Shown one piece after another: positions 1 through 64,000 of a stretch of 64,000 bases of DNA. The notes beneath the pieces are model-generated. The model did not search any database. It was not told where the DNA came from and saw only the letters and a program-made list of their open reading frames with translations. The position numbers and the translations under genes were made by a program. Where the stretch lies: the sequence record NC_048054.1, one strand, 5' to 3'. Numbering within the stretch: position 1 is the stretch's first letter; each line of letters opens with the position of its first letter.

Positions 1-628
1 GCACATCGTACCCATCGAGCAAGCCGTGACGTTGATAAACTTCAAGGCGAAGTACCGGTGCGCTGACCCCACCACGTTCCATAATGGTGAGGTCAATCTT
101 ATCGGCATAAATGAATGGACGTTCGCGCTTACACAAGATGTAGTCAATCTCATGCAAATTAAACAGCGTGAAGTTCATATAGCCGATAATGAACTCGGCT
201 ATGAGTTTGAACGATTCACTCATGTCCTGCCGAAACTGTTGTGTGAGAATCTGATCAACGTAAGGACGAATCGCCATACGCATCTCATACCAACTCTCAC
301 AGAACAGCGCGGGAAAGTCTTCAGGATGGTGGGCCATAAGACCCAACACCTCGTTTTCAGTATCTGCAAAGGAACTTAAAATATCAGTGGCATCGTGTTC
401 CATTTCGACACCACGACCAGTTGAAATGAATCGACGTTCAATGTCTCTCAACCAAGACTCCGACGCAGATAGGTATTGAAGCAATGTTTCTCGTGCGGCA
501 GCCGTGAAGTTATGCCTGGTAGAGTCTAGGACTTCACCTAGCATAAAGGCTTTCGCTTTGTAGAAATCACCATAGCGTTCGGCGGTGAATCGTCTGAACC
601 CTATGTTATTCTTCAAATAGCCCATCAT
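1..628 (-). CDS. Hypothetical protein, 3'-truncated by window start (MMGYLKNNIGFRRFTAERYGDF..., >=209 aa)
   Basis: Read by hand: ATG at 628 overlaps the TGA of 625..1143 (ATGA coupling), and the frame is open to position 1. It is absent from the ORF track because no stop falls in the window. Confidence 0.75.
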   Translation of the reverse strand, partial: MMGYLKNNIGFRRFTAERYGDFYKAKAFMLGEVLDSTRHNFTAAARETLLQYLSASESWLRDIERRFISTGRGVEMEHDATDILSSFADTENEVLGLMAHHPEDFPALFCESWYEMRMAIRPYVDQILTQQFRQDMSESFKLIAEFIIGYMNFTLFNLHEIDYILCKRERPFIYADKIDLTIMERGGVSAPVLRLEVYQRHGLLDGYDV

Positions 629-1143
629 CGCAATGCCCTCAAATCATTCAACTCCGTGTTGCCTTGAGCATTCGGGGTTGTATAAAGAGAACTGGATATG
701 CTCTGCAATCGCAGACCGAGCTTCTCAAGTTCTTGTTGGCTCCCACCTAACTTATCAAGCACTTCGCGCATTAGCTCGACTGACACCTGATGGTCTTGGG
801 ATTGCTGGGATATGATTCGTTCGAAGCGCTGCATCGCACGAAGAACTGAGTTCAATCCCTCTCTCATATCCAAATTATCGACTGGTGCGGAATCGGCGAT
901 TGACTGAATCAGTCGCATCATCTGCGCTAAGTCGGCTTGCACTATACTGCTATCTGGATTGACAGCAGTAGTTGCGGCTTCCAGCTCTGCATTCCGCTCC
1001 CTCAGTTGCTCCAGTTCTTCAAGCTGAGGCAGTATTTTCCACCAAACATAGCCACCGCCAATGATCAGTAGAACAACAGAGAAGACAGTCGCATAGTTGG
1101 ACGCGAGCAACTTGTCTAAAATTTCCGCCCACATTATATTCAA
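625..1143 (-). CDS. Single-pass membrane protein with ~130-aa coiled coil (holin-like candidate)
   Basis: One TM segment (YATVFSVVLLIIGGGYVWW) followed by K and heptad-rich helices; ATGA-coupled on both sides. Confidence 0.65.
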   Translation of the reverse strand: MNIMWAEILDKLLASNYATVFSVVLLIIGGGYVWWKILPQLEELEQLRERNAELEAATTAVNPDSSIVQADLAQMMRLIQSIADSAPVDNLDMREGLNSVLRAMQRFERIISQQSQDHQVSVELMREVLDKLGGSQQELEKLGLRLQSISSSLYTTPNAQGNTELNDLRALR

Positions 1144-1424
1144 CCCTTACAGGTGTTGTCGTTCAGATCAACAATAATCCTCTCGGCACCTGGTTCGTTT
1201 ACGTCAGTGGTTTTGTACGTGTGCGCCATCCTAGGCTTGAACTCTAAGCAACTCTGTCCGTACCGACCATCGACGACACAAATGGCAGACAAGCAGCTAA
1301 CATCTTCCTTGAGTATCAAATTTTCAGGAGAGTCGTTGGCACTTCTAACAGCAGTGATCACGAAACCAACCACAGCGAGAGAAACAGCAACGATAATCGC
1401 AATCCTAATTCGCTTGGCTTGCAT
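1140..1424 (-). CDS. Small N-terminally anchored membrane/periplasmic protein with 4 Cys (antiholin-like candidate)
   Basis: Basic N-terminus, then an Ala/Val/Gly-rich TM (IAIIVAVSLAVVGFVITAV) and a Cys-containing C-domain; GAGGT SD; GCTAATTT motif upstream. Confidence 0.6.
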   Translation of the reverse strand: MQAKRIRIAIIVAVSLAVVGFVITAVRSANDSPENLILKEDVSCLSAICVVDGRYGQSCLEFKPRMAHTYKTTDVNEPGAERIIVDLNDNTCKG

Positions 1425-1459
1425 TTCGGGTTCTACCTCATGGTCCTTTTATCTGAGTG

Positions 1460-1467
1460 AAATTAGC
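1460..1467 (-). promoter_or_regulatory. GCTAATTT motif, candidate phage late promoter
   Basis: AAATTAGC on + strand in the 64-nt gap, 36 nt upstream of the 1424 start; same 8-mer recurs in other intergenic gaps. Confidence 0.5.
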
Positions 1468-1488
1468 GAACCACTGATGTACGGAAGG

Positions 1489-2514
1489 TTATTCCTTCAA
1501 TACACCGCCAATCTCCGCAAACATATTTTTGTAGACCAATGAGCCATCCAGCTTATCCAATCGTTCCGCCTGAACATAAAGTCTAGGTGATGTGCGCATG
1601 TTCGCCCACGTCTTTTCATTACGATCAAGTCCACCAAGCATCGGGACAATGACCATACTGAGATTCCTATTTGCTCTGACGAAACCTATGTCAATATGCT
1701 TCCTGTTTATGCTTATGAACAGTCTATTGATTGCGTCCAAACCAACAGGCCGATTGAATTCCGTGTCACTGACAGTATTGACTAAGCTAATGAGAAACCC
1801 TCTCTCCTTGCTTTCAATTTCAAACAGGTCTGCTTTCAAATCACCAACAGTTGACGCAGAGTAATACGACACGTCATGGCCATAGTCTTTGAGGCAAGCA
1901 CCTAGCGTACGGGCTGATTCAATGTGCGCTACGTTATCATCTCGCAGGATATAGACAGGAGCATCGGACTGATATGTCTTCTGCGCAATCATGCTGATAA
2001 GATCGCAAGAGGGCTTGCCTACAGTGGCCAAACCCTTATTGGCGACAAAGAATTTGTCACGATAAACATCATACACGTTTGGTGGCATGTACTTCATGTA
2101 ATCATCGTCCAGGCTAAGTATCACGCGAGGCTTAGTTAACTGGACGACGAGTTGCATACTGCGAAGTGATGCCTTGTACTCCGTGTCAGATAATACGCGA
2201 CTAATAGGCAGATACTGCACGACAACAAATCGGTCATCAATTGAATCGACAACCGAGCGTATCAGCGTACTGCCTAACGTAGGCCCAGCAGAGAATTGGG
2301 TAACGATCATTAGGCCATCTTCCACTAAGCCTTTCGACTCAGCGAGCGTCATGCCGTTACCTGTCTGCTTTACCGCGCGCTCCCACGTTATTGAAGGTTC
2401 GTCTCGGCTTTCGGCGTGTACAGAAGCTGCGCCGTACCAGAGACAGGCTCCAAGAATGTAAGCAGCAATACGTTGTCTGGATCGGCTTCGGCTGGAGTAA
2501 CAGTTTCCGGCCAT
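1489..2514 (-). CDS. Secreted/periplasmic protein, ABC substrate-binding/periplasmic-sensor-like fold
   Basis: GAGGAG SD 7 nt before the ATG. Sec-type signal (RSRSRQR-IAAYILGACLWYGAA-SVHA/ES). Segment KPRVILSLDDDYMKY resembles the KPDxIIxxDDxA motif of COG2984-like sensor domains. Confidence 0.55.
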   Translation of the reverse strand: MAGNCYSSRSRSRQRIAAYILGACLWYGAASVHAESRDEPSITWERAVKQTGNGMTLAESKGLVEDGLMIVTQFSAGPTLGSTLIRSVVDSIDDRFVVVQYLPISRVLSDTEYKASLRSMQLVVQLTKPRVILSLDDDYMKYMPPNVYDVYRDKFFVANKGLATVGKPSCDLISMIAQKTYQSDAPVYILRDDNVAHIESARTLGACLKDYGHDVSYYSASTVGDLKADLFEIESKERGFLISLVNTVSDTEFNRPVGLDAINRLFISINRKHIDIGFVRANRNLSMVIVPMLGGLDRNEKTWANMRTSPRLYVQAERLDKLDGSLVYKNMFAEIGGVLKE

Positions 2515-3212
2515 AGAACTTCTCCTCTCTCGTCAGTGACGTAAGGAATGCCGTTGCCTTTGCCCAATCCATGACGCAAAGCCCAAACGGTATCGGCATT
2601 CTCCTGCACGAACACTAACCCTTTTGTTTCTGGCTCACCCGCACTGTCTTCAAGTGCTGTAACACGCGCCGTAAGAAGCTGTGCATCAGTCTGAATAGTA
2701 CGAATGGCGCTAAGGTTAGAGTTAACGCGCTGGTTCATGTTGTTGAACATGGTGAAGAACGAATTGTTCATCGCCGTGCGAACGCCGTCCGTATAGGACT
2801 TAGGAATCAGTTCGTCGTTATCGTAGGTTGTTACACCTGAGCGCACAAGAACTTTACCGGTAAGACGTCCACCACTTGCGCTGATAATCTGAGGGGCTGG
2901 CAAATCAGCTTCGTCCCAGACTTGAACAGTGGTCATCACCGTATTGTAGTCGGTCTCTTCCTGCCACGTATTTCTATAAGGAGCTGTGGCAGTTTTGGAT
3001 TTACGACGCATCACCTTTTTATAGTTAGCGCTCGTACCGTCCGCGATAATCCAGAGACCGTTCAGTGGGAAAACGCGAGTGTAAGGCTCGGCGAATGCTA
3101 AGATGATCGTCACATCAGCACTTACCTTATACACAATATCGTTCGACGCTGACAGTCCTTGCTGTTGTGCAAGACTAATCAACGTGTCCACGTAGTTAGT
3201 CAACTGGCTCAT
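2388..3212 (-). CDS. Virion/tail-associated protein with C-terminal small beta domain
   Basis: AGGAG SD. C-terminal WALRHGLG..PYVTDERGE..DNVLLLTFLEPVSGTA matches the common phage W-x-I-x-H-N-L-G type module. Confidence 0.7.
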   Translation of the reverse strand: MSQLTNYVDTLISLAQQQGLSASNDIVYKVSADVTIILAFAEPYTRVFPLNGLWIIADGTSANYKKVMRRKSKTATAPYRNTWQEETDYNTVMTTVQVWDEADLPAPQIISASGGRLTGKVLVRSGVTTYDNDELIPKSYTDGVRTAMNNSFFTMFNNMNQRVNSNLSAIRTIQTDAQLLTARVTALEDSAGEPETKGLVFVQENADTVWALRHGLGKGNGIPYVTDERGEVLWPETVTPAEADPDNVLLLTFLEPVSGTAQLLYTPKAETNLQ

Positions 3213-3672
3213 CCGAGACTCCTAACGATTGAAGAATAATAGAACTTTTATCGGAGAAGGCCTTAGCGATCAGTTTGGCAGCAGCCTTATCGACAACGAG
3301 TGTGCTGATTTTCCCTTTGGTGTTGCACACAATAGTCTGCGGAGCAAACTGCGCACAAGCCAAAGCAAATAGCAGATGGTTGCCTAAGTCACCAGAGATG
3401 CTAATCTCAACGCCAAGTTCTGGCACTGAGATGTTCTGGTTGATTTCGGCAACGAACTGCGCCAGCACCACAGGGTCGATTTCAGGAGGCGCTGTATCAT
3501 ATCCTTCGACAAGATCAATCTGACCAGTAGAAGGGTCAAACGCGAATGCAGATGGGTCGCCAATGATTCTGCCGAATAGCTCGTCACTGACTTCAATGCA
3601 ATCGTCGTCTGTCTTCTCGCGCACACGACCAATGACTGCGTTCGTGGCGCGATTGATTTTGATTATCGGCAT
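3196..3672 (-). CDS. Putative tail-fibre assembly chaperone (158 aa)
   Basis: Follows a fibre gene; start moved to the ATG at 3672 (AGGTG SD, 1 nt after the upstream TAA); size and position typical of Tfa-like proteins. Confidence 0.5.
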   Translation of the reverse strand: MPIIKINRATNAVIGRVREKTDDDCIEVSDELFGRIIGDPSAFAFDPSTGQIDLVEGYDTAPPEIDPVVLAQFVAEINQNISVPELGVEISISGDLGNHLLFALACAQFAPQTIVCNTKGKISTLVVDKAAAKLIAKAFSDKSSIILQSLGVSDEPVD

Positions 3673-3673
3673 A

Positions 3674-4495
3674 TTAATCACCTACCGCAGTATACCAGAA
3701 GTCCCAGCCAGCAGTGTTGGTGCCAGTAGACTTGATGGTGAAGCCGCCTAACAGGGCGTTCTCATTCATCGCGCTTGTACCATCCAGATTGTAGAGCTGG
3801 TAGGTCTTCGCTTGGTTGAGTGCAGCGTTCACAAAGGTAATCTGAATGCTGATACAACGGTTGATGAATGCCGTGTTAAACACAACATGAATTGTGTCGG
3901 TAGTTGATGCGTTCACGACTCGACCCATGTTATGAGTAAAGCCAGTGTTCATATCGCGGTTGCTACCAATCCATGCGTTCGGTATCACTGCACCGGTAAC
4001 AGGGTTGAGCGCTTGAGACACACGATACTCGTCAATAGCAGCATCGCGGCCTGGGCTACCAGTAGGTCCTGTTGCACCCGTAGGGCCGACAGCACCAGTG
4101 TTACCTGTAGCACCTACAGGGCCTGTGTTACCTGTAGGACCGTTACGTCCACGAGGCCCACGAGGTCCTGGACAGCCGTCTTCACCGTCGCGACCATCAC
4201 GACCATCAGCACCAGGGAGGCCACGCAGACCTTCTTTACCCTGTTTACCTTCACGTCCTGATTTAAGCTGGTCGGCAGTAGGCAAACCAATCACACTCGA
4301 TTGACTGCCATCAGGCCAGATGACTGTTAGCGTACCTGTAGTTGTGTCGAACTCAACACCCTGAGAGCCGGGAATCTTTGCAGCCTCTGCTGGGTCGATA
4401 AACGCAACAGCGGTCGCCGTCTTCTTACCTAACACTTTACCGACAGGCGAAGCACCGCCGTCGATAAGTGCAGGATTAATCTTCGTAAGAGACAT
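3674..4495 (-). CDS. Collagen-like fibre protein A (24 Gly-X-Y triplets) with C-terminal beta domain
   Basis: GREGKQ...GSPGRD triplet run; shared N-module FDTTTGTLTV..GLPT. Confidence 0.85.
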   Translation of the reverse strand: MSLTKINPALIDGGASPVGKVLGKKTATAVAFIDPAEAAKIPGSQGVEFDTTTGTLTVIWPDGSQSSVIGLPTADQLKSGREGKQGKEGLRGLPGADGRDGRDGEDGCPGPRGPRGRNGPTGNTGPVGATGNTGAVGPTGATGPTGSPGRDAAIDEYRVSQALNPVTGAVIPNAWIGSNRDMNTGFTHNMGRVVNASTTDTIHVVFNTAFINRCISIQITFVNAALNQAKTYQLYNLDGTSAMNENALLGGFTIKSTGTNTAGWDFWYTAVGD

Positions 4496-4506
4496 GGGCT
4501 AAACTC

Positions 4507-4710
4507 CTAACCAGTCAGTGTTGTCCAATCTGGTTGACCCGATTGTCCGGCCTCAGGATTTTTAACTTTGGTGTTGTTGATTGTCATGCGAACCCAACGC
4601 ACACTTCCATCTGAATCCTGATACCGAACCTTCGTTCCACCATACGCTAAATTAGCTACCCATCTGTCTCTGCTTGGGTCTTTGAATGCTAAACGTGCAT
4701 AAGCTGGCAT
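4507..4710 (-). CDS. Small fibre adaptor-like protein (67 aa, three Trp-ended repeats)
   Basis: Closely packed between fibre genes; repeats resemble the N-terminus of 7637..9661. Confidence 0.7.
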   Translation of the reverse strand: MPAYARLAFKDPSRDRWVANLAYGGTKVRYQDSDGSVRWVRMTINNTKVKNPEAGQSGQPDWTTLTG

Positions 4711-4719
4711 ACGCTCTCC

Positions 4720-7593
4720 TTAACTGTCAATCTCGTCTGGCTCCCAGCACAGGATAGGACGGCGCCACACTTGGAATACGCCTTGAGGACTAGCGAGCCC
4801 ATCGAAGCAATCCATAGTTGTACCACCTGAGTTGCCGCTTTTCATCAGCGTCTGCAAGTCTTGATACCAAGATGCACGGCCACCAGAGTCAGCTTCAAAC
4901 AATCCTTCCCATACCATATCGAAAGCGCCTTTCCACGCATTGAAGTGGTGAGAAGAAACAGCACCGTCTTCCGTTGTACACAATACCATGTACTGATAAT
5001 CCTTCACACACGGAATCATGTAGTTGTTACCGCGTGGCATTGTCGTACTGTTATTGTTGAAGATACATTCCCAACCAGTACGGTCAGCAGCGCCTGTCGT
5101 CAGGAACAGCGGACGACGGATGATCATCATGATGCCGTTTTCTGTACCGCCATTCTTCGATTTCTCGCAGTACGCATTACAACGGAACGCTCGGTCAACG
5201 GTGAACGTCGTTGAGTTCGAGAAGTCTCGGTTATAATAGTTAGCGCCCCACTTAGGCAGATATTCGGTAGGCGGTACGAAGAAATGACGCTCTGCAAGTT
5301 CAACCTCACCGTAGCGATCATACGCAAACACGATGTATTCATAGCCAGGCGCAATGGTAATGTTGTGGCCCTGAGTACCAACCCCGTTCCACTTCCAGAC
5401 AACCTGCCAGTCATTCGAATCACGCGATGCTTCTTCGGTAATGAGCTGATACTTACGCTCATAGATGTGCCACACTTTCCCTTCTTCTGTGGTGTTGATG
5501 TACAACGAGTTCGGGTCATTGATATTCCCGTTCTCAGTGCCGCAGTAAATCTTATGCGACGCACCAGCAGAGTTATAGATAGTGCCGGACCCGATTGAGC
5601 CAAACATATCCCAATTCATCATCAGGTGAGAGGTACACATTTCGTTCTGGCCGCTACCGTCCGACGTTGTGACAAGATATTCACAGAGGTCCTTGAACGG
5701 ATATTTAACGTAGCGATTGTTCGCACGGTTAACAACGTGAACCCAATCGTGGGACTGAATCTTAGGCACAGGGAAGCATGGGTTAGTTACGGAAACAACG
5801 AAGGTCTTTGTCTCGTACATAGGCAGCTTCTTGAAACGGTTATCCCTAATCGTAACAGTATGCTGCATACCCATTGTCGAAGCACCATCCTGAGAGCCAA
5901 GCACTTTGTAGTAGCGCAGATGACTGCTCTTGGTGTTTTCGAACAGGCCATTGAGCGCCATGCTCATGTTACCTTCGCGGTCTGTGCCTGTCACGTATGG
6001 GAAGCCATTCGTATCGAAGTCATAGCCGACAGAGAAGTAACTGTCAGTATCAGATGACTTGGCACCACGATACATTTCATTCCACGCGTTACCCTCACCA
6101 ATACCAGGCTCACCGAACAGTGAGTATGCAGCACGATACACGTATTGCGATCCTGCGTACACACGACGCGATGCACCGATGCGATACATGGCTTGAGGCA
6201 GACCGCCCTGCAGTCGGTTAACGTCGGCTGTATCGTATGACACAACGTAGACGTAATGGTCAGAGCCGATAGAGTTCAGGAAAGCCGCACATGCCTGAGC
6301 ATTCGCAACGCCTGGGTTAGTTCCTTCGGCCGATGCGTGAATGTCAAATGTACGACGCTCCACCAGCGCAAGGTCAGACTTACGAATCTTATAAACGTTC
6401 CAGCCACGAGTATCGGTGTAGCGGGTACCGTTAAAGATCGTGTAGCCTGTATCTCCTGTGTCCAGATAACGCTGATAGCCTACAACGTGAGAGAAGATTC
6501 GGCTACGCGCTGCAAGCGATTGAGCATTCTCGTTTGACCAACTAACAGACACGTCACCCGCAGCCATACGTGCTGCCCAATCGTCAGGCTTGTATGGATA
6601 TGTTGTGACGTCGAAGTCTACCTGATATGCAGAGCCAGGTTCGACGCAGCACTTATCACGATAGATAAGAGGCGGGTCAAGGATAACGTCATCGGAGATA
6701 TCAACCTGTCCGCAATAGAACTGACGCCATGTGCCAGGCTGGCCACCGATAGTACCTGGACCTGCTTGAGTGGTTCCTGTGAACTGATACGCGGCAGAGA
6801 CTTCGAAGTTGATTTGGTTATGCAACTGCACAACGTTAGTCCAAGATACGTGGTTGCCGAACGCGTTAATGCTTTTGTTCTTTGCTGCGACAGTGGCCGC
6901 AATATATGCTTGGCCATTGCTGCGAATACCGAGTGGGTTGAAGATCGCATTGAAGTTTACGTTACCTTCATACGGACCTTTCTGCAACACAATCAGGCTA
7001 ACACCATTACGATGCGCTTCACGCAGAGCAGTAAGCATCTGAGTAGGCATACTCTGGTTGGTAGCAGACAGCAGAAGCATTACGCAACTGAACTGTTTGA
7101 AATACTTGTACGTACCATCGTAACCATACGCACCAGCGTTAATCTCTTGCCAGCTATGTGCCAGCATGTCGAGAGGGATGCGCTGCATATACGCAACGAG
7201 TTGTCCCCACGACTCCATTGCAGTGTCATCATTGACAGGTGCAAGGTCTGATATGACAAGCATGGTGCTGCCATATGTGATGTTCGAGTTGTAGCCGCGT
7301 TGTGTCAACAGGTGACGCAGCACACCCATGTTGTTAATGCTCTTATTGCGGTAGTTACCGAGCCAACCGTAGTTAGCATCAACAAGAGGACTACCGTCAC
7401 GGACGAATCGACCATTCATGTAGACAGAGCCGAAGCCGCATACGTATGAAAGAGCATGACCATCAACAACAAAAGAGGTGAAGCGTGAGCTATCAACTGC
7501 CATAGCGTCTACTGCGGTAATAGAGCCATCGCCAGGACTACCGCTAAATACAGGCGTAATGCCTCGCGCATACAAGCAGCTTTGTTGCAGCAT
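4720..7593 (-). CDS. Large putative receptor-binding protein with ILEI/PANDER (GG-lectin-like) domain and three C-terminal repeats
   Basis: 957 aa. RTFDIH..AAFLNSIGSDHYVYVVSYD..YRAAYSLFG fits ILEI/PANDER. Three W-x-x-V...RRP/ERK repeats at the C-terminus. Confidence 0.65.
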   Translation of the reverse strand: MLQQSCLYARGITPVFSGSPGDGSITAVDAMAVDSSRFTSFVVDGHALSYVCGFGSVYMNGRFVRDGSPLVDANYGWLGNYRNKSINNMGVLRHLLTQRGYNSNITYGSTMLVISDLAPVNDDTAMESWGQLVAYMQRIPLDMLAHSWQEINAGAYGYDGTYKYFKQFSCVMLLLSATNQSMPTQMLTALREAHRNGVSLIVLQKGPYEGNVNFNAIFNPLGIRSNGQAYIAATVAAKNKSINAFGNHVSWTNVVQLHNQINFEVSAAYQFTGTTQAGPGTIGGQPGTWRQFYCGQVDISDDVILDPPLIYRDKCCVEPGSAYQVDFDVTTYPYKPDDWAARMAAGDVSVSWSNENAQSLAARSRIFSHVVGYQRYLDTGDTGYTIFNGTRYTDTRGWNVYKIRKSDLALVERRTFDIHASAEGTNPGVANAQACAAFLNSIGSDHYVYVVSYDTADVNRLQGGLPQAMYRIGASRRVYAGSQYVYRAAYSLFGEPGIGEGNAWNEMYRGAKSSDTDSYFSVGYDFDTNGFPYVTGTDREGNMSMALNGLFENTKSSHLRYYKVLGSQDGASTMGMQHTVTIRDNRFKKLPMYETKTFVVSVTNPCFPVPKIQSHDWVHVVNRANNRYVKYPFKDLCEYLVTTSDGSGQNEMCTSHLMMNWDMFGSIGSGTIYNSAGASHKIYCGTENGNINDPNSLYINTTEEGKVWHIYERKYQLITEEASRDSNDWQVVWKWNGVGTQGHNITIAPGYEYIVFAYDRYGEVELAERHFFVPPTEYLPKWGANYYNRDFSNSTTFTVDRAFRCNAYCEKSKNGGTENGIMMIIRRPLFLTTGAADRTGWECIFNNNSTTMPRGNNYMIPCVKDYQYMVLCTTEDGAVSSHHFNAWKGAFDMVWEGLFEADSGGRASWYQDLQTLMKSGNSGGTTMDCFDGLASPQGVFQVWRRPILCWEPDEIDS

Positions 7594-7607
7594 GTTATGT
7601 CCTTAGA

Positions 7608-7631
7608 TCGAGAAGAGGGGCCGAAGCCCCT
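7608..7631 (-). terminator. Hairpin AGGGGC-TTCG-GCCCCT, probable terminator (weak U tail)
   Basis: Perfect 6-bp stem with C(UUCG)G loop just after the 7637 stop. Confidence 0.55.
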
Positions 7632-7636
7632 ATATG

Positions 7637-9661
7637 TTATTCAAATACTACGTTGGTGATGCCCAGATAGTCTAGATCGTTCGAGTCGCCGCGGTCGCCG
7701 CCGCCTTGAACACGAAGCCAGATTTCTTGGCCTACAGGTATGTTCACGTCAAACGTGAAATACTGATAGACACCACTACTGTTTCTCGGAGACTGTGCTG
7801 CGCCTTCGCCAGCAGTTCGCTCGTAGATATCAATAGTATGCCAACCACCATTCCTGCCGTCGTACACCCAGACGAAAGTGATCTGCTTAATCGGCTTAGT
7901 GAAGAAGTTACCCCACTTGAACCAACCATTCACACCACCCCAGATGTTCATGTAGTTACCGTCGCGTGTCCACACAGGAGAAGCATCAGGGCGACCAGTA
8001 CCACGACCACCTGTCTGTTCCCATGCGTTTGGCTGCCACGGCAGAACGTCTGAATCTGGCGGCTGATCGTTACCACCTTCAATTGTTACGCAACGATAAG
8101 GAACGGTGAAGTCACTTACGTTAATCTTAGGCGGTTGAATAGGACAGTACACGAAGTACGACCAATCACATCCGATAGGAGCTGTCACTCGCACAGTGAT
8201 GTTAGAGCGCAACACATGCTCAGGGTATTTCCAAAATTCGAGTGTACCAGTCTTGCCCGCAGCAACGATAGAAGTATCGAGTACGTTCATGTCTTGGTCA
8301 AACACTTCGAACTTGGTATCGAACGAGTTCGCAACACAAACAACAAGCTCGGCGCGAATGTCCGACTGAGTTCCTAACGCAAAATTATCTTCTGTGGTTG
8401 GATGCCCGGCAGAGTATACGCTGTAGCTCTGGCATGGGTGCATGTATTCACGCGCACCACGTTCACCTGGACAGTACAGACTGTAGAAGCAACTCGCAAG
8501 CGATGCAGCATTACCAAAGTCCTTACTGACCACGCGCACCATGATATCACACGCAACGCCTTGAGGGTCAAAGTAGAAATACAGATAACCCTCACCAGTA
8601 CGCGCATCAAGCGTTGTGGCGATACGACGACCAGACTGATAGACCTCAATGAAGTCGAACGTTTCCCATGAGGTGTAATCGAGATACATCCAACCCGCTG
8701 TCCAACCAATGAAGTGATAGTATTCGAAAGCGTTAGCATTCTGAATACGTTCCGCGATAGGCCAAACAGTTGCATGGCACGGCGCAGGGAAGATTGGGCT
8801 GCCGATGTAGTCTGGATGAATGACGTCAGGGAAGTTGATAACGTCATACGCGGCCTGACTATCGAGAGCTAATCCACCACGGTCAGAAGGTGCTGCGAGG
8901 CGCGGCGGATATACTTCTAAACTCCAGCCGTATCCCTGAGTTGTACGCACACGCACCATGATACGCATATCAGCAGCGTCAGGGTCGAACTGGAATTTGA
9001 TACGCGAGCGACCAGCCAGCTTACCACACGTCGATGCAACACGCACACCCATATGGTACACGTCAACACTCGCACCAGCTGGCGCATAGGACGCGATCAT
9101 CAGCTCAACGTAACCTTCGATTGCTGGCATTGCATAATACGTCTCGGTGATAACAGCACCACGCCCATGAACAGAAGCGTAAGGCACGTTAGGGTTAGCG
9201 TAAGTGCCTAGCCCTGCGCGAGAAGCAACACCAGTAGGGTCGTATGATTCGATGGTCTTGATGCCGGGTCTATTGATAGATCGACCAGTAGGAGGAGAAA
9301 AAGAGTTGATAAGACCGAAGCCAGTGCGACCAGCATCAGGCAAATCGAACCCCGCAGGATAGCCTTTGAGGATATCGTATTTCTCACGACCGCCACTCCC
9401 TATCCCGTTACCAGAACCTTTGGTAGTTGACGTCGGTCCGCCGCCACATGCACCCGTCTCAAGGTTTGAGCACGGGTCATCATAAGTAGGGTCGAAAGAG
9501 TCGTTGATGTGCATCCAACTCTTTCCCCACTGATTACGCACACTGAATTTGTCTGGGCTTAATGGTGTCCAGTCTCCTGCATGTGTGCGTATGAACATGG
9601 GCGTGTCCACGCAGTCAAGCCAACCGTTATTCGCAGCATTACGAACGCGAAAACGAGCCAT
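7637..9661 (-). CDS. Fibre-associated protein with three internal beta-sandwich repeats and a C-terminal carbohydrate-binding-like domain
   Basis: 674 aa; repeats ending MVRV..W/FxYxxYxP three times; N-terminal R-x-R..W triple. Confidence 0.7.
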   Translation of the reverse strand: MARFRVRNAANNGWLDCVDTPMFIRTHAGDWTPLSPDKFSVRNQWGKSWMHINDSFDPTYDDPCSNLETGACGGGPTSTTKGSGNGIGSGGREKYDILKGYPAGFDLPDAGRTGFGLINSFSPPTGRSINRPGIKTIESYDPTGVASRAGLGTYANPNVPYASVHGRGAVITETYYAMPAIEGYVELMIASYAPAGASVDVYHMGVRVASTCGKLAGRSRIKFQFDPDAADMRIMVRVRTTQGYGWSLEVYPPRLAAPSDRGGLALDSQAAYDVINFPDVIHPDYIGSPIFPAPCHATVWPIAERIQNANAFEYYHFIGWTAGWMYLDYTSWETFDFIEVYQSGRRIATTLDARTGEGYLYFYFDPQGVACDIMVRVVSKDFGNAASLASCFYSLYCPGERGAREYMHPCQSYSVYSAGHPTTEDNFALGTQSDIRAELVVCVANSFDTKFEVFDQDMNVLDTSIVAAGKTGTLEFWKYPEHVLRSNITVRVTAPIGCDWSYFVYCPIQPPKINVSDFTVPYRCVTIEGGNDQPPDSDVLPWQPNAWEQTGGRGTGRPDASPVWTRDGNYMNIWGGVNGWFKWGNFFTKPIKQITFVWVYDGRNGGWHTIDIYERTAGEGAAQSPRNSSGVYQYFTFDVNIPVGQEIWLRVQGGGDRGDSNDLDYLGITNVVFE

Positions 9662-9670
9662 GACTTCTCC

Positions 9671-10162
9671 TTACGGTCTTACCCAGATGGCACCTGGCGC
9701 AATCTCATTATCAATAGCAGGGTCGGTGTCTTGCACGAACACCTGTACTGTACCTGGGTTACCTGGGGCACCAGTTGGGCCAGTAGGGCCTGTCGGACCA
9801 GCAGGACCACGATTACCTACGTAACCTTGCTTCCCCTGTAGTCCATCATTACCACGAGGACCAGGACAGCCATCAGTACCACGACGACCATCGCTACCCA
9901 TGAGACCGTCAATACCGTCACGACCAGCAGGCCCAACGCCGCCGGCAGGACCGTAACCGATGCTATGAATAGTAGGTAGCCCAGATATCTGGAGCTTGCC
10001 GATAGTAGGGATGTTGATAGACAGAAGACCTGTAACCGCATCAAATGCCCCGCTAAGTTGGCTATCGTCTTGCGTAGTGTCAACTGTGATTCCCCCTTCG
10101 GTCGCTACGACAGGACCAGAAGCATTGGCCTTGACTAGCGATATATCAACTTTTTCTACCAC
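9671..10162 (-). CDS. Collagen-like fibre protein B (~23 triplets)
   Basis: Gly-X-Y run, shared N-module, C-terminal PGAIWVRP motif. Confidence 0.85.
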   Translation of the reverse strand: MVEKVDISLVKANASGPVVATEGGITVDTTQDDSQLSGAFDAVTGLLSINIPTIGKLQISGLPTIHSIGYGPAGGVGPAGRDGIDGLMGSDGRRGTDGCPGPRGNDGLQGKQGYVGNRGPAGPTGPTGPTGAPGNPGTVQVFVQDTDPAIDNEIAPGAIWVRP

Positions 10163-10171
10163 GTTGCCTCC

Positions 10172-10804
10172 TTATGGCCATGTGATATTCTGATCTTTGG
10201 TAGGGTCCACCCAGATCGTGCCAGCAGCAACGTTCCCTGGGTTAGTAGCACTGACGATGATAGACAGGCGTCCAGCAGGACCTGCAGGGCCGGTAGGACC
10301 CGTTGGTCCTGTAGAGCCAGTAGCGCCTGTCGGACCAGTACCGCCACGAGGACCAGTAGGACCAGTAGGACCCATAGGGCCTGTTCTACCATCTGGGCCA
10401 GTAGGACCAACAGGACCGGGTAGTCCGTCACGCCCGTCTGGCCCAGGGATACCTTGCTCACCATCTGGGCCCACAGGACCAGTACATCCAGGCTCACCTG
10501 GATTACCATCGCGACCATCTCGTCCGTCTTTACCATCAGCGCCTGTCTCTCCTCTTCCGCCCTGACGACCTTCTGGTATATCAGCAGCAGTAGGGAAACC
10601 GCCCACCTTAACTGTCTGCCCGTTAGCAAACTTGAGAGTAAGAATACCCGAAGTTGCATCGAACGACGAATCAGCAGTTACCTCTGAGGGAACCTGTTCG
10701 TCGCTAGGGTCTATCGAGAGAACCCCAGACTGAGCGCGAATCGCAGTAGGCGTAGACGAAGAACCAGCCTGAATGAGACCGGTCTTAACTTTAATCAGAC
10801 TCAT
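10172..10804 (-). CDS. Collagen-like fibre protein C (34 triplets)
   Basis: Gly-X-Y run rich in GPT; C-terminal AGTIWVDP motif. Confidence 0.85.
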
Positions 10805-12243
10805 TACTTTTTCTCCGCTTTCGCAACAATATCCGTGTTGTGTGCGAGCACATCACCAACGAAATAACAATCAAATGGATCAACGTCGATATCAACAGTT
10901 TTCACCAGATTATCTACGCGGCGAAACTCGTACACAGACACAGGTCCCTTACGACCTAGCACTGTATTCCCAGGCTGTACGTCACGCGCAGGGATATAAC
11001 GCCATACGCTATCGTCATACACAAGCACTGGATGTTCGTGTGTGAACTTCTGGCCGTTGATAACGAAGTAATGATCTTCTTCGCCATACTTCAAACCGAC
11101 AACAGTAGCGTTCACCAGATTACCTTTTAGGCTAGGCGAAGACCACTGACGGAAGTTCTTCGGCTGGTTAGAGAAACTCAGCAGGCTATCACCTACACGT
11201 AAGTCCTCGACAGCTTTAGGTCCTGTAATAGTTTCGACAACAGAACCAAACACAATACAGCCAGACGTTGAGCTTGTAGGGTTACGTGCAACAACTGTCA
11301 GCGCAGAACTCACGGTAACAGTAGGGCGTGAGGGTTGGCCCATGTCAGTCACTACGCAACGAATAGTGCCTTTGATTGTACGATCAGCACCAAGTCCGAG
11401 ACGCAGATAGAAGTTAACAATACACGTTGAGGTATCAGTAGCGCCAAGCGTTACGCCCTCAGTGGTTGTGATAGACCATTGATACTTATATGGACCTATA
11501 CCACCACGTGCATTGACAGGAAGGTATGCAAGCGAAGTAAATACATCAGAGCCTTGCACTGCACGTTGACCTACCATGTACAGGTTAGACACTGACGCAG
11601 CAAGAGGCGTTATAGTAGGCAGAGGCGGTGCTGGCGTAACGTTGGCTGTAGGGTACAACCAAACGAACACACGACCGTCTGTAGGCTGCGTGTTAGACTG
11701 AACAGCAGTTGTAATAGGCGCTGGGCCAGTAGGACCTGTAGCACCAGAGATACAGCTTGCGCCAGTAGCACCACGAGGACCGATGTTCCCTGTAGGACCG
11801 GGAGGACCGTCTGGACCAGTAGGACCGTCTGGACCTTGACGCCCAGTATCACCAGGAGGACCGTCTTCACCGTCGCGTCCTGGGTCACCAACAGGGCCAG
11901 TCTTACCTTTAGAGCCAGGGCCACCTTCGCAGCCCTGTCTACCTGTCTCACCGTCTCGACCATCACGTCCGTCACGGCCGGGAGCACCTGGAGCGCCGCG
12001 ACGCCCAGGCTTCCCTTCACCGAACATAGCAATAGTAGGAAGTCCGGGGACGTTCACTACTTCCCCGTTCTTCTTGATGAACACCAACACGCCTGTCTTG
12101 CTGTTAAACCTTACGCTTGCGATTTGAGTATTCGTCGCTAAGTCCGTAGACTCAAACTCGACGCTACCATCAACACCAACCAGCGACTTACCTTCATCGT
12201 TAGCGGTTGTTTCGATTTGCGAAAGTTTTAACTGTGTTGTCAT
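10804..12243 (-). CDS. Collagen-like fibre protein D with Ig-like domain and C-terminal Hint/intein domain
   Basis: 29+3 triplets, an Ig-like segment ([11 protein letters not shown]), then a Hint domain C329-N469. Confidence 0.85.
10837..11259 (-). other. Hint (mini-intein / bacterial intein-like) domain, 141 aa, no homing endonuclease
   Basis: Block [21 protein letters not shown]; block B FTHEHP; block F TVDIDVD..YFV; block G LAHN followed by Thr. Confidence 0.85.
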
Positions 12244-14579
12244 TTCGGTTCAACCTTAATGCACAAGTTACCCGACAGCTTCGATCCGTAGCTTGTAATC
12301 TGCGCGTTAACGATACGCACCTTAGCAACGATATCAATGAAGCCTTGAGGTTGGTTTTCTATCAGCACCGTGAACATCTGCGTCAGGCTGACGTTTGAAT
12401 ACGCAATAACTTCTGTCAGGCTTGCATCAGAAGTAACGACGTTAAAGCCCGCGCTACCAGTGCCTTTCAGGCCGCGACCGTATTCAGCTTCGGAGGTACC
12501 AGGCACCTTGAACGACAGAACGTATTCAAGATGTTCTTTACCGCTGGTGGCAGCAAAGCCTGGGCCGAGTTGACACTGGAAGTCAGCGACACACGTAAGC
12601 ATGACGCCTTTCTTGAACTCAATACGTTGCTGAATAACCAGCTCTTCCGAGTCGTCCGCATTCTGCTGAATGTTGTACATGTTGCGTGGGTCAGCTTCTT
12701 CGGCGAGAGCCTGAGTGTTACGAATCGTAATCTCTGGCCACTTACCAGTAATCTGAATGCCCTCACCCTGAATGATCTCAGGAGCAGCTATAGGCACGTC
12801 GATAGGAGGCAGACCTTGACGCTTGAACATGTAACCAGTCGGTGTAGGGATAGCGTCAATGATAACACCGTCAACCGAACTGTCTTTCGAGCCTACTGCC
12901 ATGACGTTCTCAAAGATTGTGATCTCAATGAGTGTGTCGGCAGGAATAGGCGACAACGTTTTCAGCACATTGCCAGTTACTGTGAAGTCCTGCGTGTGTA
13001 CTGTCAGGCCGCTCATGGCCATAACGCAGTGCGACTTATTCAGCGGAGTAGTTGGCAGAACAAATGTATCAGCATCATAAGGCAGGCGATACTGAGCAAC
13101 ACGAATACGAGTAGACCAGTTGGCGCGTTCTTCATAGCGAGCTACATAGAATGTGTACTTCTGACCTGACGGGATCGCTTCGGTTAACGTTACGCTGTTA
13201 CCATTCGTGAGTTTATACACGGTGGTAGGCTGCCACGTTGAACCGACGACACAGAATATCATGTCAACGCTATCAATCGGTTTGCTGCCGAGTTTAAACA
13301 GTGCAGTCTGGCCATCGCCGACACCCTCGTATGTTTCAAACAGGACAACATGGCCCTGAGAAGGCTCAACGCGGAACTGACGCATATCGAGCTGCATACG
13401 CTGTTCAGGATAGGACGAAAGCAGAAGCTGATCGTCAACGACACTGTATGCAGTACGTGGCTGGAGAACACCAGACGTGCCAAGCAACAGGTCGGTCGAG
13501 CTATCGAGAATCTCAGACAGCGTATAGCGCAGCTTATCAGGCGTTGCTGTAGTCACAACAGAACTGAATAACAGTTTGCCTGGAGGAACAAACAGCGTAC
13601 CAGTTGTCTGACGAGTACCACCAGCAACAGGTCCCCAATAAGGCTGCAAGTCTTTGCCTCTGTACAATGCCCACGCTTCTGGTACATCGTTATTCAGTGG
13701 CCACGGAATGCCAGCAGACGGAGTTGTTGGGTTAGTGATGCGTCGCCACACAGCGATAGTTGTCTGTGCGCTAACGAATGGAATCGCGCTGTCCATGTTG
13801 ACCAGTTGACCATTCGTGTATTTGAAGTGACGACATGCGCCGGCGCCTGTGCCAGAGATTGTCTGAATCAGAACAACCTCGTTAGCTTTCAACACTGAGG
13901 ACAGCGAAGCAATCTTGAACGTGTTTGCGTTGATGAAACCTGCGGCAGTAATCTGTCCGCTGAACACACGGTCATGCTCGCTGAAAGCCCAATAGTATGA
14001 GCCTTGTCCATAACGATATGCAGTACCTGGAGAGCGAGTGCCGTCCGAGTTAACGTGCATATCAAGAACCGACACGGCATTGAACACGTTATCGCTCAAG
14101 CTCGGCAGATTCTGGAGCGTTGCCACACTCGGTATAGAGGTGTAGTCCGCCATTTTCACAGCAAGAATCTTTTGGATGTCCTGCTGAATATGTACGAGAA
14201 GGCTAACGCGATTGATAGAGTTTGGTACGGCGATGATAGGCTCTTGTAGAACAACGTGACCAAAAGGTCGGTTGTCAGAGAGCATGATCAACAGCTCACC
14301 AACTCGTTTCAGTGCTTCACCTGCAACGTAGTTGACTTTAATATCAAAGATAAAGCGGGCGCTGTTCTCGGTAAGAACCTGAACATACGACAATGCGCCC
14401 GACGCAAGCTCGCTGCCAAGTAACTGCTCTGGAACCACAGACGGGTTAGAGCCAACAAAGTCACCTGCTTTAAACGACACTGGCTGAACAGCAAGTCCAC
14501 CAGCGTTAGCGTTCGCAACGGCCTGTTCTCCCTGAGGCGTTAGACGCAATGCGTCAACGTAGATAGATTCAGTGGCCAT
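12240..14579 (-). CDS. Baseplate/tail-collar fibre-anchoring protein (779 aa)
   Basis: N-terminus [21 protein letters not shown] resembles the P2 gpH-type tail-collar domain. Three GDGxTxxFxL-type repeats. Start at ATG 14579 (AAGGAG SD). Confidence 0.65.
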
Positions 14580-14618
14580 CAAAGAACTCCTTGGGTTTTA
14601 ACTCTTATAAATTATCGT

Positions 14619-14662
14619 AAAACAAAAGGGAGCCGGGAACATATAGCTCCAGACTCCCTTTA
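14619..14662 (-). terminator. Rho-independent terminator
   Basis: AAAGGGAG...CTCCCTTTT stem followed by TTTTGTTTT on the minus strand, directly after the 14665 stop. Confidence 0.7.
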
Positions 14663-14664
14663 TT

Positions 14665-17600
14665 TTATTGATAGCGAACTGTGATGACTGAGGAGCCGAA
14701 TGCACGAGCGTTGGTGCGATAGATCAAGACGTTTTCTGTCAGGTTATCGTACACAATCTTACCTACAATCGGTCCCTTCTTACCGTTGTCTCCAGTTACT
14801 GGCCACTGAGCACCATCGAAGCCTTGCCACCCTTTGTTCACGTTGCCTGTACTGTCTGCGGCGGCTGCAAACACAGCGTTACCGTATGACTGTCTGACAA
14901 CGAAGTAACCGTATTCGTCCTGTTTAGTAGACAACACGAACTGGCCACCTGTCTTAGAACGTAAACGTGTGGGCAACTGAGCAAGCGCGATACTTACACC
15001 TGTGATACCGAAAGGTGCAACACCGAAGCGAGGATAAGACGACATGGCTTTCATGAAGTGCGTCTGCGTAAGCGTCTGCTGTCCTTCACTGTAGATAGCC
15101 TTGACACCAAAGTCGGTATCGTTAAGCAACAGGCCTATGGTCAGTCGTCCAGTCTGAGCGTTGATAGAGATGCCTTGAACATCAACCACGTCGCCCTTAC
15201 TGTTAGTGACTTGCCACAAGCACTTGGCGCTAACATCATCTTTCACGAACGTACCAGTACGGCCGAGCAATGCGTTCATCTGCATTGAACTATCGTCACG
15301 CACATTCGTATATCCACCTACTGTCAGGTCTTGTGGGAAGCCAATGCCGGGGCAAGTGATTTCCTGGACGAGACTGATTTCGGTACGCTGCTCGGTGATG
15401 ATACATTCCACTTTAACTTTCTGCGGGTCTTTCGATGCAGGGAATCGGAAGGTACCGTCTTGGGCCAACGTAAAGCCGCTAACAGATTCGACTATGTTCC
15501 ACTTGAACTTAACTGAGTTCGCATCAGGCAAACGGCTTGAGCCAGTAGCGCCAGAGCGACGAGTATAGAACGCAGTGAATCGGTAATCGGTGTTAGGGCT
15601 AATGTTGCCTGGAGGATTCTCGATGTAGCCGTTGAGAATCGTGTTCTGCGTGTGAAGCTCAATCGTACGGAAGCCTGTGATAGTTTCATCAGCAAGCGAC
15701 TGTGGATTCTGCTTGGTGAACACGGCGCGAAGGTTAATCAGGCCGTCAGACAACTGAGACTGACCAATGAACAGATGACCGTTGAGCGGGTCAATCGAAA
15801 CACCATCAACGTTTGTCTCGTCACCAATAGACCAGATAGCATCTGTGGTTGTGAGTTCGTCATCAGGGTCGATGATAACACGCAGACTGTATGGCACGTA
15901 CCAGCGTCCATTTTCGTAACCGATGGTTGGGTTACGATCAGAAACGTCCCACACTACATCAGGACCAACGATACCAATCTGACGGAGATACGTGTTCGCC
16001 TGCACAAGGAACACAAGCAACGTTTTCTCAATCTGATACTGGTCGCACGTAAAGCGAGCACGAATCAGCACAGCACCGTTAACGTTCTGACTTGGCGTGA
16101 GTGAGCCATCAGCATCAATCTCGGCAACACTGTCTGTGGTAGGAATCAGCACAGGCGTGTTGTTCGGTCCTGGTTGCGTGTAATAGTTCTGCACAACAGC
16201 CCATTCCGAATCGACTTCAAGGTCAAACGTCTTTGGAGTTTCCTCCGCATACGAACCATCGAGGGTACGCATCACACCACCAGTCTTATACGTGTTGACC
16301 AGAGTGTATGACTCGGACAGCACATCAGCACTGATTTGCGTTGCACCTTCAATACGGCTGTTAATGATGTTGTTGATACTCTGCTTAGGCGCAGGCGAAA
16401 CGATCATATCAATCTTATTGCTCACTCGGAAGAATGAAGCGATAACCTGAGTGTATGTATCGTAATCGTATTTCAGTTTGCCTGTTTGCAGAATAGCGCC
16501 ATCGTAGTAAGACTTGTTCAGGTCGGCGATACTACCAATTGAGTTGAACATCGGCAGCTTGCTGACATTCATCGAACGGAAGTCTTTGTAGTCGAGAGGA
16601 GTACGGCCTTCGATGATTTCGACAACAGCCATACCACTATAACGTCCAGGCGAGAACTGGAGGAACTTGTACTCGTCTTCTTCTTTCTCTGGCCAGTTGC
16701 CTACCCATTCAGCAGCAGTCACATATTCCTGAGTACCGTCAACGTAAGTTGCGAGCAAACGAACGAAGGTGCGTGTTTTCTCGTACATCGTATCAGGACA
16801 TTCAATAGTGATACTGTCCACCAGCGAACGAGTTGGAATGAGTTGCAGGTCACGGTAGTTTGTGAGATGCGTTCCATCATACTCATATTCCATAGTGATA
16901 CGCGCAGAGCCATGCAGGTCACCCTGATAGTAAAGCACATACTCTTTAACGCTACGTCCCATCACTGGGTCATACACCGTGTTGTTACTCAGGCTTACGG
17001 TCAGCGTTACCCAACGTGCGTAGTCAGGATGATCAGGGTCGTACTGGCTTGGGTCTTTGCCTTGTTCGACCGCTTGTTGCTGCAATCGAATTGTACGCGC
17101 TCGCGCTTCTTCCCGTGCCGAGTCAGATGGAATGTACTCGACCTTAACAGCAGCCGCAGCAGCGTAAGACAGGCCGTTATTCCACAGACACACAACAGGC
17201 AACATCAGCGTATTGCCGCTACTGATAGTCGGAGAGGAGCGCAGGTCAACAGACTTCGGAATCATAATCGTGTCGTTAACGAGAATGATTCGGTTGAACG
17301 TCACTGTGGAGCTACCATCAATGAACGTGAAGTTGAGAGCGTACTTAACAGCATCACCACTAACCAGAGGCGCTTCGAACTCACCTGTCTGTGTATCAAC
17401 ACGAGGCAGAGCGTTAACAGCAGTCGCCGTGTCTTCGCTACTGAACCAAATGCCAAACACTTCGGTGTAAGCTACCACGATCGATGGGTCACGCGCATTA
17501 ATCTGCGCCTGCGTTGCAGACCCAAGTACATAGAGCGCCATAGCTTTTGGCCGCACGATATCGCGCTCAACAACAGTCTCAGGAACAACGAGATCAATCG

Positions 17601-19200
17601 TCGCCAGTTTGATATCTGGAGCTTTCAGCGTAACCTGCTTCACAGCTTCGACAGGAACAATCTCGCCGAACGAAGCATAGATAGACGTCAGGTAATCACC
17701 GCGTAACACTTTAGACTTGAGGACGTTCTCAACAATCTCGGTGTGTTCGCTGGTGGTACGTGCCTGCGCAATGCCGAGCTTTGACGTGCCATCGTTATAG
17801 GTTATAGCGTACTTGAGGGCAATCTCCTCGCCCTGTGGTATTTCATCATCGACGATGATACGCAACTCAGTAGGCACCAAGTCTTTGACGCTACGGTTAA
17901 CATCAAACTCCTGCGTCTTGGACATATCGAACTGTCCTTGATACGCAACGCTGATATCGATCTTCGAATCTGCATCAACGCTAGGCAACAGGAGAGTCGT
18001 GCCATTGAACGTACCGAGAGTAGAGGACAAAGAGATCATGCCGCTATCGGTCAGTTCTTTAGTTGCGCCTGTAGACAGATACTTTCCGTACACGCGAACC
18101 TTAGCACTGGAATTGCCATACAGAGTAGGGCACTCGATTGTCAATTCATCAGGGTCAGGCTCGACACCCATTGGATAAATGCGCGACTCCAGTGGTTGCT
18201 GTGTGCCGTTGTAGGTGAGAGTCAGGTTGATAACAGAGATGGCCAGTGGCTCATTGAAACGAACAGCGTTACCATCGCGTTCTGCAATCCACGTTGAATC
18301 TTCTACCCACACTTCGACCGTTTCTTCTGTGTTGTCGCTGTATTTAACGATAGCACCGAACGTAGTCCACTCACCGCCACGAATAAACTCGGGCTGAATG
18401 AACGAGATAGATTTCTGCAACGGTCTGCCTACGTTGAAACGACGAACAGGCTCGACAACTACATGCGCACCGAGATACAGCTTGGCCCCGATGTTAATCG
18501 CAGCATAGACACCTTCCAGCACTTCTTCGATGGGTGCCCACTGATAGAACAGGTCTGCGATGCGACGATAGAACATGGCCGAACGCGCAGTGTATTGCTG
18601 CACATCGTTGTTCACTGGCTCAAAGCCAATGTGGTTGTTGAACCAATCTTCGGCCTCTTGCTGTGTCATGCCTACTTCTTGCAGAGCATTGACAACATCT
18701 TTCTCGGCATCTTTCGTGATAGTCAGGTCGAGGCCACCGTCAATTAGATGGGCGTCAACTTCAAGGTTAACCTTGTTCGACTTATACCACGTACCGCCGT
18801 CTTGAATCAGAGTGCCTAATGGAGTAGGAACAAACGTCTGATAGTCAGCGGTGTACAGGCGAGAAGAATCAAACTGACCGCCGAGTAACATGCCCACGAA
18901 CTTAGGCCATTGAGTTGTACCAGATACTTGCTGCCAATCAGGCAAGCAGTCGATAACACGTTTCAATGACGGCAAACGATACTGCATCAGGTCACGCGTA
19001 ATGTTGATGCCGAGCTGGCGAATACTCGCTTCGGCCAGCTCGTCGTTTGTGTCACCATTGATACGACGAAGATTAAGCAGTTGCTCAATGGTCTTGAGGT
19101 TCTGCTCGTCGTTGTGTGCATCGAGAATCTCGAACAACTCCGCCCATGATTCGTTGGCTTCAAGGAAGTCAATGTTAAAGGCTAGAGTGTTTGATTTCAC
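14665..19200 (-). CDS. Large baseplate wedge protein with multiple Ig-like repeats (1511 aa)
   Basis: Directly downstream of baseplate J-like gene; N-terminal wedge-like helical part followed by repeated IxGPxx..YxA..W modules. Confidence 0.7.
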   Translation of the reverse strand: MKSNTLAFNIDFLEANESWAELFEILDAHNDEQNLKTIEQLLNLRRINGDTNDELAEASIRQLGINITRDLMQYRLPSLKRVIDCLPDWQQVSGTTQWPKFVGMLLGGQFDSSRLYTADYQTFVPTPLGTLIQDGGTWYKSNKVNLEVDAHLIDGGLDLTITKDAEKDVVNALQEVGMTQQEAEDWFNNHIGFEPVNNDVQQYTARSAMFYRRIADLFYQWAPIEEVLEGVYAAINIGAKLYLGAHVVVEPVRRFNVGRPLQKSISFIQPEFIRGGEWTTFGAIVKYSDNTEETVEVWVEDSTWIAERDGNAVRFNEPLAISVINLTLTYNGTQQPLESRIYPMGVEPDPDELTIECPTLYGNSSAKVRVYGKYLSTGATKELTDSGMISLSSTLGTFNGTTLLLPSVDADSKIDISVAYQGQFDMSKTQEFDVNRSVKDLVPTELRIIVDDEIPQGEEIALKYAITYNDGTSKLGIAQARTTSEHTEIVENVLKSKVLRGDYLTSIYASFGEIVPVEAVKQVTLKAPDIKLATIDLVVPETVVERDIVRPKAMALYVLGSATQAQINARDPSIVVAYTEVFGIWFSSEDTATAVNALPRVDTQTGEFEAPLVSGDAVKYALNFTFIDGSSTVTFNRIILVNDTIMIPKSVDLRSSPTISSGNTLMLPVVCLWNNGLSYAAAAAVKVEYIPSDSAREEARARTIRLQQQAVEQGKDPSQYDPDHPDYARWVTLTVSLSNNTVYDPVMGRSVKEYVLYYQGDLHGSARITMEYEYDGTHLTNYRDLQLIPTRSLVDSITIECPDTMYEKTRTFVRLLATYVDGTQEYVTAAEWVGNWPEKEEDEYKFLQFSPGRYSGMAVVEIIEGRTPLDYKDFRSMNVSKLPMFNSIGSIADLNKSYYDGAILQTGKLKYDYDTYTQVIASFFRVSNKIDMIVSPAPKQSINNIINSRIEGATQISADVLSESYTLVNTYKTGGVMRTLDGSYAEETPKTFDLEVDSEWAVVQNYYTQPGPNNTPVLIPTTDSVAEIDADGSLTPSQNVNGAVLIRARFTCDQYQIEKTLLVFLVQANTYLRQIGIVGPDVVWDVSDRNPTIGYENGRWYVPYSLRVIIDPDDELTTTDAIWSIGDETNVDGVSIDPLNGHLFIGQSQLSDGLINLRAVFTKQNPQSLADETITGFRTIELHTQNTILNGYIENPPGNISPNTDYRFTAFYTRRSGATGSSRLPDANSVKFKWNIVESVSGFTLAQDGTFRFPASKDPQKVKVECIITEQRTEISLVQEITCPGIGFPQDLTVGGYTNVRDDSSMQMNALLGRTGTFVKDDVSAKCLWQVTNSKGDVVDVQGISINAQTGRLTIGLLLNDTDFGVKAIYSEGQQTLTQTHFMKAMSSYPRFGVAPFGITGVSIALAQLPTRLRSKTGGQFVLSTKQDEYGYFVVRQSYGNAVFAAAADSTGNVNKGWQGFDGAQWPVTGDNGKKGPIVGKIVYDNLTENVLIYRTNARAFGSSVITVRYQ

Positions 19201-20660
19201 TGGTTCATCTTCCTTTCACTATAGGTGATATTGATGCGAAGGTTACGCAGCGCAACATACTCCAGCACCGTGTTAGGAATGATATCCTGCACAGGACTTT
19301 CAATGTTGCAGTAGTCCACTTCTGGACGACGTACAGGCTGATCTGGATCAGTCCAGTCATACAACACACGGTCTGTAATGTCTGACAGCGCAAGACGTTT
19401 ACCAAGCAGACCAGGACGACGTTCAAACAGTTTCAGCACCGATTGTTCCAGAGTAGCCTGATTTGACTCACGCGTACCAGGAGCATCTGCATACAGCGCA
19501 ACGTTCAGCGTACAGTCAATCTGTAGCTTCTCGGGGTTCCATGATTGAACGTCAAGCGGGCTATTGAATTGAGCCAGCCACGTCAGGAACTTGTTCCATT
19601 GCGCAGAGCTTGGGTTAGGGTTGATGCCTCCCCAAGTGCTGGTGTTACGAGGCAGTACGCACACACGCACGACACCCTGCCACTCACGATCATTAGGAGC
19701 AATCTCGGCCTGACCCTGAACAACAACGTCAGCAACATCTGGATAGAGCGCGATAGCTGCTTTCCATTCATCACGGCGAATCAGCTTCTTACGGCTACGT
19801 CCTACGATTGGTGCGTAGTTACGATAGTAATCAACAGGCGTTTCATCAGAGCCGCCTACAATAGCACTGACTGTTTTGCCTTGCAGTTGTGGGTTAGACA
19901 GGCACTGCACTTTGAGGCCTGTACTGTCCGTGTTACCACTAGCGCCGAGAGACTTAATGCCCTGCACACGCAGCGTATAACCAGCTGGCGGCTGTGCGCC
20001 CCACTGCTCACCACCGAATTGAATCTCAACGTCACCTTCATCGGTTGTTACATCGAGGAAGATCTGCTGGTCAGCATATGCCTCAAACAGACACTTGGTA
20101 AAACGCTGATACTCAATACGTGTGCCAGTAGGATGTTCGAACCACACACGAATATCGTCAGTAAGCTGGAAGTTCTCTGTGCCGAGTTTAATCGACATGT
20201 AATCGACAGGCGTAGGAACAATCTGGCTGAACGTGAACACTTCACCGATGATGAAGTCAACGTTCTTCACTTCGCCTGGTTCCCACTGAGTTACTTCTGC
20301 AAGCAACGCATTGAACGTGCCGATAGTGAACGGTGTGTACTTGTCGTAGGATTGTTTTACAGAGCTTAGGTTAGCAACTGAGGCAGTAACCGTAGATACT
20401 GATTTGCGTCCGATATCCACACCAAGATAACGAGCGTTAGCAAGGATAGAAGTGTTACGGCGAGCAAGTCGGCTGAATGCTTCACGCGCCGCAATCAGTG
20501 ACGCATAGGCATTCGTTACGCCAAGATCACCAAGCGCATCAGCAAGCAACGAGGTCAATGAACTAACCTGTGCATCAGTCCAATGGCTGGAGCTGTTAAT
20601 ACGATTCAGGAAGTCTTGCGCAAACTCCTCATGAGTCGTGTAAGTGTTAAGCATGGACAT
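19197..20660 (-). CDS. Baseplate wedge protein, T4 gp6 / P2 gpJ-like
   Basis: Motifs AREAFSRLARR..ARYLG, IQFGGEQWGAQP, GGSDETPVDYYRNYAP..RRDEWKA are typical of gp6/J. Confidence 0.85.
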   Translation of the reverse strand: MSMLNTYTTHEEFAQDFLNRINSSSHWTDAQVSSLTSLLADALGDLGVTNAYASLIAAREAFSRLARRNTSILANARYLGVDIGRKSVSTVTASVANLSSVKQSYDKYTPFTIGTFNALLAEVTQWEPGEVKNVDFIIGEVFTFSQIVPTPVDYMSIKLGTENFQLTDDIRVWFEHPTGTRIEYQRFTKCLFEAYADQQIFLDVTTDEGDVEIQFGGEQWGAQPPAGYTLRVQGIKSLGASGNTDSTGLKVQCLSNPQLQGKTVSAIVGGSDETPVDYYRNYAPIVGRSRKKLIRRDEWKAAIALYPDVADVVVQGQAEIAPNDREWQGVVRVCVLPRNTSTWGGINPNPSSAQWNKFLTWLAQFNSPLDVQSWNPEKLQIDCTLNVALYADAPGTRESNQATLEQSVLKLFERRPGLLGKRLALSDITDRVLYDWTDPDQPVRRPEVDYCNIESPVQDIIPNTVLEYVALRNLRINITYSERKMNQ

Positions 20661-20822
20661 GTTACTGTGCCCTCATTGCAAACGTAATTGATTGTTGTGC
20701 ATCAGTCCAATGGCTGGAGCTGTTAATACGATTCAGGAAGTCTTGCGCAAACTCCTCATGAGTCGTGTAAGTGTTAAGCATGGACATGTTACTGTGCCCT
20801 CATTGCAAACGTAATTGATTGT
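20569..20822. repeat. Perfect 127-bp tandem duplication (20569-20695 = 20696-20822)
   Basis: Direct comparison of the sequence; spans the gp25-like stop and the J-like start. Confidence 0.95.
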
Positions 20823-21211
20823 TTGTCTTCGAGCTTAGGACAACGCCATGTGACCACGCACACGTAGGTCTGGTCAAATTGCTCGCTCGCAGTACATGCG
20901 GTTTGAACGTTAGTCACATCCTGCGTCAGACCATTGTACGGGTCTTCAAGTGCAAGGCGCATATACGTTGCAATCCAGTCGGCCGTCGTTTGATCGAACG
21001 GCTCAAAGAGATATTGATACACGTCAGCGCCGAAGTTCTCACGCCACTTACGGGATTTCTTGCGCGTACCAATTACCATCAGAATCTTTTGGACAATGCT
21101 GTCCATGTTCTGAACGTTATCACGCGGTTCGAGTTGAATCCACGCATTGATATCACAATAGATGCGCTCACTAATAGGCACATCTATCAGTCTAATTCCG
21201 ATTCCTGCCAT
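20789..21211 (-). CDS. Baseplate wedge protein, gp25/GpW-like
   Basis: SIVQKILMVIGTRKKSRKWRENFGADVYQYLFEP is the gp25 family pattern; adjacent to PAAR and J-like genes. Confidence 0.85.
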   Translation of the reverse strand: MAGIGIRLIDVPISERIYCDINAWIQLEPRDNVQNMDSIVQKILMVIGTRKKSRKWRENFGADVYQYLFEPFDQTTADWIATYMRLALEDPYNGLTQDVTNVQTACTASEQFDQTYVCVVTWRCPKLEDKQSITFAMRAQ

Positions 21212-21501
21212 CAGCCAAATCTCACGTTAGAACTACCGTTAGATGCTGTGTCGCCGCAACTGTTTGCATCGCCAGCACGTTGGGCCGGCTTACCGTTGAC
21301 ACGCACACTGGAACTAGAAGTAGCTTTACCTGTATGTGGTGGCTTCTTTGGTTTCCAGTGAGGACGATAACTATCGCCTTGGCGAACACTCCCTTTTCCA
21401 TTCACAAGCACGTTAGAAGATGCCTGTGCAGGGACAACAGGAAAATAACCGTTATGGCCTGTAGACAGATCTGTGCCTAAACGAATAGCTTTCTGACCCA
21501 T
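21211..21501 (-). CDS. PAAR-repeat spike tip protein (T4 gp5.4-like)
   Basis: AIRLGTDLSTGH, VLVNGKGSVRQGD..H, VRVNGKPAQRAGD..CG..GSSNV. Confidence 0.9.
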   Translation of the reverse strand: MGQKAIRLGTDLSTGHNGYFPVVPAQASSNVLVNGKGSVRQGDSYRPHWKPKKPPHTGKATSSSSVRVNGKPAQRAGDANSCGDTASNGSSNVRFG

Positions 21502-21502
21502 G

Positions 21503-21628
21503 TTATTTCCTCTTGTCTGAGGCTCTAGGAATTTTTGGAGCCTTTGCGGGCACGAAGGGACTCGTATCGAGTTTTCGTTTACCGTGAAGAATGTCTAAAT
21601 ACTGTTTCCAATTGGTGCAGCGGCTCAT
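21503..21628 (-). CDS. Small basic protein (41 aa, MSRCTNWKQYLDILHGKRK...)
   Basis: GAGGAG SD 6 nt upstream; TAA-C-ATG coupling to PAAR; GCTAATTT motif 23 nt upstream. Confidence 0.6.
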   Translation of the reverse strand: MSRCTNWKQYLDILHGKRKLDTSPFVPAKAPKIPRASDKRK

Positions 21629-21650
21629 GGTATTCTCCTCTGTTAGACAC

Positions 21651-21658
21651 AAATTAGC
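21651..21658 (-). promoter_or_regulatory. GCTAATTT motif, candidate late promoter for the baseplate operon
   Basis: Located between a terminator and the first gene of the operon. Confidence 0.55.
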
Positions 21659-21671
21659 TTGTTGTGCAGCA

Positions 21672-21707
21672 GAAACGAAAACGGGCGACCCGAAGGCCAC
21701 CCGTTTT
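21672..21707 (-). terminator. Rho-independent terminator closing the ncRNA-like interval
   Basis: AAAACGGGTGGCC-TTCG-GGTCGCCCGTTTT then CGTTTCT. Confidence 0.8.
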
Positions 21708-21737
21708 CTAGTGCTTGGATTTTGTGTCGTTACTCCC

Positions 21738-21896
21738 TCACACCCGAAGCGAGTGCCTATCAGCTTTCGCTGGTAAGCCGGAGTGGAAGACCGAGAGTGG
21801 AGCCGCACGCCACGGCAACAGTAAGTGACTCTCGGGCCTAGATAGCGCGTGACCAAGCAGCACAATCGCCATCAACGACACGAAGAACAAAATCAT
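21738..21896 (-). CDS. Possible 52-aa hydrophobic peptide (MILFFVSLMAIVLLGHAL...)
   Basis: AGGAG SD 5 nt upstream and an 18-aa hydrophobic N-terminus; its 3' part overlaps strong RNA hairpins. Confidence 0.35.
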   Translation of the reverse strand: MILFFVSLMAIVLLGHALSRPESHLLLPWRAAPLSVFHSGLPAKADRHSLRV

Positions 21897-21964
21897 GTTT
21901 GCTCCTGTGTCTCTCTGTAAGTAAAACATTTGCAAATGTCGATCAAGTTACTTCGAATTGCCCT

Positions 21965-22362
21965 TCGCCCAACATCACTAGGGTTTCAATTCTTTTTCTC
22001 TCTTTACCGCCTGGGTTGCGGCGAACCGCGCACAAGAACAACGCTTCAACGATACGTGGGCAGGAAGGGCACGTACCGCATTCACATCGCTCAAGCGAAG
22101 GAGGTCTCCCATCGGTGATCTGCGGTGGTTAATACACTCTTTAACAATCGCTCTTGTTGTGCATTAGATCGTGGTAGGAACGCGATTGACCGCTAACAAG
22201 TCCTATACGATATTTCACTACCCGGAAAAAGTGGGCAAGCTATGGCAGCACGTCAACGACAGCAGGCGCGGACACACTCCATTAAGCATTGTTAAGGGCA
22301 ACACTTAACAGGCTGTGAACAGCTTTGACCAAATGTAGAGTCGCTCGTCGCCCAACATCACT
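21965..22362 (-). repeat. 15-nt direct repeat AGTGATGTTGGGCGA (copies at 22348-22362 and 21965-21979)
   Basis: Exact match; both copies preceded by CAGG-NN-GTAAA(A)GAG and enclosed by different but pairing stems. Confidence 0.85.
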
Positions 22363-22957
22363 TGAGTATCTCGTCTACACTCTTTTACTCCCTGAATACC
22401 GTACAAGGAATACGGCACCCATGAGGGTCTGCGGATGTTTATCACTCTCAGACTCTTGAGCCACTATCTGGAAACTAACACGTTGAGTCGTCCGCTGGAT
22501 GACGTGTTAGCTCTCCTCTCCCCGTCGTGCGAGGGCCAGAGTGGTAGCTGATGGATTGTCATGAAGTCCTGACAGGAGTCATCGCTTCCCAATGCCCACA
22601 GAGTGAAAGTCTATGCGCATCAGGCAGCGTAGGCTGCGGTACTGCTGTCCCTATTAGATGGTCCACAACGTTGAGAATACGTTCCAACCATCTACGTGCC
22701 TAGAGGCCATTGCCGTGCCATGTCTTATGCAAGATGAAATCAAGCTGGGTCCTGGTAGACGTCAGCAGCAGAGCAATAGTCTATCACGTGGGTGCCGGGG
22801 TTGTCCTCACGATTACAGAGCGTAAACTCAAACCGGCTGGAGGCCTATGTGTTGGCAAGAACAACTCACAGGTTTATGGCTCACGGAGAGCGCCCGCTAA
22901 GTACACTCTCCGTTGATACATCTTGATATTACTATCTGCAATTTTTATTTACAGATT

Positions 22958-24721
22958 TTAGAACGCTTTACGTTCGATATTCGAATATAAAGTTTCATAC
23001 GGTTCAGAGTAAAGCTCAGGTCCACGCTGTGCGCGAATCGTCACGTAACCCGTATGACGATTGAATGCAATAATCTCGACCGTAGGCTGTTTAGGCTTGA
23101 TGGTCGCATAGATAGGAGCATTCATTGTTGGTTCGTCTGTCTGAATCTTATTTACAGATTGCAGAGCAGCACCAGAAACGTTAGGCAGATTAAAACGCAG
23201 TTCAGCGCGTTTCTGACCGAACGCAGTACGTAGCATACCTGCTTCCAGAGGAACACCATTCTGCTTGAGATATGCAGCGATACGACGGCCGATACCTGTG
23301 AGCTGGTCGCGAGTGCGTGGGTCGAATGTACCTTCGAAGCTGATTGCTTCTGACGGTTGACGTACAGACAAATGCAGGCCTGTGTTGAAGTAGCCTTCGG
23401 TCAGCAGACGCAGAATCTCTTTGACCACTTCTTTGGTGTTCGGCTTGATAGCAGCGATACGCAGTTCAGGCACGTCCACTTTCACAGGGTCACGCAGTTC
23501 GGTCTGGTTGTCCATGTAACCGAGAGATACGTGCTTTGCGTTGGTGTACGTGTGTTGCAGAACACCAGTTGCGCGAATCAGTACAGAGCCACCTTTCGCC
23601 TGATCATAAAGTTCATCGCTGGTGGTTGTGCTAAACAGGTAGTAGTCTGTAGGAACAGCCATGCGATTAACAGCTTCAATCGCTTTGGTCTGCGCTTCTT
23701 TCACAGTCGTACCGAATACAACACGGCTACGGTTAGGCTGTGCAGCAGATACAGGGAAGAACGCACCGTACACGACGCTTACGTTTTTCTTAATCGGCTT
23801 TTCAGACTGTATTTTCTTACCGCCAGTCAGCGCAGGCAGCTTGACGCCCACCAGCTTACCTTTGACGATATGTTTGTTCTCTTTAACAGGCTTGAGGCCG
23901 TCAATGAGTTTCGCCAGATCAGCACCGCTAAGAATCTTCTCCAGCGGAACAGCAAGGTTCTGCGGCAGATAGTGCTTCTTGCGGAACATGTAGATGACGG
24001 TGTCTTTCTTGATCTGCATTGGCGTAGCCATGTTGCGACCAATAACACCGACAGGCTGGAACGTGTTTGCTTTATCGTCAGCGACTGCACCGAACTGCTT
24101 GGTGAACTCAGTCTGACCGATGATGTTAGCGGCACGTAAATGACCACGAACGATAAACACGATCTTCGGTTCATCTTTCATGCGCAACTCGTAGCGGTCA
24201 CGGTTCAGATAAACCATGCTGAACTTGTCGCCCTTCTCCAGCTCCAGATCGTACTCGTCGTTAGCGTCGTCGATAACAACTTTCTTACCCTGATAGGTAG
24301 CGTACACGCGAGGACCAGCAGACTCGGAAGCAATCTGCATTGCCTGGCCAGTGTTAGACAGAGAAGCAGCAAAGTCCATGACAGCAGGCATCAGGTCGAA
24401 TGAAGATGCTACTGCATACGGCTCACGCTTCTTACCGAGCTGTACGTGGACAGCGCTACTGCTGGACATGAACACAGTATTACCTGTGTCTTCATGGGTA
24501 CCAGCGAAGTGCATACCACTAATACGTTCAATGATGTTTGCGTTAAGCGATTGGAAGTTTACTTCGCTTCCTGCGGTGAAGTCATAAATCTCACCGTTAC
24601 GCCACGCATATGCCACGTTGTTGGAGCTAAGACCCACAAAGGCATCACCCAACTGACGAATGGTCAATGGCATGATGCTCAGGTCACGAATAATCGAAGA
24701 CTGCTTTTGAATGAGGTTCAT
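22958..24721 (-). CDS. Putative virion (head) protein, 587 aa, carrying the shared ~65-aa domain
   Basis: Long ORF with typical codon use; IASESA motif followed by YQGKK..EKGDKF domain. Confidence 0.7.
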   Translation of the reverse strand: MNLIQKQSSIIRDLSIMPLTIRQLGDAFVGLSSNNVAYAWRNGEIYDFTAGSEVNFQSLNANIIERISGMHFAGTHEDTGNTVFMSSSSAVHVQLGKKREPYAVASSFDLMPAVMDFAASLSNTGQAMQIASESAGPRVYATYQGKKVVIDDANDEYDLELEKGDKFSMVYLNRDRYELRMKDEPKIVFIVRGHLRAANIIGQTEFTKQFGAVADDKANTFQPVGVIGRNMATPMQIKKDTVIYMFRKKHYLPQNLAVPLEKILSGADLAKLIDGLKPVKENKHIVKGKLVGVKLPALTGGKKIQSEKPIKKNVSVVYGAFFPVSAAQPNRSRVVFGTTVKEAQTKAIEAVNRMAVPTDYYLFSTTTSDELYDQAKGGSVLIRATGVLQHTYTNAKHVSLGYMDNQTELRDPVKVDVPELRIAAIKPNTKEVVKEILRLLTEGYFNTGLHLSVRQPSEAISFEGTFDPRTRDQLTGIGRRIAAYLKQNGVPLEAGMLRTAFGQKRAELRFNLPNVSGAALQSVNKIQTDEPTMNAPIYATIKPKQPTVEIIAFNRHTGYVTIRAQRGPELYSEPYETLYSNIERKAF

Positions 24722-24729
24722 ATAAATCC

Positions 24730-25164
24730 CTAATACGAAACAATGCGGAAGGCGTTCTGCTTGAGCAGATTGAGGTTACCAAGCATCAGGCTATAAGCCA
24801 GAGTGCCATGATGTTCGATCAGATCATCAGGTACGATTGACCCGAAGTACAGGGCCTTATCTGGTCGAGCATTGATTTCCTCTCCAACAGACTTCATTGC
24901 GTCAGGGACAACGAAGCACCATGGTTCAGCAATATACTTGCCTTTGACGTACTGAATCCTATAGCCAACAGCCATGTGCTGGCCTTTGGTAGGGCGGTAC
25001 GCGAAAACATCCGTGTTCTGGTTGCGAGACTTCCTCACAGAGAACAGCGCCATAGTAAGGAAGCGCTGTTCAAACTGTGGGATGAATGCGTTGTCTTCGC
25101 AAATCTTTTTAAGTACCGCCTCTTGTCGAGCACGAGGCATCGACGCGTAGAGGTTTAAATTCAT
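24730..25164 (-). CDS. Hypothetical protein (144 aa)
   Basis: ATGA-coupled to tmk; GGA-containing SD-type spacing to the next gene. Confidence 0.75.
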   Translation of the reverse strand: MNLNLYASMPRARQEAVLKKICEDNAFIPQFEQRFLTMALFSVRKSRNQNTDVFAYRPTKGQHMAVGYRIQYVKGKYIAEPWCFVVPDAMKSVGEEINARPDKALYFGSIVPDDLIEHHGTLAYSLMLGNLNLLKQNAFRIVSY

Positions 25165-25775
25165 GACAGCTTGGCGAGAATTTGACGAACAACATCGGAC
25201 ACCGAATTAACCTCAGTGTCGATAACCAAATCAAAGCCGCCAGGCACTTCGAGATAGCGTTGGTTGTATTGCTCAAACACTTCTTTGGTCTGACGCTTTT
25301 CGATACGGTCTTCACCGCCGATGCGAATCTTCCGACGCTCAACAGACGTTTCATAGCCACACGTCAGCAACACGGTCAGACGATTCTCAGGAGCAAGCGC
25401 TTCCCAAGTATGCTGATAGATGTGTGCGTTAACGTCCGACTCACCCGCCTGATAAACGTAAGTGGAAGGATAGCCGCGATCAGCAATAATGATCGTGTCT
25501 GGTTCGTTGGCGAGAATGCGCTCATACGCAGTCATCGTTGAAGAACGTGCAGCAAGGAAGAGCAGCAGTTCGGTACGCGGGTCCATACCCTCGTTAAGAG
25601 GATTTGAATTGGACAGCAGAACATCACGAATGTGTTCGGCAAGCGGCGTACCACCAGGCTCACGTAAGCGCAGAGTCTTCGCGCCACGCTGCGTCAGTAT
25701 TTCAGACAGAGCAGTACACACAGTAGATTTGCCGCTACCTTCGGGGCCTTCGACTAAGAGATAGGTTGAGTTCAT
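25161..25775 (-). CDS. tmk: Thymidylate kinase
   Basis: P-loop EGPEGSGKST, LREPGGTPLAEHIR, ELLLFLAAR, IADRGYPSTYVYQ. Confidence 0.95.
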   Translation of the reverse strand: MNSTYLLVEGPEGSGKSTVCTALSEILTQRGAKTLRLREPGGTPLAEHIRDVLLSNSNPLNEGMDPRTELLLFLAARSSTMTAYERILANEPDTIIIADRGYPSTYVYQAGESDVNAHIYQHTWEALAPENRLTVLLTCGYETSVERRKIRIGGEDRIEKRQTKEVFEQYNQRYLEVPGGFDLVIDTEVNSVSDVVRQILAKLS

Positions 25776-25784
25776 AATGAGTCC

Positions 25785-26276
25785 TTAGGCAAATCGCCCA
25801 CCACGCCATGCGGCCTTAATGAGCAATTTTGCCACGATTTCGTTCTTCATTGTCTTTCGCTTGGCATTGCTTCTGACAAATGCAGAGCCGAACTTATTCA
25901 CGACAATCAAACCGCAGCCGCGCTCTTTAATACGTGCTACGATCTGTTCGCCGCGAGATTCAAACAGTTGCTCGTCAATGATGAAGTACATGCGCATACA
26001 GTAAGGCAAATACTTATGCCACTTCTTATCGGTATTGAAGTCGGCCCAGCAACTTTTCACCTCTGTGATAATCATATCGCATTTGGTGTTTAGGCAGAAC
26101 ACGTCAGCCCGTAAGTTACCGTGCTTAATCAATCCGAGTTCGATGTGGCATGAATAGCGTTTGTCAATCCAGTAGCGTTGTGCAGCTTCGGTGAGAAAGG
26201 CCGTCTTATCAGGACGGCTCATTGACTTGAACACGGCAGTTTGAACAGGTTCAGCCTTGCGCTTCTTATACGCCAT
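25785..26276 (-). CDS. MmcB-like PD-(D/E)XK putative endonuclease
   Basis: RADVFCL..ITEVKSCWADFNTDKKWHKYLPYC..YF is the MmcB family pattern. Confidence 0.8.
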   Translation of the reverse strand: MAYKKRKAEPVQTAVFKSMSRPDKTAFLTEAAQRYWIDKRYSCHIELGLIKHGNLRADVFCLNTKCDMIITEVKSCWADFNTDKKWHKYLPYCMRMYFIIDEQLFESRGEQIVARIKERGCGLIVVNKFGSAFVRSNAKRKTMKNEIVAKLLIKAAWRGGRFA

Positions 26277-26724
26277 ACGAGTCGATAATGTCCAGGGCTT
26301 GCTCTACGATAGGACGAAGTTTCTTGTCTACTTTACGCAGAGCCTTATCAGCTTTGAACCACTTGCGTTCACGCGTCAGGGCTTCATCGTACTCAGTCAG
26401 CATAGTCTTGACCTTCATGATGAACCATTCGACGTGTTGCTCGCGGCCTGTTTTGCCTTTGACATAACGCATGATATCTACGAAGTCTTTTGGCTTACCC
26501 AGGACACCAGCTTCTTCCATAGCTTCTTTAAGCGCACTGTCAAGTGGAGTCATTCCCGGCTCCACACCGCCTTTCGGCAGTCCCCAGTTACCAGCGTGGG
26601 TGGTACGAATCAACAGCAACTCGACTGTACCATCCTTTTTCTTTCTGTATGGAATAACGCCTGACTGCTTACGAGGTTTCTTCTCGTGTGGCAGCTTGGC
26701 CGACAATGATACGTTGATCATCAT
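26266..26724 (-). CDS. Nudix hydrolase
   Basis: Nudix box GGVEPGMTPLDSALKEAMEEAGV preceded by WGLPK. Confidence 0.95.
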   Translation of the reverse strand: MMINVSLSAKLPHEKKPRKQSGVIPYRKKKDGTVELLLIRTTHAGNWGLPKGGVEPGMTPLDSALKEAMEEAGVLGKPKDFVDIMRYVKGKTGREQHVEWFIMKVKTMLTEYDEALTRERKWFKADKALRKVDKKLRPIVEQALDIIDSYGV

Positions 26725-27224
26725 AATGAATCGAGTCCCCGCGGCAGGTCAACATCCCAACTGCCGGAATTGTCTTTCCACAGGCCTTGTTCCTGCAACT
26801 CTTTATATGCTTCATAGAGAGTAGCGGAAGCCTGCACAGAGACTTCATTCACACCAGCAGCACCTAAGCTGTAGCTATAGAAATAGCCAGGGAAGTATTG
26901 TGTGCGAGTGGCTTCGTATGTGTCAAACACAATACGGCCTTCTTCGTCAGCAACCACACAATGCGATGCCATACCACCTTGCCCAAGAACAACGATCTGA
27001 TAGTTCGGGTGCTTGTTGTAGACACGTTGGATAAACTCGGCAGCGGCAGCGAACGGTCGAGCTACAGTTGCAGCACGATGACAGTTCTGTTCTACCGCAG
27101 ATTCAGCGAGAGCGCGAGCACCAGTCAAATTCATAGCCGAGGCAAAGATAAGAGTTGTGAGCGCTTTTGGCTCAACAGCAGTGGGGAAAAACTTTGTGCC
27201 CCACGCTTGTGATAACGAAAGCAT
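26721..27224 (-). CDS. Hypothetical protein (167 aa)
   Basis: AAGGAG SD; ATGA coupling to the Nudix gene. Confidence 0.75.
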   Translation of the reverse strand: MLSLSQAWGTKFFPTAVEPKALTTLIFASAMNLTGARALAESAVEQNCHRAATVARPFAAAAEFIQRVYNKHPNYQIVVLGQGGMASHCVVADEEGRIVFDTYEATRTQYFPGYFYSYSLGAAGVNEVSVQASATLYEAYKELQEQGLWKDNSGSWDVDLPRGLDSL

Positions 27225-27253
27225 GGACGTCTCCTTATACGATAGTCTCAGCT

Positions 27254-27261
27254 AAATTAGC
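27254..27261 (-). promoter_or_regulatory. GCTAATTT motif
   Basis: In the 38-nt gap, 30 nt upstream of the 27224 start. Confidence 0.5.
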
Positions 27262-27262
27262 G

Positions 27263-27553
27263 TCAGTCATCCCGACAGGTAAGGACTTGCTTGCGAATCT
27301 GTGTAAACTCGCGGGGCGCAGGACCTGAGACAACAATAGCGAGTGTAGCAGGGCGCTTTGGCTCTTTCAGAGTCACGTTACAGCCAGCATGAGACAGTGC
27401 TGCGAAGGCGCCCTCAGCACACGGGCCACTAACCACAAGACTATGCGAATAGAAAGGCTTGTCCTTCTTAGCCATAAATCGGGATATTGCACCATGTATA
27501 GCTCGGCACTGCAACTCGTTAGGTACAGAGCCGCACCAAATCGCGTATATCAT
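27263..27553 (-). CDS. Hypothetical protein (96 aa)
   Basis: AAGGAG SD; ATGA coupling. Confidence 0.7.
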   Translation of the reverse strand: MIYAIWCGSVPNELQCRAIHGAISRFMAKKDKPFYSHSLVVSGPCAEGAFAALSHAGCNVTLKEPKRPATLAIVVSGPAPREFTQIRKQVLTCRDD

Positions 27554-28275
27554 TTCGTGTTCTCCTTAATCAAAAGGAGACCATTGAAGATACCGAACTT
27601 ATCAGTGAAATCGCCGAGGACGTTATGGAGACTACCACTATCACCAGGAGCACCGTAAGGATTAAAACCTGTGACGTTGATTTGCAGATGCGATGAACTG
27701 ACGGTATCGCGTCCCTTTTCCGACAAAAAGATGGTATGGCCAGAAAAACGCTGCTTATCAGTAATGAGCACACCCATGTTAGACCACGTACGGGAAGAGG
27801 TTTCCAGCACAAAGACAGACGCTTCGAAAAACTCTCGTCCCAGCTCTGGCTTGATATCTTCAATGTAGTGTGCATCTTCATGGTCAGCAACAACAACGTC
27901 CACCGTAATGAAATCAATCGCATCACGACGGTTGCGCAACCAGACTTGCATACAGCGCTCAAAGTAGTCAGCCAGCGCACAGCAGATGCAGCTATAGTTT
28001 GACGGGTCTTTCTTGGCGCGCGGTATGGCTGTAATGCTGCGGTCATTGAATTTCCAGCTAATGTGATCAGTTACGAGTATATCGCTCTGCATCTCAACGT
28101 CTTCATCGTTGATATAGAACAGGTTGGTGCGTTGCATAGCGATGTGAGACATGACGTGGAGGGCACTGCCCTGTAATCCCAGCGGATGCTGAATCATAAC
28201 ACGGGCAGTAACCACGCGAGGTACGCCACCATCAAGATATGCGAAGTTCATGGTGCGATGTAATACAGTGCGCAT
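27550..28275 (-). CDS. Hypothetical protein (241 aa)
   Basis: AAGGA SD; follows the spike gene in the same operon. Confidence 0.75.
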   Translation of the reverse strand: MRTVLHRTMNFAYLDGGVPRVVTARVMIQHPLGLQGSALHVMSHIAMQRTNLFYINDEDVEMQSDILVTDHISWKFNDRSITAIPRAKKDPSNYSCICCALADYFERCMQVWLRNRRDAIDFITVDVVVADHEDAHYIEDIKPELGREFFEASVFVLETSSRTWSNMGVLITDKQRFSGHTIFLSEKGRDTVSSSHLQINVTGFNPYGAPGDSGSLHNVLGDFTDKFGIFNGLLLIKENTK

Positions 28276-28285
28276 GATGCGTCCT

Positions 28286-29074
28286 TTAGTTCAGGTTGAT
28301 TGTCTGTCCATTTACAGATACGTCTTGACCTGCCTCGATATTGATCGCACCCTTCACGTCCAGCGTATCATCGCCTTTAACTCGGACAATACGATTACCA
28401 CCAACTTCAACGGTCTGATTGCCTGTGATTTTGGTGTACTGATTACCCGCATCGTTCTTGGCCGTTCCCTTAAACTTCACACGCTTCTTAGGGTCAGGCT
28501 TCAAGGACTTAGGTGTCATCGTCGGGTCATTCAGAATGTAGTCAGGAATATCACCTTTACTACCTGTGACGATCAGTTGCTGATTACCCACAATCGTTTG
28601 GTTAACGTCGCCCATAATCGTCATATGGAAATCACCAGACGTCACGAGGAAGTGCTCGTTTGTCATGCGGTCGATAATGAGCTGGGTACCAGTAGACAAT
28701 CTGATACCAATACGATGCGGATAGTTCACCTGAAACTCTGGCAGCATATCGGCTTGAGTCATACGCACGTCAGTAGAGTAAATACCTTCGTGCAATTGCC
28801 CTGTAGGGAATTTGACACTAACCTTACCGCCGCGAGTAGGAACGAACTGGGCGCCAAACACGACGCCCTGACTGCCACCCTTGAGTCCTTCGAGATGACC
28901 AACAGCAGGACGAATCCACGGAATAGATTCATCAGGAATGTCATCAGTCAGACCCATAATACGCGCACGAATCTGACAAATTTTCTGAGGGTCGTTGTTA
29001 TCAATAACGATAGCCTCGTAGGTCATCTGCGGGTCGATGCCTTTCTTTGAGTTAACGGAGTTGAGTGGAATCAT
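28286..29074 (-). CDS. Baseplate central spike, T4 gp5/VgrG-like without lysozyme domain
   Basis: OB-fold start (AIVIDNNDPQKICQIRARIMGL..LPW-like WIRP) and C-terminal VxGNQT beta-helix repeats. Confidence 0.85.
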   Translation of the reverse strand: MIPLNSVNSKKGIDPQMTYEAIVIDNNDPQKICQIRARIMGLTDDIPDESIPWIRPAVGHLEGLKGGSQGVVFGAQFVPTRGGKVSVKFPTGQLHEGIYSTDVRMTQADMLPEFQVNYPHRIGIRLSTGTQLIIDRMTNEHFLVTSGDFHMTIMGDVNQTIVGNQQLIVTGSKGDIPDYILNDPTMTPKSLKPDPKKRVKFKGTAKNDAGNQYTKITGNQTVEVGGNRIVRVKGDDTLDVKGAINIEAGQDVSVNGQTINLN

Positions 29075-30966
29075 TGGTTCACCCGTGGTAAATACATTTC
29101 AAGTTTATCGCCGTCTGGAGTACCGCGCTTACTTGAACCATCAACAGTACCATCTCCAAGAGAGCACAAGAAGTTACGCAGGTTCTCTTCCTGCTGACGA
29201 ATAAGCTGTGCAAGGTTGGTACTAGGCCCAAGTAGCTTACTGATAGAGAACGCATCGAGACACTTATCAGGCAGCGCATCCGACAACATACGGTTCATAT
29301 CTTCCAGTTTGTTACTGACGCAACGCTGGTTAATCTGAGGGCCGTCGAGATACTCAGCAGGGATATCGCCGTTAGCAATCAGTCCGTTCACGTCACGCGT
29401 GAATCCACCAAGCATGTTCTCCATGCTGTCAATGCGATTGGCCAGCGCGTCCAGTATGCCGCCTTTGTAGTTGATGGCCAGATTGACGCTCAACTTCTCC
29501 AGCGTGTTCAACGCGTTACATATACCAGTCAGGTACTTGGCCATGTTAAACTCTTGCATCAGACTGTTCAGATAGTCGGCGCCTTCGCCGTACTTGGCAG
29601 CAAGCTCTGGGAACTTGAATGCCTCACTGTCAGTCTGGAACTGGTCAAGCATTACGTCCAGTTGTAGGTTGTGTTGTTGTGCAAGGAAGTCGATTGGGTT
29701 CGAACCATCGAGTGCCTGTTTGATATTCGAGTTAATCTGGAACGGACGCAGAATACTCGCAACGGTAGACAACGGCGTCTGAATGATGTTAGAGCCACCG
29801 CCTATGTTTGACGTACCCTCAACGGGAGTGAAGTTACGACTCAACAAGAACGCTTCGCTGTACATGCCACCAACGAATACGCGAGTACGACCAATGACAA
29901 GCCACTTGCCCGATACCTTGATATCAGTTTCAACCTCACGCTGACCGTTAATCACACCAGCAGACACGTCAACGATATCAAACAGGTCTACCTCAGGACA
30001 GCCGCCCAAAACGAGTGCGCGAGCAGTTTCCGTGTAGGTCATTGACTGGCGCTTGTTCGAGTAACGCGCTTCCATGTATTTGTTGTGCGTGTTGATATCG
30101 TTCGTTGGCTGCGCGTATGTTTTACGTGTGCCTGCGATAGTACCACGCGTGTCGCTGTTAATGTTCAACGGGTCACGGCTTCTGACAGTCACTGAGCTAA
30201 GTTCGTTAGTCTTGCCAGTGGAGTCTGCCCACATCAGCTTCTCGCCGTAGTTGGACATGCCGTTGAAGATACCACTCATGGACTTAGGACGAAACTCATG
30301 CAGGTTATACATGGGGGATTTGCCTATAGGCACATGGTTGAACAACCAGTACGCTTTAGGTTCGTCGTCAAAGAGTTTGTTGATATCACGCACGACCATA
30401 CGCTTGTCGGCAGTGATGAACATCTTCGGCAGCGCTTCTTCGGATATCCACATGTGCTGTTCGATCATGTGCGTAAACTTCTTAGGTGAACAGGTAGCAG
30501 ACACCCAGTTCATGATATCAGAAGTTTGCACGTCACCGAAGTCAGGCGTTAAGCCGCTAAACGAGGCAACCTGATTAAGCGCATCAATGGAAGTCCCGTG
30601 GATGCTAAAGCTACGGGTATCGAAGATGAAGGTAGGAGCGTCGAGAATACACAGCACATCGAGCATAGGTGTACCACTCTCGCCGTATTCCTTAACAGCG
30701 AATACAGAGAACGTGAGCGTAGACGCTGAATCTTGGTCAGGGCCCATCACCATTGTTACCTTTGTGCCGTCTACAATCGCGTGGGAAGATCGCAGCACGT
30801 TCGTCTGATCGGAGAATACGATCCGAGCGCAGGGAATAGCAAATGTGTTTTCGTACACATGGACAGAACGGATAAGGTTAGGCATAGACGGCGGTGCTTT
30901 GCCGTCTAACAGTAGCCCAAAATAACCCTGATCCTTTACGCCACCAGCAGTAGCTTGATCAGACAT
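29071..30966 (-). CDS. Baseplate hub, T4 gp27/VgrG-N-like, with helical C-terminal extension
   Basis: SVHVYENTFAIPCARIVFSD; SGKWLVIGRTRVF..YSEAFLLSR; directly upstream of the spike. Confidence 0.7.
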   Translation of the reverse strand: MSDQATAGGVKDQGYFGLLLDGKAPPSMPNLIRSVHVYENTFAIPCARIVFSDQTNVLRSSHAIVDGTKVTMVMGPDQDSASTLTFSVFAVKEYGESGTPMLDVLCILDAPTFIFDTRSFSIHGTSIDALNQVASFSGLTPDFGDVQTSDIMNWVSATCSPKKFTHMIEQHMWISEEALPKMFITADKRMVVRDINKLFDDEPKAYWLFNHVPIGKSPMYNLHEFRPKSMSGIFNGMSNYGEKLMWADSTGKTNELSSVTVRSRDPLNINSDTRGTIAGTRKTYAQPTNDINTHNKYMEARYSNKRQSMTYTETARALVLGGCPEVDLFDIVDVSAGVINGQREVETDIKVSGKWLVIGRTRVFVGGMYSEAFLLSRNFTPVEGTSNIGGGSNIIQTPLSTVASILRPFQINSNIKQALDGSNPIDFLAQQHNLQLDVMLDQFQTDSEAFKFPELAAKYGEGADYLNSLMQEFNMAKYLTGICNALNTLEKLSVNLAINYKGGILDALANRIDSMENMLGGFTRDVNGLIANGDIPAEYLDGPQINQRCVSNKLEDMNRMLSDALPDKCLDAFSISKLLGPSTNLAQLIRQQEENLRNFLCSLGDGTVDGSSKRGTPDGDKLEMYLPRVNQ

Positions 30967-30968
30967 GA

Positions 30969-31403
30969 TTAACCCTCAGCGTCAAGCTCAATCGCAATGG
31001 CTTTGAGTTTTGCAGCGAGCAGCTTAATATCAGCAGACTTGGCTTGCATGTTAAAGCCACCGCGACCTGGCTTGATTTCAGAATCGTTTTTGGTGTTGTA
31101 CCACTTACGCACTTCTACGATACGGTTACCGGCATCGTCGTTGGCGAGATCCACAGACAGGAAGCTATGAGGTCCAATTTGAATACGAAACATCTCAGGC
31201 TCAGAAGTCTCTACGCGAGTTTTCTTCTTTGCCTTTTGCGGCTTCTCTTCCTTCTTGGCCTTCTTCTCGACTTTCTTCTCCTTAGAGGCTTTCAACTCAG
31301 CAGCCTGTTCAGCGAGAGGTTTATCGTGCTTCTTTTTCTTCTTCAAGCTGTCTTTGATCTTCTTCGCTTTTGTACCAACAATCTTGCCGTTAACCATAGC
31401 CAT
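30969..31403 (-). CDS. PC4/p15-like ssDNA-binding protein with Lys-rich N-terminus
   Basis: IGPHSFLSV..RIVEVRKWY..EIKPGRGGFNM matches the PC4 (KELP) pattern. Confidence 0.8.
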   Translation of the reverse strand: MAMVNGKIVGTKAKKIKDSLKKKKKHDKPLAEQAAELKASKEKKVEKKAKKEEKPQKAKKKTRVETSEPEMFRIQIGPHSFLSVDLANDDAGNRIVEVRKWYNTKNDSEIKPGRGGFNMQAKSADIKLLAAKLKAIAIELDAEG

Positions 31404-31696
31404 TAGATTTGCGTCCTCTTAACTTTCTTGATAGCAGAACTCGGACGCTTCTGGGGAATTGCCATCAGCTTACCCGCAGTCATCTCAGACGGATGAATCA
31501 GCGCGTTTGCAATCAGCAGCAATGCCCAGTTAGCGTTCGAGCCATATGTAATGTGTGACAAGAGTTGGGGGTTACCCTCCATAGAGGCATCAATGCGTGT
31601 CGGCGTCGTATACAGTGCCGTGTCCACATCATCAAACACCTTCATGGTCAGAGGGTCAATCCCCCACTTGTCAATCACGCCTATTGTTTCAGCCAT
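31403..31696 (-). CDS. Small baseplate wedge protein (gp53/LysM-like)
   Basis: PQLLSHITYGSNANWALLLIAN..HPSEMTAGKLMAIP. Confidence 0.75.
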   Translation of the reverse strand: MAETIGVIDKWGIDPLTMKVFDDVDTALYTTPTRIDASMEGNPQLLSHITYGSNANWALLLIANALIHPSEMTAGKLMAIPQKRPSSAIKKVKRTQI

Positions 31697-32487
31697 TTCT
31701 TCAAGTCCTCTCGCGTTACAGCAAAGTAGCTACTGACCTGTAGAATGAAGTCCACGCTGATAGGATTTCCTGTACCATCTTCCCACACGTTGTCAAAGTT
31801 AGCACTTACGCTATCAATGATGCAGGGACTCATGGAGAAGAAATTACCAATGTCAACGAAGAACGCTTCACTGTCCTCTAAGACGTTACCGATAGCAGCG
31901 TTGGCCGCATCTGCGCCTTGACCACTTGCAGCCATAGTAAGCGTTTCCATACTTACGGCTTTCAATGGACTTGGACCAGGAGGAAGCAACAGGCCTCCTT
32001 TCTCTGACGGAGCACACAGCGAGAGCAGAGCTACTGTGGTATCAACAACTTCGCTTTTCGTATCAGAGTAAGCATCAACAAAGATAGGAAGGTCGATCGA
32101 CAGGTAACTCGGACCGCCCCACACGCGAGCACTCGCCAACTTGTGCATAGAACTAGCGCCAGCAAATCGCAGCGCCTTATCCATTGCACCAGCATTGTTG
32201 GCAACGAATCGCCCAGCAGCACCGGCAGCACCGCCGACAGTTGACAGTGCGTTACCGCCTTGTGCAGCAAGGTCAGCCAACGATGTGTTAGCGAACGGTG
32301 CATCCCACTGAGAGGACAAACTGAAAGTGAAGTCTGGCGGAATGAAACCAGTAAACTTGATTGTACCACTCTTGTTGTAGATTTTCACACGATACATGTT
32401 ATCGACAGAAATGATATCGTCACGCGACCGTGTGTTCCCAACAGAAGTGGCTTGCCCACCATCGGCGGGCATTAAGTAGTTAGCCAC
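31681..32487 (-). CDS. Tail tube initiator / baseplate-tube junction protein (gp48/54-like)
   Basis: Position after the tape measure; IDIGNFF..CIIDSVSANF..PISVDFILQ pattern. Confidence 0.6.
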   Translation of the reverse strand: MANYLMPADGGQATSVGNTRSRDDIISVDNMYRVKIYNKSGTIKFTGFIPPDFTFSLSSQWDAPFANTSLADLAAQGGNALSTVGGAAGAAGRFVANNAGAMDKALRFAGASSMHKLASARVWGGPSYLSIDLPIFVDAYSDTKSEVVDTTVALLSLCAPSEKGGLLLPPGPSPLKAVSMETLTMAASGQGADAANAAIGNVLEDSEAFFVDIGNFFSMSPCIIDSVSANFDNVWEDGTGNPISVDFILQVSSYFAVTREDLKKWLKQ

Positions 32488-32499
32488 ACAAACTCCTTA

Positions 32500-35139
32500 T
32501 CACATGTAGCCCATAGTAATCATGTTCAACATCGGGTCATCCATAAAGATTGGAATCGAATCGAGCGAATGTGCGTTACTAGGACTTGCGTTGTTAGAAC
32601 CGCTTGAGCTTGGACGTGAGGCAGCAATTGCTTTAGGAACCTCAGGCGTTGGAGCTTGTTGCACAGCGGCGGGTGCTGGAGCTTCTGTACGAGCAATGTC
32701 GCCCTCAGTAACGAGTGGCTGTCTCGCAACAGTGTCTTCCTGCTTGACCGTAGGTGCAATGCGATTAACTTCTGGAGCTTGCATCATAGCGTTCGGAGCC
32801 ATGTTACCTAGCTGAGTAGCAGCCACAGCTTCTGGCTTCTGTTCATCAGTCTTCGGCGTCTGGGCAGCAGCGACCTGCTGTGGCTTCGCAACGTCTGCGG
32901 GCAATTGCTCTTTATTTACAGCTTTCTTCTGGCGATCTGCCTCGGCAACCTTGAGCAATACGTCTTTCTCATTCTGCGCTCGCATTGCAACGGATTGCTG
33001 TGTCTGAGCATCAGATGATTTGAAATATTTGCCAGTCGTTGCAGCCTTGTAGTCCTGAATGGTCTTAATCAGATCATCGTCAGACATGGCGTTAACGTCT
33101 TTGCCTTGCAGTGCATTGGAGATAACACTGGTGCCAGCTCCATACTGAACCGCCGTGCTGTACAGAAGTTCTTTCACGCCAGCGCCACGCTTCGTCAAGT
33201 CAATACCCACATCGTTCTGTGTCTTAGCAACGAGAGGTGCATAGTGAGTGCGCGTGATATAATCCGACTGTGCTTTGTCGAACGCTTCGCCCTGCGTGTT
33301 CGCAATGTCTTTGTAGACAGAGTTGAACTGTGACGTACCTGGAGCCAGACCACCGAAGCGTTCAAGGAACGGTTTACCTTCAGGGCTGTTCAGGAAGTTC
33401 ATCATACTACCGTTGTTCGTGGCCAGCTGGTGCTTACCATAAGACACACCACCATAGTCACCACGACCAGTAGAGACAGTACCTACACCACGGCCACCAG
33501 ACTCGAACTGCTCTGACACAGCACCAAGACCGCCCTCAGCAATTGCTTTATTGGCGATATCAGTAACCTGTTTGCTGTCATAGCGTTTAGCAGGTTGGGC
33601 ACGTAACGGACCTTGATAAGTACCGCCACCCATACCCATTCCCATCATGCCCATGCCTAATGCGCCGAAACCAAATGGCGTTGGAGTAGGTGAAGGGAAC
33701 TTAGCTTTGTTCTCGTTCTCGTCAGTGGTCTTGTTGTACTCCTCCATCTTCTCTTTACGGTCTTTCTCACCCTCAGCCAGCATCTTATCTGACTCGTCAG
33801 TTATCTTCGTAGAGACATACTCACCTACGGAGCTACCGAAGTAGTCACCAAGAATACCACCGATAGTAGCACCAAGCGCAGCGCCCGCAGCAGTGCCGGC
33901 TACAGGAACAACTGAACCGAGAATACCACCAATCCAACCACCAGCCACTGCACCGATAGAGCCACCGGTAGCACCACCAACGGCAGATCCAGCAGCCTGC
34001 TTCTTAGCCTGCTCTTTCTCAGCATCAGTCATCTCCGTGTCGCTATTGATATGACTTATATTGTTCGCGTACTGCAAACCATTGCCGAGCACTGAGCCAA
34101 CAATAGGGATCTTCTTCGATGCGCCAGCAAGCAACACGGTAGCGCCATCGACGGCAGCATCCTGCACGACAGAAGGAGCTCGTGGGACTTCACCCTCTAC
34201 TTTTTCTTTTGCTGTGTCATCTGCGCGTTGTACTTCTTGTTGCTGTGCTTGTGGTTGAGGCTGCGCTGGAGCTTCTGGCATACCTGCGCCAGCATTCGAT
34301 GCGTTGTCCTGCTCGAACTCCTCTTGCGATTTGTTCTTTAACCACAGACCACCCACCGTAGCAGCAGCTACACCAGCGAGTGCTAACATCGCACCAGCTT
34401 TGCCTCTCAGTCGAGGGAATCGTGAACGAGGGAGGTTGCGTCCTGGACCACGACGTTGACCTGCGCCTCTGCCGTAACGTCGGCCACGGCGATTACGACC
34501 ACCGGTACGGCGACGACGATTATCGTTGCCATTATCACCGAAATCAGGACCGCTATTATCATCTGGCTGGCTGTCGTCATCTGCTGGACCTCCTGTGCCT
34601 GGACCACCAGCACCTGGCTGTTGCCCATGAGGGTCTGACTTAGCGCGGTTCTTCTCTTTGAATGCTTCGCGCTTTTCCCACTCCAGCCAATCTTCGAGGG
34701 CTTTCTGCGTCTTGGTTGAGACTGCATTGCCTTCTTTGATTGCTTTAACGATATCATCGCCTGACTTCTCACCTGCAATGAACAGGTCTTCAAGCGCGGT
34801 CTCTACTTCACGAGAGTTTGGCTGTTGAGCTACAGGACGCGGAGATGCAACCGACTGCGGTTCGCCTTCAACATAACGAACACGCTGGTTAGCCATCTTC
34901 TCGCGCATAGCTTTCGCAGCACGGTTCTTAGCCCTTGACCCAGGACCAACGTACACAACTTCTTCGTCGTACATCTCTGGGTCATAGTCGCGCTCAAAGT
35001 CGGCTTGCGTCTGATAATCATTCGCTGCCTTACGTTTGCGCTTTGGCTTTGGCATACCTGCTACGGAGGAACTAACGTTATCCGCATGTTCGATCATTAG
35101 TTCGAGTGCGGACAACTCTTTCTCTTGTGGCTTAGCCAT
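32500..35139 (-). CDS. Tape-measure-like protein with VgrG3-type muramidase domain
   Basis: Coiled coils and Gly/Ala-rich TM-like segments. LGAVSEQFESGGRGVGTVSTGRGDYGGVSYGKHQLA..STAVQYG resembles the VgrG3 C-terminal lysozyme-like domain. Confidence 0.75.
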   Translation of the reverse strand: MAKPQEKELSALELMIEHADNVSSSVAGMPKPKRKRKAANDYQTQADFERDYDPEMYDEEVVYVGPGSRAKNRAAKAMREKMANQRVRYVEGEPQSVASPRPVAQQPNSREVETALEDLFIAGEKSGDDIVKAIKEGNAVSTKTQKALEDWLEWEKREAFKEKNRAKSDPHGQQPGAGGPGTGGPADDDSQPDDNSGPDFGDNGNDNRRRRTGGRNRRGRRYGRGAGQRRGPGRNLPRSRFPRLRGKAGAMLALAGVAAATVGGLWLKNKSQEEFEQDNASNAGAGMPEAPAQPQPQAQQQEVQRADDTAKEKVEGEVPRAPSVVQDAAVDGATVLLAGASKKIPIVGSVLGNGLQYANNISHINSDTEMTDAEKEQAKKQAAGSAVGGATGGSIGAVAGGWIGGILGSVVPVAGTAAGAALGATIGGILGDYFGSSVGEYVSTKITDESDKMLAEGEKDRKEKMEEYNKTTDENENKAKFPSPTPTPFGFGALGMGMMGMGMGGGTYQGPLRAQPAKRYDSKQVTDIANKAIAEGGLGAVSEQFESGGRGVGTVSTGRGDYGGVSYGKHQLATNNGSMMNFLNSPEGKPFLERFGGLAPGTSQFNSVYKDIANTQGEAFDKAQSDYITRTHYAPLVAKTQNDVGIDLTKRGAGVKELLYSTAVQYGAGTSVISNALQGKDVNAMSDDDLIKTIQDYKAATTGKYFKSSDAQTQQSVAMRAQNEKDVLLKVAEADRQKKAVNKEQLPADVAKPQQVAAAQTPKTDEQKPEAVAATQLGNMAPNAMMQAPEVNRIAPTVKQEDTVARQPLVTEGDIARTEAPAPAAVQQAPTPEVPKAIAASRPSSSGSNNASPSNAHSLDSIPIFMDDPMLNMITMGYM

Positions 35140-35984
35140 TATCCACCTCTACGGCCTCTCTGCGCTGCTAACGCAAGTGCTCGCTGTTCTTCTGCCTTGT
35201 TCTTATCGTGAACATAAGCACTGTGCCAGTAAAGCAGTTTGTTGATCGTTATATCATCTGGCACGTAGATGTTCTTGGCGCTGGCGAGGTCAAGCGTCAT
35301 GTTCATCATTGACGTGTCAGAGAACACACGGAAGTAACCGAGAATATCAATAGGGCTTGTGTATTTGTATGTGCGGAAACAACGGTTACACTTATGCGTG
35401 GTCTCCAGTTCGCAACTCACGTACACATAGTTACTGGCTTCGAGCAATTCGATTGGGTCTGCGTACTCCAGCGTCTGTGCGAGAGGGATATCGCTGTCGA
35501 TATACATCGCGTTCATTACCTGAGTGCGGTTCTCATGCTCGGCCAATAACTCAGCCTCAATCCAGCGTTGAACGGTAGGATGGCGCAAGCCTTTAGGAAG
35601 GTCGCGCCACTTGTGCTGGATTACTCTCTGTCGCATAACCTCTTCGGTGTTAAGCAGGTTACATTCTACTTCAACGAACTTGCATCCTTTTGGCCTATCG
35701 TAGTAACGCTCACCACGCATATCAACAAAGAACGGCGTGGTGCATCGCCATTCATACAGACGATGCGATTGCGGCCAACTATTTCTGTCGAACATTGCCA
35801 GCATGTAGCGGAAGTCTTCGAGGTACATCTCTCTGATCTTCACGTTGGTGAAACGCTGCAACGTATCAACAAAGAGTTCAGGCAGTTTGTGTTTCTGCGC
35901 GTTAAACAGACTCGACATAGCATCGGCCGTTATCTGGCTGATACGACAATCTGACCTGCCTGAAGGGAGATAGATCTCTAACAT
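35139..35984 (-). CDS. Baseplate hub / tail assembly chaperone (T4 gp26-like)
   Basis: N-terminal LPS motif, C-terminal CxxC (CNRC); upstream of the tape measure. Confidence 0.6.
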   Translation of the reverse strand: MLEIYLPSGRSDCRISQITADAMSSLFNAQKHKLPELFVDTLQRFTNVKIREMYLEDFRYMLAMFDRNSWPQSHRLYEWRCTTPFFVDMRGERYYDRPKGCKFVEVECNLLNTEEVMRQRVIQHKWRDLPKGLRHPTVQRWIEAELLAEHENRTQVMNAMYIDSDIPLAQTLEYADPIELLEASNYVYVSCELETTHKCNRCFRTYKYTSPIDILGYFRVFSDTSMMNMTLDLASAKNIYVPDDITINKLLYWHSAYVHDKNKAEEQRALALAAQRGRRGG

Positions 35985-36667
35985 TAGTTAACGAAGACCG
36001 ATGGGTTGAGATCCCATGTGCGTGTGCTGCGGCGATTGCAATGCGGACACAAGAGATCAATATCGGTCAACAGGCCGTGACGAGAAGCGCGTACCCACTC
36101 AGACAGTTCAAGCCAGAGAGTAAGGTCGGTCTGTTCTTCCAGACGCGCTACGTTGGCGTCGAAGTTACGACCCATGTGCGCTACATGCCAGTTGAACATA
36201 TCTTCGGACGCTCGCTCATAGTGACGCATACGAGGCAGGTCAAAGTGTTCGTGCTCGGCATTAAGCATAGCAACGGTCATCGACGATTCATCGACAACAC
36301 CAACGTTGTTTGCATCGCAAGGGAACGTATTGATAACGCCACCTTCAGGACGCAACTCGTTCACGATACCGTCGGAATATTCAAACAGCGGTTTCTTGCA
36401 ATTCCAGTATGTACGCAGTGGCATCACAGAGTTCATCCACATACGCTGCTGGAAGACAAGCGCATAGGCATCAGGCACGGTCAGTTCTTCGAGTTTGATA
36501 TTGAGACACGGTGCCAGTGCATCGAGCAGGATATACTTCATGTCCTTAGAGTCGATTGCCTTAGCGATGGCGCGGTTCTCTTTACCACCGAAGCGACGCA
36601 TCTCAAAAGCTGTAGGCAGTTCCGCCTTGTAGCCACGAGATGGTAAACTCGCTGTTTGAATTTCCAT
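35984..36667 (-). CDS. Baseplate hub / tail assembly chaperone paralog (T4 gp26-like)
   Basis: LPSRGY..MRRFGGKEN..; C-terminal CPHC; paralog of its neighbour. Confidence 0.6.
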   Translation of the reverse strand: MEIQTASLPSRGYKAELPTAFEMRRFGGKENRAIAKAIDSKDMKYILLDALAPCLNIKLEELTVPDAYALVFQQRMWMNSVMPLRTYWNCKKPLFEYSDGIVNELRPEGGVINTFPCDANNVGVVDESSMTVAMLNAEHEHFDLPRMRHYERASEDMFNWHVAHMGRNFDANVARLEEQTDLTLWLELSEWVRASRHGLLTDIDLLCPHCNRRSTRTWDLNPSVFVN

Positions 36668-36677
36668 AGTTTTAATC

Positions 36678-37190
36678 TCACATCATTGGACGGGAAACAT
36701 CGAGGGCCATTTGAACAGACCACATACCACGCCCACCGGTTCCGTTAAGCTGAATGCTTTGACCACCGATAGGCCAGCAGTTGCGGAGCTGTTGTTCGCC
36801 AACCATTTGCCCTTGGTTGTCGTATAGCTCGATGATAATGTTTTTCTTATACACAGACGGCAATCTAAAACCACCAGTGTATGGGTTCTGAATCAAGTTC
36901 TGCCATGCAGTGAAATACTTCATCACGGCCAGCTTCTGGTCGATACCAAATAGCAGACTGAATCCGTCAACGCTCGAACCATGTGGCCAGTTGATTTGCA
37001 CCGTGGCCACTTCTTTTGATTTCGATTGATAGACAGAGAACGGCAGGTCTACTTCTTCACACGCGAATGGGCTTAACGATATATTACCAATTACAGGAAA
37101 TTCTCGCACACGCCACTTGTCTTGCATGAAGGGATCGTCAAGGCCAGGAGCAGAAGAATCATTCAGGTCATCAAGCGTCGGCAGCGGCAT
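36678..37190 (-). CDS. Tail tube-like protein (gp19/gp54 family paralog)
   Basis: Similar size and pattern to 37919..38431 (MPxxTLDD/E..DP..; IELYD..G..V....NCWP). Confidence 0.7.
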   Translation of the reverse strand: MPLPTLDDLNDSSAPGLDDPFMQDKWRVREFPVIGNISLSPFACEEVDLPFSVYQSKSKEVATVQINWPHGSSVDGFSLLFGIDQKLAVMKYFTAWQNLIQNPYTGGFRLPSVYKKNIIIELYDNQGQMVGEQQLRNCWPIGGQSIQLNGTGGRGMWSVQMALDVSRPMM

Positions 37191-37192
37191 GA

Positions 37193-37867
37193 TTAGTCCT
37201 CTACAATAACAAGCACAGGCCTAACAGCATCGTCGAACTTGAGGAACGTAGCACCAACCAGATAGCCGCCGTTTTCAATCTGCTTCACGACTGCTTTCTC
37301 GTAGTCCGTTTCCCACTTGTCACGCTGGCTGGCCTTGTAGCCTTCAAACGTTTCTGACGCATCGTAATAGTTATACGTTCCGCCAGTTGGCATTGGGATT
37401 CGAGCAAGGAACTCAATACGACCAGCGTTCTTAAACTTGGCCTTACGCAGTTCTTGAGTCAGCTTCGTGTTCTCGGCCTTAGAGCCAGGAACAGCTTTGA
37501 ACGGTTTCTTCGGTTGTGGTTCTTTCGGTGCAGCAGGAAGTTTCTCACGCGCTGGAGTGTTCTTGTCTGTCGCCTTCTTAACACGAATACCTGATACGGT
37601 ACCAGTGAATGGACGACTGCGGCCCAGCAACGAACGTGCTGTAGCGGCATCGACTTCAAACACAACTGACGGGTCATCCTTATGCAGCACATAGAACTTG
37701 TTACGCTTTGCAGCCAAGATACCGAATACATCTTTTTCTTCGATATCGGCTTCATGCTCCTTGTTCTCAATGCTTACCTTGCGCTTACCTTCGAAGCGAT
37801 ACCAGTCGCAGTCTTGAATCCCTACGTCTGGTTTCTTACGTGCGCTTTCGCTCAGTAGAATAAGCAT
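37193..37867 (-). CDS. Putative virion protein with shared ~65-aa N-terminal domain
   Basis: GGAG SD; LLSESA propeptide-like start; WYRFEG..EKDVFG domain. Confidence 0.7.
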   Translation of the reverse strand: MLILLSESARKKPDVGIQDCDWYRFEGKRKVSIENKEHEADIEEKDVFGILAAKRNKFYVLHKDDPSVVFEVDAATARSLLGRSRPFTGTVSGIRVKKATDKNTPAREKLPAAPKEPQPKKPFKAVPGSKAENTKLTQELRKAKFKNAGRIEFLARIPMPTGGTYNYYDASETFEGYKASQRDKWETDYEKAVVKQIENGGYLVGATFLKFDDAVRPVLVIVED

Positions 37868-37876
37868 AGTCTCTCC

Positions 37877-37911
37877 AAAACGAAAAAGGGCCAGAACGAA
37901 TCTTGGCCCTT
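37877..37911 (-). terminator. Rho-independent terminator after the tube gene
   Basis: AAGGGCCAAGA-TTCG-TTCTGGCCCTT followed by TTTCGTTTT. Confidence 0.8.
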
Positions 37912-37918
37912 GTGTTTC

Positions 37919-38431
37919 TTACGATGCGAGTTCGGCGTAGTCGAAGGACCATTCGATTGATACCGGAACAGCCTGCGCAGCACCAGAGAACTGCAAGTCA
38001 GGAACCTGTTTCGGCCACACACCGTAGATGTTGTACTCAGCAACTACAGAACCGTCCATATCGAAGATACGGAAGATTGCTTTGGTCGCGTAGTCGGCTT
38101 TACGTGCGCCCAGCTGGGTTTGAGTAGCACGAACAAATTCATGCCACGCTTCCAGTTGTTTGTATACGGCCATTTCTGAGTTTTCGTTATACTCAGTGGA
38201 GAGCGCGTGAGAGAAGATCTTACGACCAGCGTAGTTGAGCTGGTGGCCGAACGCTTCTTTCAGAACTTCTTCCAGAGTAGAACCTGGCTTAACGCCAGTC
38301 TTACAGAACAGACGCAGAGTACGCGCATAGTCCGTACCACCAACAGGTGGGTTAGGGATCAGGAACTCGAAGTTGTCATCGAGTAACGGATCTTTCGTAG
38401 ACGAAAATTCGTCAAGAGTTACCTTTGGCAT
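37919..38431 (-). CDS. Major tail tube protein
   Basis: Directly after the sheath; T4 gp19-like (NYAGRKIFS..WHE..YNIYGVWP..WSFDY). Confidence 0.85.
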   Translation of the reverse strand: MPKVTLDEFSSTKDPLLDDNFEFLIPNPPVGGTDYARTLRLFCKTGVKPGSTLEEVLKEAFGHQLNYAGRKIFSHALSTEYNENSEMAVYKQLEAWHEFVRATQTQLGARKADYATKAIFRIFDMDGSVVAEYNIYGVWPKQVPDLQFSGAAQAVPVSIEWSFDYAELAS

Positions 38432-38442
38432 CTAAAAGCTCC

Positions 38443-40128
38443 TTAGAGTGCACCAGAGTTAATCAGTTGCAGCGCGTACTGGATATCACCGACAGGCGGT
38501 ACGATAGCAGTAACGTGAATGCGTTTGGTGTAGCGAGTCGGGTCAAGGAACACGTCGATGATCAGATCGCCACGCGCTTCGTCTTCTGCGGTGTTGTTGG
38601 TGTAGTCACAAGTAACTGCATACCAACGCAGGCCACGACCAGTTTTAATTGGTTCGAGGATTGCTTCCATAGCAGACTTCTGGCGCTGTTTCAGAATGTC
38701 GTCGTTCGGTTCGAAAACAGCACTCAGGTTGTTAGCGCGAGCAGAAGCGTGAAGCATTGCCAGCAGACGACGGATGCCGATATCTTGCAGCGGAGACTTC
38801 GTAGTGTAGGTGGTATCAGCACCCCACATGAAGATCCCTTCGCCTTCGAAGATAGCAATCGGGTTAATCTGGTTATCTACCAGAACGTCGCGGTCGCCTT
38901 GTTTAAAGCGATAGCGCACATCAGTAGCGAAGTCCAGCTTACCACGATTCAGACCACCAGGTGCCAACCACGATGCTACTTGGTCAGCAGTCAACATGCA
39001 GTACGCCATACAGATAGACGCAGGCACATAGTAGTCACGCGCATTGTCGTTATCACGGGCTTTAACGTCAGCGTTCGAGATAGCAGACCAAGAGCCGATG
39101 ATAGAGAACTCTGCTTGCTGGTAGGGCTTGTTGCCACGACGATACGCAACAGCATTGTCACGCGCCTGAAGGCTAACAGGAACACCATGCGTAGCGATAC
39201 AATCCATGCGGCTTTCGGCCAGTTCATCGATCTTGTTCGCAATCACTGGATGCTCAAGGCCACCAGAGCACAGGATGCCTGCCTGAACGTCTTCCCAGTC
39301 ACGGTAGTTGTCCCACGCAGTAAGGACAGCAGACAGACTCTGGTTAGCGATAGTCGCGTCAGAATGGTCTACGTCGATAACAGCGCCGTCGCTACCACCA
39401 GTGAACTGACCGTTAGGAGCAGTCGGGTTGGTTGGGTCAGCAGGGCCACCGCCAATTGAGTTGATGACCACATAGTTCGGGTCTTCCACCAGCTTGTAGT
39501 GGTTCTCGTTCAGCTTAACGCGGATGTACTTGGAGTTAACGTTGATAACGTCTTCAATGAAGAACTGGTTACCAGCTTCGTCTTTGTAGTAGCGCGTTGT
39601 TACGGTGTGTGACTCAAGAGGAGTCAGGTAGCCGACACGATACACTTTGATGATGGACTTAATGCCCAGCGCATCAGTCACGTCAGGTTCGAACGTGATG
39701 TACATGTCGTTTGCCGCTGCGTACTGAGACATTGCGTAGATCAGGCAGATATCGCGATCAGAGAAAGCAATCTGCTCAGGGTCAACAAGTCCAGCGTCAC
39801 CGAGAGGGCGGCAGGTGGCAAAGTTATTATAAGTTGTGAGGTACACACCTGCGTATTTCACGGAGAGAGCGACACGCGTAATGTTCAGCTTGGTTGCTTT
39901 CGTCATCAGAAGTTTTGCGTTCTGGACGTTGTTAGCGTACTGCCCCGTTGCTGGACCAAAAATTGCGTCAATCTCATCCTTAGAGGTAACAGTTGTGTTA
40001 ACACCCACAGGTCCGCGAGGGAATGGCAGAACCAGAGTACACATGCCGTACTGCACAAGTGACGCTTGGTTGCTGCGATCATTCTCCTGCGAATAGACCC
40101 CCGGAGAGGGGTGATTAGGTTGTAACAT
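38443..40128 (-). CDS. Tail sheath protein
   Basis: PGVYSQENDRS start; WLAPGGLNRG; INPI..WGADT; RRLL; C-terminal sheath fold. Confidence 0.95.
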   Translation of the reverse strand: MLQPNHPSPGVYSQENDRSNQASLVQYGMCTLVLPFPRGPVGVNTTVTSKDEIDAIFGPATGQYANNVQNAKLLMTKATKLNITRVALSVKYAGVYLTTYNNFATCRPLGDAGLVDPEQIAFSDRDICLIYAMSQYAAANDMYITFEPDVTDALGIKSIIKVYRVGYLTPLESHTVTTRYYKDEAGNQFFIEDVINVNSKYIRVKLNENHYKLVEDPNYVVINSIGGGPADPTNPTAPNGQFTGGSDGAVIDVDHSDATIANQSLSAVLTAWDNYRDWEDVQAGILCSGGLEHPVIANKIDELAESRMDCIATHGVPVSLQARDNAVAYRRGNKPYQQAEFSIIGSWSAISNADVKARDNDNARDYYVPASICMAYCMLTADQVASWLAPGGLNRGKLDFATDVRYRFKQGDRDVLVDNQINPIAIFEGEGIFMWGADTTYTTKSPLQDIGIRRLLAMLHASARANNLSAVFEPNDDILKQRQKSAMEAILEPIKTGRGLRWYAVTCDYTNNTAEDEARGDLIIDVFLDPTRYTKRIHVTAIVPPVGDIQYALQLINSGAL

Positions 40129-40170
40129 CGTGAATCTCCATAAGAATGGGCATCGTGTAACGACTGTATG

Positions 40171-40178
40171 AAATTAGC
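40171..40178 (-). promoter_or_regulatory. GCTAATTT motif upstream of the sheath gene
   Basis: In the 56-nt gap, 43 nt upstream of the sheath ATG. Confidence 0.55.
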
Positions 40179-40184
40179 GAGAAC

Positions 40185-40529
40185 TCAATAGCAAATCACA
40201 TTAACTCGCTGATCCACGTCACTTACCAGAACAGATTGTGCCATCTTTCCTGTGAGTGTGAATTGGCCTTCGATAATCATTTGCCCACCAGCGAACTGGA
40301 GAACAACAGGCTCTGCGGTATCAATGTACAGCAGCCCTTTAACCTCAGGCAGTGCGTAGCCTTTCGGACCAACGATAACACTCTGCATCTGATATTCACC
40401 ATCGAGAGGAATACCTACAGCGTGTGACTGTCGTTTCAGAATGGCATTCTGGTTAGAAGTGACAGCACGTACACGGCTATCAATGACCAGTGTGCGGTCG
40501 AGCTTACGATACTTCTCGCGTGTGTACAT
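40185..40529 (-). CDS. Small structural protein (114 aa)
   Basis: TAATG coupling; GAGGAG SD; lies between neck and sheath genes. Confidence 0.7.
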   Translation of the reverse strand: MYTREKYRKLDRTLVIDSRVRAVTSNQNAILKRQSHAVGIPLDGEYQMQSVIVGPKGYALPEVKGLLYIDTAEPVVLQFAGGQMIIEGQFTLTGKMAQSVLVSDVDQRVNVICY

Positions 40530-41218
40530 TAGTCGAACTCCTCTTCATCTTCTTCCGCGGCAGCCATAGCGCGAGGACCTAAGTCCATATCGATCTCAAC
40601 GTTCTCGGTGATTTCACCGTAGTTGTTAATCTTCGCTTGCTCCAGATTGAAACCAATCTTGGTGTGAATCGTGATTGGAATCTCCAGTTCGAAACTACCC
40701 GGCGTACTGCCGTCATCGAGGTCATCAATGTTAGGCATAGGGATAGAGTCATCGAGTTTAACGCGCACAGTCCATTTGGACGAGGGCATCTCGATAGAGA
40801 AACTCATGAGGTCAGTTAAGCCTGCGATAAGCGCCTGTTGAATAAACAGCAGAGCCTGATCGATATTCATGAACTTAACGAACAATGAGCCAGTGAGTGT
40901 TACAGGGAAGTAGTAGTTCGTTACCACGACGGCGTTAGTGTCATCATTCCCTAGTGCCCAGCCTGAACCGTGTCGAGCGATGTTCTTAATGTTCACCGAT
41001 TCTTCACGGTTGAATGCCATAGTAGGCAACTTGAACCATCCATATGGATAGTCAGTGCTTTGATTGTTCGTTGCACGAATACCTTGCTTAGGGTTGTTAT
41101 GCACAGACCAAACAAAACGCTTTAAGTTGAATCCTTGGCGGAACTGACGTTGAAAGCCAAAGATGGTAGCTTTCAGTGACGTACTGTTCTTGAGCATACC
41201 AGCAAGGTTCGCGCTCAT
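40529..41218 (-). CDS. Putative tail terminator / neck protein
   Basis: Position upstream of the sheath; beta-rich fold pattern with acidic tail. Confidence 0.55.
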   Translation of the reverse strand: MSANLAGMLKNSTSLKATIFGFQRQFRQGFNLKRFVWSVHNNPKQGIRATNNQSTDYPYGWFKLPTMAFNREESVNIKNIARHGSGWALGNDDTNAVVVTNYYFPVTLTGSLFVKFMNIDQALLFIQQALIAGLTDLMSFSIEMPSSKWTVRVKLDDSIPMPNIDDLDDGSTPGSFELEIPITIHTKIGFNLEQAKINNYGEITENVEIDMDLGPRAMAAAEEDEEEFD

Positions 41219-41236
41219 TTTCTCGCTCCAGATACG

Positions 41237-41264
41237 AAAAAAGGGCGGCCGAAGCCACCCTTTT
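41237..41264 (-). terminator. Rho-independent terminator after the capsid operon
   Basis: AAAAGGGTGGC-TTCG-GCCGCCCTTTTTT. Confidence 0.85.
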
Positions 41265-41283
41265 GGTTACCCTTAATCGGGTG

Positions 41284-41706
41284 TTAGTCGTCGAGTCGTA
41301 AACGAATCAATGTGGAAGGGGCGGACGAATCGGATTCGATAGCATCATCTGCATCGTCCTCTTCTTCATCTTCAAGCTCGTCTTCCAATTCGTCCTCTTC
41401 TTCAACGTCGTCATCAGAGTTGAGGCTGATAACTTCGTCGTCGCAAAGGGACTCGGCTTTTTCTTCCTCGGCATTAAGCTCTAAAGCAGCGGATAACGCA
41501 GCAACGGAGTCAGCCATTCCAGAAGCGTTCGACACAGAGTTAACGAGGCATGACGCTTCGAAGTTGTCTGCGAGTTCGCATTCGAGAAAGTCCTCAGCGT
41601 CTGGTGCACACGCCGCTTGAGCAAGCAAACGCGCAACATCAGTCCACTGTCCGTCACGCGCCGCGACGATTGCCAGTGCAGCTAAGGAACCAGATAAAGT
41701 CTTCAT
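41284..41706 (-). CDS. Acidic small head/core protein (140 aa)
   Basis: AAGGA SD; D/E tract; directly after MCP. Confidence 0.75.
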   Translation of the reverse strand: MKTLSGSLAALAIVAARDGQWTDVARLLAQAACAPDAEDFLECELADNFEASCLVNSVSNASGMADSVAALSAALELNAEEEKAESLCDDEVISLNSDDDVEEEDELEDELEDEEEDDADDAIESDSSAPSTLIRLRLDD

Positions 41707-41758
41707 GCTTGGTCCTCAGTTAAGAGGGCAGCGTAATGTTGCCCTCATTGCACTATGC

Positions 41759-42859
41759 TCAGCCTCGGACGGCTTTTGCGACAGAACGCACGTTCGCCAG
41801 AGTGAAGGAGAAGGTGCTAGACAGCAACCAACCGCGGTCGGTGTTGCCCTGGTTAGCGCCGCTGGTCGGGGTAGACTGGGTGCCGCCACGAGTGGTGTAC
41901 ACTGCGTGGTAGTCCTGGTCAGCCAGAACGTACAGTTCGCCGTCGTGCAGAACGCGGTGTTCTGGAGCACGGAAGCCGTCGGTGATCAGTTCCATACCCA
42001 GCAGGGTACCCAGACGACCGGTAGTGATCAGGTCATACTTAGACACTGGGTCCAGAGCAGAGCTGAACTGATCGTTACCAACGATATCGTTCCAGTAGTC
42101 CTGCGCCATAACAGCGGTGCTTACAGGCAGCGGCCAGCTTGACACAGAATTTTTCAGAGTAGACAGCAGACGCGGAGTCAGGTCGCCGTGTACCCAGGTG
42201 ACAGGGTTAGCAACGCCAACAGCCTGGTCACAAGCGCGTTTCCACAGACGGTCTTCTGCAACCATGATAGAAGACAGGCCGTCTTGCTGTGCGCGGTCCA
42301 GCAGGTCGCCGTTGATCTGGTCCAGGTCCATCTTGCTTACGCGGATGTTGGATTTCAGTTCAAACTCAGCAGGCGTGTAAACACGGCCGCGGAATTGACG
42401 GTAACCGAAGTCGGTAGGACCAGTAGCGATTACTGCTTCTGCCTGGTGGATTTTCAGTTCGATACGAGCGATATCGCCCTGACGAACGGTAGCGCCTTTA
42501 CAAACTTTGCGCAGCAGGCCAGCACGTTCAGCACGGTCTTCGATAGATGCAACGATAGATGCACCCAGAGAAGCCCACTTCTCGCCGCTGCCGTCTGCAA
42601 CAGCTTCCTGAATCAGCTCGATCTTCTCAGCTTCGGACAGACCGTTCTGAGCGCCCGAGTGAGAGTGAACCAGGTTACCAGCAGCAGCTTCTGCCATCAG
42701 AGCAGAGATACGAGTCAGCAGGTCTTTGTTCGAGTAGGCGTTGATTTCGCCAGTGCTTTGGCTCAGAGCCAGATCGCCTTTACCACCGAAGCGCAGGTCT
42801 TCGATTGGGGCACCGTTACGCAGAGTTACTTTAGCGCCGCGCATTAAGGAATTGTTCAT
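41759..42859 (-). CDS. Major capsid protein (HK97 fold)
   Basis: 366 aa with strongly biased high-expression codons. Order is protease, scaffold, decoration, MCP. VYTPAEFELKSNIRV..IMVAEDR and GRLGTLLGMELITD segments fit the HK97 fold. Confidence 0.85.
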   Translation of the reverse strand: MNNSLMRGAKVTLRNGAPIEDLRFGGKGDLALSQSTGEINAYSNKDLLTRISALMAEAAAGNLVHSHSGAQNGLSEAEKIELIQEAVADGSGEKWASLGASIVASIEDRAERAGLLRKVCKGATVRQGDIARIELKIHQAEAVIATGPTDFGYRQFRGRVYTPAEFELKSNIRVSKMDLDQINGDLLDRAQQDGLSSIMVAEDRLWKRACDQAVGVANPVTWVHGDLTPRLLSTLKNSVSSWPLPVSTAVMAQDYWNDIVGNDQFSSALDPVSKYDLITTGRLGTLLGMELITDGFRAPEHRVLHDGELYVLADQDYHAVYTTRGGTQSTPTSGANQGNTDRGWLLSSTFSFTLANVRSVAKAVRG

Positions 42860-42918
42860 TAGTTGCTCCTGAGAATAATCTCGTAAGTTTCAGTTCAAAC
42901 AGTTACGGTGCGCGACGA

Positions 42919-43626
42919 TTAGGCGCCGTAAGAGGAAGACATTTCAACGATCAGGTAACCACGTTCAGTGGTAGGCGCCTGCTTGATGATGCAGCCTTTC
43001 AGCACAGTGCCGTTACCGCCGATAGTCAGCAGACCGTTCGGGCCGAGGGTAGGATGCAGCACGTTGTCAGCAGACCAGTCAGCAGTTGGGTCAAACATAG
43101 AGGTAGCGATGTTACCCAGTTTGATGTAACCAACGCGGCCTTCAACGTTAGACGGCAGACCACCGATAGGAGCATCAGCAGTGTAAGAACGCGCTTCGGT
43201 CACGGTCAGTTCGTAAGCATACACGATGCGAACTTTCTTACCAATGTCGTCAGCGTGGAAGTACAGGTCAGCGCCCTGCACACCAACTTTACCGGCAGCA
43301 GATGCAGAAGCAGTAGCTTCCTGTTCAGCTTTAACGCCGTCGATTTTAACCAGCAGTGCGCCAGCGTTAGGAACGCGGGAAGCAGTGAACTTTTTGGTCG
43401 CGTCGATTGCGAACTCTTCCACACGGTTCATGTGCGCAGGCGGCATAGAGCGAGCCAGAGCAAAACCAGCGAAGACTTCTTCGGCAGCACCAGTAGACAG
43501 GCGCAGGTAGGAGTGGCCGCCTTCGCGAGCCCAAACCAGTGCAACACCTTCTTCGTGGATTACTTCGCCCGGCAGCAGATCAGCTTCCTGGGTCTGTACG
43601 ATATCAGTAGCGTTTTGAAACAACAT
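42919..43626 (-). CDS. Head decoration / minor capsid protein
   Basis: High-expression codon bias; lies between scaffold and MCP; FAGFAL..; APT..GYLIVE end. Confidence 0.65.
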   Translation of the reverse strand: MLFQNATDIVQTQEADLLPGEVIHEEGVALVWAREGGHSYLRLSTGAAEEVFAGFALARSMPPAHMNRVEEFAIDATKKFTASRVPNAGALLVKIDGVKAEQEATASASAAGKVGVQGADLYFHADDIGKKVRIVYAYELTVTEARSYTADAPIGGLPSNVEGRVGYIKLGNIATSMFDPTADWSADNVLHPTLGPNGLLTIGGNGTVLKGCIIKQAPTTERGYLIVEMSSSYGA

Positions 43627-43681
43627 AATCAGTTTCTCCAGATTAGAGATAAAGGTTTAACTTGCTACCGCTTGCTGCCCA

Positions 43682-45676
43682 TTACAGGCAGCGGAGGCGG
43701 GCGAGTTTATCTTCGAAAGAGCCAGTGGAAGCTGAACTCTGGGATTCGACTTTCTCGTCACCCTGAGCCAGAAGTTCAACAGCAGACGCCGGGGCTTTAG
43801 CCTGGGCAACTACAGGTTGTTGCTGAACAACAGGCGCACGTTCTGCGGTAACAGTACCAGCAGCCGCGTCGATGGACTCAGAGATTTCGTTCTGTGCGAC
43901 TTCGGACTTGTTCATCAGGTCCAGCGCTTTTGACAGCGATACCTTCAGGAAGTCTTTGCCGTGAGCGATGAATGCACGTTCAATCAGAGCGCGAGGCTCT
44001 TTGATGCCAGCAGCCGACAGAGAGTTGACCAGGCTATCAACGATTGGGTTACGCACATCGCCCCAGAAGTTTTTGGTAATACCCAGCTGAGATGCAGACA
44101 GAGCAGCAACGAGGCGGTCGCCGTAGGCGGTAGTCGCTTCTTCGATAGTGCTCGTAACGTTCGCACTAGCTTCGCTAATACGTGCGTCAGATTCTGCGGC
44201 CAGCAGTTTATCAACCGGCATTTCGATCTGATACGGCATAAAGCCGAATGCTTCACAAGTGCCGGTCACGCCAGTCTGATTCAGAGAGTGTGATACTGCA
44301 CGGATGAAATTATCAGATGCGAAAGATTTCACTGCATTTTCTTCGCCGACTGCATTAGATACAGAAGCGAGAGTTGCGCGAGCAATCGGCTGGCCGTCAT
44401 AGTACATGTGTACAGTGTCGAGCTTGCCAGTAGCGCGGCTCAGGCTGACCAGTTGAGGGTCGAGCGTACCGTGCTGCACTTGCACAGTGGACAGGCTGTC
44501 GAAGACGCGGCTGACGACTTTGCTTTCAGAATCAAATTCATCTTCCTCGTCATCGAGGTCGAGATCGTCTTCTTCGAGGTCTTCGTCATCCAGATCATCT
44601 TCCTCGTCATCGAGGTCCAGATCATCTTCGTCGTCATCGAGGTCGTCTGAGCTGGATTCAGAGTCGATATCCTCTTCATCGAGGTCTTCGTCATCTTCCA
44701 GATCTTCCTCGTCTTCGTCGTCCAGATCATCTTCATCCAGATCGTCTTCGTCGAGGTCGTCCTCGTCGTCGATATCGTCTTCATCATCGTTAGATGATTC
44801 AGAGTCGAAGTCTTCGTCCTCGTCATCAGACGAATCATCTTCGTCCTCGAGGTCTTCTTCTTCGATGATATCAATGTCGCTGTCATCGCCGTCGTCGCCA
44901 GACTGAGATTCAATCGGCTCGTCAACCAGCGCGGCAGAGCAGTGAGCGCAGAACACAGGTTCTTCGTCAGAGCTTACAGTGAACGGCTGTTCGCAGTTAG
45001 CGGAGCAGCTATAAATGTGAGCTTCGACTTCGCCGTTATCAGCAGCGCTGGACAGCGCAGTGATTGCCTCAGGAGATTCCTGCGGTTCACAGCTAGTAAC
45101 AGCCTGGCCGGTATACGGGTCGAAGTTTGCGGTAGTAGCAGCGTTAAAGCTACCAGTACCAGACAGCGCGGTGAACGCGTGTGCGTTGCTCAGAGCCAGA
45201 GCGAAGTTGCGTTGTGCAGCTTGCGCGGTCTCGCCAGTAGCAACCAGACCAGCGTGTTCGATTTGTTCGTCGGCGGAAGCAGATTCGGCCAGGAACTGCG
45301 TAACACGTTCGTCAGTGATTTCGGACAGGTCAGCAGAGCACGATGGGCAGCAGCCCTGAACCAGCGCAGCAGAGTCAGAGATAACGTGGCTACCACAACC
45401 ATCCAGACAGATAGTGTAATGCGCCTTAACGTCACCAGCAGAAGACTGCGACTGGACTTCGGCTTTCTCAACCAAATCAGGATGCTCCACCAGCAGTTCT
45501 TCACCGCCGTTAGGATTGTAGAGGTCTGCGCCACTTTGCGAAGCAAAGCCTACACCGTTAGCAGAACCATAAATCATCAGGTTCTGACCGGTTGCAGTAA
45601 GGCGAAAGTTCTCTACTGCCTGATTATGGTTTTTACCGACACACAGGATACCCGCGAGTTGGGTAATCTTTGGCAT
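43682..45676 (-). CDS. Prohead scaffold/core protein with Cys motifs and long Asp/Glu tract (664 aa)
   Basis: Start at ATG 45676 (GAGG SD). Motifs CLDGCG, CCPSC, CSANC, CAHC; ~125-aa D/E tract; upstream of decoration and MCP. Confidence 0.7.
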   Translation of the reverse strand: MPKITQLAGILCVGKNHNQAVENFRLTATGQNLMIYGSANGVGFASQSGADLYNPNGGEELLVEHPDLVEKAEVQSQSSAGDVKAHYTICLDGCGSHVISDSAALVQGCCPSCSADLSEITDERVTQFLAESASADEQIEHAGLVATGETAQAAQRNFALALSNAHAFTALSGTGSFNAATTANFDPYTGQAVTSCEPQESPEAITALSSAADNGEVEAHIYSCSANCEQPFTVSSDEEPVFCAHCSAALVDEPIESQSGDDGDDSDIDIIEEEDLEDEDDSSDDEDEDFDSESSNDDEDDIDDEDDLDEDDLDEDDLDDEDEEDLEDDEDLDEEDIDSESSSDDLDDDEDDLDLDDEEDDLDDEDLEEDDLDLDDEEDEFDSESKVVSRVFDSLSTVQVQHGTLDPQLVSLSRATGKLDTVHMYYDGQPIARATLASVSNAVGEENAVKSFASDNFIRAVSHSLNQTGVTGTCEAFGFMPYQIEMPVDKLLAAESDARISEASANVTSTIEEATTAYGDRLVAALSASQLGITKNFWGDVRNPIVDSLVNSLSAAGIKEPRALIERAFIAHGKDFLKVSLSKALDLMNKSEVAQNEISESIDAAAGTVTAERAPVVQQQPVVAQAKAPASAVELLAQGDEKVESQSSASTGSFEDKLARLRCL

Positions 45677-45752
45677 GGTTAAAACCCTCATAGAATTTAG
45701 TCGTTGAATCGACAGGTTGAAATTAAAATGTGCAGAAAAAATTCAGGTATTT

Positions 45753-46880
45753 TTAAATTTTTCTGCTATCAATGTCAGTCTGAGGAATATATCTGTTTTC
45801 GAAGTATTTCGAGACAATTTCTACCCCATTTAAGGTGTATACGTTGCGCAGACTATATCCCCAAACCATCAGCTCCGCAAGCGTTGCGAAGTGCTCGGCG
45901 GGTACCGAACTGATTGTTCGTGCATTAAGCGAATCCGGGTGTATTTTCTTACCACGGATAGCCTGATCGAACTTCATACGGTCTACGTTACGCAGCATAG
46001 TATGGTCCACAAAGTGCGCCAATTCATGCGTTATAACGTGGGCCATGGACAGGCTATTATAGCCACCAAGCAATTGCACTAACTGCTGTGGGTGGATTGA
46101 AATAGCACCGTACAGGAAGCCGTGTACGCGATACGTCGCAATGTGACTACCACCACTATCCGAGCTGGCTTTTAACACGCCAACATACAGACGTTTGAAT
46201 GGCAATGCTAGGTTTAAACCAACCCCAGGCATAACGTTCTCCTGAATGTCTTTAAGCACATAATCAGGAGGACTAACGCCATTCTTTTCGAGAGTCACAC
46301 CAGGCACACGTAAATCATCCATACCCATTACTTCGAGATGCACTTTACCGCATTTCTTAACAGGCTTGATGGAGTAGTTATTCGGCGTACCACCAGGATA
46401 GATTGCAGACGCGTACTTTAATGGTTTGAAATTACCAAAATCAGGCATATCCATCAGACGACGCTGTGCAGCTTTCATGGAGTCTGGTGTGTCTTCGCCT
46501 GGTCTGTCATCATTGCCTGTGAATATAGGAGGCGCTGGTTCTGCTTCTTTCTTAACTGACACAGGCTCTGGTTTGGGTTCTGCTGGTGGCTCAGGCTTCT
46601 TGTTCTTCTCCTCGTAAGGAGTGAAGTCGAAACCAGGCTTAAAGAGAGCGTCAGGCTTTGCAGTGAATGAGCGACTATTCTCAATGAGTTTGTCACCGTC
46701 TTCTCCACTGATAGCGTAAGCCTGATCGTATTTAGGATGGGCTATGTAGTACAGGTCGCTACTAACCTTTAACAGGCCAATGACCTCGCGAGTCTCCATA
46801 TGGACACCGTTTGAGATCATGGCCGAAGGACCCAGATAGCGATAGTACGAATAGTCTGTGATTGACAGACCTCCGAGCAT
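45753..46880 (-). CDS. Putative zinc metallopeptidase-domain virion protein (375 aa)
   Basis: TGATG-coupled start at 46880. THELAH at 46014-46031 with downstream AEHFATLAE; shared N-terminal domain. Confidence 0.65.
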   Translation of the reverse strand: MLGGLSITDYSYYRYLGPSAMISNGVHMETREVIGLLKVSSDLYYIAHPKYDQAYAISGEDGDKLIENSRSFTAKPDALFKPGFDFTPYEEKNKKPEPPAEPKPEPVSVKKEAEPAPPIFTGNDDRPGEDTPDSMKAAQRRLMDMPDFGNFKPLKYASAIYPGGTPNNYSIKPVKKCGKVHLEVMGMDDLRVPGVTLEKNGVSPPDYVLKDIQENVMPGVGLNLALPFKRLYVGVLKASSDSGGSHIATYRVHGFLYGAISIHPQQLVQLLGGYNSLSMAHVITHELAHFVDHTMLRNVDRMKFDQAIRGKKIHPDSLNARTISSVPAEHFATLAELMVWGYSLRNVYTLNGVEIVSKYFENRYIPQTDIDSRKI

Positions 46881-47659
46881 CAGGCCATCCTTAACAAATG
46901 TTCTTTGTACGTTGCAGCACAAGCGAATGCTGGATCGTCCACGCTACTGCATTCGAAGCCAGTAAGCATCTTACAGTCACGATAAACCAGACGGCCAGTA
47001 CGCGCATCGAGATACGTTGGCTTGTTGAACGCCGTGTGCGAACAGAAGTTGCGGTGCTTAGGAGTAACGAGCTGACCACAAATACTGCATTTATAAGCAC
47101 GGTAGGTTGTGCCTTTGCTGTACGTGTTCAGGTCACCACTAAGAATACGGTCACAGCGCTCAGGACAGCGAGTGCGGTCAAACGCCAGCAGCAGAGTCAG
47201 TCGCGCATGATCACCACGAAAGTTCTTGAGCTTGGACAGGTTGCTGTCGAAGATCATGCCCATGGCTTGGCGATAGTCTTTGTTGTTGTGTTCGATGAAC
47301 GTAGGCTTACCAATGAACGTCTGATACGCAAGACGGCCTTGGTCAGGGTTGAACGTCAGCCACTCTTGCAGACTAAACGCATCACCATTGGTGTTCGGCA
47401 GTTCAGTAATGTTCACTGGAACAGGCACGATGATATAGTCACTGATATTGCGCGACGTGTTATACATCTCAGCAGCCTTAGGCAGCCACACGTTCACGTC
47501 GAGATTAAAAGAGCCTGTCTGAATACCAAAACGAGAGGCATCCACACGAATAGACTTAGCTGTACGGCTAACATCTTCCTTGTGGAGGTCAATCGCATTC
47601 AATCCGACGAGGCCCATGTCCGAGGTATCAAACGACTCGGAACGAATGGACTGGTCCAT
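46880..47659 (-). CDS. Prohead (maturation) serine protease with Zn-ribbon insert (259 aa)
   Basis: PNTNGDAF, GKPTFIEHN (His), YSKG (Ser), CSICG..CSH, FECSSVDDPAF; start at 47659 (GGAG SD). Confidence 0.8.
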   Translation of the reverse strand: MDQSIRSESFDTSDMGLVGLNAIDLHKEDVSRTAKSIRVDASRFGIQTGSFNLDVNVWLPKAAEMYNTSRNISDYIIVPVPVNITELPNTNGDAFSLQEWLTFNPDQGRLAYQTFIGKPTFIEHNNKDYRQAMGMIFDSNLSKLKNFRGDHARLTLLLAFDRTRCPERCDRILSGDLNTYSKGTTYRAYKCSICGQLVTPKHRNFCSHTAFNKPTYLDARTGRLVYRDCKMLTGFECSSVDDPAFACAATYKEHLLRMA

Positions 47660-47669
47660 CGTGTTCTCC

Positions 47670-48080
47670 CTATTGGAATTTGTCGATATTGCTTGGTGTA
47701 TTGGCGAGACGTACTTGGCCTTCGTCTGCTTGGAAGCCGTCGAGTCCATTTGCGCTGTTCAGCCAATAACGTAAGCGGCCATTAGAAATTACTGCACTTT
47801 CGACAAATGCGGGAATTTCGAAACCATCTTTTGTCTTCACGAATACTTCGACGCCTGGGTAGAACACGTCGAAAGACTTCGTACTGAATATCGGTTTAAC
47901 GATAGCAGATTCACAAACAGGGTGCTGTGCGTAGCGGCTGCTTATCATATAGATAGCCTCTTCCTTACCGATAAGGATAGAGTTGATTGTGCCACGCAGA
48001 ATACACGGCGAACAATGCTCGGACGGAATCTCGAACGAAACAATGTCGCCAATGTTATGAGCAAAAGAGAATTGCGGCAT
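47670..48080 (-). CDS. Hypothetical protein, two SH3/KOW-like halves (136 aa)
   Basis: GAGG SD; TAA-C-ATG coupling; IGDIV../PGVEVF.. duplicated pattern. Confidence 0.7.
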   Translation of the reverse strand: MPQFSFAHNIGDIVSFEIPSEHCSPCILRGTINSILIGKEEAIYMISSRYAQHPVCESAIVKPIFSTKSFDVFYPGVEVFVKTKDGFEIPAFVESAVISNGRLRYWLNSANGLDGFQADEGQVRLANTPSNIDKFQ

Positions 48081-48081
48081 G

Positions 48082-48963
48082 TTAACCTCGCAGTGCTCCA
48101 CGCGCCCAAGACTTAGCAAGTGCCAGAGTCATACGCGATGGGTTATGCAGTTTGACTTCGCCTTTATGGACAGCAGTGAACGGCTCATGCGGGTTAGTAC
48201 CGCGACCAGAGCGATAGGCTGCTTCGTTGAATCCATCAAACAACGTTACTACCCAGCCAGTAGATTTCTCAGAACATTCACCGCAGGCTTTATCCCACGC
48301 AATCTTACCGCACACACGACCACCAGCAGTAACAGCATAACTGATCTGCTCAGTGCCTTTGTAGATATCAGGCGCCTTGATGGTCTTGAAGGTAACACGC
48401 GATGCAGATTCAGAACGCGGCACCATTTTCTCTTTCAATGCTTCTACGTCGAGTGAACCCCAGAATGATTCAAACAACGCAGCGAACTTCTGTTCAATAG
48501 GAAGTTCGAGAGCATTGATTTGTGCGATAGTGCTGGAACTATCCTCCAGCACACGATTCAGGAAGTAACCGCCAATCACTACAGGCAGTTGTGTGCCTTG
48601 AGAGCCAGTAGTCAAGCCAGCTTTCTTGCAGTAGATTTCAGACAGGCCGATAGCCAGACGCGCAAGAGTCATGAACGTCTGCTTCTCGGTACTGTTAGCA
48701 ATCTCTGTGTAGATACGCGCAGCAATGGCAGGAACAACGGTACGTTTCGCCACGCTCAGAACATCCTCTGGCTTGATAGGCTGGCCGAGCTTTTTACGCG
48801 CAGCCAGTTCGAATGCGTTAATCAGACTGGCTTTGTTCGCTGCCGTCAACGACTCGCTTAACTTCGTAGTTGTCAGCTCCGCGCTGTTCACTATCCCCTG
48901 TTGAGGCGTTTTCTCCAGTCGGCGCACTCCCGACGTCGATCTCACCAATCGCTTCACTGTCAT
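48082..48963 (-). CDS. Hypothetical (possibly head) protein (~293 aa)
   Basis: Most plausible start MTVKRLVRSTSG (AGGA SD); overlaps the glycosyltransferase tail by 146 nt. Confidence 0.65.
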   Translation of the reverse strand: MTVKRLVRSTSGVRRLEKTPQQGIVNSAELTTTKLSESLTAANKASLINAFELAARKKLGQPIKPEDVLSVAKRTVVPAIAARIYTEIANSTEKQTFMTLARLAIGLSEIYCKKAGLTTGSQGTQLPVVIGGYFLNRVLEDSSSTIAQINALELPIEQKFAALFESFWGSLDVEALKEKMVPRSESASRVTFKTIKAPDIYKGTEQISYAVTAGGRVCGKIAWDKACGECSEKSTGWVVTLFDGFNEAAYRSGRGTNPHEPFTAVHKGEVKLHNPSRMTLALAKSWARGALRG

Positions 48964-50071
48964 TTGTTTGTTCCTGAGTAGCAGGCTGCTGCAAATAGGC
49001 AAGCAGACCAGAGTTCTGAATTGCCTCTTCCAGATTCTCACCACGATGAATGGTAAGCTGGGCGAGGTAGTTGAGAGCAGGTTCAACCATACCGAGATTA
49101 CGACAGCCCCAATAAGCTGTATCGTAACATAGGTCTAAATTAATAGCGGTCTGGTCAAACAAGAAACTTTTTGGATTCTGCTTAGTGGCTTCAATGCCTT
49201 GAATCGCCATGCCAGTAGCATTGATGTTATCGCCATGACGATAGAAGATATCGGCCAGCATCGCATAACACTCGATGCGGTCGGGACGGAATGCGATGGC
49301 GCGATAACATGCAGCAATCGCCTCCTGAGTGAATCCCTGTTTGAATGTTGCTTTCGCCAGCTCAATGTTAGCGATAGAAACATAGTCAGCCCACTTCGCA
49401 ATGCCGGCCAAGCGATCTACCTCACGACGGGCATCGTCCAGTAGGTCAGGACGTTCGTAGTAGCTTACTGCGTAGCACAGTTCACGCGCATAGTAGAAGC
49501 TGCAACGATCATCATGAGGATAATCACCCACGTCCAGACCAAGCTCCAGCAGATAACCGCGAGGCTTTGAATGGTCAGGGTAGTGGTCAGTTGCAAAGGT
49601 CGCTTCTACTGTACGCAACTGCTGGCCAGGCTTACGAGAAGACAGGACTTCATGCGCACGGTACTTCCAGAAGTAAGAGCGACGACGATACGCTTTCATC
49701 TGCTGGTAGTGACTGTCACCGTTGCGCATCAGAATCCAAACTGCTTCGGCATGTTTAATGTGCTTAGTGTTGCGCAGCGTTTCAACCCAATTAGGGTCAT
49801 CGAAACGTTCGTCAATGTCGAGCCACACAACAAGGTCATCTTCGGAGAATGGCGTAGCGGCCAGCTCACGACTCGCGCCCAGATTACGTTCTTCTGATAC
49901 GTCGAACATATGGTACAGGTTAGGGTGCGTGAACGCCGAGATGATGTTCGTGGTTTGGTCTTCGCTACCGGTATCAACGATACTGATCGCATCAGCACCA
50001 GCAACGTGCTCCAACCACTCACGCATATTCTTTTCTTCATTACGGCAGATAGCCGCTACGCAAATTCTCAT
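48818..50071 (-). CDS. GT2 family glycosyltransferase with TPR repeats (SunS/SgtA-like architecture)
   Basis: ICVAAICRNEE, IVDTGSEDQT, WLDIDE (DxD), WKYRAHE, then RCSFYYARE and TPR helices. Confidence 0.9.
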   Translation of the reverse strand: MRICVAAICRNEEKNMREWLEHVAGADAISIVDTGSEDQTTNIISAFTHPNLYHMFDVSEERNLGASRELAATPFSEDDLVVWLDIDERFDDPNWVETLRNTKHIKHAEAVWILMRNGDSHYQQMKAYRRRSYFWKYRAHEVLSSRKPGQQLRTVEATFATDHYPDHSKPRGYLLELGLDVGDYPHDDRCSFYYARELCYAVSYYERPDLLDDARREVDRLAGIAKWADYVSIANIELAKATFKQGFTQEAIAACYRAIAFRPDRIECYAMLADIFYRHGDNINATGMAIQGIEATKQNPKSFLFDQTAINLDLCYDTAYWGCRNLGMVEPALNYLAQLTIHRGENLEEAIQNSGLLAYLQQPATQEQTNDSEAIGEIDVGSAPTGENASTGDSEQRGADNYEVKRVVDGSEQSQSD

Positions 50072-50087
50072 ACATGCCTCATTTGGG

Positions 50088-51011
50088 TTATACTAAAATG
50101 TTACCGCTATCCCACCACTGCTTGCCGTAGATATCAGACAGGCGGTAGTCAAGGAGAAGTGGCTTATCAAGGTCGACTTGCGTTATATTACGCCCTAAAG
50201 CAGGACTCCAAACTGTTTTCTCCTCAGTGTAGAGTCTTATCTCAAGTTCAATGTCGCCTTGCGAGTTCTTCGGCACAAACGGATGTGAGTAGTCACCATC
50301 AAAGCCTGCACCGAGCGAGTCGTCAAAGTAAGTGTATGCACGGATTTCTTCCGCACTGTTAATGATTGTAGGCGCATACACCTGACGGTTGTAATAGGAA
50401 GTGTAATCAGCAACGGTTGATTGCATGACAACACGGCGCTTGTAGATTCGCGTTACACCTTTGCTGTCTGTCTCAGCGCGATACTGGTTGTAGTACCAGC
50501 TTATCTGCGCAAACTTAACAGGCTTCAATGTAGGCTGACCTGTGGCATACTTCATGAACGGCTTCGCAGTGAAACGATGGTACGTCTTCTGCGAGTTCAA
50601 TCTGTACAGCAAGACCTGATACGTGTACCACTGATAAACATCAAGGGTAATCGTACCTGAGTCGGATTGCTGTGTGCCGTTAGTCAGGATGTAAGCGAAA
50701 CAGTCTGCACCAACGTAACCGCTTCGAGGACTGTAGATAAAGGCTTCGTTCAGATTGTTCAGTCGCACAGTGCCGACCAGTGGGTCATTGACCTTGATCG
50801 CAGAAAGGCGCCAACCCCTTTGAGCTGGCACCTTATCCAATACACCCTCAGTTGGGCTATGCAACGTCACTTCGTCACGAGCGCCTTGTAAGATCTTTTC
50901 GAGAGTTATCTCAGTGTCACCTGAGTTACGCACTCGCACAGTCAGGTTCGGAGCCAATGGCTTATAGTTACGCCAGTAGTCGAACGTACAAGGCAAAGAG
51001 AGCATAATCAC
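50088..51011 (-). CDS. Virion protein with cadherin/Big_9-like Ig domain
   Basis: GTVRLNNLNEAFIYSPRSGYVGADCFAYILTNG..SGTITLDV is a Big_9/tandem-95 type pattern; GTGA coupling to ligase. Confidence 0.7.
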   Translation of the reverse strand: MIMLSLPCTFDYWRNYKPLAPNLTVRVRNSGDTEITLEKILQGARDEVTLHSPTEGVLDKVPAQRGWRLSAIKVNDPLVGTVRLNNLNEAFIYSPRSGYVGADCFAYILTNGTQQSDSGTITLDVYQWYTYQVLLYRLNSQKTYHRFTAKPFMKYATGQPTLKPVKFAQISWYYNQYRAETDSKGVTRIYKRRVVMQSTVADYTSYYNRQVYAPTIINSAEEIRAYTYFDDSLGAGFDGDYSHPFVPKNSQGDIELEIRLYTEEKTVWSPALGRNITQVDLDKPLLLDYRLSDIYGKQWWDSGNILV

Positions 51012-52954
51012 TCCAGTTTGTATTTGCTCTTGAACTCCGCGATACTCATAACAGGAATGCCTTTGTCTATGGCCTTCTGGAGTTTCGCAGAACCAGAGCC
51101 AGGGTCTTTAGCAATCAGAATCGTCGTGTCGGACTTCATGCTGTCTGACGCTGTACCACCAAGCTCGACAATGCGTTGCATCAAGTCGCGATCACGCACA
51201 CCAGTGAATGCTACGTTAATACCTTTCAGCTTGGCACTAACCACTTTCACTTTCTTCGGTGCAACGAGAGTCACATCCATCTCGACAGCCATCAGATAAG
51301 ACTTAACGGCCGCATCTGCAATTTGTGGTGCGAGTTTATCGACGCCGTGCATACCGCTAATCTTAGAAGTCAGGTCAGCAGTCTTACCCTTCTTGAGATA
51401 CTGCTCAAGGTTAGGTACGGCATCAACAACTTTGTCGAACGTTGTATTAGCGCCTCGCATGAAGAATGAAGCAGTAGCTTTCAGCCACGTATTCATCGGC
51501 ACGCCAGCCTTCAACGCTTTCAGGTCTTTCGCCAGTTGACGTCCACGCGAATCACCAACGATCTCACGCAGAGAAGCCATAGGCGTCATGAACAATTGCT
51601 GAGGTGTTTTGATACCAGACTCAACAAGCAGCTTACAGGTACTTGGTCCTGTATTCGCAACGTCCAGACCTTTCAGGAACGAGCCGAGCATACGAGCATC
51701 AGCAGCACTGGTCTTCGTCTTAGCAACGAACTCAACGCCATTGATTTTGTACGGCACGTCAGGCAGCTTAGGCTTCTTAGCTGGCTTGAGAATCTCCATG
51801 ATATATGGGATTACCTTGCCGCTTCGAATCAACTTAACCTTAGCACCAGGACCGATTGGTTTCTTCGGACCAAGCACAGCGCCTTTCTTCTTCGGCTTGA
51901 GATAGCCGTGCTCAACGTAAAAGCCGTTGTGCGCAGAAGCACGTTCAACAGTCACACCGCCAGGCATAACAGTAGGCGGGAAGATTGCAACAGGAGCCAG
52001 CACACCGTACTTGGTCTCCTGATAGATTACGTCTTTGACAGTCACGATAACAGTGTCTGACTCAACGTTCATCTTGAACTTGAAGGCGTGTTTAGGGTTA
52101 CTGGCCGTTGCTTTTGGAGTGGGAACATCGCGGGTCATTACGATCCCATCGAGTTCATACTTCGCTTTGGCGATACGCTTATCCAGCCAAGGAATGAGTT
52201 CTTCCTCAGATTCGAAACGCATCGGGCCAAAGTGGCGCACTACTTCAAATCCCCACTTCTCCAGCAGCTTGAACTGAGATGACTGCTTGAGCGTAGCACC
52301 TTTACCACCGATGATACCGAAGCACACCATGTGGACGTACTTAAACTCTTTCGCAGTCTCAAAGTTACGCACCAGACCTGACGCTGCATTACGTGCGGCT
52401 TTGAAGCGACCGCCAGCAGATTCGTGCAGCTTTGCCATGAAGGTTTTATATGGAATCAACGCCTCACAGCGTAACACCACTTGGCCTTTCTCAGAGATTT
52501 TCTGAGGGATGCGCATTGCAGGAATGTGCTGCGACACGTCTTTACCGTGGGTTGCATCGCCACGAGTAAGCGCACGAACAGGTACGCCTTTCTCATAGAC
52601 GATCTCAATACTCAGACCATCGAGTTTGTCAGTGAGTACCCAATCAACATCTTCGGCCAGAGCCTTAGTCAACTGTTTCCCACCGAGCACGAACTGGTCG
52701 AGACTCGCCATCGGCACAGGCAGCTTAACATCCGAATCATCACGCGCACCGACTTTACGCGCCAGCTTAGACTTAGGCCAACGCTTGTCGATGTAGTTGC
52801 GAATATGATCGTACACTGCATCAGATATCAGACCTTCCGAATCAGTGTGGAACGCATCATCAAGATGCGCCACAAGTTTCGTTGCCTGCGTCAAATTGAG
52901 CGTGTCCAGAACCTTATCAGGATTCTTTTCGAGCCGCTTCAAAGAGATTTGCAT
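51008..52954 (-). CDS. ligA: NAD-dependent DNA ligase
   Basis: ISDAVYD (domain Ia), KLDGLS, TRGD..GKDV, YELDGIV, AFKF, OB fold, C-terminal BRCT (VAFTG..GSAKLQKA..GIPV). Confidence 0.95.
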   Translation of the reverse strand: MQISLKRLEKNPDKVLDTLNLTQATKLVAHLDDAFHTDSEGLISDAVYDHIRNYIDKRWPKSKLARKVGARDDSDVKLPVPMASLDQFVLGGKQLTKALAEDVDWVLTDKLDGLSIEIVYEKGVPVRALTRGDATHGKDVSQHIPAMRIPQKISEKGQVVLRCEALIPYKTFMAKLHESAGGRFKAARNAASGLVRNFETAKEFKYVHMVCFGIIGGKGATLKQSSQFKLLEKWGFEVVRHFGPMRFESEEELIPWLDKRIAKAKYELDGIVMTRDVPTPKATASNPKHAFKFKMNVESDTVIVTVKDVIYQETKYGVLAPVAIFPPTVMPGGVTVERASAHNGFYVEHGYLKPKKKGAVLGPKKPIGPGAKVKLIRSGKVIPYIMEILKPAKKPKLPDVPYKINGVEFVAKTKTSAADARMLGSFLKGLDVANTGPSTCKLLVESGIKTPQQLFMTPMASLREIVGDSRGRQLAKDLKALKAGVPMNTWLKATASFFMRGANTTFDKVVDAVPNLEQYLKKGKTADLTSKISGMHGVDKLAPQIADAAVKSYLMAVEMDVTLVAPKKVKVVSAKLKGINVAFTGVRDRDLMQRIVELGGTASDSMKSDTTILIAKDPGSGSAKLQKAIDKGIPVMSIAEFKSKYKLE

Positions 52955-52993
52955 GTTATTCTCCAATCGTCAGTAACACTGGTATTTACAGCC

Positions 52994-54853
52994 TTAACTG
53001 GCGATAGGGTCTTTGTTGACAGGATAATCTTCGGCCATGTCGAGCACACGATTGAACAGCTTAGGCGCCATATCTTTCACATGTTCTGCATAGTCAAAAA
53101 GGTTCTGTTTACGCGCACGATTCACACGTACCTGACGAACTTCATCAGGGCTATTGGTGATATCATACAGCGTATAGATGACGATGTTGTCGGACTTGGA
53201 GTGTGTGCTGACTTTCAACACAACCCAATCACGATTCAACTTGGCATCAGCTCGGAACTTGAGAACGTCACCTTCTTCGGCTTCTTCGGCACGATGATCA
53301 GGAGTAGACTTATTAGCAGCGGCGATTTTCTTCGCTGTCTCTTTCGCTTCCTGCTCTGCGGCAGCAACGTCAGAGTCCGTATCTTCCTCAGCAGATGTTT
53401 CGTCTACTGCATCAGATGCGTCTGCATCATCGTCTGTCTGTGCATCGTCTTCTCCATCCTCACTTTCTCCGTCAGCTCCTTCGTCGTCAGAGGCGTCATC
53501 ATCCACGGATTCGGAATCATCGTCGGAGGTGTCGTCCTCAGACCCCGCATCATCAGCACCTGTATCGCTATCGTCAGTGTCTTCTTCTGCATCTGGATCT
53601 TCCTCTTCTTCACTGCCATCATCTTCGGAAGGTTCTTCTTCCTCTTCTTCGGCATGAGCAGGAGCGACCTTCTTGCCTTTAGCGCGAACCTTAGGCGGAG
53701 GTGTATCTTCCTCGTCATCTTCTGGTTCGTCGATATCAGACAGGTCAAGAGCAGGCTCTTCGTGGTCCTGCGAATCATCACCACCAAACAGCGAGCCGAT
53801 AGAATCTTCGATGTTGAACGCATCACCCGCGAACGGGCTACGCGACAGAATATCTTCCAGCTTCTGCTCGTCGATATCGAGGTCGGTTACTTCCTCAATA
53901 TCATCATCGAGAATTTCTTCTTCGATAACACGAATGCGCTTACCTCGACGGTCAATGCCGTCCTCATAGACAGTGCGCACTTCGGCTTTAGGTGCTTCAA
54001 TCTCACCAGACTTAACCTTAGCACGAAGGTCACGCATTTCAGCAGAGCGCTCTTGGGCTTTCTTACGCGCTTCTTTCTGGAGTTCTTTGCGTTGCTGCTT
54101 CTGCTCCAGAATCTTCGCGTTGTTTGCAAGACGTTGCGCTTCTTCCTGTTCCTCTTGAGAACGACGACGTGCCTTGCGAACGATACGACGATAAGCCTTG
54201 ACAGTATCAACATCGACAGTGCCTTTCGGCCAGTCATTGATAGGCAGGATGTTGGTGTCATGCACCAGCAGGTCGTACTGTGCATCGTCCACTTTCAGGT
54301 ACATACCATCAGTGTTAACAACGATACCGCCTTTACCCTGTCTGAGGAAGCGCACACCAATCATATCGTTTTTGTACAGCTTGGTCATACCCTTAGAGGT
54401 CTTCACAGGATATTCAGGGCTTGCAACCATACGCCACTGATAGTTATCAAAGTCGAGGCCGTTAACAGCTTCGGCTTTTACGCCACGAGGACTGAATCGC
54501 GCTGCATCGAACTGGCTACGCATCAACTGACGCTGCAACGTCTTAGCACCAGCAGTCTTAACGCGTTTACCCTCAGTGTTCAACACATCAGGGACCTTGC
54601 GCATTTTCGATGCACGTTCCATCAGGAAAAGACCAGTAGCCTTATCCAGTGGAAAATCGACGTGCGGCATATCAGGGAAAATCAGAGTGTAGCGTCCGCC
54701 ATTACGCAGCGGGAGAATACCGAAGATATCACCTTCACGAATCATGCGTTTATGAGTTCGTTGGGATACTTCTTTTCCGCGTGAACCAGTATACTTCATC
54801 CACGCGTACTTCGATACGGCATCTTGATAGGATGCAGATACGGAAAGTACCAT
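52994..54853 (-). CDS. Acidic putative head protein with shared N-terminal domain(s), coiled coil and D/E tract (~619 aa)
   Basis: Likely start MVLSVSAS (54853); domain YAWMKYTG..EGDIFG; long acidic linker. Confidence 0.75.
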   Translation of the reverse strand: MVLSVSASYQDAVSKYAWMKYTGSRGKEVSQRTHKRMIREGDIFGILPLRNGGRYTLIFPDMPHVDFPLDKATGLFLMERASKMRKVPDVLNTEGKRVKTAGAKTLQRQLMRSQFDAARFSPRGVKAEAVNGLDFDNYQWRMVASPEYPVKTSKGMTKLYKNDMIGVRFLRQGKGGIVVNTDGMYLKVDDAQYDLLVHDTNILPINDWPKGTVDVDTVKAYRRIVRKARRRSQEEQEEAQRLANNAKILEQKQQRKELQKEARKKAQERSAEMRDLRAKVKSGEIEAPKAEVRTVYEDGIDRRGKRIRVIEEEILDDDIEEVTDLDIDEQKLEDILSRSPFAGDAFNIEDSIGSLFGGDDSQDHEEPALDLSDIDEPEDDEEDTPPPKVRAKGKKVAPAHAEEEEEEPSEDDGSEEEEDPDAEEDTDDSDTGADDAGSEDDTSDDDSESVDDDASDDEGADGESEDGEDDAQTDDDADASDAVDETSAEEDTDSDVAAAEQEAKETAKKIAAANKSTPDHRAEEAEEGDVLKFRADAKLNRDWVVLKVSTHSKSDNIVIYTLYDITNSPDEVRQVRVNRARKQNLFDYAEHVKDMAPKLFNRVLDMAEDYPVNKDPIAS

Positions 54854-54886
54854 GTTATTGTCTCTATGTTGTACGAACACACGATG

Positions 54887-54894
54887 AAATTAGC
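54887..54894 (-). promoter_or_regulatory. GCTAATTT motif
   Basis: Directly after the terminator, 34 nt upstream of the 54853 start. Confidence 0.55.
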
Positions 54895-54904
54895 TTGCGC
54901 GAGG

Positions 54905-54926
54905 TAAAGCGGGGATTAACCCCCGC
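54905..54926 (-). terminator. Hairpin GCGGGG-GTTAAT-CCCCGC-TTTA overlapping the stop codon
   Basis: Perfect 6-bp GC stem and short U tail. Confidence 0.55.
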
Positions 54927-57900
54927 TCAAATATCCTCTAGCGGCACAGGACATAGAACCGCAAGATTCTTCGCACACAGTAATCTGCGCCCAAGTCCAA
55001 TAGCCATTAGGCTGCTGGATAGCATACACCACAGAAGGATCGAAGCCCCAGACCTGAGTAGCGTTCTGCAACGCATCAAGTTCCGTAGCGAAATAGCCCT
55101 CTTCAAGAGGCTTATCAATCGAACCGTGGTTTGGCTCAACCGTCCATGCTTCGACAACAGGAGCTGCAACGCCATAAGCTGTGCTGGTGGCTTTGCGTGA
55201 CTTCTGAATCTCTACACGAATAGGTTTAGGGGTAACAGGATTACCAGCCTGACGAGCAACAGAAATGACAGTGCTTGTGTTGACCTGACGAGCGCCCAAC
55301 TCTTCCGTCTTACCTGACTGGCTGGTCTTAATGAACTGACCTTCAATCAAGTGACGATAAGAAACTGGATTCGCTGTAACCTCAGGACCAAACGCAGGCA
55401 GTCTATCTGCGGCCTGTTTGTGCTGATACCATTCGCTCTCTGCACTGCCCACGTGATAAATCACAGAAGGTTTCGAGTGCTCTGCCTCTGCTGGTGCCAT
55501 GTGATAGATAGGCGCAATAGGCAGACGACGAACGTAAGGAATCTCAGGTAAGAACAGAATCGCTGGGTGATAGATAGGGTCAACATAGCGTGGAGACATA
55601 GCATCCACTTTATAGGTGACCAAAGCTGGAGCCCATTGAGGCTGTGCCCACCCCACATGATACGTTGTGCCAGGAGGAACGTAACGTGCTTCTGTCATTT
55701 CCTGAGCAAACACACCGCCAGTTGCTGCCTGACGTGGTGCCAACGCTTCTGCTTTATTGATGCCAAGATCTTGCACGTAACGCGCACGACTAGCATCAGC
55801 AGGGTAGACGCCTTTCACCTGTGCAAACTTCGGCAGAATCTGATCAGACTTAGCCTTGATGCCTGTACGATACTCAGGGCTACGCAAATCGAAATACTGA
55901 GGTTCGTTATCCAGATGTTCGATGAAGTTATTGATGAACGTATCACTAACAACATACAGTGCTTCGGTGAAGTCAGGCCAGAACGTATCTGACACAACAT
56001 CGGCGCCAACCGTAGCTTCGAACAGGGGGAACTCGGCAGCAGTATCAACTTGGCCTTGAGTAAGCTCAAACAGTGGGAACGTGTCCGCTGTTACGCTCTC
56101 TGTCTTATCGGCAAATGCAGGCAGAGGCATCGCTTCGATAACGTCTTTCTGTCCTTGCGTAAGCTCGAACAAATCGAATTTATCGATCACGATATCAGAC
56201 TGAGCGATCAGGTCGAACATGCGGAAGTTATCCACGAAGTCCTTATGACCCGTATCGAACTGAGGACCTGCGATAATCTGCTTGTCTACAGTAGGACCTG
56301 CCTCAACAGTACGTCCAGTCGAATCTCCAATGTGTGTCTGAGCATCAGAGAAGTCCAGCCACTTGAGTTGTTCATCAAGCTCTGGGTCATACACAGGCGT
56401 AACGAGAACAACAGAACTGCCGGCAGCGCTATAGGTTTTCGCATCGACTGAGGTGACGGCTTCACGCACCGCATCAGAGTGTGTTACGCCAAATGATTCG
56501 ACAGCAACATCGGCATAAGCAGTGTACGACGGATCAACCGTCATATCATACAGCCAGCCAAATGGTGCATCACCAAACATCAAAGTATGAGGCTGGTCAT
56601 GCGACGGCAGGCCATAGATCTTGAGCATCGTGTCTGCGCATTCAAACGGACCGATGACGAGACCCTGCTCTTTGTACACACCGCGCGAATCAAGCTCTTG
56701 TTCGACACGCACACCATCAACATCCAGCAGCATACCTGCAGGCACCGTGATGTACGTCCAGAAGTTGTCTGGGATGTTATCGACAAACAACGTACCACTA
56801 TCGCCCATAACATAACGCTCTGCGCGTTTAGTCGGAGCAGCAGTACCTAGCCACTGAGCATCTGCCCACACATACCACTCATAGCTGTACTGATCTGAGT
56901 GGAACTTGATCGTGTACTGCTTATTCTCTGTAGGCGTGAACTTAATGCTGGTGGTTCCACCAACAGGCAACGTGACTGTCTGGCCGCCTTGTGCGAACTG
57001 CGCATCCGTCGTGTCGATTGTCAGAGTGAGTGGGATTGTGCCTGTGTTCGTAAACACATCCGACTGTACCTGCTTACCGACAGGCATGTATGCCCAATGA
57101 CGACCGACGTCAATCTGCGCCTCAACAATCGTGTACAGGCCGAAGCGAGAAGTGCCTTGACCAACATCGACGTCAATGCGAGTCGTGTCGTTCTCATGCA
57201 GAATACTGAAACCGAGTGTTTGATTGTTGCGGATAAAGACAGGCATTGCTGTCTCGATACCATCGACAAAAATCTTAACGCGGCTATAGTCTTCTACACC
57301 ATCCACCAGCACACTAACAGGAACAGAAACGTTGATGCCACTGATCGTAACATCTTCGGTACGGTTCCATGTGTCGTTATCAATGCCCAGAATGTTCTGC
57401 CATGAGAAAGCATTAGGCGTATCATCAGCTTTCATCTCGAACTGATAAACAGATCGACCGATAGAGATCGGGAATGACGTGCTGGTGATATACGCATGAC
57501 TGAGTGTGATAGTGACCTCTTGGCCATCATACACTTTGGTCACAGGCACGGTTGTTGTGTGCTCTACGCCATCTTCGTCTACAGTCGTTTCTTCAATCGT
57601 GGCCGCAACAGTTACTCCCTCAGGAGCAGTGATAGGCAGTCCGATATCAGGGTCACCCGCATCGACAACAACCTTGAACGTTACAGACGGACCTAAGTCT
57701 ACAGCACTCAGATCAGGCATGTTCACGGTGTAGTCACGAATAGCGAGATGTTTCAGGCCAGTCGTTGGACGTGCGGTGTAATAGAACAGGCGGTCATACG
57801 TATCTTCCTGAGTATACGGAGGTGTCAGGAGTTCAATGTAAGGCCAGCCGCCACGCGTTTGCACAGGACTGTCTGAGGATGCGAAGTCGAACAGTGCATT

Positions 57901-59043
57901 ACTACCGTTCGTGTCCATACCAGCAACGAGCTTACCGCCTTTCGCAGACCACGCAGCAGTCGTGTTAAACACAACAAGGTCATTAGCGACAAGCGGACGC
58001 GCAGCAACGTTCTGGACGTTATCGCGCAAGTTGAACTGGTAGATGTTGGTACCGTCGTGCCCGAATACAAGTAACGAACTCGGAACGAACTGATACCAGA
58101 AGACGTTTGCAGGTGCGGCAGCAGTGTTACCACCCACCAGCTTACCGTCCAGTGTTGACAGCACATCATAACTATCCGAGCCGTTAACGTAGAAACGATC
58201 TGACTTAACTGACGTTTCGACGAACGAGTCATTCAGATAGTGCGCACGACCATCAAGGTCAAATGCAACGTAGCTATCAACTGTGTTTGTACCAACACCA
58301 GCACGACGACACACAACGCGGTTAACTTTATAGCCGAGTTGTTTAGGCTCACCGAACTGCGTCATCGCTTCATCAAGCACGTCAATCTGACCTGACGTGT
58401 GGAATACGACGGCGCTACGTTTACCTGTAGAGTCGTAGCTGACCTTGTAGCCTGCGATATCAACGTCGTACATGCCGCCGAAGATTTTCGTATTCGTCAC
58501 AGCACCATCTGTGTGGATGTAGTAGAGAGCGCGAGCCACACGGTCGTAGACGATTGATACAGGCTTGGTTAAATCGAAGAACGTGGATTCAAAGTCCGAG
58601 AACTTTGCCACTGCCGATTGCTGCATGTCCTGCACTGTAGGTATGCGTACACCGCCACCAAGCACAAGACCACCATAAGTAGGATTGACAGCAGCGCCTT
58701 TCGGCATTGCATCCATACCTTTGACGACAAGACGGTAGTCCAGCTCTTTCGTTTGTGGTGTAACGAAGATGCGAGACAGAGAGTGCGCAAGCACCCACAA
58801 GTCACCGTCTTTGTAATACAGCAGAACAGGTTGCGTGGCGGAAGCAGCTACGATAACGTTGGCCATAAGGCTAACTGCGTAGTCTGAACCAGAACTCGGC
58901 GAGATATCCTTTTCTGTAGTCGCATCGTCAAACGTACCGCCTACTACGCGAAACGTTAGCGCATCAGTGTGGCCTTGAACAGTGATACTGTCCGACCAAG
59001 ACTGTGCACCAGTAGCCGACACAACAGGAATCATTTCAGCCAT
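54916..59043 (-). CDS. Very large virion/fibre protein (1375 aa): beta-propeller-like N-part, Ig-like middle, repetitive C-part
   Basis: GAGGTG SD; PNAFSW..N..Y..SE-type Ig motifs; FELTQGQ and RYV repeats. Confidence 0.7.
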   Translation of the reverse strand: MAEMIPVVSATGAQSWSDSITVQGHTDALTFRVVGGTFDDATTEKDISPSSGSDYAVSLMANVIVAASATQPVLLYYKDGDLWVLAHSLSRIFVTPQTKELDYRLVVKGMDAMPKGAAVNPTYGGLVLGGGVRIPTVQDMQQSAVAKFSDFESTFFDLTKPVSIVYDRVARALYYIHTDGAVTNTKIFGGMYDVDIAGYKVSYDSTGKRSAVVFHTSGQIDVLDEAMTQFGEPKQLGYKVNRVVCRRAGVGTNTVDSYVAFDLDGRAHYLNDSFVETSVKSDRFYVNGSDSYDVLSTLDGKLVGGNTAAAPANVFWYQFVPSSLLVFGHDGTNIYQFNLRDNVQNVAARPLVANDLVVFNTTAAWSAKGGKLVAGMDTNGSNALFDFASSDSPVQTRGGWPYIELLTPPYTQEDTYDRLFYYTARPTTGLKHLAIRDYTVNMPDLSAVDLGPSVTFKVVVDAGDPDIGLPITAPEGVTVAATIEETTVDEDGVEHTTTVPVTKVYDGQEVTITLSHAYITSTSFPISIGRSVYQFEMKADDTPNAFSWQNILGIDNDTWNRTEDVTISGINVSVPVSVLVDGVEDYSRVKIFVDGIETAMPVFIRNNQTLGFSILHENDTTRIDVDVGQGTSRFGLYTIVEAQIDVGRHWAYMPVGKQVQSDVFTNTGTIPLTLTIDTTDAQFAQGGQTVTLPVGGTTSIKFTPTENKQYTIKFHSDQYSYEWYVWADAQWLGTAAPTKRAERYVMGDSGTLFVDNIPDNFWTYITVPAGMLLDVDGVRVEQELDSRGVYKEQGLVIGPFECADTMLKIYGLPSHDQPHTLMFGDAPFGWLYDMTVDPSYTAYADVAVESFGVTHSDAVREAVTSVDAKTYSAAGSSVVLVTPVYDPELDEQLKWLDFSDAQTHIGDSTGRTVEAGPTVDKQIIAGPQFDTGHKDFVDNFRMFDLIAQSDIVIDKFDLFELTQGQKDVIEAMPLPAFADKTESVTADTFPLFELTQGQVDTAAEFPLFEATVGADVVSDTFWPDFTEALYVVSDTFINNFIEHLDNEPQYFDLRSPEYRTGIKAKSDQILPKFAQVKGVYPADASRARYVQDLGINKAEALAPRQAATGGVFAQEMTEARYVPPGTTYHVGWAQPQWAPALVTYKVDAMSPRYVDPIYHPAILFLPEIPYVRRLPIAPIYHMAPAEAEHSKPSVIYHVGSAESEWYQHKQAADRLPAFGPEVTANPVSYRHLIEGQFIKTSQSGKTEELGARQVNTSTVISVARQAGNPVTPKPIRVEIQKSRKATSTAYGVAAPVVEAWTVEPNHGSIDKPLEEGYFATELDALQNATQVWGFDPSVVYAIQQPNGYWTWAQITVCEESCGSMSCAARGYLSGG

Positions 59044-59061
59044 TGTTCACCTCACGAAACA

Positions 59062-59091
59062 GAAACTAAAAAGGGCGCCCGAAGGCACCCT
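59062..59091 (-). terminator. Rho-independent terminator
   Basis: AGGGTGCC-TTCG-GGCGCCCT-TTTTAGTTT. Confidence 0.85.
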
Positions 59092-59098
59092 GTGAGGA

Positions 59099-60280
59099 TT
59101 AGGCTCCGGCGCCTTCTGGGGCTTTATAGCCTTGCAGCAGGAAGATACGCATCCCTGTGTTGTTCGGACTGTTAGCAGTCAGAGCTTTGTAGGTACGTTT
59201 CTTCGCAGTCTGGCCGTCGTCTTCTTTCTCGTTGTACACCTGAACATCAATCAGGGTACCGTTCGAGATAACGTCAGCAGACGCGTAACCAACCATATCC
59301 ATTTCGTACGGATAGCTGTAACGCTGCGTGTTGAAACCTGCAGGCAGACGGAAATCGAAGTGGTTATCTTCGGAGAACGGAACCATCTGGTATGGGTTAA
59401 TAACAGCAGAGCTATCCGCACTGTGAACATGCGCTGGCGCTGGAACAGTCGGGGCGTTCACATCAGCTTCACGCACGGTAAAGCGCATGATCTGATATGA
59501 GCCGGGGCTATTCGGAACAGGACGCACTTCGTCGTTGTTGTTCATGGAGCCGCCGCCGTTCACAGAGAACATGCAGAACAGTGGAGCTTTACCATCAACC
59601 ACAACAGTACCATCGGAGTTGATGGCACGTTGAATTACGAGCCATGCACCACGACAGCCATCAGAGTCACGTCCTTCAACCTGGATGTGAATAGCAACGC
59701 CGTGATCAGACAGTGCGATGTGATACGTGAACGGAGTTGCTTCAGGATCAGCGAACACGAGGCTATCAGAGCTAGTTTGGCCAGTAGGCTGACTAGCTGA
59801 CGGTGGGTACGCCATGGTGCCAGCGTAGTACGTAGTGTTACCCTGGTTCACGATGCCGCGATGCCAGAAGTATACTTCGTTGTCGCCAGACGACGGGTTG
59901 ACCTGAGAGGTAGTTGCACGGCCACCAATCTGACCAGCGTACTCATTGACGGTAGCAGAACCGACAGTGATAGCGCCGATCTTAGAGATGGTACCAGTGT
60001 CAGAGATCTGTTCAGGCGCAGCACAGAAAAGCTGAGTACGCTTCTCGGTACCTTTCATCGCCAGACGCCAGCGCTGTTGACCTTCACCAGTGCCAGAGAT
60101 TGGGTCGATGGTGCTTGTCGCCTCGATAACGAAAGACGCGAGGTCAGTCGAAGGGATAGTCGAAGCGATAGTGCCGTTCACGCTCACCAGCTTGAAGCCG
60201 TTATCAACCAGATCCTGCAGGATTGATTTCCACATTTTCAGGTTGCTGGTGAAGCCGGATTTCACGATCAGTTTGTTCAT
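59099..60280 (-). CDS. Abundant structural protein, paralog 1 (393 aa)
   Basis: High-expression codon bias; clear paralogy with 60299..61285; own terminator. Confidence 0.8.
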   Translation of the reverse strand: MNKLIVKSGFTSNLKMWKSILQDLVDNGFKLVSVNGTIASTIPSTDLASFVIEATSTIDPISGTGEGQQRWRLAMKGTEKRTQLFCAAPEQISDTGTISKIGAITVGSATVNEYAGQIGGRATTSQVNPSSGDNEVYFWHRGIVNQGNTTYYAGTMAYPPSASQPTGQTSSDSLVFADPEATPFTYHIALSDHGVAIHIQVEGRDSDGCRGAWLVIQRAINSDGTVVVDGKAPLFCMFSVNGGGSMNNNDEVRPVPNSPGSYQIMRFTVREADVNAPTVPAPAHVHSADSSAVINPYQMVPFSEDNHFDFRLPAGFNTQRYSYPYEMDMVGYASADVISNGTLIDVQVYNEKEDDGQTAKKRTYKALTANSPNNTGMRIFLLQGYKAPEGAGA

Positions 60281-60298
60281 GAGTTGTTATCCCCTTAA

Positions 60299-61285
60299 TT
60301 AAGCCGCGCTGCCTGTGCCGATAGGAAGCATCAGACGCATACCACGGTTGTCTTTACCGTTAGCGTTCATGCCCAGGTATTTTGTTTTGTTTGCTTGTTT
60401 CAGAGGGTTCAACTCTACTTCCGAACCAGCAGACAGAACGTCGGCAGAAGTGTAGCCCAGCATGTCCAGTGTAGCAAAGTACACGTAACGCTGAGTGTTG
60501 ATCATCTGCGGGAACAGAACGATAGCACGATTCCCTTCTGCGATCATAACCTGCTGGAGAGGGTTAATGATTGGCGCAGAGTCAGGAGTAGGCTGCACGG
60601 CAGACACAGGAAGAGTAGCAGAGAAAATGCCGTCTTCGATTACTGTGTAGCGCAGAGCCGCTTCTGGTTTGATTGTGTCAGGGTCGCCAGCCAGACCGCC
60701 ACCACAGGAGAAGATAGCGAACAGTGGGCTATGATCACCAGGGGTAGTATCGCCAGACTGTACGCCACGCTGAACAACGAACCAGCTAAACGCAGTGCCC
60801 TTGTTGTCGAAGCCTTCTGCATTGATATGCAGAGCGATGCCGTGGTCGGTAGTGATGAAGTCATACGTCAGCGGGTATGCGGACATATCGGCGGCTGCGT
60901 CCATCTTCCAGTCATTGACCAGATCGATGAAGAAGTTAGCAGCCAGACCGCCTTTAGACATACGACCTACTTCTTCGGTAGCAGAGCGTTTTGCCGCAGT
61001 GTAGTCGGTGCTGTTTACCTGATTGTCAGGTAGTACGTTCACGCTAAGAGTTTTAGCGGTATTGTCAGCAGAGAGGATGATACCCCACTTCTGGTTCTGG
61101 TAGAGTGGATCTACTGAGGCAGAAGCCAGCAGATAGAAAGTCTTGCCAGAAGGTGTTACGGTGGTTCCTGCTGTGCCGTCAACAGCAACAAGCGAGAAGC
61201 CAGCCGTAATCATTTTGCCTACCAGATCGCGGGTCAGTTCTTCCAGACCTACGAGCTTAGTGGCATTTACACGTTGAATAGCCAT
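60299..61285 (-). CDS. Abundant structural protein, paralog 2 (328 aa)
   Basis: Shares DHGxAxHI, WxVxQR, PLFxxFS, NTQRY, DMxGYxSADV, GMR motifs with its neighbour. Confidence 0.8.
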   Translation of the reverse strand: MAIQRVNATKLVGLEELTRDLVGKMITAGFSLVAVDGTAGTTVTPSGKTFYLLASASVDPLYQNQKWGIILSADNTAKTLSVNVLPDNQVNSTDYTAAKRSATEEVGRMSKGGLAANFFIDLVNDWKMDAAADMSAYPLTYDFITTDHGIALHINAEGFDNKGTAFSWFVVQRGVQSGDTTPGDHSPLFAIFSCGGGLAGDPDTIKPEAALRYTVIEDGIFSATLPVSAVQPTPDSAPIINPLQQVMIAEGNRAIVLFPQMINTQRYVYFATLDMLGYTSADVLSAGSEVELNPLKQANKTKYLGMNANGKDNRGMRLMLPIGTGSAA

Positions 61286-61292
61286 ATGGTGA

Positions 61293-62078
61293 TCACTCCA
61301 TTACCAGATAGGTTACAGTGAGTTTCGGTTTCGACGGCGATGTGCCGATATTCTTCATACGCCATGCGATTGAAGGCGTGTTATCCTTGTTGGATAAGAA
61401 GCTATATCGACGGAGCTTACGTATGAGTGGATTGCCTTCGCTGTCCACGTCAGTAAACACACCATCATCTTCGAGAAAATTAGCAGTGGAACGGAATATA
61501 TACGGGTTTCTGTCATCGCGCAGTGAACTTTGGTACGCAGTTAATTCCACGTCAAAGGCATTGAGCCTAACAGAAAGTAGCATAACCGTTTTGTTCATTG
61601 CCAGATCGAAGTCGAGATGTTGGCCAGGAGTAATGTAGTCGGCGGCTTCGTACTCTACGGTCTTACGCACACCAGCACTCTCATTACCACTCATATCAAC
61701 CCAGAACATCGTACCGTTTGCACCAGACATGAGGGTCATACCCGCATACTGAGGCTCAGGCACCTGTTTACTTGGGTCGAGGCCTACAACTGTCAGACCT
61801 GTTTCATCCACAGCAGTAACGAAAGGTGACTCGAACTTGTAGTTAGAGCCACCGAATTTCGCTTCTTCCCACGTCACGTTATCCGCACCAAGTTGATACA
61901 TCTTCTTGGTCTCAGTGACGTAACACAGCATCCCAGGCTTTTTATTACCTACGGACATAGTGTCACGATCATTGAGCGTTGGCAGACAGCGCATACCCCC
62001 TCGAAGATATTTATCCTCAAGGAGGTATGGGAGTGCTGCGGATGCTGGCAACAGGAACGAAGTCATGTTAACCGGCAT
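61293..62078 (-). CDS. Fibre-associated structural protein (261 aa)
   Basis: TLNDRDTM..KPGMLCYVTE..MYQL is a common tail-fibre module; AAGGAG SD. Confidence 0.7.
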   Translation of the reverse strand: MPVNMTSFLLPASAALPYLLEDKYLRGGMRCLPTLNDRDTMSVGNKKPGMLCYVTETKKMYQLGADNVTWEEAKFGGSNYKFESPFVTAVDETGLTVVGLDPSKQVPEPQYAGMTLMSGANGTMFWVDMSGNESAGVRKTVEYEAADYITPGQHLDFDLAMNKTVMLLSVRLNAFDVELTAYQSSLRDDRNPYIFRSTANFLEDDGVFTDVDSEGNPLIRKLRRYSFLSNKDNTPSIAWRMKNIGTSPSKPKLTVTYLVME

Positions 62079-62088
62079 CCTATTCTCC

Positions 62089-64000
62089 TTACGCGATACC
62101 AGAACCTGGGTTCGATGAACCGTAGGTCAGTTTGAACGTGTACGCCAGATTATCGAACGGGAAGTCGTTACGATAGATAACGTAATCAACACCGTTGATA
62201 GTCACTTCGGCAGGACCAGCAAAGTTGAAGTCATCGAACTCCAACGCACCATCCCATGAACCAGCAAAGCCCTGTACGGACTCAACGAAGTAACCATAGC
62301 CAAGAGACTTAGGCCACGCAACGTAGAAGAACACGTTGTTCGTTGATGTACTGGTATTCGCAGGACAGTTCAGGAGCTGTTCCCCGCTCGTAGTCAGCGC
62401 AGTTTGCAGACCTTGCACGAATGCCGCGTCATAGCCAGCAGTAGACTTGATCTTAGAGTGAGAGCCGAAGCGAGCACCCAGGTCAGAAGACTGTTGTGGT
62501 TTGAGCGTAACGTCTTTGGTCGCAGTAACCGTCTTACCGTTCTTAACGTAAGTAACGGTGATAGTCACCACAGCATCAGCAGTAACGGCGTCAGACTTCA
62601 ACGAACCACCAGTGACGCTCAGACCAGTTGCCGTACCAGACTTCACGGCCACTGACCACGTCGTACCGCTATCAGTCGTAACATCAGGCGTGGTGCCATC
62701 AGACAGAGTAGCAGTCGCAGTGTATGCAGTAGTCACACCACCAATGATTGAAGCTGGACCAGTGATAGTCACAGAGTCAGGAGTCGGTGGAGCTGGCGTG
62801 TTCGTTACGGTCAGCGTCGCGGTCTGCGCTTGGCTGTTATACGAAGCAGTACCAGTGATAACTGCGGTCTGAGTAGTGCTCACAGTGTTACCTGTGATGG
62901 TGTTGTTACCGTTGAACGTGAAGCCTGTAGTGGAACCAGAGCTACGCGTAACAACAGGCGTCAGGTCAACCGTCGTGTTATCAGAGAACGTCAGGCGGAG
63001 AATGTAGGTACCAGTCTCACCTTTGTTCACAGCAGTAGGACCAATCAGTTCACGATTAGTGATCGTTGCTGCCTGATTGATAAGCTGAATCACTTTCTCT
63101 GGTGCATACGTCTGGCCATCAACCGTGACGTTAGCAGCACGAAGCGTAGCAGTCTGGTTCTGGCTAATCGAGTTAGCAGGTACGGTCAGCTTCACACGAG
63201 TTGAAGTAGAACCGACAGACATAGTTGCATACGCAGCGCCCTGAGGCAGTGACCACGTTGGCAGTGACGGGTATTCGTTCGTCGCACCAGACAGACGAGT
63301 AACACGAACGAGATAGTCACCAGATACCGTACCCTCAGTGATAGAGTCATCCCCGATGATTTCCACTTTGCTCACATCGTCAGTTGGACCAACAACGGAG
63401 AACTGCACGTTACCAGTTTTGGTAACAGAACCAACAGTCGCAGCAACGTTAAGCTGGAAGGTCAGTGTGCCATAGAAACCTGTGAGTGGTGCTTTGGTAC
63501 GAATACGCCAGCCAGTAGTGCCACCAGCAACGATCTCAAAGTAAGTCTGAGCCGCAGATGACAGCGTGTAAGACAGTTCACCACTAGTACCTTCACGAGT
63601 AGTAGAGTCGGAGAATGTCAGGATGCTATGCAGGTCACGCGTCACACCAGCTACAGTACCGAAGTCAAACACAGGCGATGGCGCTTGTGGCTGAACGGAC
63701 AGCAGGCTGATAACGATGACGTTTTTAACCAACACGGATTTCTGTGCGCTGCGACCATCGTAGGAAGCACGAATCAGAACAGTAGTGTCCTGAGTCACTT
63801 CACCAGCAGATAGCACACCGGTCTGTGCGATGCTTGCGATAGCGCTGCCCTGAATCACAGTCCACGTTGGGTTAGTTACCTGACGCTCTGTACTGTCGGA
63901 GAGAATTTCCCACGCGGTGTATTGCGAAGTGGTATTCTCATTCATCGAGTCGTTACCACGAACTTCCAGGGAGGTCACAGTCGGTGGATTACCAACGATA
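62089..64000 (-). CDS. Ig-like repeat virion protein, 5'-truncated by window end
   Basis: Frame stays open upstream of the 63978 GTG to position 63999 (IVGNPPT). Repeated IxGPxx..YxA..W Ig modules; C-terminus related to that of 14665..19200. Confidence 0.8.
   Translation of the reverse strand, partial: IVGNPPTVTSLEVRGNDSMNENTTSQYTAWEILSDSTERQVTNPTWTVIQGSAIASIAQTGVLSAGEVTQDTTVLIRASYDGRSAQKSVLVKNVIVISLLSVQPQAPSPVFDFGTVAGVTRDLHSILTFSDSTTREGTSGELSYTLSSAAQTYFEIVAGGTTGWRIRTKAPLTGFYGTLTFQLNVAATVGSVTKTGNVQFSVVGPTDDVSKVEIIGDDSITEGTVSGDYLVRVTRLSGATNEYPSLPTWSLPQGAAYATMSVGSTSTRVKLTVPANSISQNQTATLRAANVTVDGQTYAPEKVIQLINQAATITNRELIGPTAVNKGETGTYILRLTFSDNTTVDLTPVVTRSSGSTTGFTFNGNNTITGNTVSTTQTAVITGTASYNSQAQTATLTVTNTPAPPTPDSVTITGPASIIGGVTTAYTATATLSDGTTPDVTTDSGTTWSVAVKSGTATGLSVTGGSLKSDAVTADAVVTITVTYVKNGKTVTATKDVTLKPQQSSDLGARFGSHSKIKSTAGYDAAFVQGLQTALTTSGEQLLNCPANTSTSTNNVFFYVAWPKSLGYGYFVESVQGFAGSWDGALEFDDFNFAGPAEVTINGVDYVIYRNDFPFDNLAYTFKLTYGSSNPGSGIA

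What the first reader, a model, noticed from the sequence alone, without database searches (positions are those of the whole stretch)
4098..11945. Thr-rich collagen fibres plus a GT2-TPR glycosyltransferase: possible phage-encoded virion O-glycosylation system
Seen: the distal halves of all four collagens are dominated by GPT/GAT/GNT/GST (Thr at Y). A GT2+TPR enzyme (48818..50071) sits among virion genes, not DNA-modification genes. Known: Thr-rich bacterial collagens such as BclA are O-glycosylated, and in Clostridioides difficile the glycosyltransferase SgtA is required for BclA glycosylation. Glycosylated Thr at Y can stabilise hydroxyproline-free triple helices. Inference: the phage may glycosylate its own fibres for stability or shielding.
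Basis: inference. Interest (0 to 1): 0.7.

Follow-up and report, generated by a model that had tools for sequence, protein, structure and literature searches.

The report
Phage glycosyltransferase paired with collagen fibres
A jumbo phage of a plant-rotting bacterium carries four collagen-like fibre proteins and one enzyme from a family that usually sits next to threonine-rich collagen genes in other phages and in spore-forming bacteria, so the phage probably sugar-coats its own fibres, though nobody has shown this yet.

Summary
The window is Dickeya phage vB_DsoM_AD1, a 262-kb jumbo myovirus. It encodes four paralogous collagen-like fibre proteins beside the baseplate genes (AD1_102, 106, 107, 108).

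Thr at the Y position totals 28 of 110 triplets.

The enzyme AD1_145 (48818-50071) is the only annotated glycosyltransferase. It has a GT-A domain with an invariant DXD motif, followed by a TPR-like helical domain. Its closest solved folds are the peptide glycosyltransferases ThuS and SunS.

The main new result is distributional:
- 37 of 65 distant viral homologues have a collagen-like gene within 10 kb.
- 49 of 80 nearest cellular homologues, nearly all Bacillota, do too.
- These genes usually abut the enzyme gene, with 57-59% Thr at Y; sampled bacterial ones carry BclA_C domains.
- Only 1 of 111 random viral loci has one.

This is the published SgtA/BclA3 arrangement of Clostridioides difficile. 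The AD1 profile aligns end to end with these enzymes (hhalign E 2e-74).

In AD1 the enzyme lies 38 kb from the fibres, inside the head-gene block, and no glycan has been measured. Fibre O-glycosylation is therefore well supported by inference but not shown.

The parts
3674..4495 (-). AD1_102, a collagen-like fibre protein of 273 aa. It has a shared N-terminal domain, 24 Gly-X-Y triplets (4043-4258) and a C-terminal domain with a weak Gp53-like_C hit. The GxT tract is at about 4061-4141, with 7 Thr in 9 triplets.
   Evidence: The seven Thr-at-Y sites are kept in a mean of 5.86 of 6 enterobacterial clade phages, while the X residues at those triplets are kept in 4.57 of 6.
9671..10162 (-). AD1_106, a collagen-like fibre protein of 163 aa with 23 triplets (9746-9952). 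It has a short GxT cluster of three consecutive triplets at about 9773-9799.
10172..10804 (-). AD1_107, a collagen-like fibre protein of 210 aa with 34 triplets (10265-10570). The GxT tract is at about 10292-10408, with 10 Thr in 13 triplets.
10804..12243 (-). AD1_108, a collagen-like fibre or virion protein of 479 aa with 29 triplets (11755-12015) and scattered GxT. It has a middle domain and a C-terminal Hint-like domain at about 10828-11259.
   Evidence: Collagen 1.1e-13; PT-HINT 9.4e-6, below the Pfam cut-off; phrog_38766, 1e-255.
4720..9661 (-). Two large genes of the same fibre block lying between the collagen genes: AD1_104 (4720-7593, 957 aa, weak ILEI hit) and AD1_105 (7637-9661, 674 aa). 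Their role is unknown. They are listed as neighbours, not as proven parts.
   Evidence: The gene order is conserved in Alexandra, Y3, JA29, Yoloswag, fHe-Yen9-02, PaBG and NCTB.
48818..50071 (-). AD1_145, a TPR-containing GT2 glycosyltransferase of 417 aa. The GT-A domain is at about 49556-50071 (DXD at D85/D87). The TPR-like helical domain is at about 48992-49552. A disordered acidic tail is at about 48821-48985.
   Evidence: -: family assignments.
- GmaR N-terminal domain, 2.9e-8.
- invariant D33-T-G-S36 and D85/D87 in 40 homologues.
- pLDDT 85.7.
- ThuS/SunS, E 2e-12.
- BLASTP 3e-24 and hhalign 2e-74 to collagen-linked relatives.
48082..48849 (-). AD1_144, a 255-aa protein of unknown function. 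Its start overlaps the 3' end of the glycosyltransferase gene by 32 nt. It is a candidate alternative partner or substrate.
   Evidence: The same overlap and gene order appear in distant clade members. PHROG family of unknown function.

Best explanation
AD1_145 is a soluble, metal-dependent protein O-glycosyltransferase made in the infected cell. It belongs to the TPR-containing GT2 family, the kind exemplified by SgtA of Clostridioides difficile.

Proposed mechanism, all inferred:
- It takes a sugar from a host nucleotide-sugar pool. No nucleotide-sugar synthesis gene is annotated in the phage. By analogy with SgtA the donor is most likely a UDP-hexose or UDP-HexNAc.
- It transfers the sugar to Thr at the Y position of the clustered GxT triplets in the distal collagen stalks of the four baseplate-associated fibre proteins (AD1_102, 106, 107, 108).
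- The TPR-like domain holds the repetitive acceptor chain.
- The released virions therefore carry O-glycosylated collagen fibres.

Shown here:
- the fold, the catalytic motifs and the family membership of the enzyme;
- the collagen nature of the fibres and their conserved Thr sites;
- the family-wide gene linkage between such enzymes and Thr-rich collagens.

Inferred only: that the AD1 enzyme acts on the AD1 fibres, the identity of the sugar, the timing, and any effect on stability, protease resistance or recognition.
For: 1. Enzyme type.
- Pfam GT2.
- The D33-T-G-S36 and D85-x-D87 motifs are invariant in 40 homologues.
- The confident AF2 model has a GT-A domain plus 11 helices.
- The best full-length structural matches are the peptide glycosyltransferases ThuS and SunS (E 2e-12). 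Further matches are to the TPR domains of O-GlcNAc transferase and GmaR.
- There is no hydrophobic segment: the maximum Kyte-Doolittle 19-aa window is 0.87.

2. Family-level linkage in viruses.
- Of 65 viral contigs outside the AD1 clade that carry a homologue, 37 have Gly-X-Y runs of 8 or more triplets within 10 kb. That is 31 of the 43 loci with at least 5 kb of upstream flank.
- 14 lie within 1 kb and nearly all are on the same strand. Genes often abut or overlap.
- Thr at Y is 2257/3970, or 57%.
- Random viral loci give 1 of 111. Fisher p = 4e-19. By enzyme cluster it is 10/22, p = 2e-8.

3. Family-level linkage in cells.
- The 80 nearest cellular homologues are nearly all Bacillota.
- 49 have Thr-rich collagen genes (59% Thr at Y). 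The median distance is 441 bp and 45 lie within 1 kb.
- Sampled neighbours carry BclA_C (1e-43 and 1e-13).

4. Homology of the AD1 enzyme to these relatives.
- hhalign of the AD1-clade profile against the collagen-linked enzymes gives probability 100%, E 2e-74, over 350 columns.
- BLASTP to a Clostridium tagluense member gives 3e-24 over 356 residues.

5. An independent isolate. Actinomycetia phage DSL-LC01 has a homologue at the end of a cluster of four collagen genes.

6. Published precedent. SgtA is 358 aa, with a GT-A domain followed by a TPR_11 domain. It lies next to bclA3 and adds beta-O-GlcNAc to Thr of GPT repeats (PMC7157674).

7. Inside AD1.
- The four fibres are the only collagen runs in the genome.
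- AD1_145 is the only annotated glycosyltransferase.
- Thr-at-Y sites are conserved across the clade while the X residues vary.
- The outgroup phage Motura gave no hit in the AD1_145 tblastn search and has no collagen run in the 41 kb fetched around its baseplate gene.

8. In a rough NJ tree, 7 of the 8 informative members of the AD1 clade's sister group are collagen-linked.
Against: - In AD1 and all its relatives the enzyme gene is about 38 kb from the fibre genes. It is fixed in the order ligase, Ig-like protein, enzyme, two unknowns, prohead protease. Its end overlaps the next gene. Gene neighbourhood in this clade therefore points to head proteins, not fibres.
- Thr at Y is only 25% in AD1 and 14-17% in PaBG, Lu11 and NCTB. 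One NCTB paralogue has none. Enzyme-adjacent collagens have 57-59%.
- 28 of 65 viral and 31 of 80 bacterial homologue loci show no collagen within the flanks read, so the family is not exclusively collagen-linked.
- Co-occurrence within the clade carries little weight, because the whole structural block is inherited together.
- E. coli prophage collagens with 20% Thr at Y melt at 42 C, and no Thr glycosylation was observed in the recombinant protein (PMC3368898).
- The sequence of SgtA itself could not be retrieved for a direct comparison.
- No mass-spectrometric or lectin evidence exists for any virion of this clade. The PaBG proteome paper reports none.
Confidence: 0.57

Rival explanations
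1. The enzyme is a protein glycosyltransferase, but its substrate in this clade is a head or other virion protein encoded beside it. Candidates are the overlapping AD1_144, the Ig-like AD1_146, or a capsid decoration protein. The collagen fibres would then be unmodified.
For: - The position between DNA ligase and prohead protease is conserved from AD1 to PaBG and in metagenomic relatives. The 29-35 nt overlap with the downstream gene is also conserved.
- Virion glycosylation of capsid and tail-tube subunits is known in mycobacteriophages (as summarised in PMC12619734).
- In one collagen-linked viral locus (L041) the pair itself sits next to a major head protein gene.
Against: - No genuine coding frame of the head block has a Ser/Thr-rich tract. 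Only two annotated genes, both outside the head block, reach 45% Ser+Thr over 40 aa, and neither shows a repeat.
- The family-wide partner is a collagen.
- Gene order in jumbo phages mixes functions: a DNA ligase sits in the same block.
Confidence: 0.15
2. The enzyme acts on a host envelope glycan or another non-protein acceptor such as LPS, capsule or cell-wall polymer. This would serve, for example, to block superinfection. It is the reading implied by the database names 'beta-1,4-glycosyltransferase' and 'moron, auxiliary metabolic gene'.
For: - PHROG and RefSeq names.
- A weak hit to GtrB-like O-antigen conversion (2.3e-5).
- Structural matches to the wall-teichoic-acid enzymes TarS and RmlT at E of about 1e-5.
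- Published papers read phage glycosyltransferases this way (PMC10202952, PMC7029224).
Against: - There is no membrane segment.
- The C-terminal TPR-like domain and the full-length matches are to peptide and protein glycosyltransferases, with far better scores (2e-12 against 1e-5).
- The conserved neighbour of the family is a protein, not a polysaccharide locus.
- The database names are transferred labels, not tests.
Confidence: 0.1
3. The enzyme glycosylates a host protein during takeover, for example flagellin or a regulator, as GmaR does in Listeria. The phage's own proteins would not be the target.
For: Sequence match of the GT domain to GmaR (2.9e-8). GT2-TPR enzymes include flagellin glycosyltransferases (the writer's general knowledge).
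Against: - The match covers only the generic GT domain.
- The gene lies in the late structural block.
- The full-length relatives are collagen-linked.
Confidence: 0.07
4. The enzyme modifies phage DNA by base glycosylation, as a defence against restriction.
For: Many phage glycosyltransferases do this (reviewed in papers cited). A DNA ligase lies one gene away.
Against: - No DNA glycosyltransferase appears among the top 50 structural matches.
- A TPR domain implies a protein partner.
- No hydroxymethylase or other base-modification gene is adjacent.
- The family neighbourhood is with collagens.
Confidence: 0.03

Closest known systems
SgtA / BclA3 of Clostridioides difficile (exosporium collagen O-GlcNAcylation)
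   Same: - A cytoplasmic GT-A domain followed by a TPR domain. The AD1 core is about 360 aa and SgtA is 358 aa.
- A weak Pfam TPR_11 signature.
- A metal-dependent DXD-type enzyme.
- The partner is a Gly-X-Thr collagen-like surface fibre.
- The nearest cellular relatives of the AD1 enzyme lie next to BclA_C-bearing collagens.
   Different: - AD1 is a phage of a Gram-negative host.
- The fibres have no BclA_C domain and much shorter, Thr-poorer collagen runs: 23-34 triplets and 25% Thr at Y.
- The enzyme and fibre genes are 38 kb apart rather than adjacent.
- The enzyme has an extra acidic disordered tail.
- Identity to Bacillota members is only about 26%.
- A direct comparison with SgtA itself was not possible.
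Glycocin S/O-glycosyltransferases SunS and ThuS (PDB 7msn, 7msk)
   Same: They are the best full-length structural matches (Foldseek E 2e-12, TM about 0.5, 370-386 aligned columns). The domain order is the same: GT-A followed by a helical TPR-like domain that binds a peptide acceptor.
   Different: - 13-15% identity.
- No glycocin precursor, transporter or immunity genes are annotated near AD1_145.
- Their acceptors are Cys or Ser in small helical peptides, not collagen repeats.
Virion glycosylation in mycobacteriophages (Freeman et al. 2023, as summarised in PMC12619734)
   Same: Phage-encoded glycosyltransferases decorate the phage's own virion proteins.
   Different: - There the glycans sit on C-terminal extensions of capsid and tail-tube subunits.
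- Collagen-like fibres and TPR-containing GT2 enzymes are not mentioned in the summary read here.
- The original paper could not be read.
Collagen-like prophage tail fibres of E. coli O157:H7 (EPclA-D)
   Same: Short trimeric collagen stalks in phage fibre proteins. Pro is frequent at X, and Thr and Gln are frequent at Y (20% Thr).
   Different: - In the recombinant EPclA protein, made in E. coli, no Thr glycosylation was observed.
- Their flanking domains (PfN, PCoil, PfC) differ from those of AD1.
- They contain no Cys. The AD1 family has one conserved Cys at triplet 10.

Membership tests
TPR-containing GT2 protein O-glycosyltransferases partnered with Thr-rich collagens (SgtA type) | N-terminal GT-A (GT2) domain with nucleotide-binding and DXD motifs | tested here: met
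   Pfam PF00535 at 7.9e-7, above the cut-off. D33-T-G-S36 and D85/D87 are invariant in 40 homologues. The same motifs are invariant in the collagen-linked set.
TPR-containing GT2 protein O-glycosyltransferases partnered with Thr-rich collagens (SgtA type) | C-terminal TPR-like helical domain directly following the GT domain | tested here: met
   The AF2 model has helices over residues 174-360 at pLDDT above 88. Foldseek and PDB sequence hits are to consensus TPR and OGT TPR domains. The Pfam TPR_11 hit is weak (0.009, below the cut-off).
TPR-containing GT2 protein O-glycosyltransferases partnered with Thr-rich collagens (SgtA type) | Full-length homology to members that lie next to BclA-like or phage collagen genes | tested here: met
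   hhalign gives probability 100%, E 2e-74, over 350 columns. BLASTP gives 3e-24 and 26% identity over 356 aa to the Clostridium tagluense member.
TPR-containing GT2 protein O-glycosyltransferases partnered with Thr-rich collagens (SgtA type) | Gene adjacent to, or in an operon with, a Thr-rich collagen-like gene | tested here: not met
   In AD1 the nearest collagen gene ends at 12243 and the enzyme gene starts at 50071. No Gly-X-Y run occurs in the 10-kb flanks of any clade member. Both parts are present in every clade genome examined.
TPR-containing GT2 protein O-glycosyltransferases partnered with Thr-rich collagens (SgtA type) | Direct sequence relationship to the characterised enzyme SgtA of C. 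difficile | not testable with these tools
   No C. difficile protein appeared among the 120 hits listed for a clostridial family member. No tool fetches it by name. Only the published description could be compared.
TPR-containing GT2 protein O-glycosyltransferases partnered with Thr-rich collagens (SgtA type) | Transfer of a sugar to Thr of Gly-X-Thr repeats | not testable with these tools
   This is a biochemical property. No virion glycoproteomic data for this clade were found.
Glycocin glycosyltransferases (SunS/ThuS) | Fold: GT-A domain plus helical acceptor-binding domain | tested here: met
   Foldseek E 2.4e-12 to 9.8e-12, TM 0.48-0.52.
Glycocin glycosyltransferases (SunS/ThuS) | Neighbouring glycocin precursor peptide with export and immunity genes | tested here: not met
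   The annotated neighbours are an Ig-like protein, DNA ligase, two unknown proteins and the prohead protease. The PHROG hits of the neighbours are phage families of unknown function.
Bacterial and viral collagen-like proteins (four fibres) | Uninterrupted Gly-X-Y repeat long enough for a triple helix | tested here: met
   23-34 triplets each. Pfam Collagen at 1e-13 to 6e-15.
BclA-type exosporium collagens | BclA C-terminal (C1q-like) domain | tested here: not met
   None of the four AD1 fibres hits BclA_C. The bacterial neighbours of the enzyme family do.
Mycobacteriophage-type virion glycosylation | Ser/Thr-rich C-terminal extensions on capsid or tail-tube subunits as acceptors | tested here: not met
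   No coding-strand window with at least 45% Ser+Thr occurs in the capsid or tail-tube genes of AD1.
Phage DNA glycosyltransferases | Structural similarity to DNA base glycosyltransferases and adjacent base-modification genes | tested here: not met
   None appears among the top 50 Foldseek matches. No hydroxymethylase is annotated beside the gene.

The most novel reading that the evidence does not exclude
SgtA-like TPR glycosyltransferases paired with Thr-rich collagen-like proteins may form a widespread, so far unrecognised virion O-glycosylation module of tailed phages. It would span actinophage-like, uncultured and jumbo lineages. It would share ancestry with the exosporium glycosylation system of spore-forming Bacillota. 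The AD1 clade would be a version in which the enzyme gene has moved away from its substrate genes.

A more speculative sub-reading concerns the single Cys conserved at triplet 10 of every fibre. It could be an S-glycosylation site, because the closest solved folds are S-glycosyltransferases.
Probability: 0.5. Interest if true: 0.78.

Novelty: new variant of a known kind. Interest (0 to 1): 0.68.

Why it matters
If the fibres are glycosylated, the adsorption apparatus of a whole clade of jumbo phages carries a sugar coat that sequence-based models of host recognition ignore. The clade infects the plant pathogens Dickeya and Erwinia, and also Yersinia and Pseudomonas.

Such a coat could affect fibre stability without hydroxyproline. 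It could also affect protease resistance, environmental persistence and antigenicity. These properties matter when such phages are considered for biocontrol.

More broadly, the gene-neighbourhood result suggests that many phage genes now labelled 'beta-1,4-glycosyltransferase', 'auxiliary metabolic gene' or 'DNA/cell-wall glycosylation' are really virion protein glycosyltransferases. It also links phage fibres and bacterial exosporium hairs through a shared enzyme-substrate pair.

None of the papers read here makes this connection. A 2026 review of jumbo phage biology contains neither 'glycosyl' nor 'collagen'.

Tried and rejected
1. A structural-module control built from the baseplate wedge protein. 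The protein search reached only relatives inside the clade, which themselves carry the collagens, so it could not serve as a control. I used 111 random viral loci drawn with an arbitrary 14-mer instead. These are not matched for being in a structural module.

2. Retrieving C. difficile SgtA for a direct comparison. A search from a Clostridium tagluense family member listed 120 close relatives, but none was from C. difficile. Cluster look-ups gave only generic names.

3. NCBIfam gave no family for the enzyme.

4. Reading Freeman et al. 2023. The paper is not held, so it is cited only through another paper's summary.

5. Looking for other acceptors in AD1. A scan of every piece of the genome for Ser/Thr-rich windows found mostly non-coding frames opposite acidic tracts and nothing convincing in real genes.

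6. Looking for site-specific conservation of Thr between AD1 and the distant PaBG, Lu11 and NCTB fibres. No single Thr position is invariant across all of them. Conservation is clear only within the enterobacterial branch.

7. The NJ tree is rough. It has long branches and a midpoint root, and the PaBG enzyme did not group with the other clade members. I give it little weight.

8. Rfam and tRNA scans of the whole window found nothing.

Full report
**Identity of the window.** The 8.7-kb region of the finding is 100% identical to Dickeya phage vB_DsoM_AD1 (MH460463.1). This is a 261,658-bp jumbo myovirus of the genus Alexandravirus. Window position equals record position minus 62,000. About 45 related records, mostly Erwinia phages, share the region at 73-92% identity. 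The window is one long leftward block of late genes: fibres, baseplate, tail tube and sheath, capsid, prohead protease. A few DNA-metabolism genes are interspersed.

**The observation.** Four minus-strand genes encode collagen-like proteins: AD1_102, AD1_106, AD1_107 and AD1_108.
- Each has a related N-terminal domain of about 75 residues, one uninterrupted Gly-X-Y run (24, 23, 34 and 29 triplets) and a different C-terminal part.
- All four pass the Pfam Collagen threshold. All hit PHROG tail-fibre families.
- They are the only Gly-X-Y runs of 7 or more triplets in the entire genome, which was scanned piece by piece.
- The first half of each run is rich in charged residues (GRD and GKD triplets). 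Thr at Y is concentrated in the second half, but unevenly: 7/12 and 10/17 in AD1_102 and AD1_107, and only 3/12 and 4/15 in AD1_106 and AD1_108.

Overall Thr at Y is 25%. Published figures are 8.9% for viral collagens in general, 20% for E. coli prophage collagens and 48% for Gram-positive bacterial collagens (PMC3368898, Table 4).

**The enzyme.** The ORF 48818-50071 (AD1_145) is the only annotated glycosyltransferase of the genome. No nucleotide-sugar synthesis gene is annotated.
- It has a Pfam GT2 domain and a weak TPR hit.
- In an alignment of 40 homologues the D-T-G-S nucleotide-binding motif and the D85-x-D87 motif are invariant.
- The AlphaFold model is confident (mean pLDDT 85.7). It shows a GT-A domain (residues 1 to about 170), an all-helical domain (174-360) and a disordered acidic tail (363-417).
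- Against the PDB, the best full-length matches are the glycocin peptide glycosyltransferases ThuS and SunS (E 2e-12). After them come TPR proteins, including the TPR domains of O-GlcNAc transferase and the Listeria flagellin glycosyltransferase GmaR. GmaR's GT domain is also found by sequence (2.9e-8).
- There is no membrane segment.

These results show a soluble glycosyltransferase of the kind that acts on peptides or proteins. The RefSeq and PHROG label 'beta-1,4-glycosyltransferase, moron' is a transferred name.

**Co-occurrence inside the clade.**
- The enzyme and the fibre family occur together in the enterobacterial branch (Alexandra-like, Y3, Yoloswag, the JA phages, fHe-Yen9-02).
- The four fibres were also read in PaBG, Lu11 and NCTB. 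PaBG and Lu11 have enzyme homologues. For NCTB this was not verified.
- The four fibres are strikingly conserved in architecture. Triplet numbers are 29/34/23/24-25 in eight of the nine phages examined (Lu11 differs). A single Cys at the X position of triplet 10 is present in 34 of 36 collagen domains.
- Thr at Y is 23-26% in the six enterobacterial members. It is 14-17% in PaBG, Lu11 and NCTB, where Gln often replaces it. One NCTB paralogue has none.
- Within the enterobacterial branch the Thr sites are more conserved than their surroundings. The seven Thr of the AD1_102 tract are kept in 5.86 of 6 phages on average. The X residue of the same triplets is kept in 4.57 of 6, and other Y residues in 4.47 of 6.

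This fits selection on Thr itself. Co-occurrence within one clade with conserved synteny carries little weight on its own.

**Position of the enzyme gene.** In AD1, PaBG and metagenomic relatives at 43-47% identity, the order is DNA ligase, an Ig-like protein of about 300 aa, the enzyme, two small unknown proteins, then the prohead protease. The end of the enzyme gene overlaps the next gene by about 30 nt. In this clade the enzyme therefore sits in the head block, 38 kb from the fibres.

**The decisive comparative result.** I searched IMG/VR with the enzyme alignment and read 10-kb flanks.
- The 13 loci of the AD1 clade had no collagen run in their flanks, as expected.
- Of the 65 loci outside the clade (23-34% identity), 37 had Gly-X-Y runs of 8 or more triplets. 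That is 31 of the 43 loci with at least 5 kb of upstream flank.
- 14 were within 1 kb and 20 within 2 kb. Almost all were on the same strand.
- In many loci the collagen gene ends 10-15 nt before the enzyme gene (L035, L041, L054), or the enzyme gene overlaps the start of a collagen gene (L076). Other arrangements are downstream (L072, L086) or divergent (L077, an ORF of more than 3,200 codons with 976 triplets).
- Thr at Y in these runs is 2257/3970, or 57%.
- Neighbouring genes include a major head protein and an endolysin, so these are phage contigs.
- An isolated phage, Actinomycetia phage DSL-LC01, shows the same pattern. Its homologue closes a cluster containing four annotated collagen genes with 58% Thr at Y.
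- As a control, 111 random viral loci (980 kb, drawn with an arbitrary 14-mer) contained one such run. Fisher's exact test gives p = 4e-19. At the level of 22 enzyme clusters (at least 50% identity) it is 10 against 1 of 111, p = 2e-8.
- The control is not matched for structural modules. Direct abutment and the extreme Thr content are not explained by that.

**Cellular relatives.** The 80 best loci in one-genome-per-species bacterial and archaeal genomes are nearly all Bacillota: Clostridia, Bacilli, Oscillospiraceae, Paenibacillaceae and others.
- 49 of them have Thr-rich collagen genes (1757/2987, or 59% Thr at Y). The median distance is 441 bp, 45 lie within 1 kb, 44 are upstream and 43 are on the same strand.
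- Sampled neighbours carry the BclA C-terminal domain (1.1e-43 and 1.4e-13).
- NCBI and UniRef name these enzymes 'tetratricopeptide repeat-containing glycosyltransferase'.
- The AD1-clade profile aligns with a profile of these bacterial and collagen-adjacent phage enzymes over 350 columns, with probability 100% and E 2e-74. AD1_145 aligns end to end with the Clostridium tagluense member (26% identity, 3e-24).

**Comparison with what is known.** The published SgtA of Clostridioides difficile is 358 aa. It has a GT-A domain (1-260) and a TPR_11 domain (262-358), and it lies immediately upstream of bclA3. In vitro it adds beta-O-GlcNAc from UDP-GlcNAc to Thr (and Ser) of GPT-repeat peptides in a Mn-dependent reaction (PMC7157674).

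The AD1 enzyme matches this description in size, domain order and Pfam signature. Its nearest cellular relatives show the same gene pairing. I could not obtain the SgtA sequence, so direct membership is untested.

The solved structures closest in fold, SunS and ThuS, share the architecture but not the genomic context.

Phage virion glycosylation is known for mycobacteriophage capsid and tail-tube subunits (summary in PMC12619734). I found no paper linking a TPR-GT2 enzyme to collagen-like phage fibres. Papers on freshwater actinophages and pelagiphages that mention both glycosyltransferases and collagen-like proteins interpret the enzymes as DNA or cell-surface modifiers. A 2026 review of jumbo phages mentions neither.

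**Most likely mechanism.**
- Shown: the enzyme's fold, motifs and family; the collagen nature and conserved Thr sites of the fibres; the family-wide enzyme-collagen linkage.
- Inferred: during late infection AD1_145 uses a host UDP-sugar to O-glycosylate Thr in the clustered GxT triplets of the four fibre stalks. The helical domain engages the repetitive chain, and the virion then carries glycosylated fibres.
- I put this at about 0.57.
- The main rival is a different virion protein as acceptor, suggested by the head-block position (0.15). The other rivals are a host envelope glycan (0.10), a host protein (0.07) and DNA (0.03).
- Whether glycosylation would stabilise the hydroxyproline-free helix or shield the fibre is untested. 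E. coli prophage collagens with similar Thr content melt at 42 C, and no Thr glycosylation was observed in the recombinant protein.

**Novelty and verdict.** The enzyme-substrate kind is known from SgtA/BclA3. Its presence in phages is not described in the literature I could search. That covers its pairing with fibre collagens across many viral lineages and the uncoupled arrangement in a Gram-negative jumbo-phage clade. I rate it a new variant of a known kind, with interest 0.68.

Noticed in passing
window 21502-22957: A 1.46-kb stretch between the PAAR-like spike gene (AD1_114) and AD1_115 has no ORF longer than 120 codons and no annotation. It is nevertheless conserved at 73-93% nucleotide identity across Alexandravirus phages. 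In several of those phages short hypothetical genes are annotated there. There is no Rfam family and no tRNA. It could be a non-coding RNA, a regulatory region or a decayed gene.
   Followed up: partly
window 10828-11259 (C-terminus of AD1_108): The largest collagen fibre protein ends in a Hint or intein-like domain (Pfam PT-HINT 9.4e-6 and Hint_2 1.4e-3, both below the cut-offs). Relatives are annotated as 'contains intein domain' (Y3, NCTB). The JA29 orthologue is about 150 residues shorter and also lacks the conserved Cys. This suggests a self-processing C-terminal module on a fibre protein.
   Followed up: partly
window 4043-4258, 9746-9952, 10265-10570, 11755-12015, and loci L003-L005, L282-L286: Every fibre collagen run has a single Cys at the X position of triplet 10, preceded by GRD and GKD triplets. 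This holds in 34 of 36 collagen domains across nine phages. Triplet numbers are 29/34/23/24-25 in eight of the nine phages, from Dickeya to Pseudomonas phages; Lu11 differs. One Cys per chain cannot make a symmetrical disulfide knot, so its role is unexplained. Possibilities are metal binding, inter-fibre linkage or modification.
   Followed up: partly
window 50026-50071: The GenBank start of AD1_145 (record 112026) is 15 codons downstream of the first ATG of the ORF. It cuts off the conserved first strand and part of the NEE motif that all homologues align to. The longer ORF (start at window 50071) is the likely true start.
   Followed up: yes
window 48818-48849: The 3' end of the glycosyltransferase gene overlaps the start of AD1_144 by 32 nt. 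Overlaps of 29-35 nt recur in relatives at 43-47% identity (L287, L289). This suggests translational coupling with a protein of unknown function.
   Followed up: partly
locus L077:1-9820 (IMG/VR contig of 155 kb): An open reading frame of more than 3,270 codons, cut by the contig end, contains 976 Gly-X-Y triplets, 464 of them with Thr at Y. It is transcribed divergently from a homologue of the glycosyltransferase. This is an exceptionally long viral collagen.
   Followed up: no
window 4720-7593: AD1_104, a 957-aa protein between the collagen genes, has a near-threshold hit to the eukaryote-type ILEI/FAM3 domain (1e-5, 26.4 bits against a cut-off of 27). The protein is conserved across the clade and its role is unknown.
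   Followed up: no
locus L012:18433-20004 (Actinomycetia phage DSL-LC01): The gene just upstream of the collagen-linked glycosyltransferase homologue is annotated as a tryptophan halogenase. It ends 4 nt inside the glycosyltransferase gene. It may be a second modifying enzyme in that fibre cluster.
   Followed up: no

Follow-up and report, generated by a model that had tools for sequence, protein, structure and literature searches.

Four collagen-like fiber genes in the AD1 genome

The window, the whole stretch of DNA analyzed here (64,000 nucleotides of sequence record NC_048054.1), is 100% identical to Dickeya phage vB_DsoM_AD1 (AD1), a 'hairy' jumbo myophage. Dickeya, the host of AD1, is a potato pathogen. 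Only four collagen runs are found in the entire 261,658-bp AD1 genome, all of them encoded on the minus strand between positions 3,674 and 12,243 of the window. The four proteins (A, B, C and D) all carry the same N-terminal module (N-module).

Fiber A (gp102, 273 aa; 3674..4495) consists of the N-module, a 6-residue linker, 24 Gly-X-Y triplets and a gp53-like C-terminal domain, whose match to PF21882 is weak and lies under the cutoff of that profile. In fiber B (gp106, 163 aa; 9671..10162), 23 triplets come after the N-module and linker, and the protein ends in a 24-aa tail with the motif xVFVQ..DP...G.IWVRP. Fiber C (gp107, 210 aa; 10172..10804) has 34 triplets after the N-module and linker and ends in a 30-aa tail of the B type. 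Fiber D (gp108, 479 aa; 10804..12243) contains, after the N-module and linker, 29 triplets, a Cys residue in place of a Gly, 3 more triplets, the tail motif of B and C, an Ig-like region, and a probable Hint domain at its C terminus. These collagen lengths (24, 23, 34 and 29+3 triplets) are those given in the original prediction. The stop codon of D and the start codon of C overlap (TAATG).

All four proteins match the collagen triple-helix repeat (PF01391) with scores of 51–55 bits, against a cutoff of 27.2 (E=1.3e-14 for A). They also match phrog_8745 (tail fiber), with E values of 8e-26 to 7e-39, over a region that spans both the N-module and the collagen repeats, and D matches phrog_38766 (E=1e-255). 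A conserved block of genes encodes PAAR, gp25-like and gp6-like proteins, a 1511-aa tail protein and a 780-aa fiber, and then D, C and B. A–D are paralogous fibers, presumably trimeric, from the baseplate/tail-fiber module of AD1. The list of protein bands for phage PaBG does not contain these small proteins (PMC7412058). A virion proteome of AD1 was not found in the literature.

A single cysteine in a fixed register

The N-module carries the signature F[DN]xx[TS]GxL, followed further on by G[LF]PT, exactly 6 residues, and then the Gly-X-Y repeats. The tenth triplet of each protein has a Cys in the X position: Cys108 of A (GCP, codon TGT; 4172..4174), Cys99 of B (GCP, TGT; 9866..9868), Cys107 of C (GCT, TGT; 10484..10486), and Cys105 of D (GCE, TGC; 11929..11931). 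This shared arrangement had been noticed earlier and is confirmed in all four reading frames, the only deviation from the motif being a Ser in place of Thr in C (FDATSGIL). The N-modules contain no Cys, and this is the single Cys of both B and C. D has another, Cys164 (11752..11754), which replaces the Gly of triplet 30 and is kept in the D class. As it occupies a Gly position, Cys164 should be near the helix axis.

The original prediction had made its case depend on conservation of the triplet-10 Cys in orthologs. The residue is kept in 74 of 78 orthologs from 20 AD1-related phage loci, with both TGT and TGC codons in use, and in 157 of 165 module-bearing representatives (clustered at 90% identity), in which the linker is always 6 residues. 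Among 44 orthologs from 11 phages, the entropy of this column is 0.16 bit, compared with 0.73 bit for the next-lowest X/Y column and roughly 1.5 to 3.3 bit for the rest. The Cys is near-invariant down to about 25–35% sequence identity. No other Cys occurs in any of the 35 B-class proteins or in 44 C-class proteins, and its column is invariant in an alignment of 29 B-class sequences. Immediately below it, at triplets 4–7, is a conserved ladder of Arg and Asp residues.

The exceptions are few. The short D proteins of JA11-like phages have GNT as their tenth triplet, and the B ortholog of locus L015 contains no Cys. In protein P0314 the Cys is at triplet 9, in protein P0310 and in D of two metagenome loci it is at the X position of triplet 29, and two proteins show a shift of one residue. 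In loci L016 and L017, D has lost the triplet-10 Cys and its supposed partners have kept theirs. Such single losses from D (JA11-like, L016/L017) or B (L015), with the partners unchanged, indicate that any links made by this residue are not strict one-to-one pairs.

The length of the rod is also fixed for each paralog. The histogram of triplet counts has peaks at 23, 24, 33 and 34, and B has 23 and C has 34 triplets wherever they could be read in related loci. A rule by which one rod is exactly 10 triplets longer than another was considered and dropped: it is true of AD1-like phages only, and the invariant B and C differ by 11. When viral and metagenome contigs were scanned for more relatives, most hits were collagen genes from outside the family, and only loci L030–L033 and L052–L055 contained family members; a match in a contig labeled as human-gut metagenome (L085), which is not human DNA, is to an unrelated collagen and was left out. 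Literature searches found no published account of this register rule.

Co-evolution of C and D

The first nine triplets of C (10490..10570) and of D (11935..12015) form stems whose net charges are opposite in sign and vary together. Across 20 loci the Spearman correlation between the two charges is -0.80, and with phylogenetically independent contrasts r is -0.86 (p<0.0001). The signs of these contrasts are opposite in 15 of 17 cases and the same in 2. Extreme pairs have charges of -8/+7, -6/+7, and +4/-5. Co-variation of stem charge is not significant for the other five pairs among A–D. The compensation is limited to triplets 1–12, with rho of -0.87 at triplets 4–6; past triplet 13 there is none, despite strong variation of D at triplets 16–18. 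In locus L016 the Lys residues of the D stem are mainly at Y and the Asp and Glu residues of the C stem mainly at X. In AD1 itself, each chain is almost neutral and self-complementary, with GRD triplets.

A second Cys, in the X position of triplet 20, is shared by C and D in 6 loci, is absent from both in 15, and never occurs in only one of them. This pattern requires at least three changes on the tree. The D and C genes are adjacent, so block transfer could add to the concordance. C and D are moreover equal in length, with 6 residues plus 34 triplet equivalents between G[LF]PT and the tail motif. Taken at the level of sequence, the charge compensation, the concordant Cys at triplet 20 and the equal length are new evidence that supports contact between C and D. 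The suggestion that the paralogs assemble with each other is thereby strengthened for this pair. Its end-to-end version is not favored: the same N-terminal anchor on all four fibers and the equal length of C and D point to a parallel arrangement.

Structural considerations

In an ideal triple helix, computed with generally known helix parameters, the Cβ atoms of X residues in neighboring chains are about 8–9 Å apart, and the thiol group should therefore face outward. A disulfide or metal knot within one triple helix, as first proposed for this Cys, is disfavored by this geometry.

Structure predictions give little detail for the non-collagen parts. An AlphaFold2 model of the B monomer (pLDDT 61) shows only an extended chain with small β-hairpins, and a model of the C N-module based on 89 sequences (pLDDT 70) contains only small β-hairpins. 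Two short strands are predicted in the tails of B and C. A Foldseek search against the PDB found no meaningful match, nor did a wide VIA-align search (best Z score 2.9). The N-module has no match in the Pfam or PDB sequence profiles, and the ESM Atlas was blank.

A probable Hint domain in D

The intein-like Hint domain of D (residues 329–469; 10837..11259) is followed by a 10-aa tail. It has the expected signature residues (C329, a THEH block, and HN468-469), with profile scores of 26.4 bits for PF07591 (cutoff 27.7) and 19.4 bits for PF13403 (cutoff 28.4), both under the cutoff. True protein splicing requires a nucleophile (Cys, Ser or Thr) at position +1; AD1 has Thr there, and the orthologs of fHe-Yen9-02, Afa-NA1 and NCTB have Val, Met or Ala. 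Since these latter residues are not nucleophiles, cleavage rather than splicing seems likely for this domain, judging from its sequence. The absence of both the Hint domain and the triplet-10 Cys from D of JA11-like phages raised the idea that this Cys is the thioester acceptor of the Hint domain of the same chain. The idea was ruled out, as the Cys persists in PaBG-type D and in the short D protein P0076, both of which lack a Hint domain, and also in fibers A, B and C of JA11.

A proposed stalk of parallel fibers

We propose that the fibers are parallel homotrimers packed into a charge-zippered stalk and stapled by putative inter-fiber disulfides at triplet 10, and we assign this arrangement a probability of roughly 0.45. 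Each fiber would dock through its N-terminal adaptor of about 70 residues, probably built of β-hairpins, and continue through the 6-residue linker into a rod (fixed at about 20 nm in A and B and at about 29 nm in C and D) that ends in a small C-terminal hairpin or tip. The first ten triplets or so (about 8 nm) would form a common stalk, in which the fibers run alongside one another in the same direction, with their registers matched, and are held together by complementary charges. For C and D the side-by-side packing is suggested by their co-evolution. The charges of A and B do not co-vary with those of any paralog, and it is the shared register that would place them in the bundle.

The Cys of triplet 10, exposed to solvent in its X position, would mark the top of the stalk. 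Outside the reducing cytoplasm, this residue would most likely form disulfides between adjacent triple helices and thereby staple the bundle. In PaBG-like lineages, C and D together may have a second rung exactly 10 triplets higher. A collagen helix of the 10/3 type completes one supercoil turn over this distance, which would place the second Cys on the same face as the first. Virion assembly takes place in the reducing cytoplasm, which counts against a disulfide-linked stalk.

The charge compensation would be explained almost as well if chains of C and D wound together into a single helix, a heterotrimer (C2D or CD2) selected by charge, with the Cys residues of triplets 10 and 20 inside that helix and A and B forming similar heterotrimers or homotrimers. 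C and D share their length, N-module and tail motif, their genes are translationally coupled, and the placement of Lys at Y in D and of Asp/Glu at X in C in L016 is that of designed heterotrimers. However, the compensation ends after about triplet 12, and C does not respond to the strong changes of D at triplets 16–18. Only D is interrupted by a Gly-to-Cys change at triplet 30 and carries large extra C-terminal domains, C of some phages acquires C-terminal domains of its own independently, and the nearly neutral chains of AD1 are complementary to themselves. The X-to-X disulfides would require distortion of the helix, and the 1-nt overlap of the genes suggests that C and D are made in about equal amounts and not at a 2:1 ratio. 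We consider a C/D heterotrimer unlikely, if still a serious alternative. The need for distortion applies equally to a disulfide between two chains of the same homotrimer, which would serve as a mid-helix staple for register or thermal stability and leave the third thiol free or available to link trimers, as in the oligomers of C1q and adiponectin. In a homotrimer the Cys residues of the three chains, one in each, do lie at the same level, and animal collagens with Arg-to-Cys mutations can make chain dimers within the helix. The spacing of 8–9 Å would nevertheless demand a local kink, such a staple has no need of the same height in four paralogs of unequal length, and it leaves both the joint triplet-20 Cys of C and D and their charge compensation unexplained; it is highly improbable.

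The invariant distance from the N-module to the Cys in all four paralogs, and the Arg/Asp ladder below this residue, would also fit a plug, made of the N-module and the first ten triplets, that enters a socket in a non-collagen virion protein. The contact between the Cys and the socket would then be a disulfide, a metal bridge or thiol packing; alternatively, the Cys would be a site of covalent modification. Candidates for the socket are the Cys-rich gp105 (674 aa), the 780-aa fiber, and a sheath or baseplate protein. The gene for gp105 adjoins that for B, and at least seven of its Cys residues are kept in 13–16 of 16 gp105 sequences, but the neighboring 780-aa fiber lacks a universally conserved Cys. 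A common socket does not predict co-evolution of opposite charges that is specific to C and D, and we regard this reading as quite unlikely. Overall, the stalk of side-by-side homotrimers is the arrangement that we prefer.

Comparison with other collagen-like and fiber systems

The proposed stalk would be similar to those of C1q, the collectins and the ficolins, in which several parallel, in-register triple helices share an N-terminal end, with a Cys-cross-linked stalk of about ten triplets and arms bearing C-terminal heads beyond it. The A, B and C chains of C1q are likewise paralogs that co-assemble. These are animal proteins, however, with gC1q, lectin or fibrinogen heads, none of which is found in A–D by Pfam, and no homology of A–D to them is detectable. 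The Cys residues of these animal proteins are in a short non-collagen N-terminal segment, whereas that of A–D is at an X position of the helix. In the 7S region of collagen IV, four triple-helical molecules join laterally through their N-terminal 30 nm or so, with intermolecular disulfides and one Cys inside the helix. This structure differs from A–D in belonging to the metazoan basement membrane and in having partly antiparallel overlaps, lysine-derived cross-links, and no shared adaptor. The cystine knot of collagen III is made by two adjacent Cys residues at the helix end of each chain; A–D have instead a single Cys in mid-helix, plus that at triplet 30 in D.

Other collagen-like tail fibers of phages and surface proteins of bacteria (phi24B gp61; PHROG 'collagen like minor tail') are also trimeric Gly-X-Y shafts that are rich in Thr and charged residues and lack hydroxyproline. 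To our knowledge, the length of these other collagen shafts is freely variable and they have no fixed Cys. In comparison, A–D have both length and Cys register frozen in lineages with identities down to 25–35%, and two of the paralogs co-evolve in charge. Fibritin, which forms the whiskers of phage T4, follows the same general plan: it is anchored at its N terminus and has a long trimeric rod that ends in a C-terminal β-hairpin unit of about 25–30 residues. Its rod is an α-helical coiled coil, however, and neither sequence nor reliable structural similarity to A–D was found. By analogy, the tails of B and C might be foldon-like. In designed heterotrimers, oppositely charged Gly-X-Y chains pick each other, and the complementarity of the C and D stems is comparable. 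Those systems are synthetic, whereas the compensation between C and D is confined to the first 12 triplets or so and is perhaps between helices.

Implications for 'hairy' phages

The proteins that form the fibers of 'hairy' jumbo myophages are unassigned in the literature (PMC6143709). A–D are four candidates for these 'hair' proteins, with a concrete proposal for their architecture. Should C and D instead form an obligate heterotrimeric collagen, selected by charge and pinned by in-register Cys residues, which we doubt, chain-selective collagen assembly would have arisen independently in a virus. We know of no natural heterotrimeric collagen outside animals, and C/D would be the first.

The collagen repeats of bacteria and phages are usually viewed as spacers of variable length. 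In the AD1-type collagens, length, register and one thiol are frozen over deep divergence while charges compensate each other, which amounts to a natural experiment in helix recognition. If the stalk of stapled homotrimers is correct, viruses would have an equivalent of the stalk of C1q or of the 7S region of collagen IV, and the fibers would provide simple sequence rules for the engineering of self-sorting, covalently stapled collagen assemblies that are free of hydroxyproline.

Architecture and gene neighborhood of the four fiber proteins

Positions 3000–13000 of the window match Dickeya phage vB_DsoM_AD1 (NC_048054, 261,658 bp; record position is window position x + 62000) at 100% identity. 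AD1 is a jumbo myophage of the "hairy Myoviridae" morphology, for which its authors regarded the hair-forming proteins as unknown and the annotated tail-fiber proteins as candidates (PMC6143709). Four collagen-rod proteins, gp102 (A), gp106 (B), gp107 (C) and gp108 (D), are encoded on the minus strand within the baseplate/fiber block. This block comprises a PAAR spike, a gp25-like protein, a gp6-like wedge protein, a ~1500-aa tail protein, a ~775-aa fiber, D, C, B, a 674-aa protein, a 957-aa ILEI-domain protein, a 67-aa protein, A, a 161-aa protein and a 274-aa protein, an order common to Erwinia, Dickeya, Yersinia and Pseudomonas (PaBG) phages and metagenomic relatives. The D and C genes are coupled by a TAATG overlap. 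At the end of the block, gp100 (2388–3212, minus strand) is annotated as an HNH endonuclease. Pfam has no match for it, tail-protein PHROGs match its N-terminus as well, and the annotation looks doubtful. The records of Alcaligenes phage Afa-NA1 (locus L009, 78 kb) and Salmonella phage Sen-NF (H77, 108 kb) carry the jumbo-phage fiber block, are far below jumbo-genome size, with genes missing between them, and may be partial or chimeric assemblies.

The open reading frames bear out the original description of the four proteins. Each has an N-terminal β module (N-module) with the motif F[DN]xx[TS]GxL ... G[LF]PT, then exactly six residues and an uninterrupted Gly-X-Y repeat whose 10th triplet has Cys at X. 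The rods of A, B, C and D (4043–4258, 9746–9952, 10265–10570 and 11755–12015; minus strand) contain 24, 23, 34 and 29 triplets, and the Cys codons are at 4172–4174, 9866–9868, 10484–10486 and 11929–11931 (minus strand), respectively. The rod of D is interrupted at triplet 30, where Cys stands in place of Gly, and then resumes for three triplets. These are the only collagen runs in the AD1 genome, and all four carry the N-module, with pairwise identities of only 25–31%. The proteins belong to the collagen-repeat family PF01391 and to PHROG tail-fiber families. GPT and GAT triplets dominate the distal rod halves, whose abundance of Thr at Y resembles that of glycosylated bacterial collagen-like proteins. 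Tandem copies of the N-module's core hairpin ([FY]DxxTGxLTL...) also occur in P0296 (1071 aa) and P0285 (722 aa), two long surface proteins of apparently bacterial origin, alternating in P0296 with short collagen runs of 6 triplets.

Directly after the rod, B, C and D share the motif x[IV]x[IV][SQ]..P....G..W/V..P (9674–9745, 10175–10264 and ~11644–11715; minus strand), which is the very end of B and is followed by only about ten residues in C. AF2 predicts two short strands here, and the motif may be a putative foldon-like trimerization unit. D ends in a probable Hint (intein-like) domain (residues 329–469; 10837–11259, minus strand), in which Cys1, a THEH block and a closing HN are recognizable, and a tail of 10 aa. 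At position +1, AD1 has Thr but other phages have Val, Met or Ala, and this variability suggests self-cleavage rather than splicing. The D ortholog of phage JA11 ends exactly where the Hint domain starts, so that the mature D proteins of the two phages may be alike.

Conservation of the cysteine register

All collagen open reading frames were extracted from 10 related phage genomes and, later, from 10 metagenome/MAG loci. The four paralogs are present in every phage as far as its contig extends. The Cys register is nearly invariant: the triplet-10 Cys is kept in 74 of 78 proteins across the 20 loci, with both TGT and TGC codons in use, and in 157 of 165 module-bearing cluster representatives (90% identity) from large protein collections, all of which have the six-residue linker. 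Among 44 orthologs, the entropy of this X column is 0.16 bit, compared to 0.73 bit for the next-lowest X/Y column and ~1.5–3.3 bit for the remainder. It is the sole Cys in all 35 B-class and in 44 C-class proteins. A profile of the four N-modules matched only 48 cluster representatives among 1.84 billion proteins, and the family is thus small and specific.

Three apparent exceptions are explained by Gly-to-Ala interruptions, with the register intact. In the others, the short, Hint-less D of JA11-like phages has GNT at triplet 10, the Cys lies instead at triplet 29 X in D of loci L016 and L017 and in protein P0310, B of locus L015 has no Cys, P0314 has it at triplet 9, and two proteins show a one-residue shift.

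Rod length is likewise constant within each paralog. B has 23 and C has 34 triplets in every readable related locus, A has mostly 24–25, and D has 29 plus the interruption; triplet counts over all family members peak at 23, 24, 33 and 34. From G[LF]PT to the common tail motif, which for this pair reads x[IV]x[IV][SQ]..P....G..[WV]W/V..P, C and D are equal (6 residues and 34 triplet equivalents). At 0.286 nm per residue, the calculated rods are ~20 nm (A, B) and ~29 nm (C, D) long.

Geometry of the thiols

X side chains of a collagen helix face outward. With a rise of 2.86 Å, 103–108° between neighboring chains and a Cβ radius of 4.5–6 Å, the three triplet-10 Cys residues of a homotrimer are calculated to be ~8–10 Å apart, about twice the Cβ distance of a disulfide. 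Of the linkages originally proposed, a metal knot on the helix axis or a disulfide within one undistorted helix is therefore unlikely, and the partner of this Cys should lie outside the helix. A staple between chains of one trimer would also leave the common register and the C–D data (see below) unexplained, and we consider it very unlikely. The second Cys of D, Cys164 (11752–11754, minus strand), is placed near the helix axis and may knot the chains of the trimer together at the interruption. Members of the D class retain it, JA11 and PaBG among them; L016 and L017 have a Cys at triplet 29 X instead.

Co-variation between C and D

Several sequence features suggest contact between C and D. In one subclade (PaBG and loci L012, L013, L014, L015 and L020), both C and D have a further Cys at triplet 20 X. 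In 15 loci neither protein has it, and A and B lack it throughout. Well-supported branches in the tree of the neighboring ~775-aa protein force at least three changes of this state, and block exchange of the adjacent D and C genes may contribute to the concordance. A 10/3 collagen helix completes a supercoil turn in 30 residues, which would put the two Cys residues on one face.

The net charges of the stem (triplets 1–9) of C and D are anticorrelated (Spearman ρ = −0.80, n = 20), with C/D pairs such as −8/+7, −6/+7, −4/+7 and +4/−5. Independent contrasts give r = −0.86, with opposite signs in 15 and the same sign in 2 (p < 0.0001); a common base composition would make the correlation positive. 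Two added loci (20–22 in the comparative sample) follow the trend, L030 with −3/+6 and L054 with 0/−6. Stem-charge contrasts are not significant for the five other pairs among A–D, where the AD1 values of A and B were misentered, leaving C–D unaffected. By segment, ρ is −0.45, −0.87, −0.68 and −0.49 for triplets 1–3, 4–6, 7–9 and 10–12. The correlation is not significant at triplets 13–21 and 25–27 and marginal at 22–24 (ρ = −0.45, p = 0.045). The charge of D is nonetheless strongly variable at triplets 16–18. The compensation is local.

A possible stalk of parallel trimers

The opposite charges, equal lengths and coupled genes of C and D could also be accounted for by a heterotrimer of the two. 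However, the compensation ends after triplet 12, D has features of its own, and the AD1 chains are each nearly neutral, which makes this arrangement rather unlikely. Contact of the triplet-10 Cys with a non-collagen partner or a metal, or a modification of it, is unlikely. A candidate here is the Cys-rich gp105 adjoining B (7637–9661, minus strand; 674 aa), a possible redox or metal partner for the fibers. Of its 13 Cys, at least 7 are kept in 13–16 of 16 aligned sequences; the 780-aa neighbor has no conserved Cys.

Our leading reading, held at a probability of roughly 0.45, is a charge-zippered stalk of parallel trimers with putative inter-fiber disulfides at triplet 10. A–D would be trimeric struts that dock through their homologous N-modules, with the first ~10 triplets in register. 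For C and D this is supported by the co-variation of their sequences, while A and B are placed in the stalk because the register is common to all four. The absence of charge co-variation of A and B with any paralog, and the loss of the Cys in single paralogs, weaken the stalk reading. The closest working likenesses are the stalks of C1q and the collectins and the 7S domain of collagen IV. A–D belong to neither: their Cys is inside the helix, they have neither a gC1q nor a lectin head, and homology could not be detected. Monomer fold predictions were of low confidence and gave no structural match, and a literature search found no description of the triplet-10 register or of C–D co-evolution.

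In such a stalk, the exposed Cys residues at its top would form inter-fiber disulfides once the virion meets an oxidizing medium, and PaBG-like phages would have a second C–D rung ten triplets higher. Prokaryotic collagen-like repeats are seldom so rigid in length, and this unusual rigidity points away from loose hairs and toward A–D being struts in a defined architecture.

What the first reader, a model, noticed from the sequence alone, without database searches (positions are those of the whole stretch)
10804..11259. Catalytically complete Hint/mini-intein domain capping a collagen tail fibre
Seen: C1 (11259), block B THEH, block F Asp, and terminal His-Asn followed by Thr, with only a 10-aa C-extein ([10 protein letters not shown]) and no endonuclease. 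Known: these residues suffice for splicing or cleavage in inteins and BIL domains, and phage inteins usually sit in replication or packaging enzymes. Inference: the Hint domain may act as a self-removing folding chaperone (analogous to S74 domains), splice a short basic tag onto the fibre, or covalently ligate the fibre C-terminus to another nucleophile (Hedgehog-like) such as a partner protein or sugar.
Basis: partly seen in the sequence, partly recalled or inferred. Interest (0 to 1): 0.75.

Follow-up and report, generated by a model that had tools for sequence, protein, structure and literature searches.

The report
Self-cleaving Hint cap on phage fibre
One of three collagen-like fibre proteins of the jumbo Dickeya phage AD1 ends in a small intein-like (Hint) domain with every catalytic residue conserved. 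It most likely cuts itself off after translation, and the same kind of cap, always followed by a tiny lysine-bearing tail, sits on many uncharacterised phage fibre proteins.

Summary
The window is Dickeya phage vB_DsoM_AD1. ORF 10804-12243(-) is gp108 (479 aa): N-terminal domain, 33 Gly-X-Y triplets, Ig-like domain, then a 141-aa Hint domain (C329 to N469) and a 10-aa tail.

The Hint domain's best sequence and fold matches are bacterial intein-like (BIL) domains, not true inteins. In 23 orthologues G328, C329, T401, D451, H468 and N469 are invariant, and dN/dS is 0.09. The +1 residue is not conserved (T, S, A, L, V or M), so canonical splicing is not the selected function. Part of the tail's conservation comes from the ribosome-binding site of the next gene.

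Dickeya phage JA11 has a syntenic 324-aa orthologue with no Hint domain. It ends 5 residues before the predicted cut.

Most likely this is a BIL-type self-removing cap. I found no virion proteomics, so cleavage is inferred.

New here:
- 106 of 148 distant relatives are likewise C-terminal caps, and every neighbourhood inspected is a phage tail module.
- 103 of the 106 short tails contain lysine (controls 34-39%).

Orthologue records (Y3, NCTB) already note an "intein domain"; I found no functional study.

The parts
10804..12243 (-). gp108 (YP_009811540) CDS, 479 aa plus stop. Collagen-like virion protein with a C-terminal Hint cap.
   Evidence: ORF list; 100% match to Dickeya phage vB_DsoM_AD1 72804-74243; phrog_38766 over the full length at 1e-255.
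12019..12243 (-). N-terminal domain (residues 1-75), shared with paralogues gp107 and gp106. Probably the virion-attachment end (inferred).
   Evidence: Alignment of the three paralogues; short beta strands in the model; dN/dS 0.13.
11719..12018 (-). Collagen-like region (residues 76-175): Gly at every third position from 77 to 173, except Cys164. Cys105 and Cys164 are invariant.
   Evidence: Pfam Collagen 1.1e-13; Gly positions; invariant columns.
11608..11718 (-). Post-collagen segment with invariant Trp195 and Pro198 (also present at the C-terminal ends of gp106 and gp107), followed by a Pro-rich linker (residues 176-212).
11281..11607 (-). Ig-like beta-sandwich (residues about 213-321), the likely distal domain of the mature fibre.
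   Evidence: AlphaFold pLDDT about 77-92, all-beta; Foldseek matches to Ig and cadherin domains; dN/dS 0.105 for residues 176-321.
11260..11280 (-). Ser/Thr-rich linker (residues 322-328) ending in invariant Gly328, the residue before the predicted cut (position -1).
   Evidence: The Hint-less JA11 orthologue ends opposite residue 323.
10837..11259 (-). Hint domain, BIL / PT-HINT type (residues 329-469, 141 aa, 15.8 kDa).
   Evidence: 35 of 141 columns are invariant; dN/dS 0.093.
11257..11259 (-). Cys329 codon (block A, position 1), the predicted nucleophile for the N-S acyl shift at Gly328|Cys329.
   Evidence: Invariant in 23 orthologues; Cys in 100 of 103 distant relatives.
11032..11043 (-). 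Block B, Thr401-His402-Glu403-His404.
   Evidence: Thr401, His402 and Glu403 are invariant; His404 is kept in 22 of 23. The block aligns to the Thr-x-x-His motif of BIL 2lwy.
10837..10893 (-). Blocks F and G: invariant Asp451, an acidic run (residues 451-458), then invariant His468-Asn469 (10842-10837).
   Evidence: His-Asn ends the domain in 141 of 148 distant relatives.
10807..10836 (-). 10-residue C-terminal tail (Thr470 to Lys479) containing three Lys.
   Evidence: Synonymous divergence is only 0.42, against 0.9-1.8 elsewhere in the gene. The model is not confident here (pLDDT below 50).
10802..10816 (-). GGAG ribosome-binding site (10816-10813) inside the Ala-Glu-Lys codons of the tail. 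The ATG of gp107 (10804-10802) overlaps the gp108 stop codon.
   Evidence: A nine-base stretch holding the GGAG site is identical in 10 related phages, 8-9 nt before the next start codon.
10172..10804 (-). gp107, a 210-aa collagen-like paralogue without Ig-like or Hint domains.
9671..10162 (-). gp106, a 163-aa collagen-like paralogue without Ig-like or Hint domains.
12240..14582 (-). gp109, a 780-aa upstream protein of the same fibre operon. Its stop codon overlaps the gp108 start codon.
   Evidence: weak Phage_tail_fib N-terminal hit. The same gene order recurs in relatives.

Best explanation
gp108 is made as a 50-kDa precursor. Its last 151 residues are a BIL-type (PT-HINT-like) Hint domain plus a 10-residue tail, acting as a single-use, self-removing cap.

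Inferred chemistry, by analogy with characterised BIL domains:
1. Cys329, helped by Thr401 and His404, shifts the Gly328-Cys329 peptide bond to a thioester.
2. The thioester is resolved by water or an amine. This frees a fibre of about 33 kDa that ends at Gly328, just after the Ig-like domain.
3. Asn469, helped by His468, cyclises and cuts off the tail.

Cleavage rather than canonical splicing is the selected outcome. The mature fibre then matches the full-length product of the Hint-less orthologue in phage JA11.

Shown here: the domain identity, the conserved residues, purifying selection, the natural Hint-less orthologue, and the recurrence of the architecture. Inferred: that cleavage happens, when it happens, and what advantage the transient cap gives.
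For: 1. Best sequence and fold matches are BIL domains: 2lwy at E 9e-7 with the single sequence and 5.5e-14 with the profile, Foldseek TM 0.80; Tetrahymena BIL2 comes next; true inteins are weaker.
2. G328, C329, T401, D451, H468 and N469 are invariant in 23 orthologues that go down to 38% identity in this domain.
3. dN/dS of the Hint domain is 0.093, as low as the Ig-like domain. A C-terminal cap could be lost through a single stop codon, so its retention argues for a selected function.
4. The +1 residue varies (T, S, A, L, V, M) while everything else is kept. This is the BIL pattern, and BIL domains yield mainly N- and C-cleaved products (PMC7664689).
5. The JA11 syntenic orthologue (324 aa, 49% identical) has no Hint domain and ends opposite residue 323, 5 residues before the predicted cut.
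6. Of 148 non-orthologous relatives, 141 end in His-Asn. In 106 of them no more than 25 residues follow. Position 1 is Cys in 100 of 103, and position -1 is Gly in 66 of 104.
7. All eight gene neighbourhoods inspected are phage-like, and seven are clearly tail or fibre modules. In one, the capped protein follows a fibre that carries a Peptidase_S74 cap.
8. The domain is not hypervariable across phages isolated on Dickeya, Erwinia and Yersinia, so it is unlikely to be the receptor-binding tip.
Against: - There is no direct evidence of processing. The AD1 paper has no proteomics, the Y3 paper is not held, and the 'virion structural protein' labels do not say which part is in the virion.
- If only N-terminal cleavage mattered, the invariant His-Asn, the rule that at least one residue always follows Asn, and the near-universal tail lysine would have no explanation.
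- JA11 shows the fibre can exist without a cap, so the benefit of the cap is unknown.
- One orthologue has Gln in place of the block B His.
- Pfam PT-HINT is marginally below its cut-off for this protein.
- I could not inspect active-site geometry, because no model coordinates were available.
Confidence: 0.62

Rival explanations
1. Isopeptide or amine-directed ligation. The Gly328 thioester is resolved not by water but by a lysine side chain: one in the protein's own tail, one in the tail of a neighbouring chain of the trimer, or one in another virion protein. Asn469 cyclisation then releases the Hint domain. The product, a branched or cross-linked fibre C-terminus, cannot be encoded directly.
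For: - 103 of 106 short tails in the cap family contain Lys, against 39% (maximum 55% in 500 resamplings) and 34% in control C-termini.
- Lys makes up 12.9% of tail residues against 3.6% in the rest of the same proteins, while Arg is not enriched.
- Lys is the last residue in 20% of tails and the second-last in 36%, against 2% and 5% in controls.
- No cap ends exactly at Asn.
- Both Cys1 and His-Asn are invariant, as expected if both reactions are needed.
- The second-best fold and profile match is Tetrahymena BIL2. It joins its N-flank's C-terminus to Lys side chains (PMC8616854).
- Position -1 is usually Gly, often in a poly-Gly run.
Against: - The evidence is purely correlative.
- The lysine could instead dock on the acidic block F surface, aid translation termination or stability, or partly reflect A-rich sequence ahead of the next gene.
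- In the AD1 clade the Glu-Lys codons are constrained by the ribosome-binding site.
- JA11 manages without any such chemistry.
- The model gives no confident placement of the tail.
Confidence: 0.17
2. Canonical or BIL-type protein splicing. The Hint domain excises itself and joins the 10-residue tail to Gly328 by a normal peptide bond, giving a 34.4-kDa fibre with a short basic C-terminal tag.
For: - Thr at +1 in AD1 and in 20 of 23 orthologue clusters, together with a complete class-1 residue set.
- BIL domains can ligate even without a +1 nucleophile (titles of Dassa 2004 and Aranko 2013, as cited).
Against: - The +1 residue is Ala, Leu, Val or Met in orthologues that keep all other catalytic residues.
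- Across the wider cap family, Ser, Thr or Cys occupies +1 in only 12 of 106.
- A directly encoded tag would need no Hint domain.
- The tail's conservation is largely explained at the nucleotide level: low dS and an invariant ribosome-binding site.
- JA11 has no equivalent tail.
Confidence: 0.12
3. The Hint domain is not processed. It stays on the virion as a structural or binding tip, or is an evolutionary passenger kept only because it was inherited.
For: - Orthologues are labelled as full-length 'virion structural protein'.
- A stand-alone, degenerate Hint-like ORF in phage NCTB shows that non-catalytic copies do occur.
Against: - Every catalytic residue is invariant and dN/dS is 0.09.
- There is no host-linked variation.
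- The cap would be easy to lose through a stop codon, as has evidently happened in JA phages, yet it is kept in all other relatives seen.
Confidence: 0.08

Closest known systems
A-type bacterial intein-like (BIL) domains, Pfam PT-HINT (PF07591); solved example Clostridium thermocellum BIL, PDB 2lwy
   Same: - Best sequence, profile and fold match.
- Cys at position 1, the Thr-x-x-His motif, a terminal His-Asn, and no conserved +1 nucleophile.
- No endonuclease.
- Found in variable surface-exposed proteins.
- Characterised members give mainly N- and C-cleavage.
   Different: - Known BIL / PT-HINT domains sit inside bacterial secreted proteins, in front of a sizeable C-terminal part such as a toxin domain.
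- Here the domain is terminal, followed by only 1-25 residues that almost always include Lys.
- The carrier is a phage fibre made in the cytoplasm.
- The AD1 protein scores 1.3 bits below the Pfam cut-off.
Tetrahymena thermophila BUBL-locus BIL2 domain (PDB 6y75 / 6tmm)
   Same: - Second-best fold and profile match.
- The N-flank ends in Gly.
- Its reaction transfers the N-flank's C-terminus to a lysine side chain.
- The phage caps keep a lysine in the C-flank.
   Different: - Only 16-18% identity.
- A eukaryotic polyubiquitin-like context in which both flanks are folded ubiquitin-like domains.
- Isopeptide formation is not shown for any phage cap.
Canonical mini-inteins (e.g. gp41-1, Pho RadA, Mtu RecA splicing domains)
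   Same: Same fold and the same catalytic blocks A, B, F and G. AD1 itself has Thr at +1.
   Different: - Not inserted inside a conserved host protein.
- No real C-extein.
- The +1 nucleophile is not conserved in orthologues.
- The Hint-less orthologue simply ends, rather than continuing past the insertion point.
- Sequence and fold scores are weaker than for BIL domains.
Hedgehog C-terminal autoprocessing (Hog) domain
   Same: - Same topology: cargo, then Gly|Cys, then a C-terminal Hint domain.
- Self-cleavage through a thioester that an external nucleophile resolves.
   Different: - There is no sterol-recognition region after the Hint domain here, only 10 residues.
- The terminal His-Asn is present and invariant here, whereas Hog uses only the first acyl shift.
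- The Pfam Hint (PF01079) model does not match this protein.
Peptidase_S74 intramolecular chaperone domain of phage tailspikes and fibres
   Same: - A functional analogy only: a C-terminal module of phage fibre proteins that cuts itself off.
- In one metagenomic phage an S74-capped fibre and a Hint-capped protein are neighbours in the same tail module.
   Different: - Unrelated fold and chemistry.
- No S74 hit in gp108.
- A chaperone role for the Hint cap is not supported, because paralogues and the JA11 orthologue fold without it.

Membership tests
HINT superfamily | Hint fold (all-beta horseshoe of about 130-150 residues) | tested here: met
   AlphaFold model pLDDT 80-92 over residues 329-471. 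The top 20 Foldseek PDB hits are all Hint domains, best TM 0.80.
HINT superfamily | Block A nucleophile at position 1 and the block B Thr-x-x-His motif | tested here: met
   Cys329 and Thr401 are invariant; His404 is kept in 22 of 23 orthologues. The motif is aligned to 2lwy.
A-type BIL / PT-HINT | Conserved His-Asn at the C-terminal end of the domain | tested here: met
   His468-Asn469 are invariant. 141 of 148 distant relatives end in His-Asn. The feature is taken from the review.
A-type BIL / PT-HINT | No conserved nucleophile at the +1 position | tested here: met
   The +1 residue is T, S, A, L, V or M among orthologues. Ser, Thr or Cys occupies +1 in only 12 of 106 caps. The feature is taken from PMC7664689.
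A-type BIL / PT-HINT | Closer in sequence to BIL domains than to inteins; passes the Pfam PT-HINT model | tested here: inconclusive
   BIL 2lwy is the top hit, and PT-HINT is the best Hint-type Pfam family. However, it scores 26.4 bits against a cut-off of 27.7. 45 of 78 cap relatives match PT-HINT at E<=1e-3, the best at 1e-39.
A-type BIL / PT-HINT | Autocatalytic N- and/or C-terminal cleavage | not testable with these tools
   No proteomic or biochemical data were found for any member of this phage clade.
Canonical intein | Inserted within a host protein whose two exteins together form the conserved functional protein | tested here: not met
   The C-flank is only 10 residues. The Hint-less JA11 orthologue ends before the junction with nothing corresponding to a C-extein.
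Canonical intein | Conserved Cys, Ser or Thr at +1 for trans-esterification | tested here: not met
   Present in AD1 (Thr470) but replaced by Ala, Leu, Val or Met in orthologues.
Hedgehog Hog domain | Sterol/adduct-recognition region following the Hint module | tested here: not met
   Only 10 residues follow the domain, and there is no PF01079 hit.
B-type BIL (Pfam Hint_2) | Lacks the intein-type C-terminal motif; full-length match to Hint_2 | tested here: not met
   Hint_2 matches only residues 329-372, at 19.4 bits against a cut-off of 28.4. His-Asn is present.
Peptidase_S74 intramolecular chaperone | Sequence match to the S74 chaperone domain | tested here: not met
   No Pfam hit at E<=1, and no S74 structure among the Foldseek hits.
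Bacterial/phage collagen-like protein | Uninterrupted Gly-X-Y repeats long enough for a triple helix | tested here: met
   Pfam Collagen 1.1e-13. Gly occurs at every third position from 77 to 173 with one Cys substitution, and these columns are invariant. Trimer formation itself was not tested.

The most novel reading that the evidence does not exclude
The Hint caps of phage fibres form a distinct functional class. Their conserved tail lysine is the built-in acceptor for the thioester. The cap therefore performs 'isopeptide splicing', as Tetrahymena BIL2 does, and leaves the fibre's C-terminal glycine amide-linked to a lysine. If the released tail peptide uses both its new alpha-amine and its lysine side chain, it could covalently staple neighbouring chains of the trimeric fibre.

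This would explain together the invariant Cys1, the invariant His-Asn, the missing +1 nucleophile, the rule that at least one residue follows Asn, the single-lysine tails, and the poly-Gly linkers.
Probability: 0.17. Interest if true: 0.85.

Novelty: new variant of a known kind. Interest (0 to 1): 0.6.

Why it matters
Phage fibres and receptor-binding proteins are the parts people engineer and model. A module that removes itself changes what the mature protein is: 33 kDa ending at Gly328, not 50 kDa.

Automatic annotation currently labels such proteins inconsistently, as 'tail protein', 'virion structural protein', 'intein domain protein' or pretoxin.

The survey suggests that a BIL-type Hint cap with a lysine-bearing mini-tail is a second widespread kind of self-processing C-terminal module on phage fibres, alongside the well-known S74 chaperone. 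It seems not to have been studied.

If the lysine is a reaction partner, this would be a natural, compact, ATP-independent system for C-terminal protein ligation, of interest to intein chemistry and protein engineering.

If cleavage alone occurs, the finding is a useful annotation rule and a modest addition to BIL biology.

Tried and rejected
- Literature. Ten full-text searches found no paper on Hint or BIL domains in phage fibres. They also found no virion proteomics for AD1, Y3, Alexandra, Yoloswag or fHe-Yen9-02. The Y3 paper is not held.
- The listing of cluster members on ten cap proteins returned no informative names.
- The word-indexed homologue search with the Ig-like region found only capped orthologues and missed the JA proteins. 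The count of Hint-less orthologues therefore rests on tblastn of phage records.
- A six-frame scan of the window with an orthologue HMM found no second Hint domain.
- A promoter and terminator scan of the fibre operon found nothing above the shuffle expectation.
- Rejected: true intein (membership rows), Hedgehog-type sterol transfer (no adaptor region), S74-type chaperone (no homology; the paralogues and the JA11 orthologue lack any Hint domain), and receptor-binding tip (the domain is too conserved across hosts).
- Active-site distances could not be measured because model coordinates are not exposed.
- A slip to record: while mapping block F, I read the consensus line that one search printed. 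No statement in this report rests on it. The block F statements rest on the invariant-column lists.
Full report
**Identity of the window**

The 3-kb stretch around the finding is 100% identical to Dickeya phage vB_DsoM_AD1 (NC_048054, genus Alexandravirus, 261.7 kb). Window coordinate equals record coordinate minus 62,000. AD1 is one of the 'hairy Myoviridae' jumbo phages. The proteins forming its tail 'hairs' are unknown, and the annotated fibre proteins are the candidates (PMC6143709).

The finding lies in gp108 (10804-12243, minus strand, 479 aa). gp108 sits in a run of translationally coupled genes, gp109-gp108-gp107-gp106-gp105. It follows the baseplate genes and a 1,511-aa tail protein. 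No promoter- or terminator-like sites above expectation interrupt the run.

The evidence that this is a Hint domain:
- Pfam finds Collagen (1.1e-13) and PT-HINT (9.4e-6; 26.4 bits against a cut-off of 27.7).
- phmmer against PDB gives the Clostridium thermocellum BIL domain 2lwy as best hit (9e-7, whole domain).
- A 12-sequence profile raises this to 5.5e-14. Tetrahymena BIL2 follows at 1.7e-10, and true inteins score 1e-6 or weaker.
- An AlphaFold model built on 23 orthologues is confident for residues 329-471 (pLDDT 80-92) and for an Ig-like sandwich at about 213-321. It is not confident for the collagen part or the tail.
- Foldseek ranks 2lwy first (E 2e-8, TM 0.80), then BIL2 (6y75, 6tmm), then mini-inteins.

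The domain is 141 aa with no endonuclease.

**Architecture**

gp108 has these parts, in order:
- An N-terminal domain (residues 1-75).
- 33 Gly-X-Y triplets (77-175).
- A short segment with invariant Trp195 and Pro198, then a Pro-rich linker.
- The Ig-like domain.
- A 7-residue Ser/Thr linker ending in Gly328.
- The Hint domain.
- The tail.

gp107 (210 aa) and gp106 (163 aa) are paralogues. They share the N-terminal domain, the collagen region and the Trp/Pro end segment, and they stop there. The Hint domain is therefore not a general requirement for making these collagen-like proteins.

**Conservation**

Twenty-three orthologue clusters go as low as 38% pairwise identity in the Hint part (44% to AD1). 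They keep G328, C329, I330, V331, T401, H402, E403, D451, H468 and N469 invariant, and H404 in 22 of 23.

For seven Alexandra-like phages, dN/dS by region is:
- Hint domain: 0.093.
- Residues 176-321, including the Ig-like domain: 0.105.
- N-terminal domain: 0.129.
- Collagen region: 0.165.

A C-terminal module can be lost through a single stop codon without harming the rest of the protein. Such long retention under purifying selection therefore argues that the domain does something useful. This differs from an internal intein, which must stay active merely to avoid harming its host protein.

**Splicing is not the conserved outcome**

- The +1 residue is Thr in most orthologues. It is Ser, Ala or Leu in three metagenomic ones, Val in Yersinia phage fHe-Yen9-02, Met in the record called Salmonella phage Sen-NF, and Ala in phage NCTB.
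- The tail looks conserved at the protein level. Its synonymous divergence, however, is only 0.42, against 0.9-1.8 elsewhere in the gene.
- A nine-base stretch holding a GGAG ribosome-binding site is identical in ten phages, 8-9 nt before the start codon of the next fibre gene. The invariant Glu477-Lys478 therefore partly reflect a nucleotide constraint.

**A natural control**

Dickeya phage JA11 (genus Salmondvirus; JA13, JA29 and JA33 likewise) has the same gene order. Its orthologue is 324 aa, 49% identical, and has no Hint domain. It ends opposite AD1 residue 323, five residues before Gly328|Cys329, and the next fibre gene starts 10 nt later.

The product predicted for AD1 after N-terminal cleavage therefore matches a complete, presumably functional protein in a related phage. 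More distant relatives (NCTB, metagenomic jumbo contigs) carry the cap, so loss in the JA lineage is the simpler reading. That is an inference.

**The wider family**

A full HMMER scan of 1.84 billion representatives with the 158-aa C-terminal piece found 439 proteins at E<=1e-3.

Among the 148 listed non-orthologues:
- 141 end their Hint domain in His-Asn.
- 106 have at most 25 residues after it, and 92 have at most 12.
- None ends exactly at Asn.
- Position 1 is Cys in 100 of 103.
- Position -1 is Gly in 66 of 104, with a poly-Gly run in 48.
- Ser, Thr or Cys occupies +1 in only 12 of the 106.

The parts upstream of the cap are collagen (12 of 78), fn3, Ig, Calx-beta, PKD, BACON or phage tail-collar domains. 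PHROG tail-fibre and Hoc-like families also match.

All eight gene neighbourhoods looked up are phage-like:
- Two are syntenic jumbo-phage fibre operons.
- One is a P2-like baseplate and fibre module. There the capped protein follows a fibre that carries a Peptidase_S74 domain.
- Two are siphovirus-like tail-tip regions. One lies after a tape-measure protein, the other after an NlpC/P60 tail protein.
- One is a cluster of Laminin_G and fibre-repeat proteins.
- One lies in a lysis and structural region.
- One contig is too short to classify.

BFVD also lists Hint-bearing proteins of uncultured Caudovirales, annotated as fn3, PASTA, 'Tip attachment protein J' or 'Hint domain containing'.

Phage NCTB carries two capped proteins in this module: the orthologue and a 1,304-aa Calx-beta protein. 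It also has a stand-alone degenerate Hint-like ORF.

**An unexpected regularity**

- 103 of the 106 short tails contain at least one Lys.
- Same-length C-termini of neighbouring phage ORFs contain Lys in 39% of cases (maximum 55% in 500 resamplings). A second control set gives 34%.
- Lys makes up 12.9% of tail residues against 3.6% in the rest of the same proteins. Arg is not enriched.
- Lys is the last residue in 20% of tails and the second-last in 36%, against 2% and 5% in controls.
- Most of the one-residue tails seen are a lone Lys.
- A penultimate Lys is an invariant column in the 12-sequence alignment.

This does not come from the query's own tail, because most alignments stop at or just after Asn. 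I cannot explain it with certainty.

**Mechanism**

The best-supported reading is a BIL-type self-removing cap:
1. An N-S acyl shift at Gly328|Cys329.
2. Resolution of the thioester.
3. Asn469 cyclisation.

Characterised BIL domains lack the +1 nucleophile and yield mainly N- and C-cleaved products (PMC7664689; PMC7765530). The steps themselves are inferred. No virion proteomics or biochemistry was found.

The invariant His-Asn, the obligatory residue after Asn and the tail lysine are not needed for simple N-terminal cleavage. They point to a role for the C-terminal reaction. The second-closest solved relative, Tetrahymena BIL2, transfers its N-flank's C-terminus to lysine side chains (PMC8616854). 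A lysine-directed resolution of the thioester is therefore the most interesting reading not excluded. The acceptor could lie in the same chain, in another chain of the trimer, or in another protein.

More ordinary roles for the lysine remain possible:
- Docking on the acidic block F surface.
- Aiding translation termination or protein stability.
- Reflecting the A-rich sequence that precedes the next gene.

**What is known already**

The NCTB record uses similar names. The presence of the domain is therefore not a discovery.

As far as the searchable literature shows, four points are not described:
- The classification as a BIL-type terminal cap.
- The Hint-less natural orthologue as a control.
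- The spread of the cap over phage fibre proteins.
- The lysine rule.

I rate it a new variant of a known kind, interest 0.6.

While mapping block F, I read the consensus line that the alignment tool printed. No statement here depends on it.

Noticed in passing
window 21503-22957: About 1.45 kb between the PAAR gene (gp114) and gp115 has no annotated feature in AD1 or in 34 related phages. It has 15-24 stops in every frame, yet it is 83-93% identical across relatives. Substitutions show no three-base periodicity (104/104/103) and there are many 1-nt indels. It therefore looks non-coding but conserved, and it is least variable around 22103-22402. There is no Rfam hit and GC content is normal. 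It may be a large non-coding RNA or a regulatory region inside the baseplate module.
   Followed up: partly
window 11752-11754 and 11929-11931 (Cys164, Cys105 of gp108): Two invariant cysteines lie in the collagen region. Cys164 replaces the Gly of one Gly-X-Y triplet, and Cys105 is also conserved in paralogues gp107 and gp106. They may form inter-chain disulfide knots.
   Followed up: no
L004 5698-6159 (phage NCTB BN7874_135): A stand-alone 153-aa Hint-like ORF lies immediately downstream of the capped orthologue. It keeps the terminal His-Asn but lacks the block B His and has no N-terminal cargo. The same module has a second capped protein of 1,304 aa with a Calx-beta domain.
   Followed up: partly
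L002 (PV359490 'Salmonella phage Sen-NF', 108.5 kb) and PV550095 ('Alcaligenes phage Afa-NA1', 78 kb): Two records with different stated hosts and non-jumbo lengths give identical tblastn scores to the Hint query. Sen-NF carries the whole jumbo-type fibre operon in the same order. The two records may be partial or mixed assemblies of one jumbo phage.
   Followed up: no
L021 8541-11089 (metagenomic 56-kb myovirus-like contig): A fibre with Phage_fiber_2 repeats and a Peptidase_S74 chaperone domain is directly followed by a 362-aa Hint-capped protein, at the end of a P2-like baseplate module. Two unrelated self-processing caps thus sit side by side.
   Followed up: partly
proteins P0032, P0036, P0041, P0063, P0093, P0118, P0137, P0146: Some relatives carry tandem Hint domains. 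Each ends in His-Asn-Lys and is joined to the next by a short Gly run and a Cys. Lys is also the commonest +1 residue when a long C-flank follows (15 of 35).
   Followed up: no
window 2389-3213 (gp100, HNH endonuclease) among fibre genes gp101/gp102: A free-standing HNH endonuclease gene sits inside the fibre-gene region of AD1, and at a comparable place in Yoloswag. It is not linked to the Hint domain.
   Followed up: no
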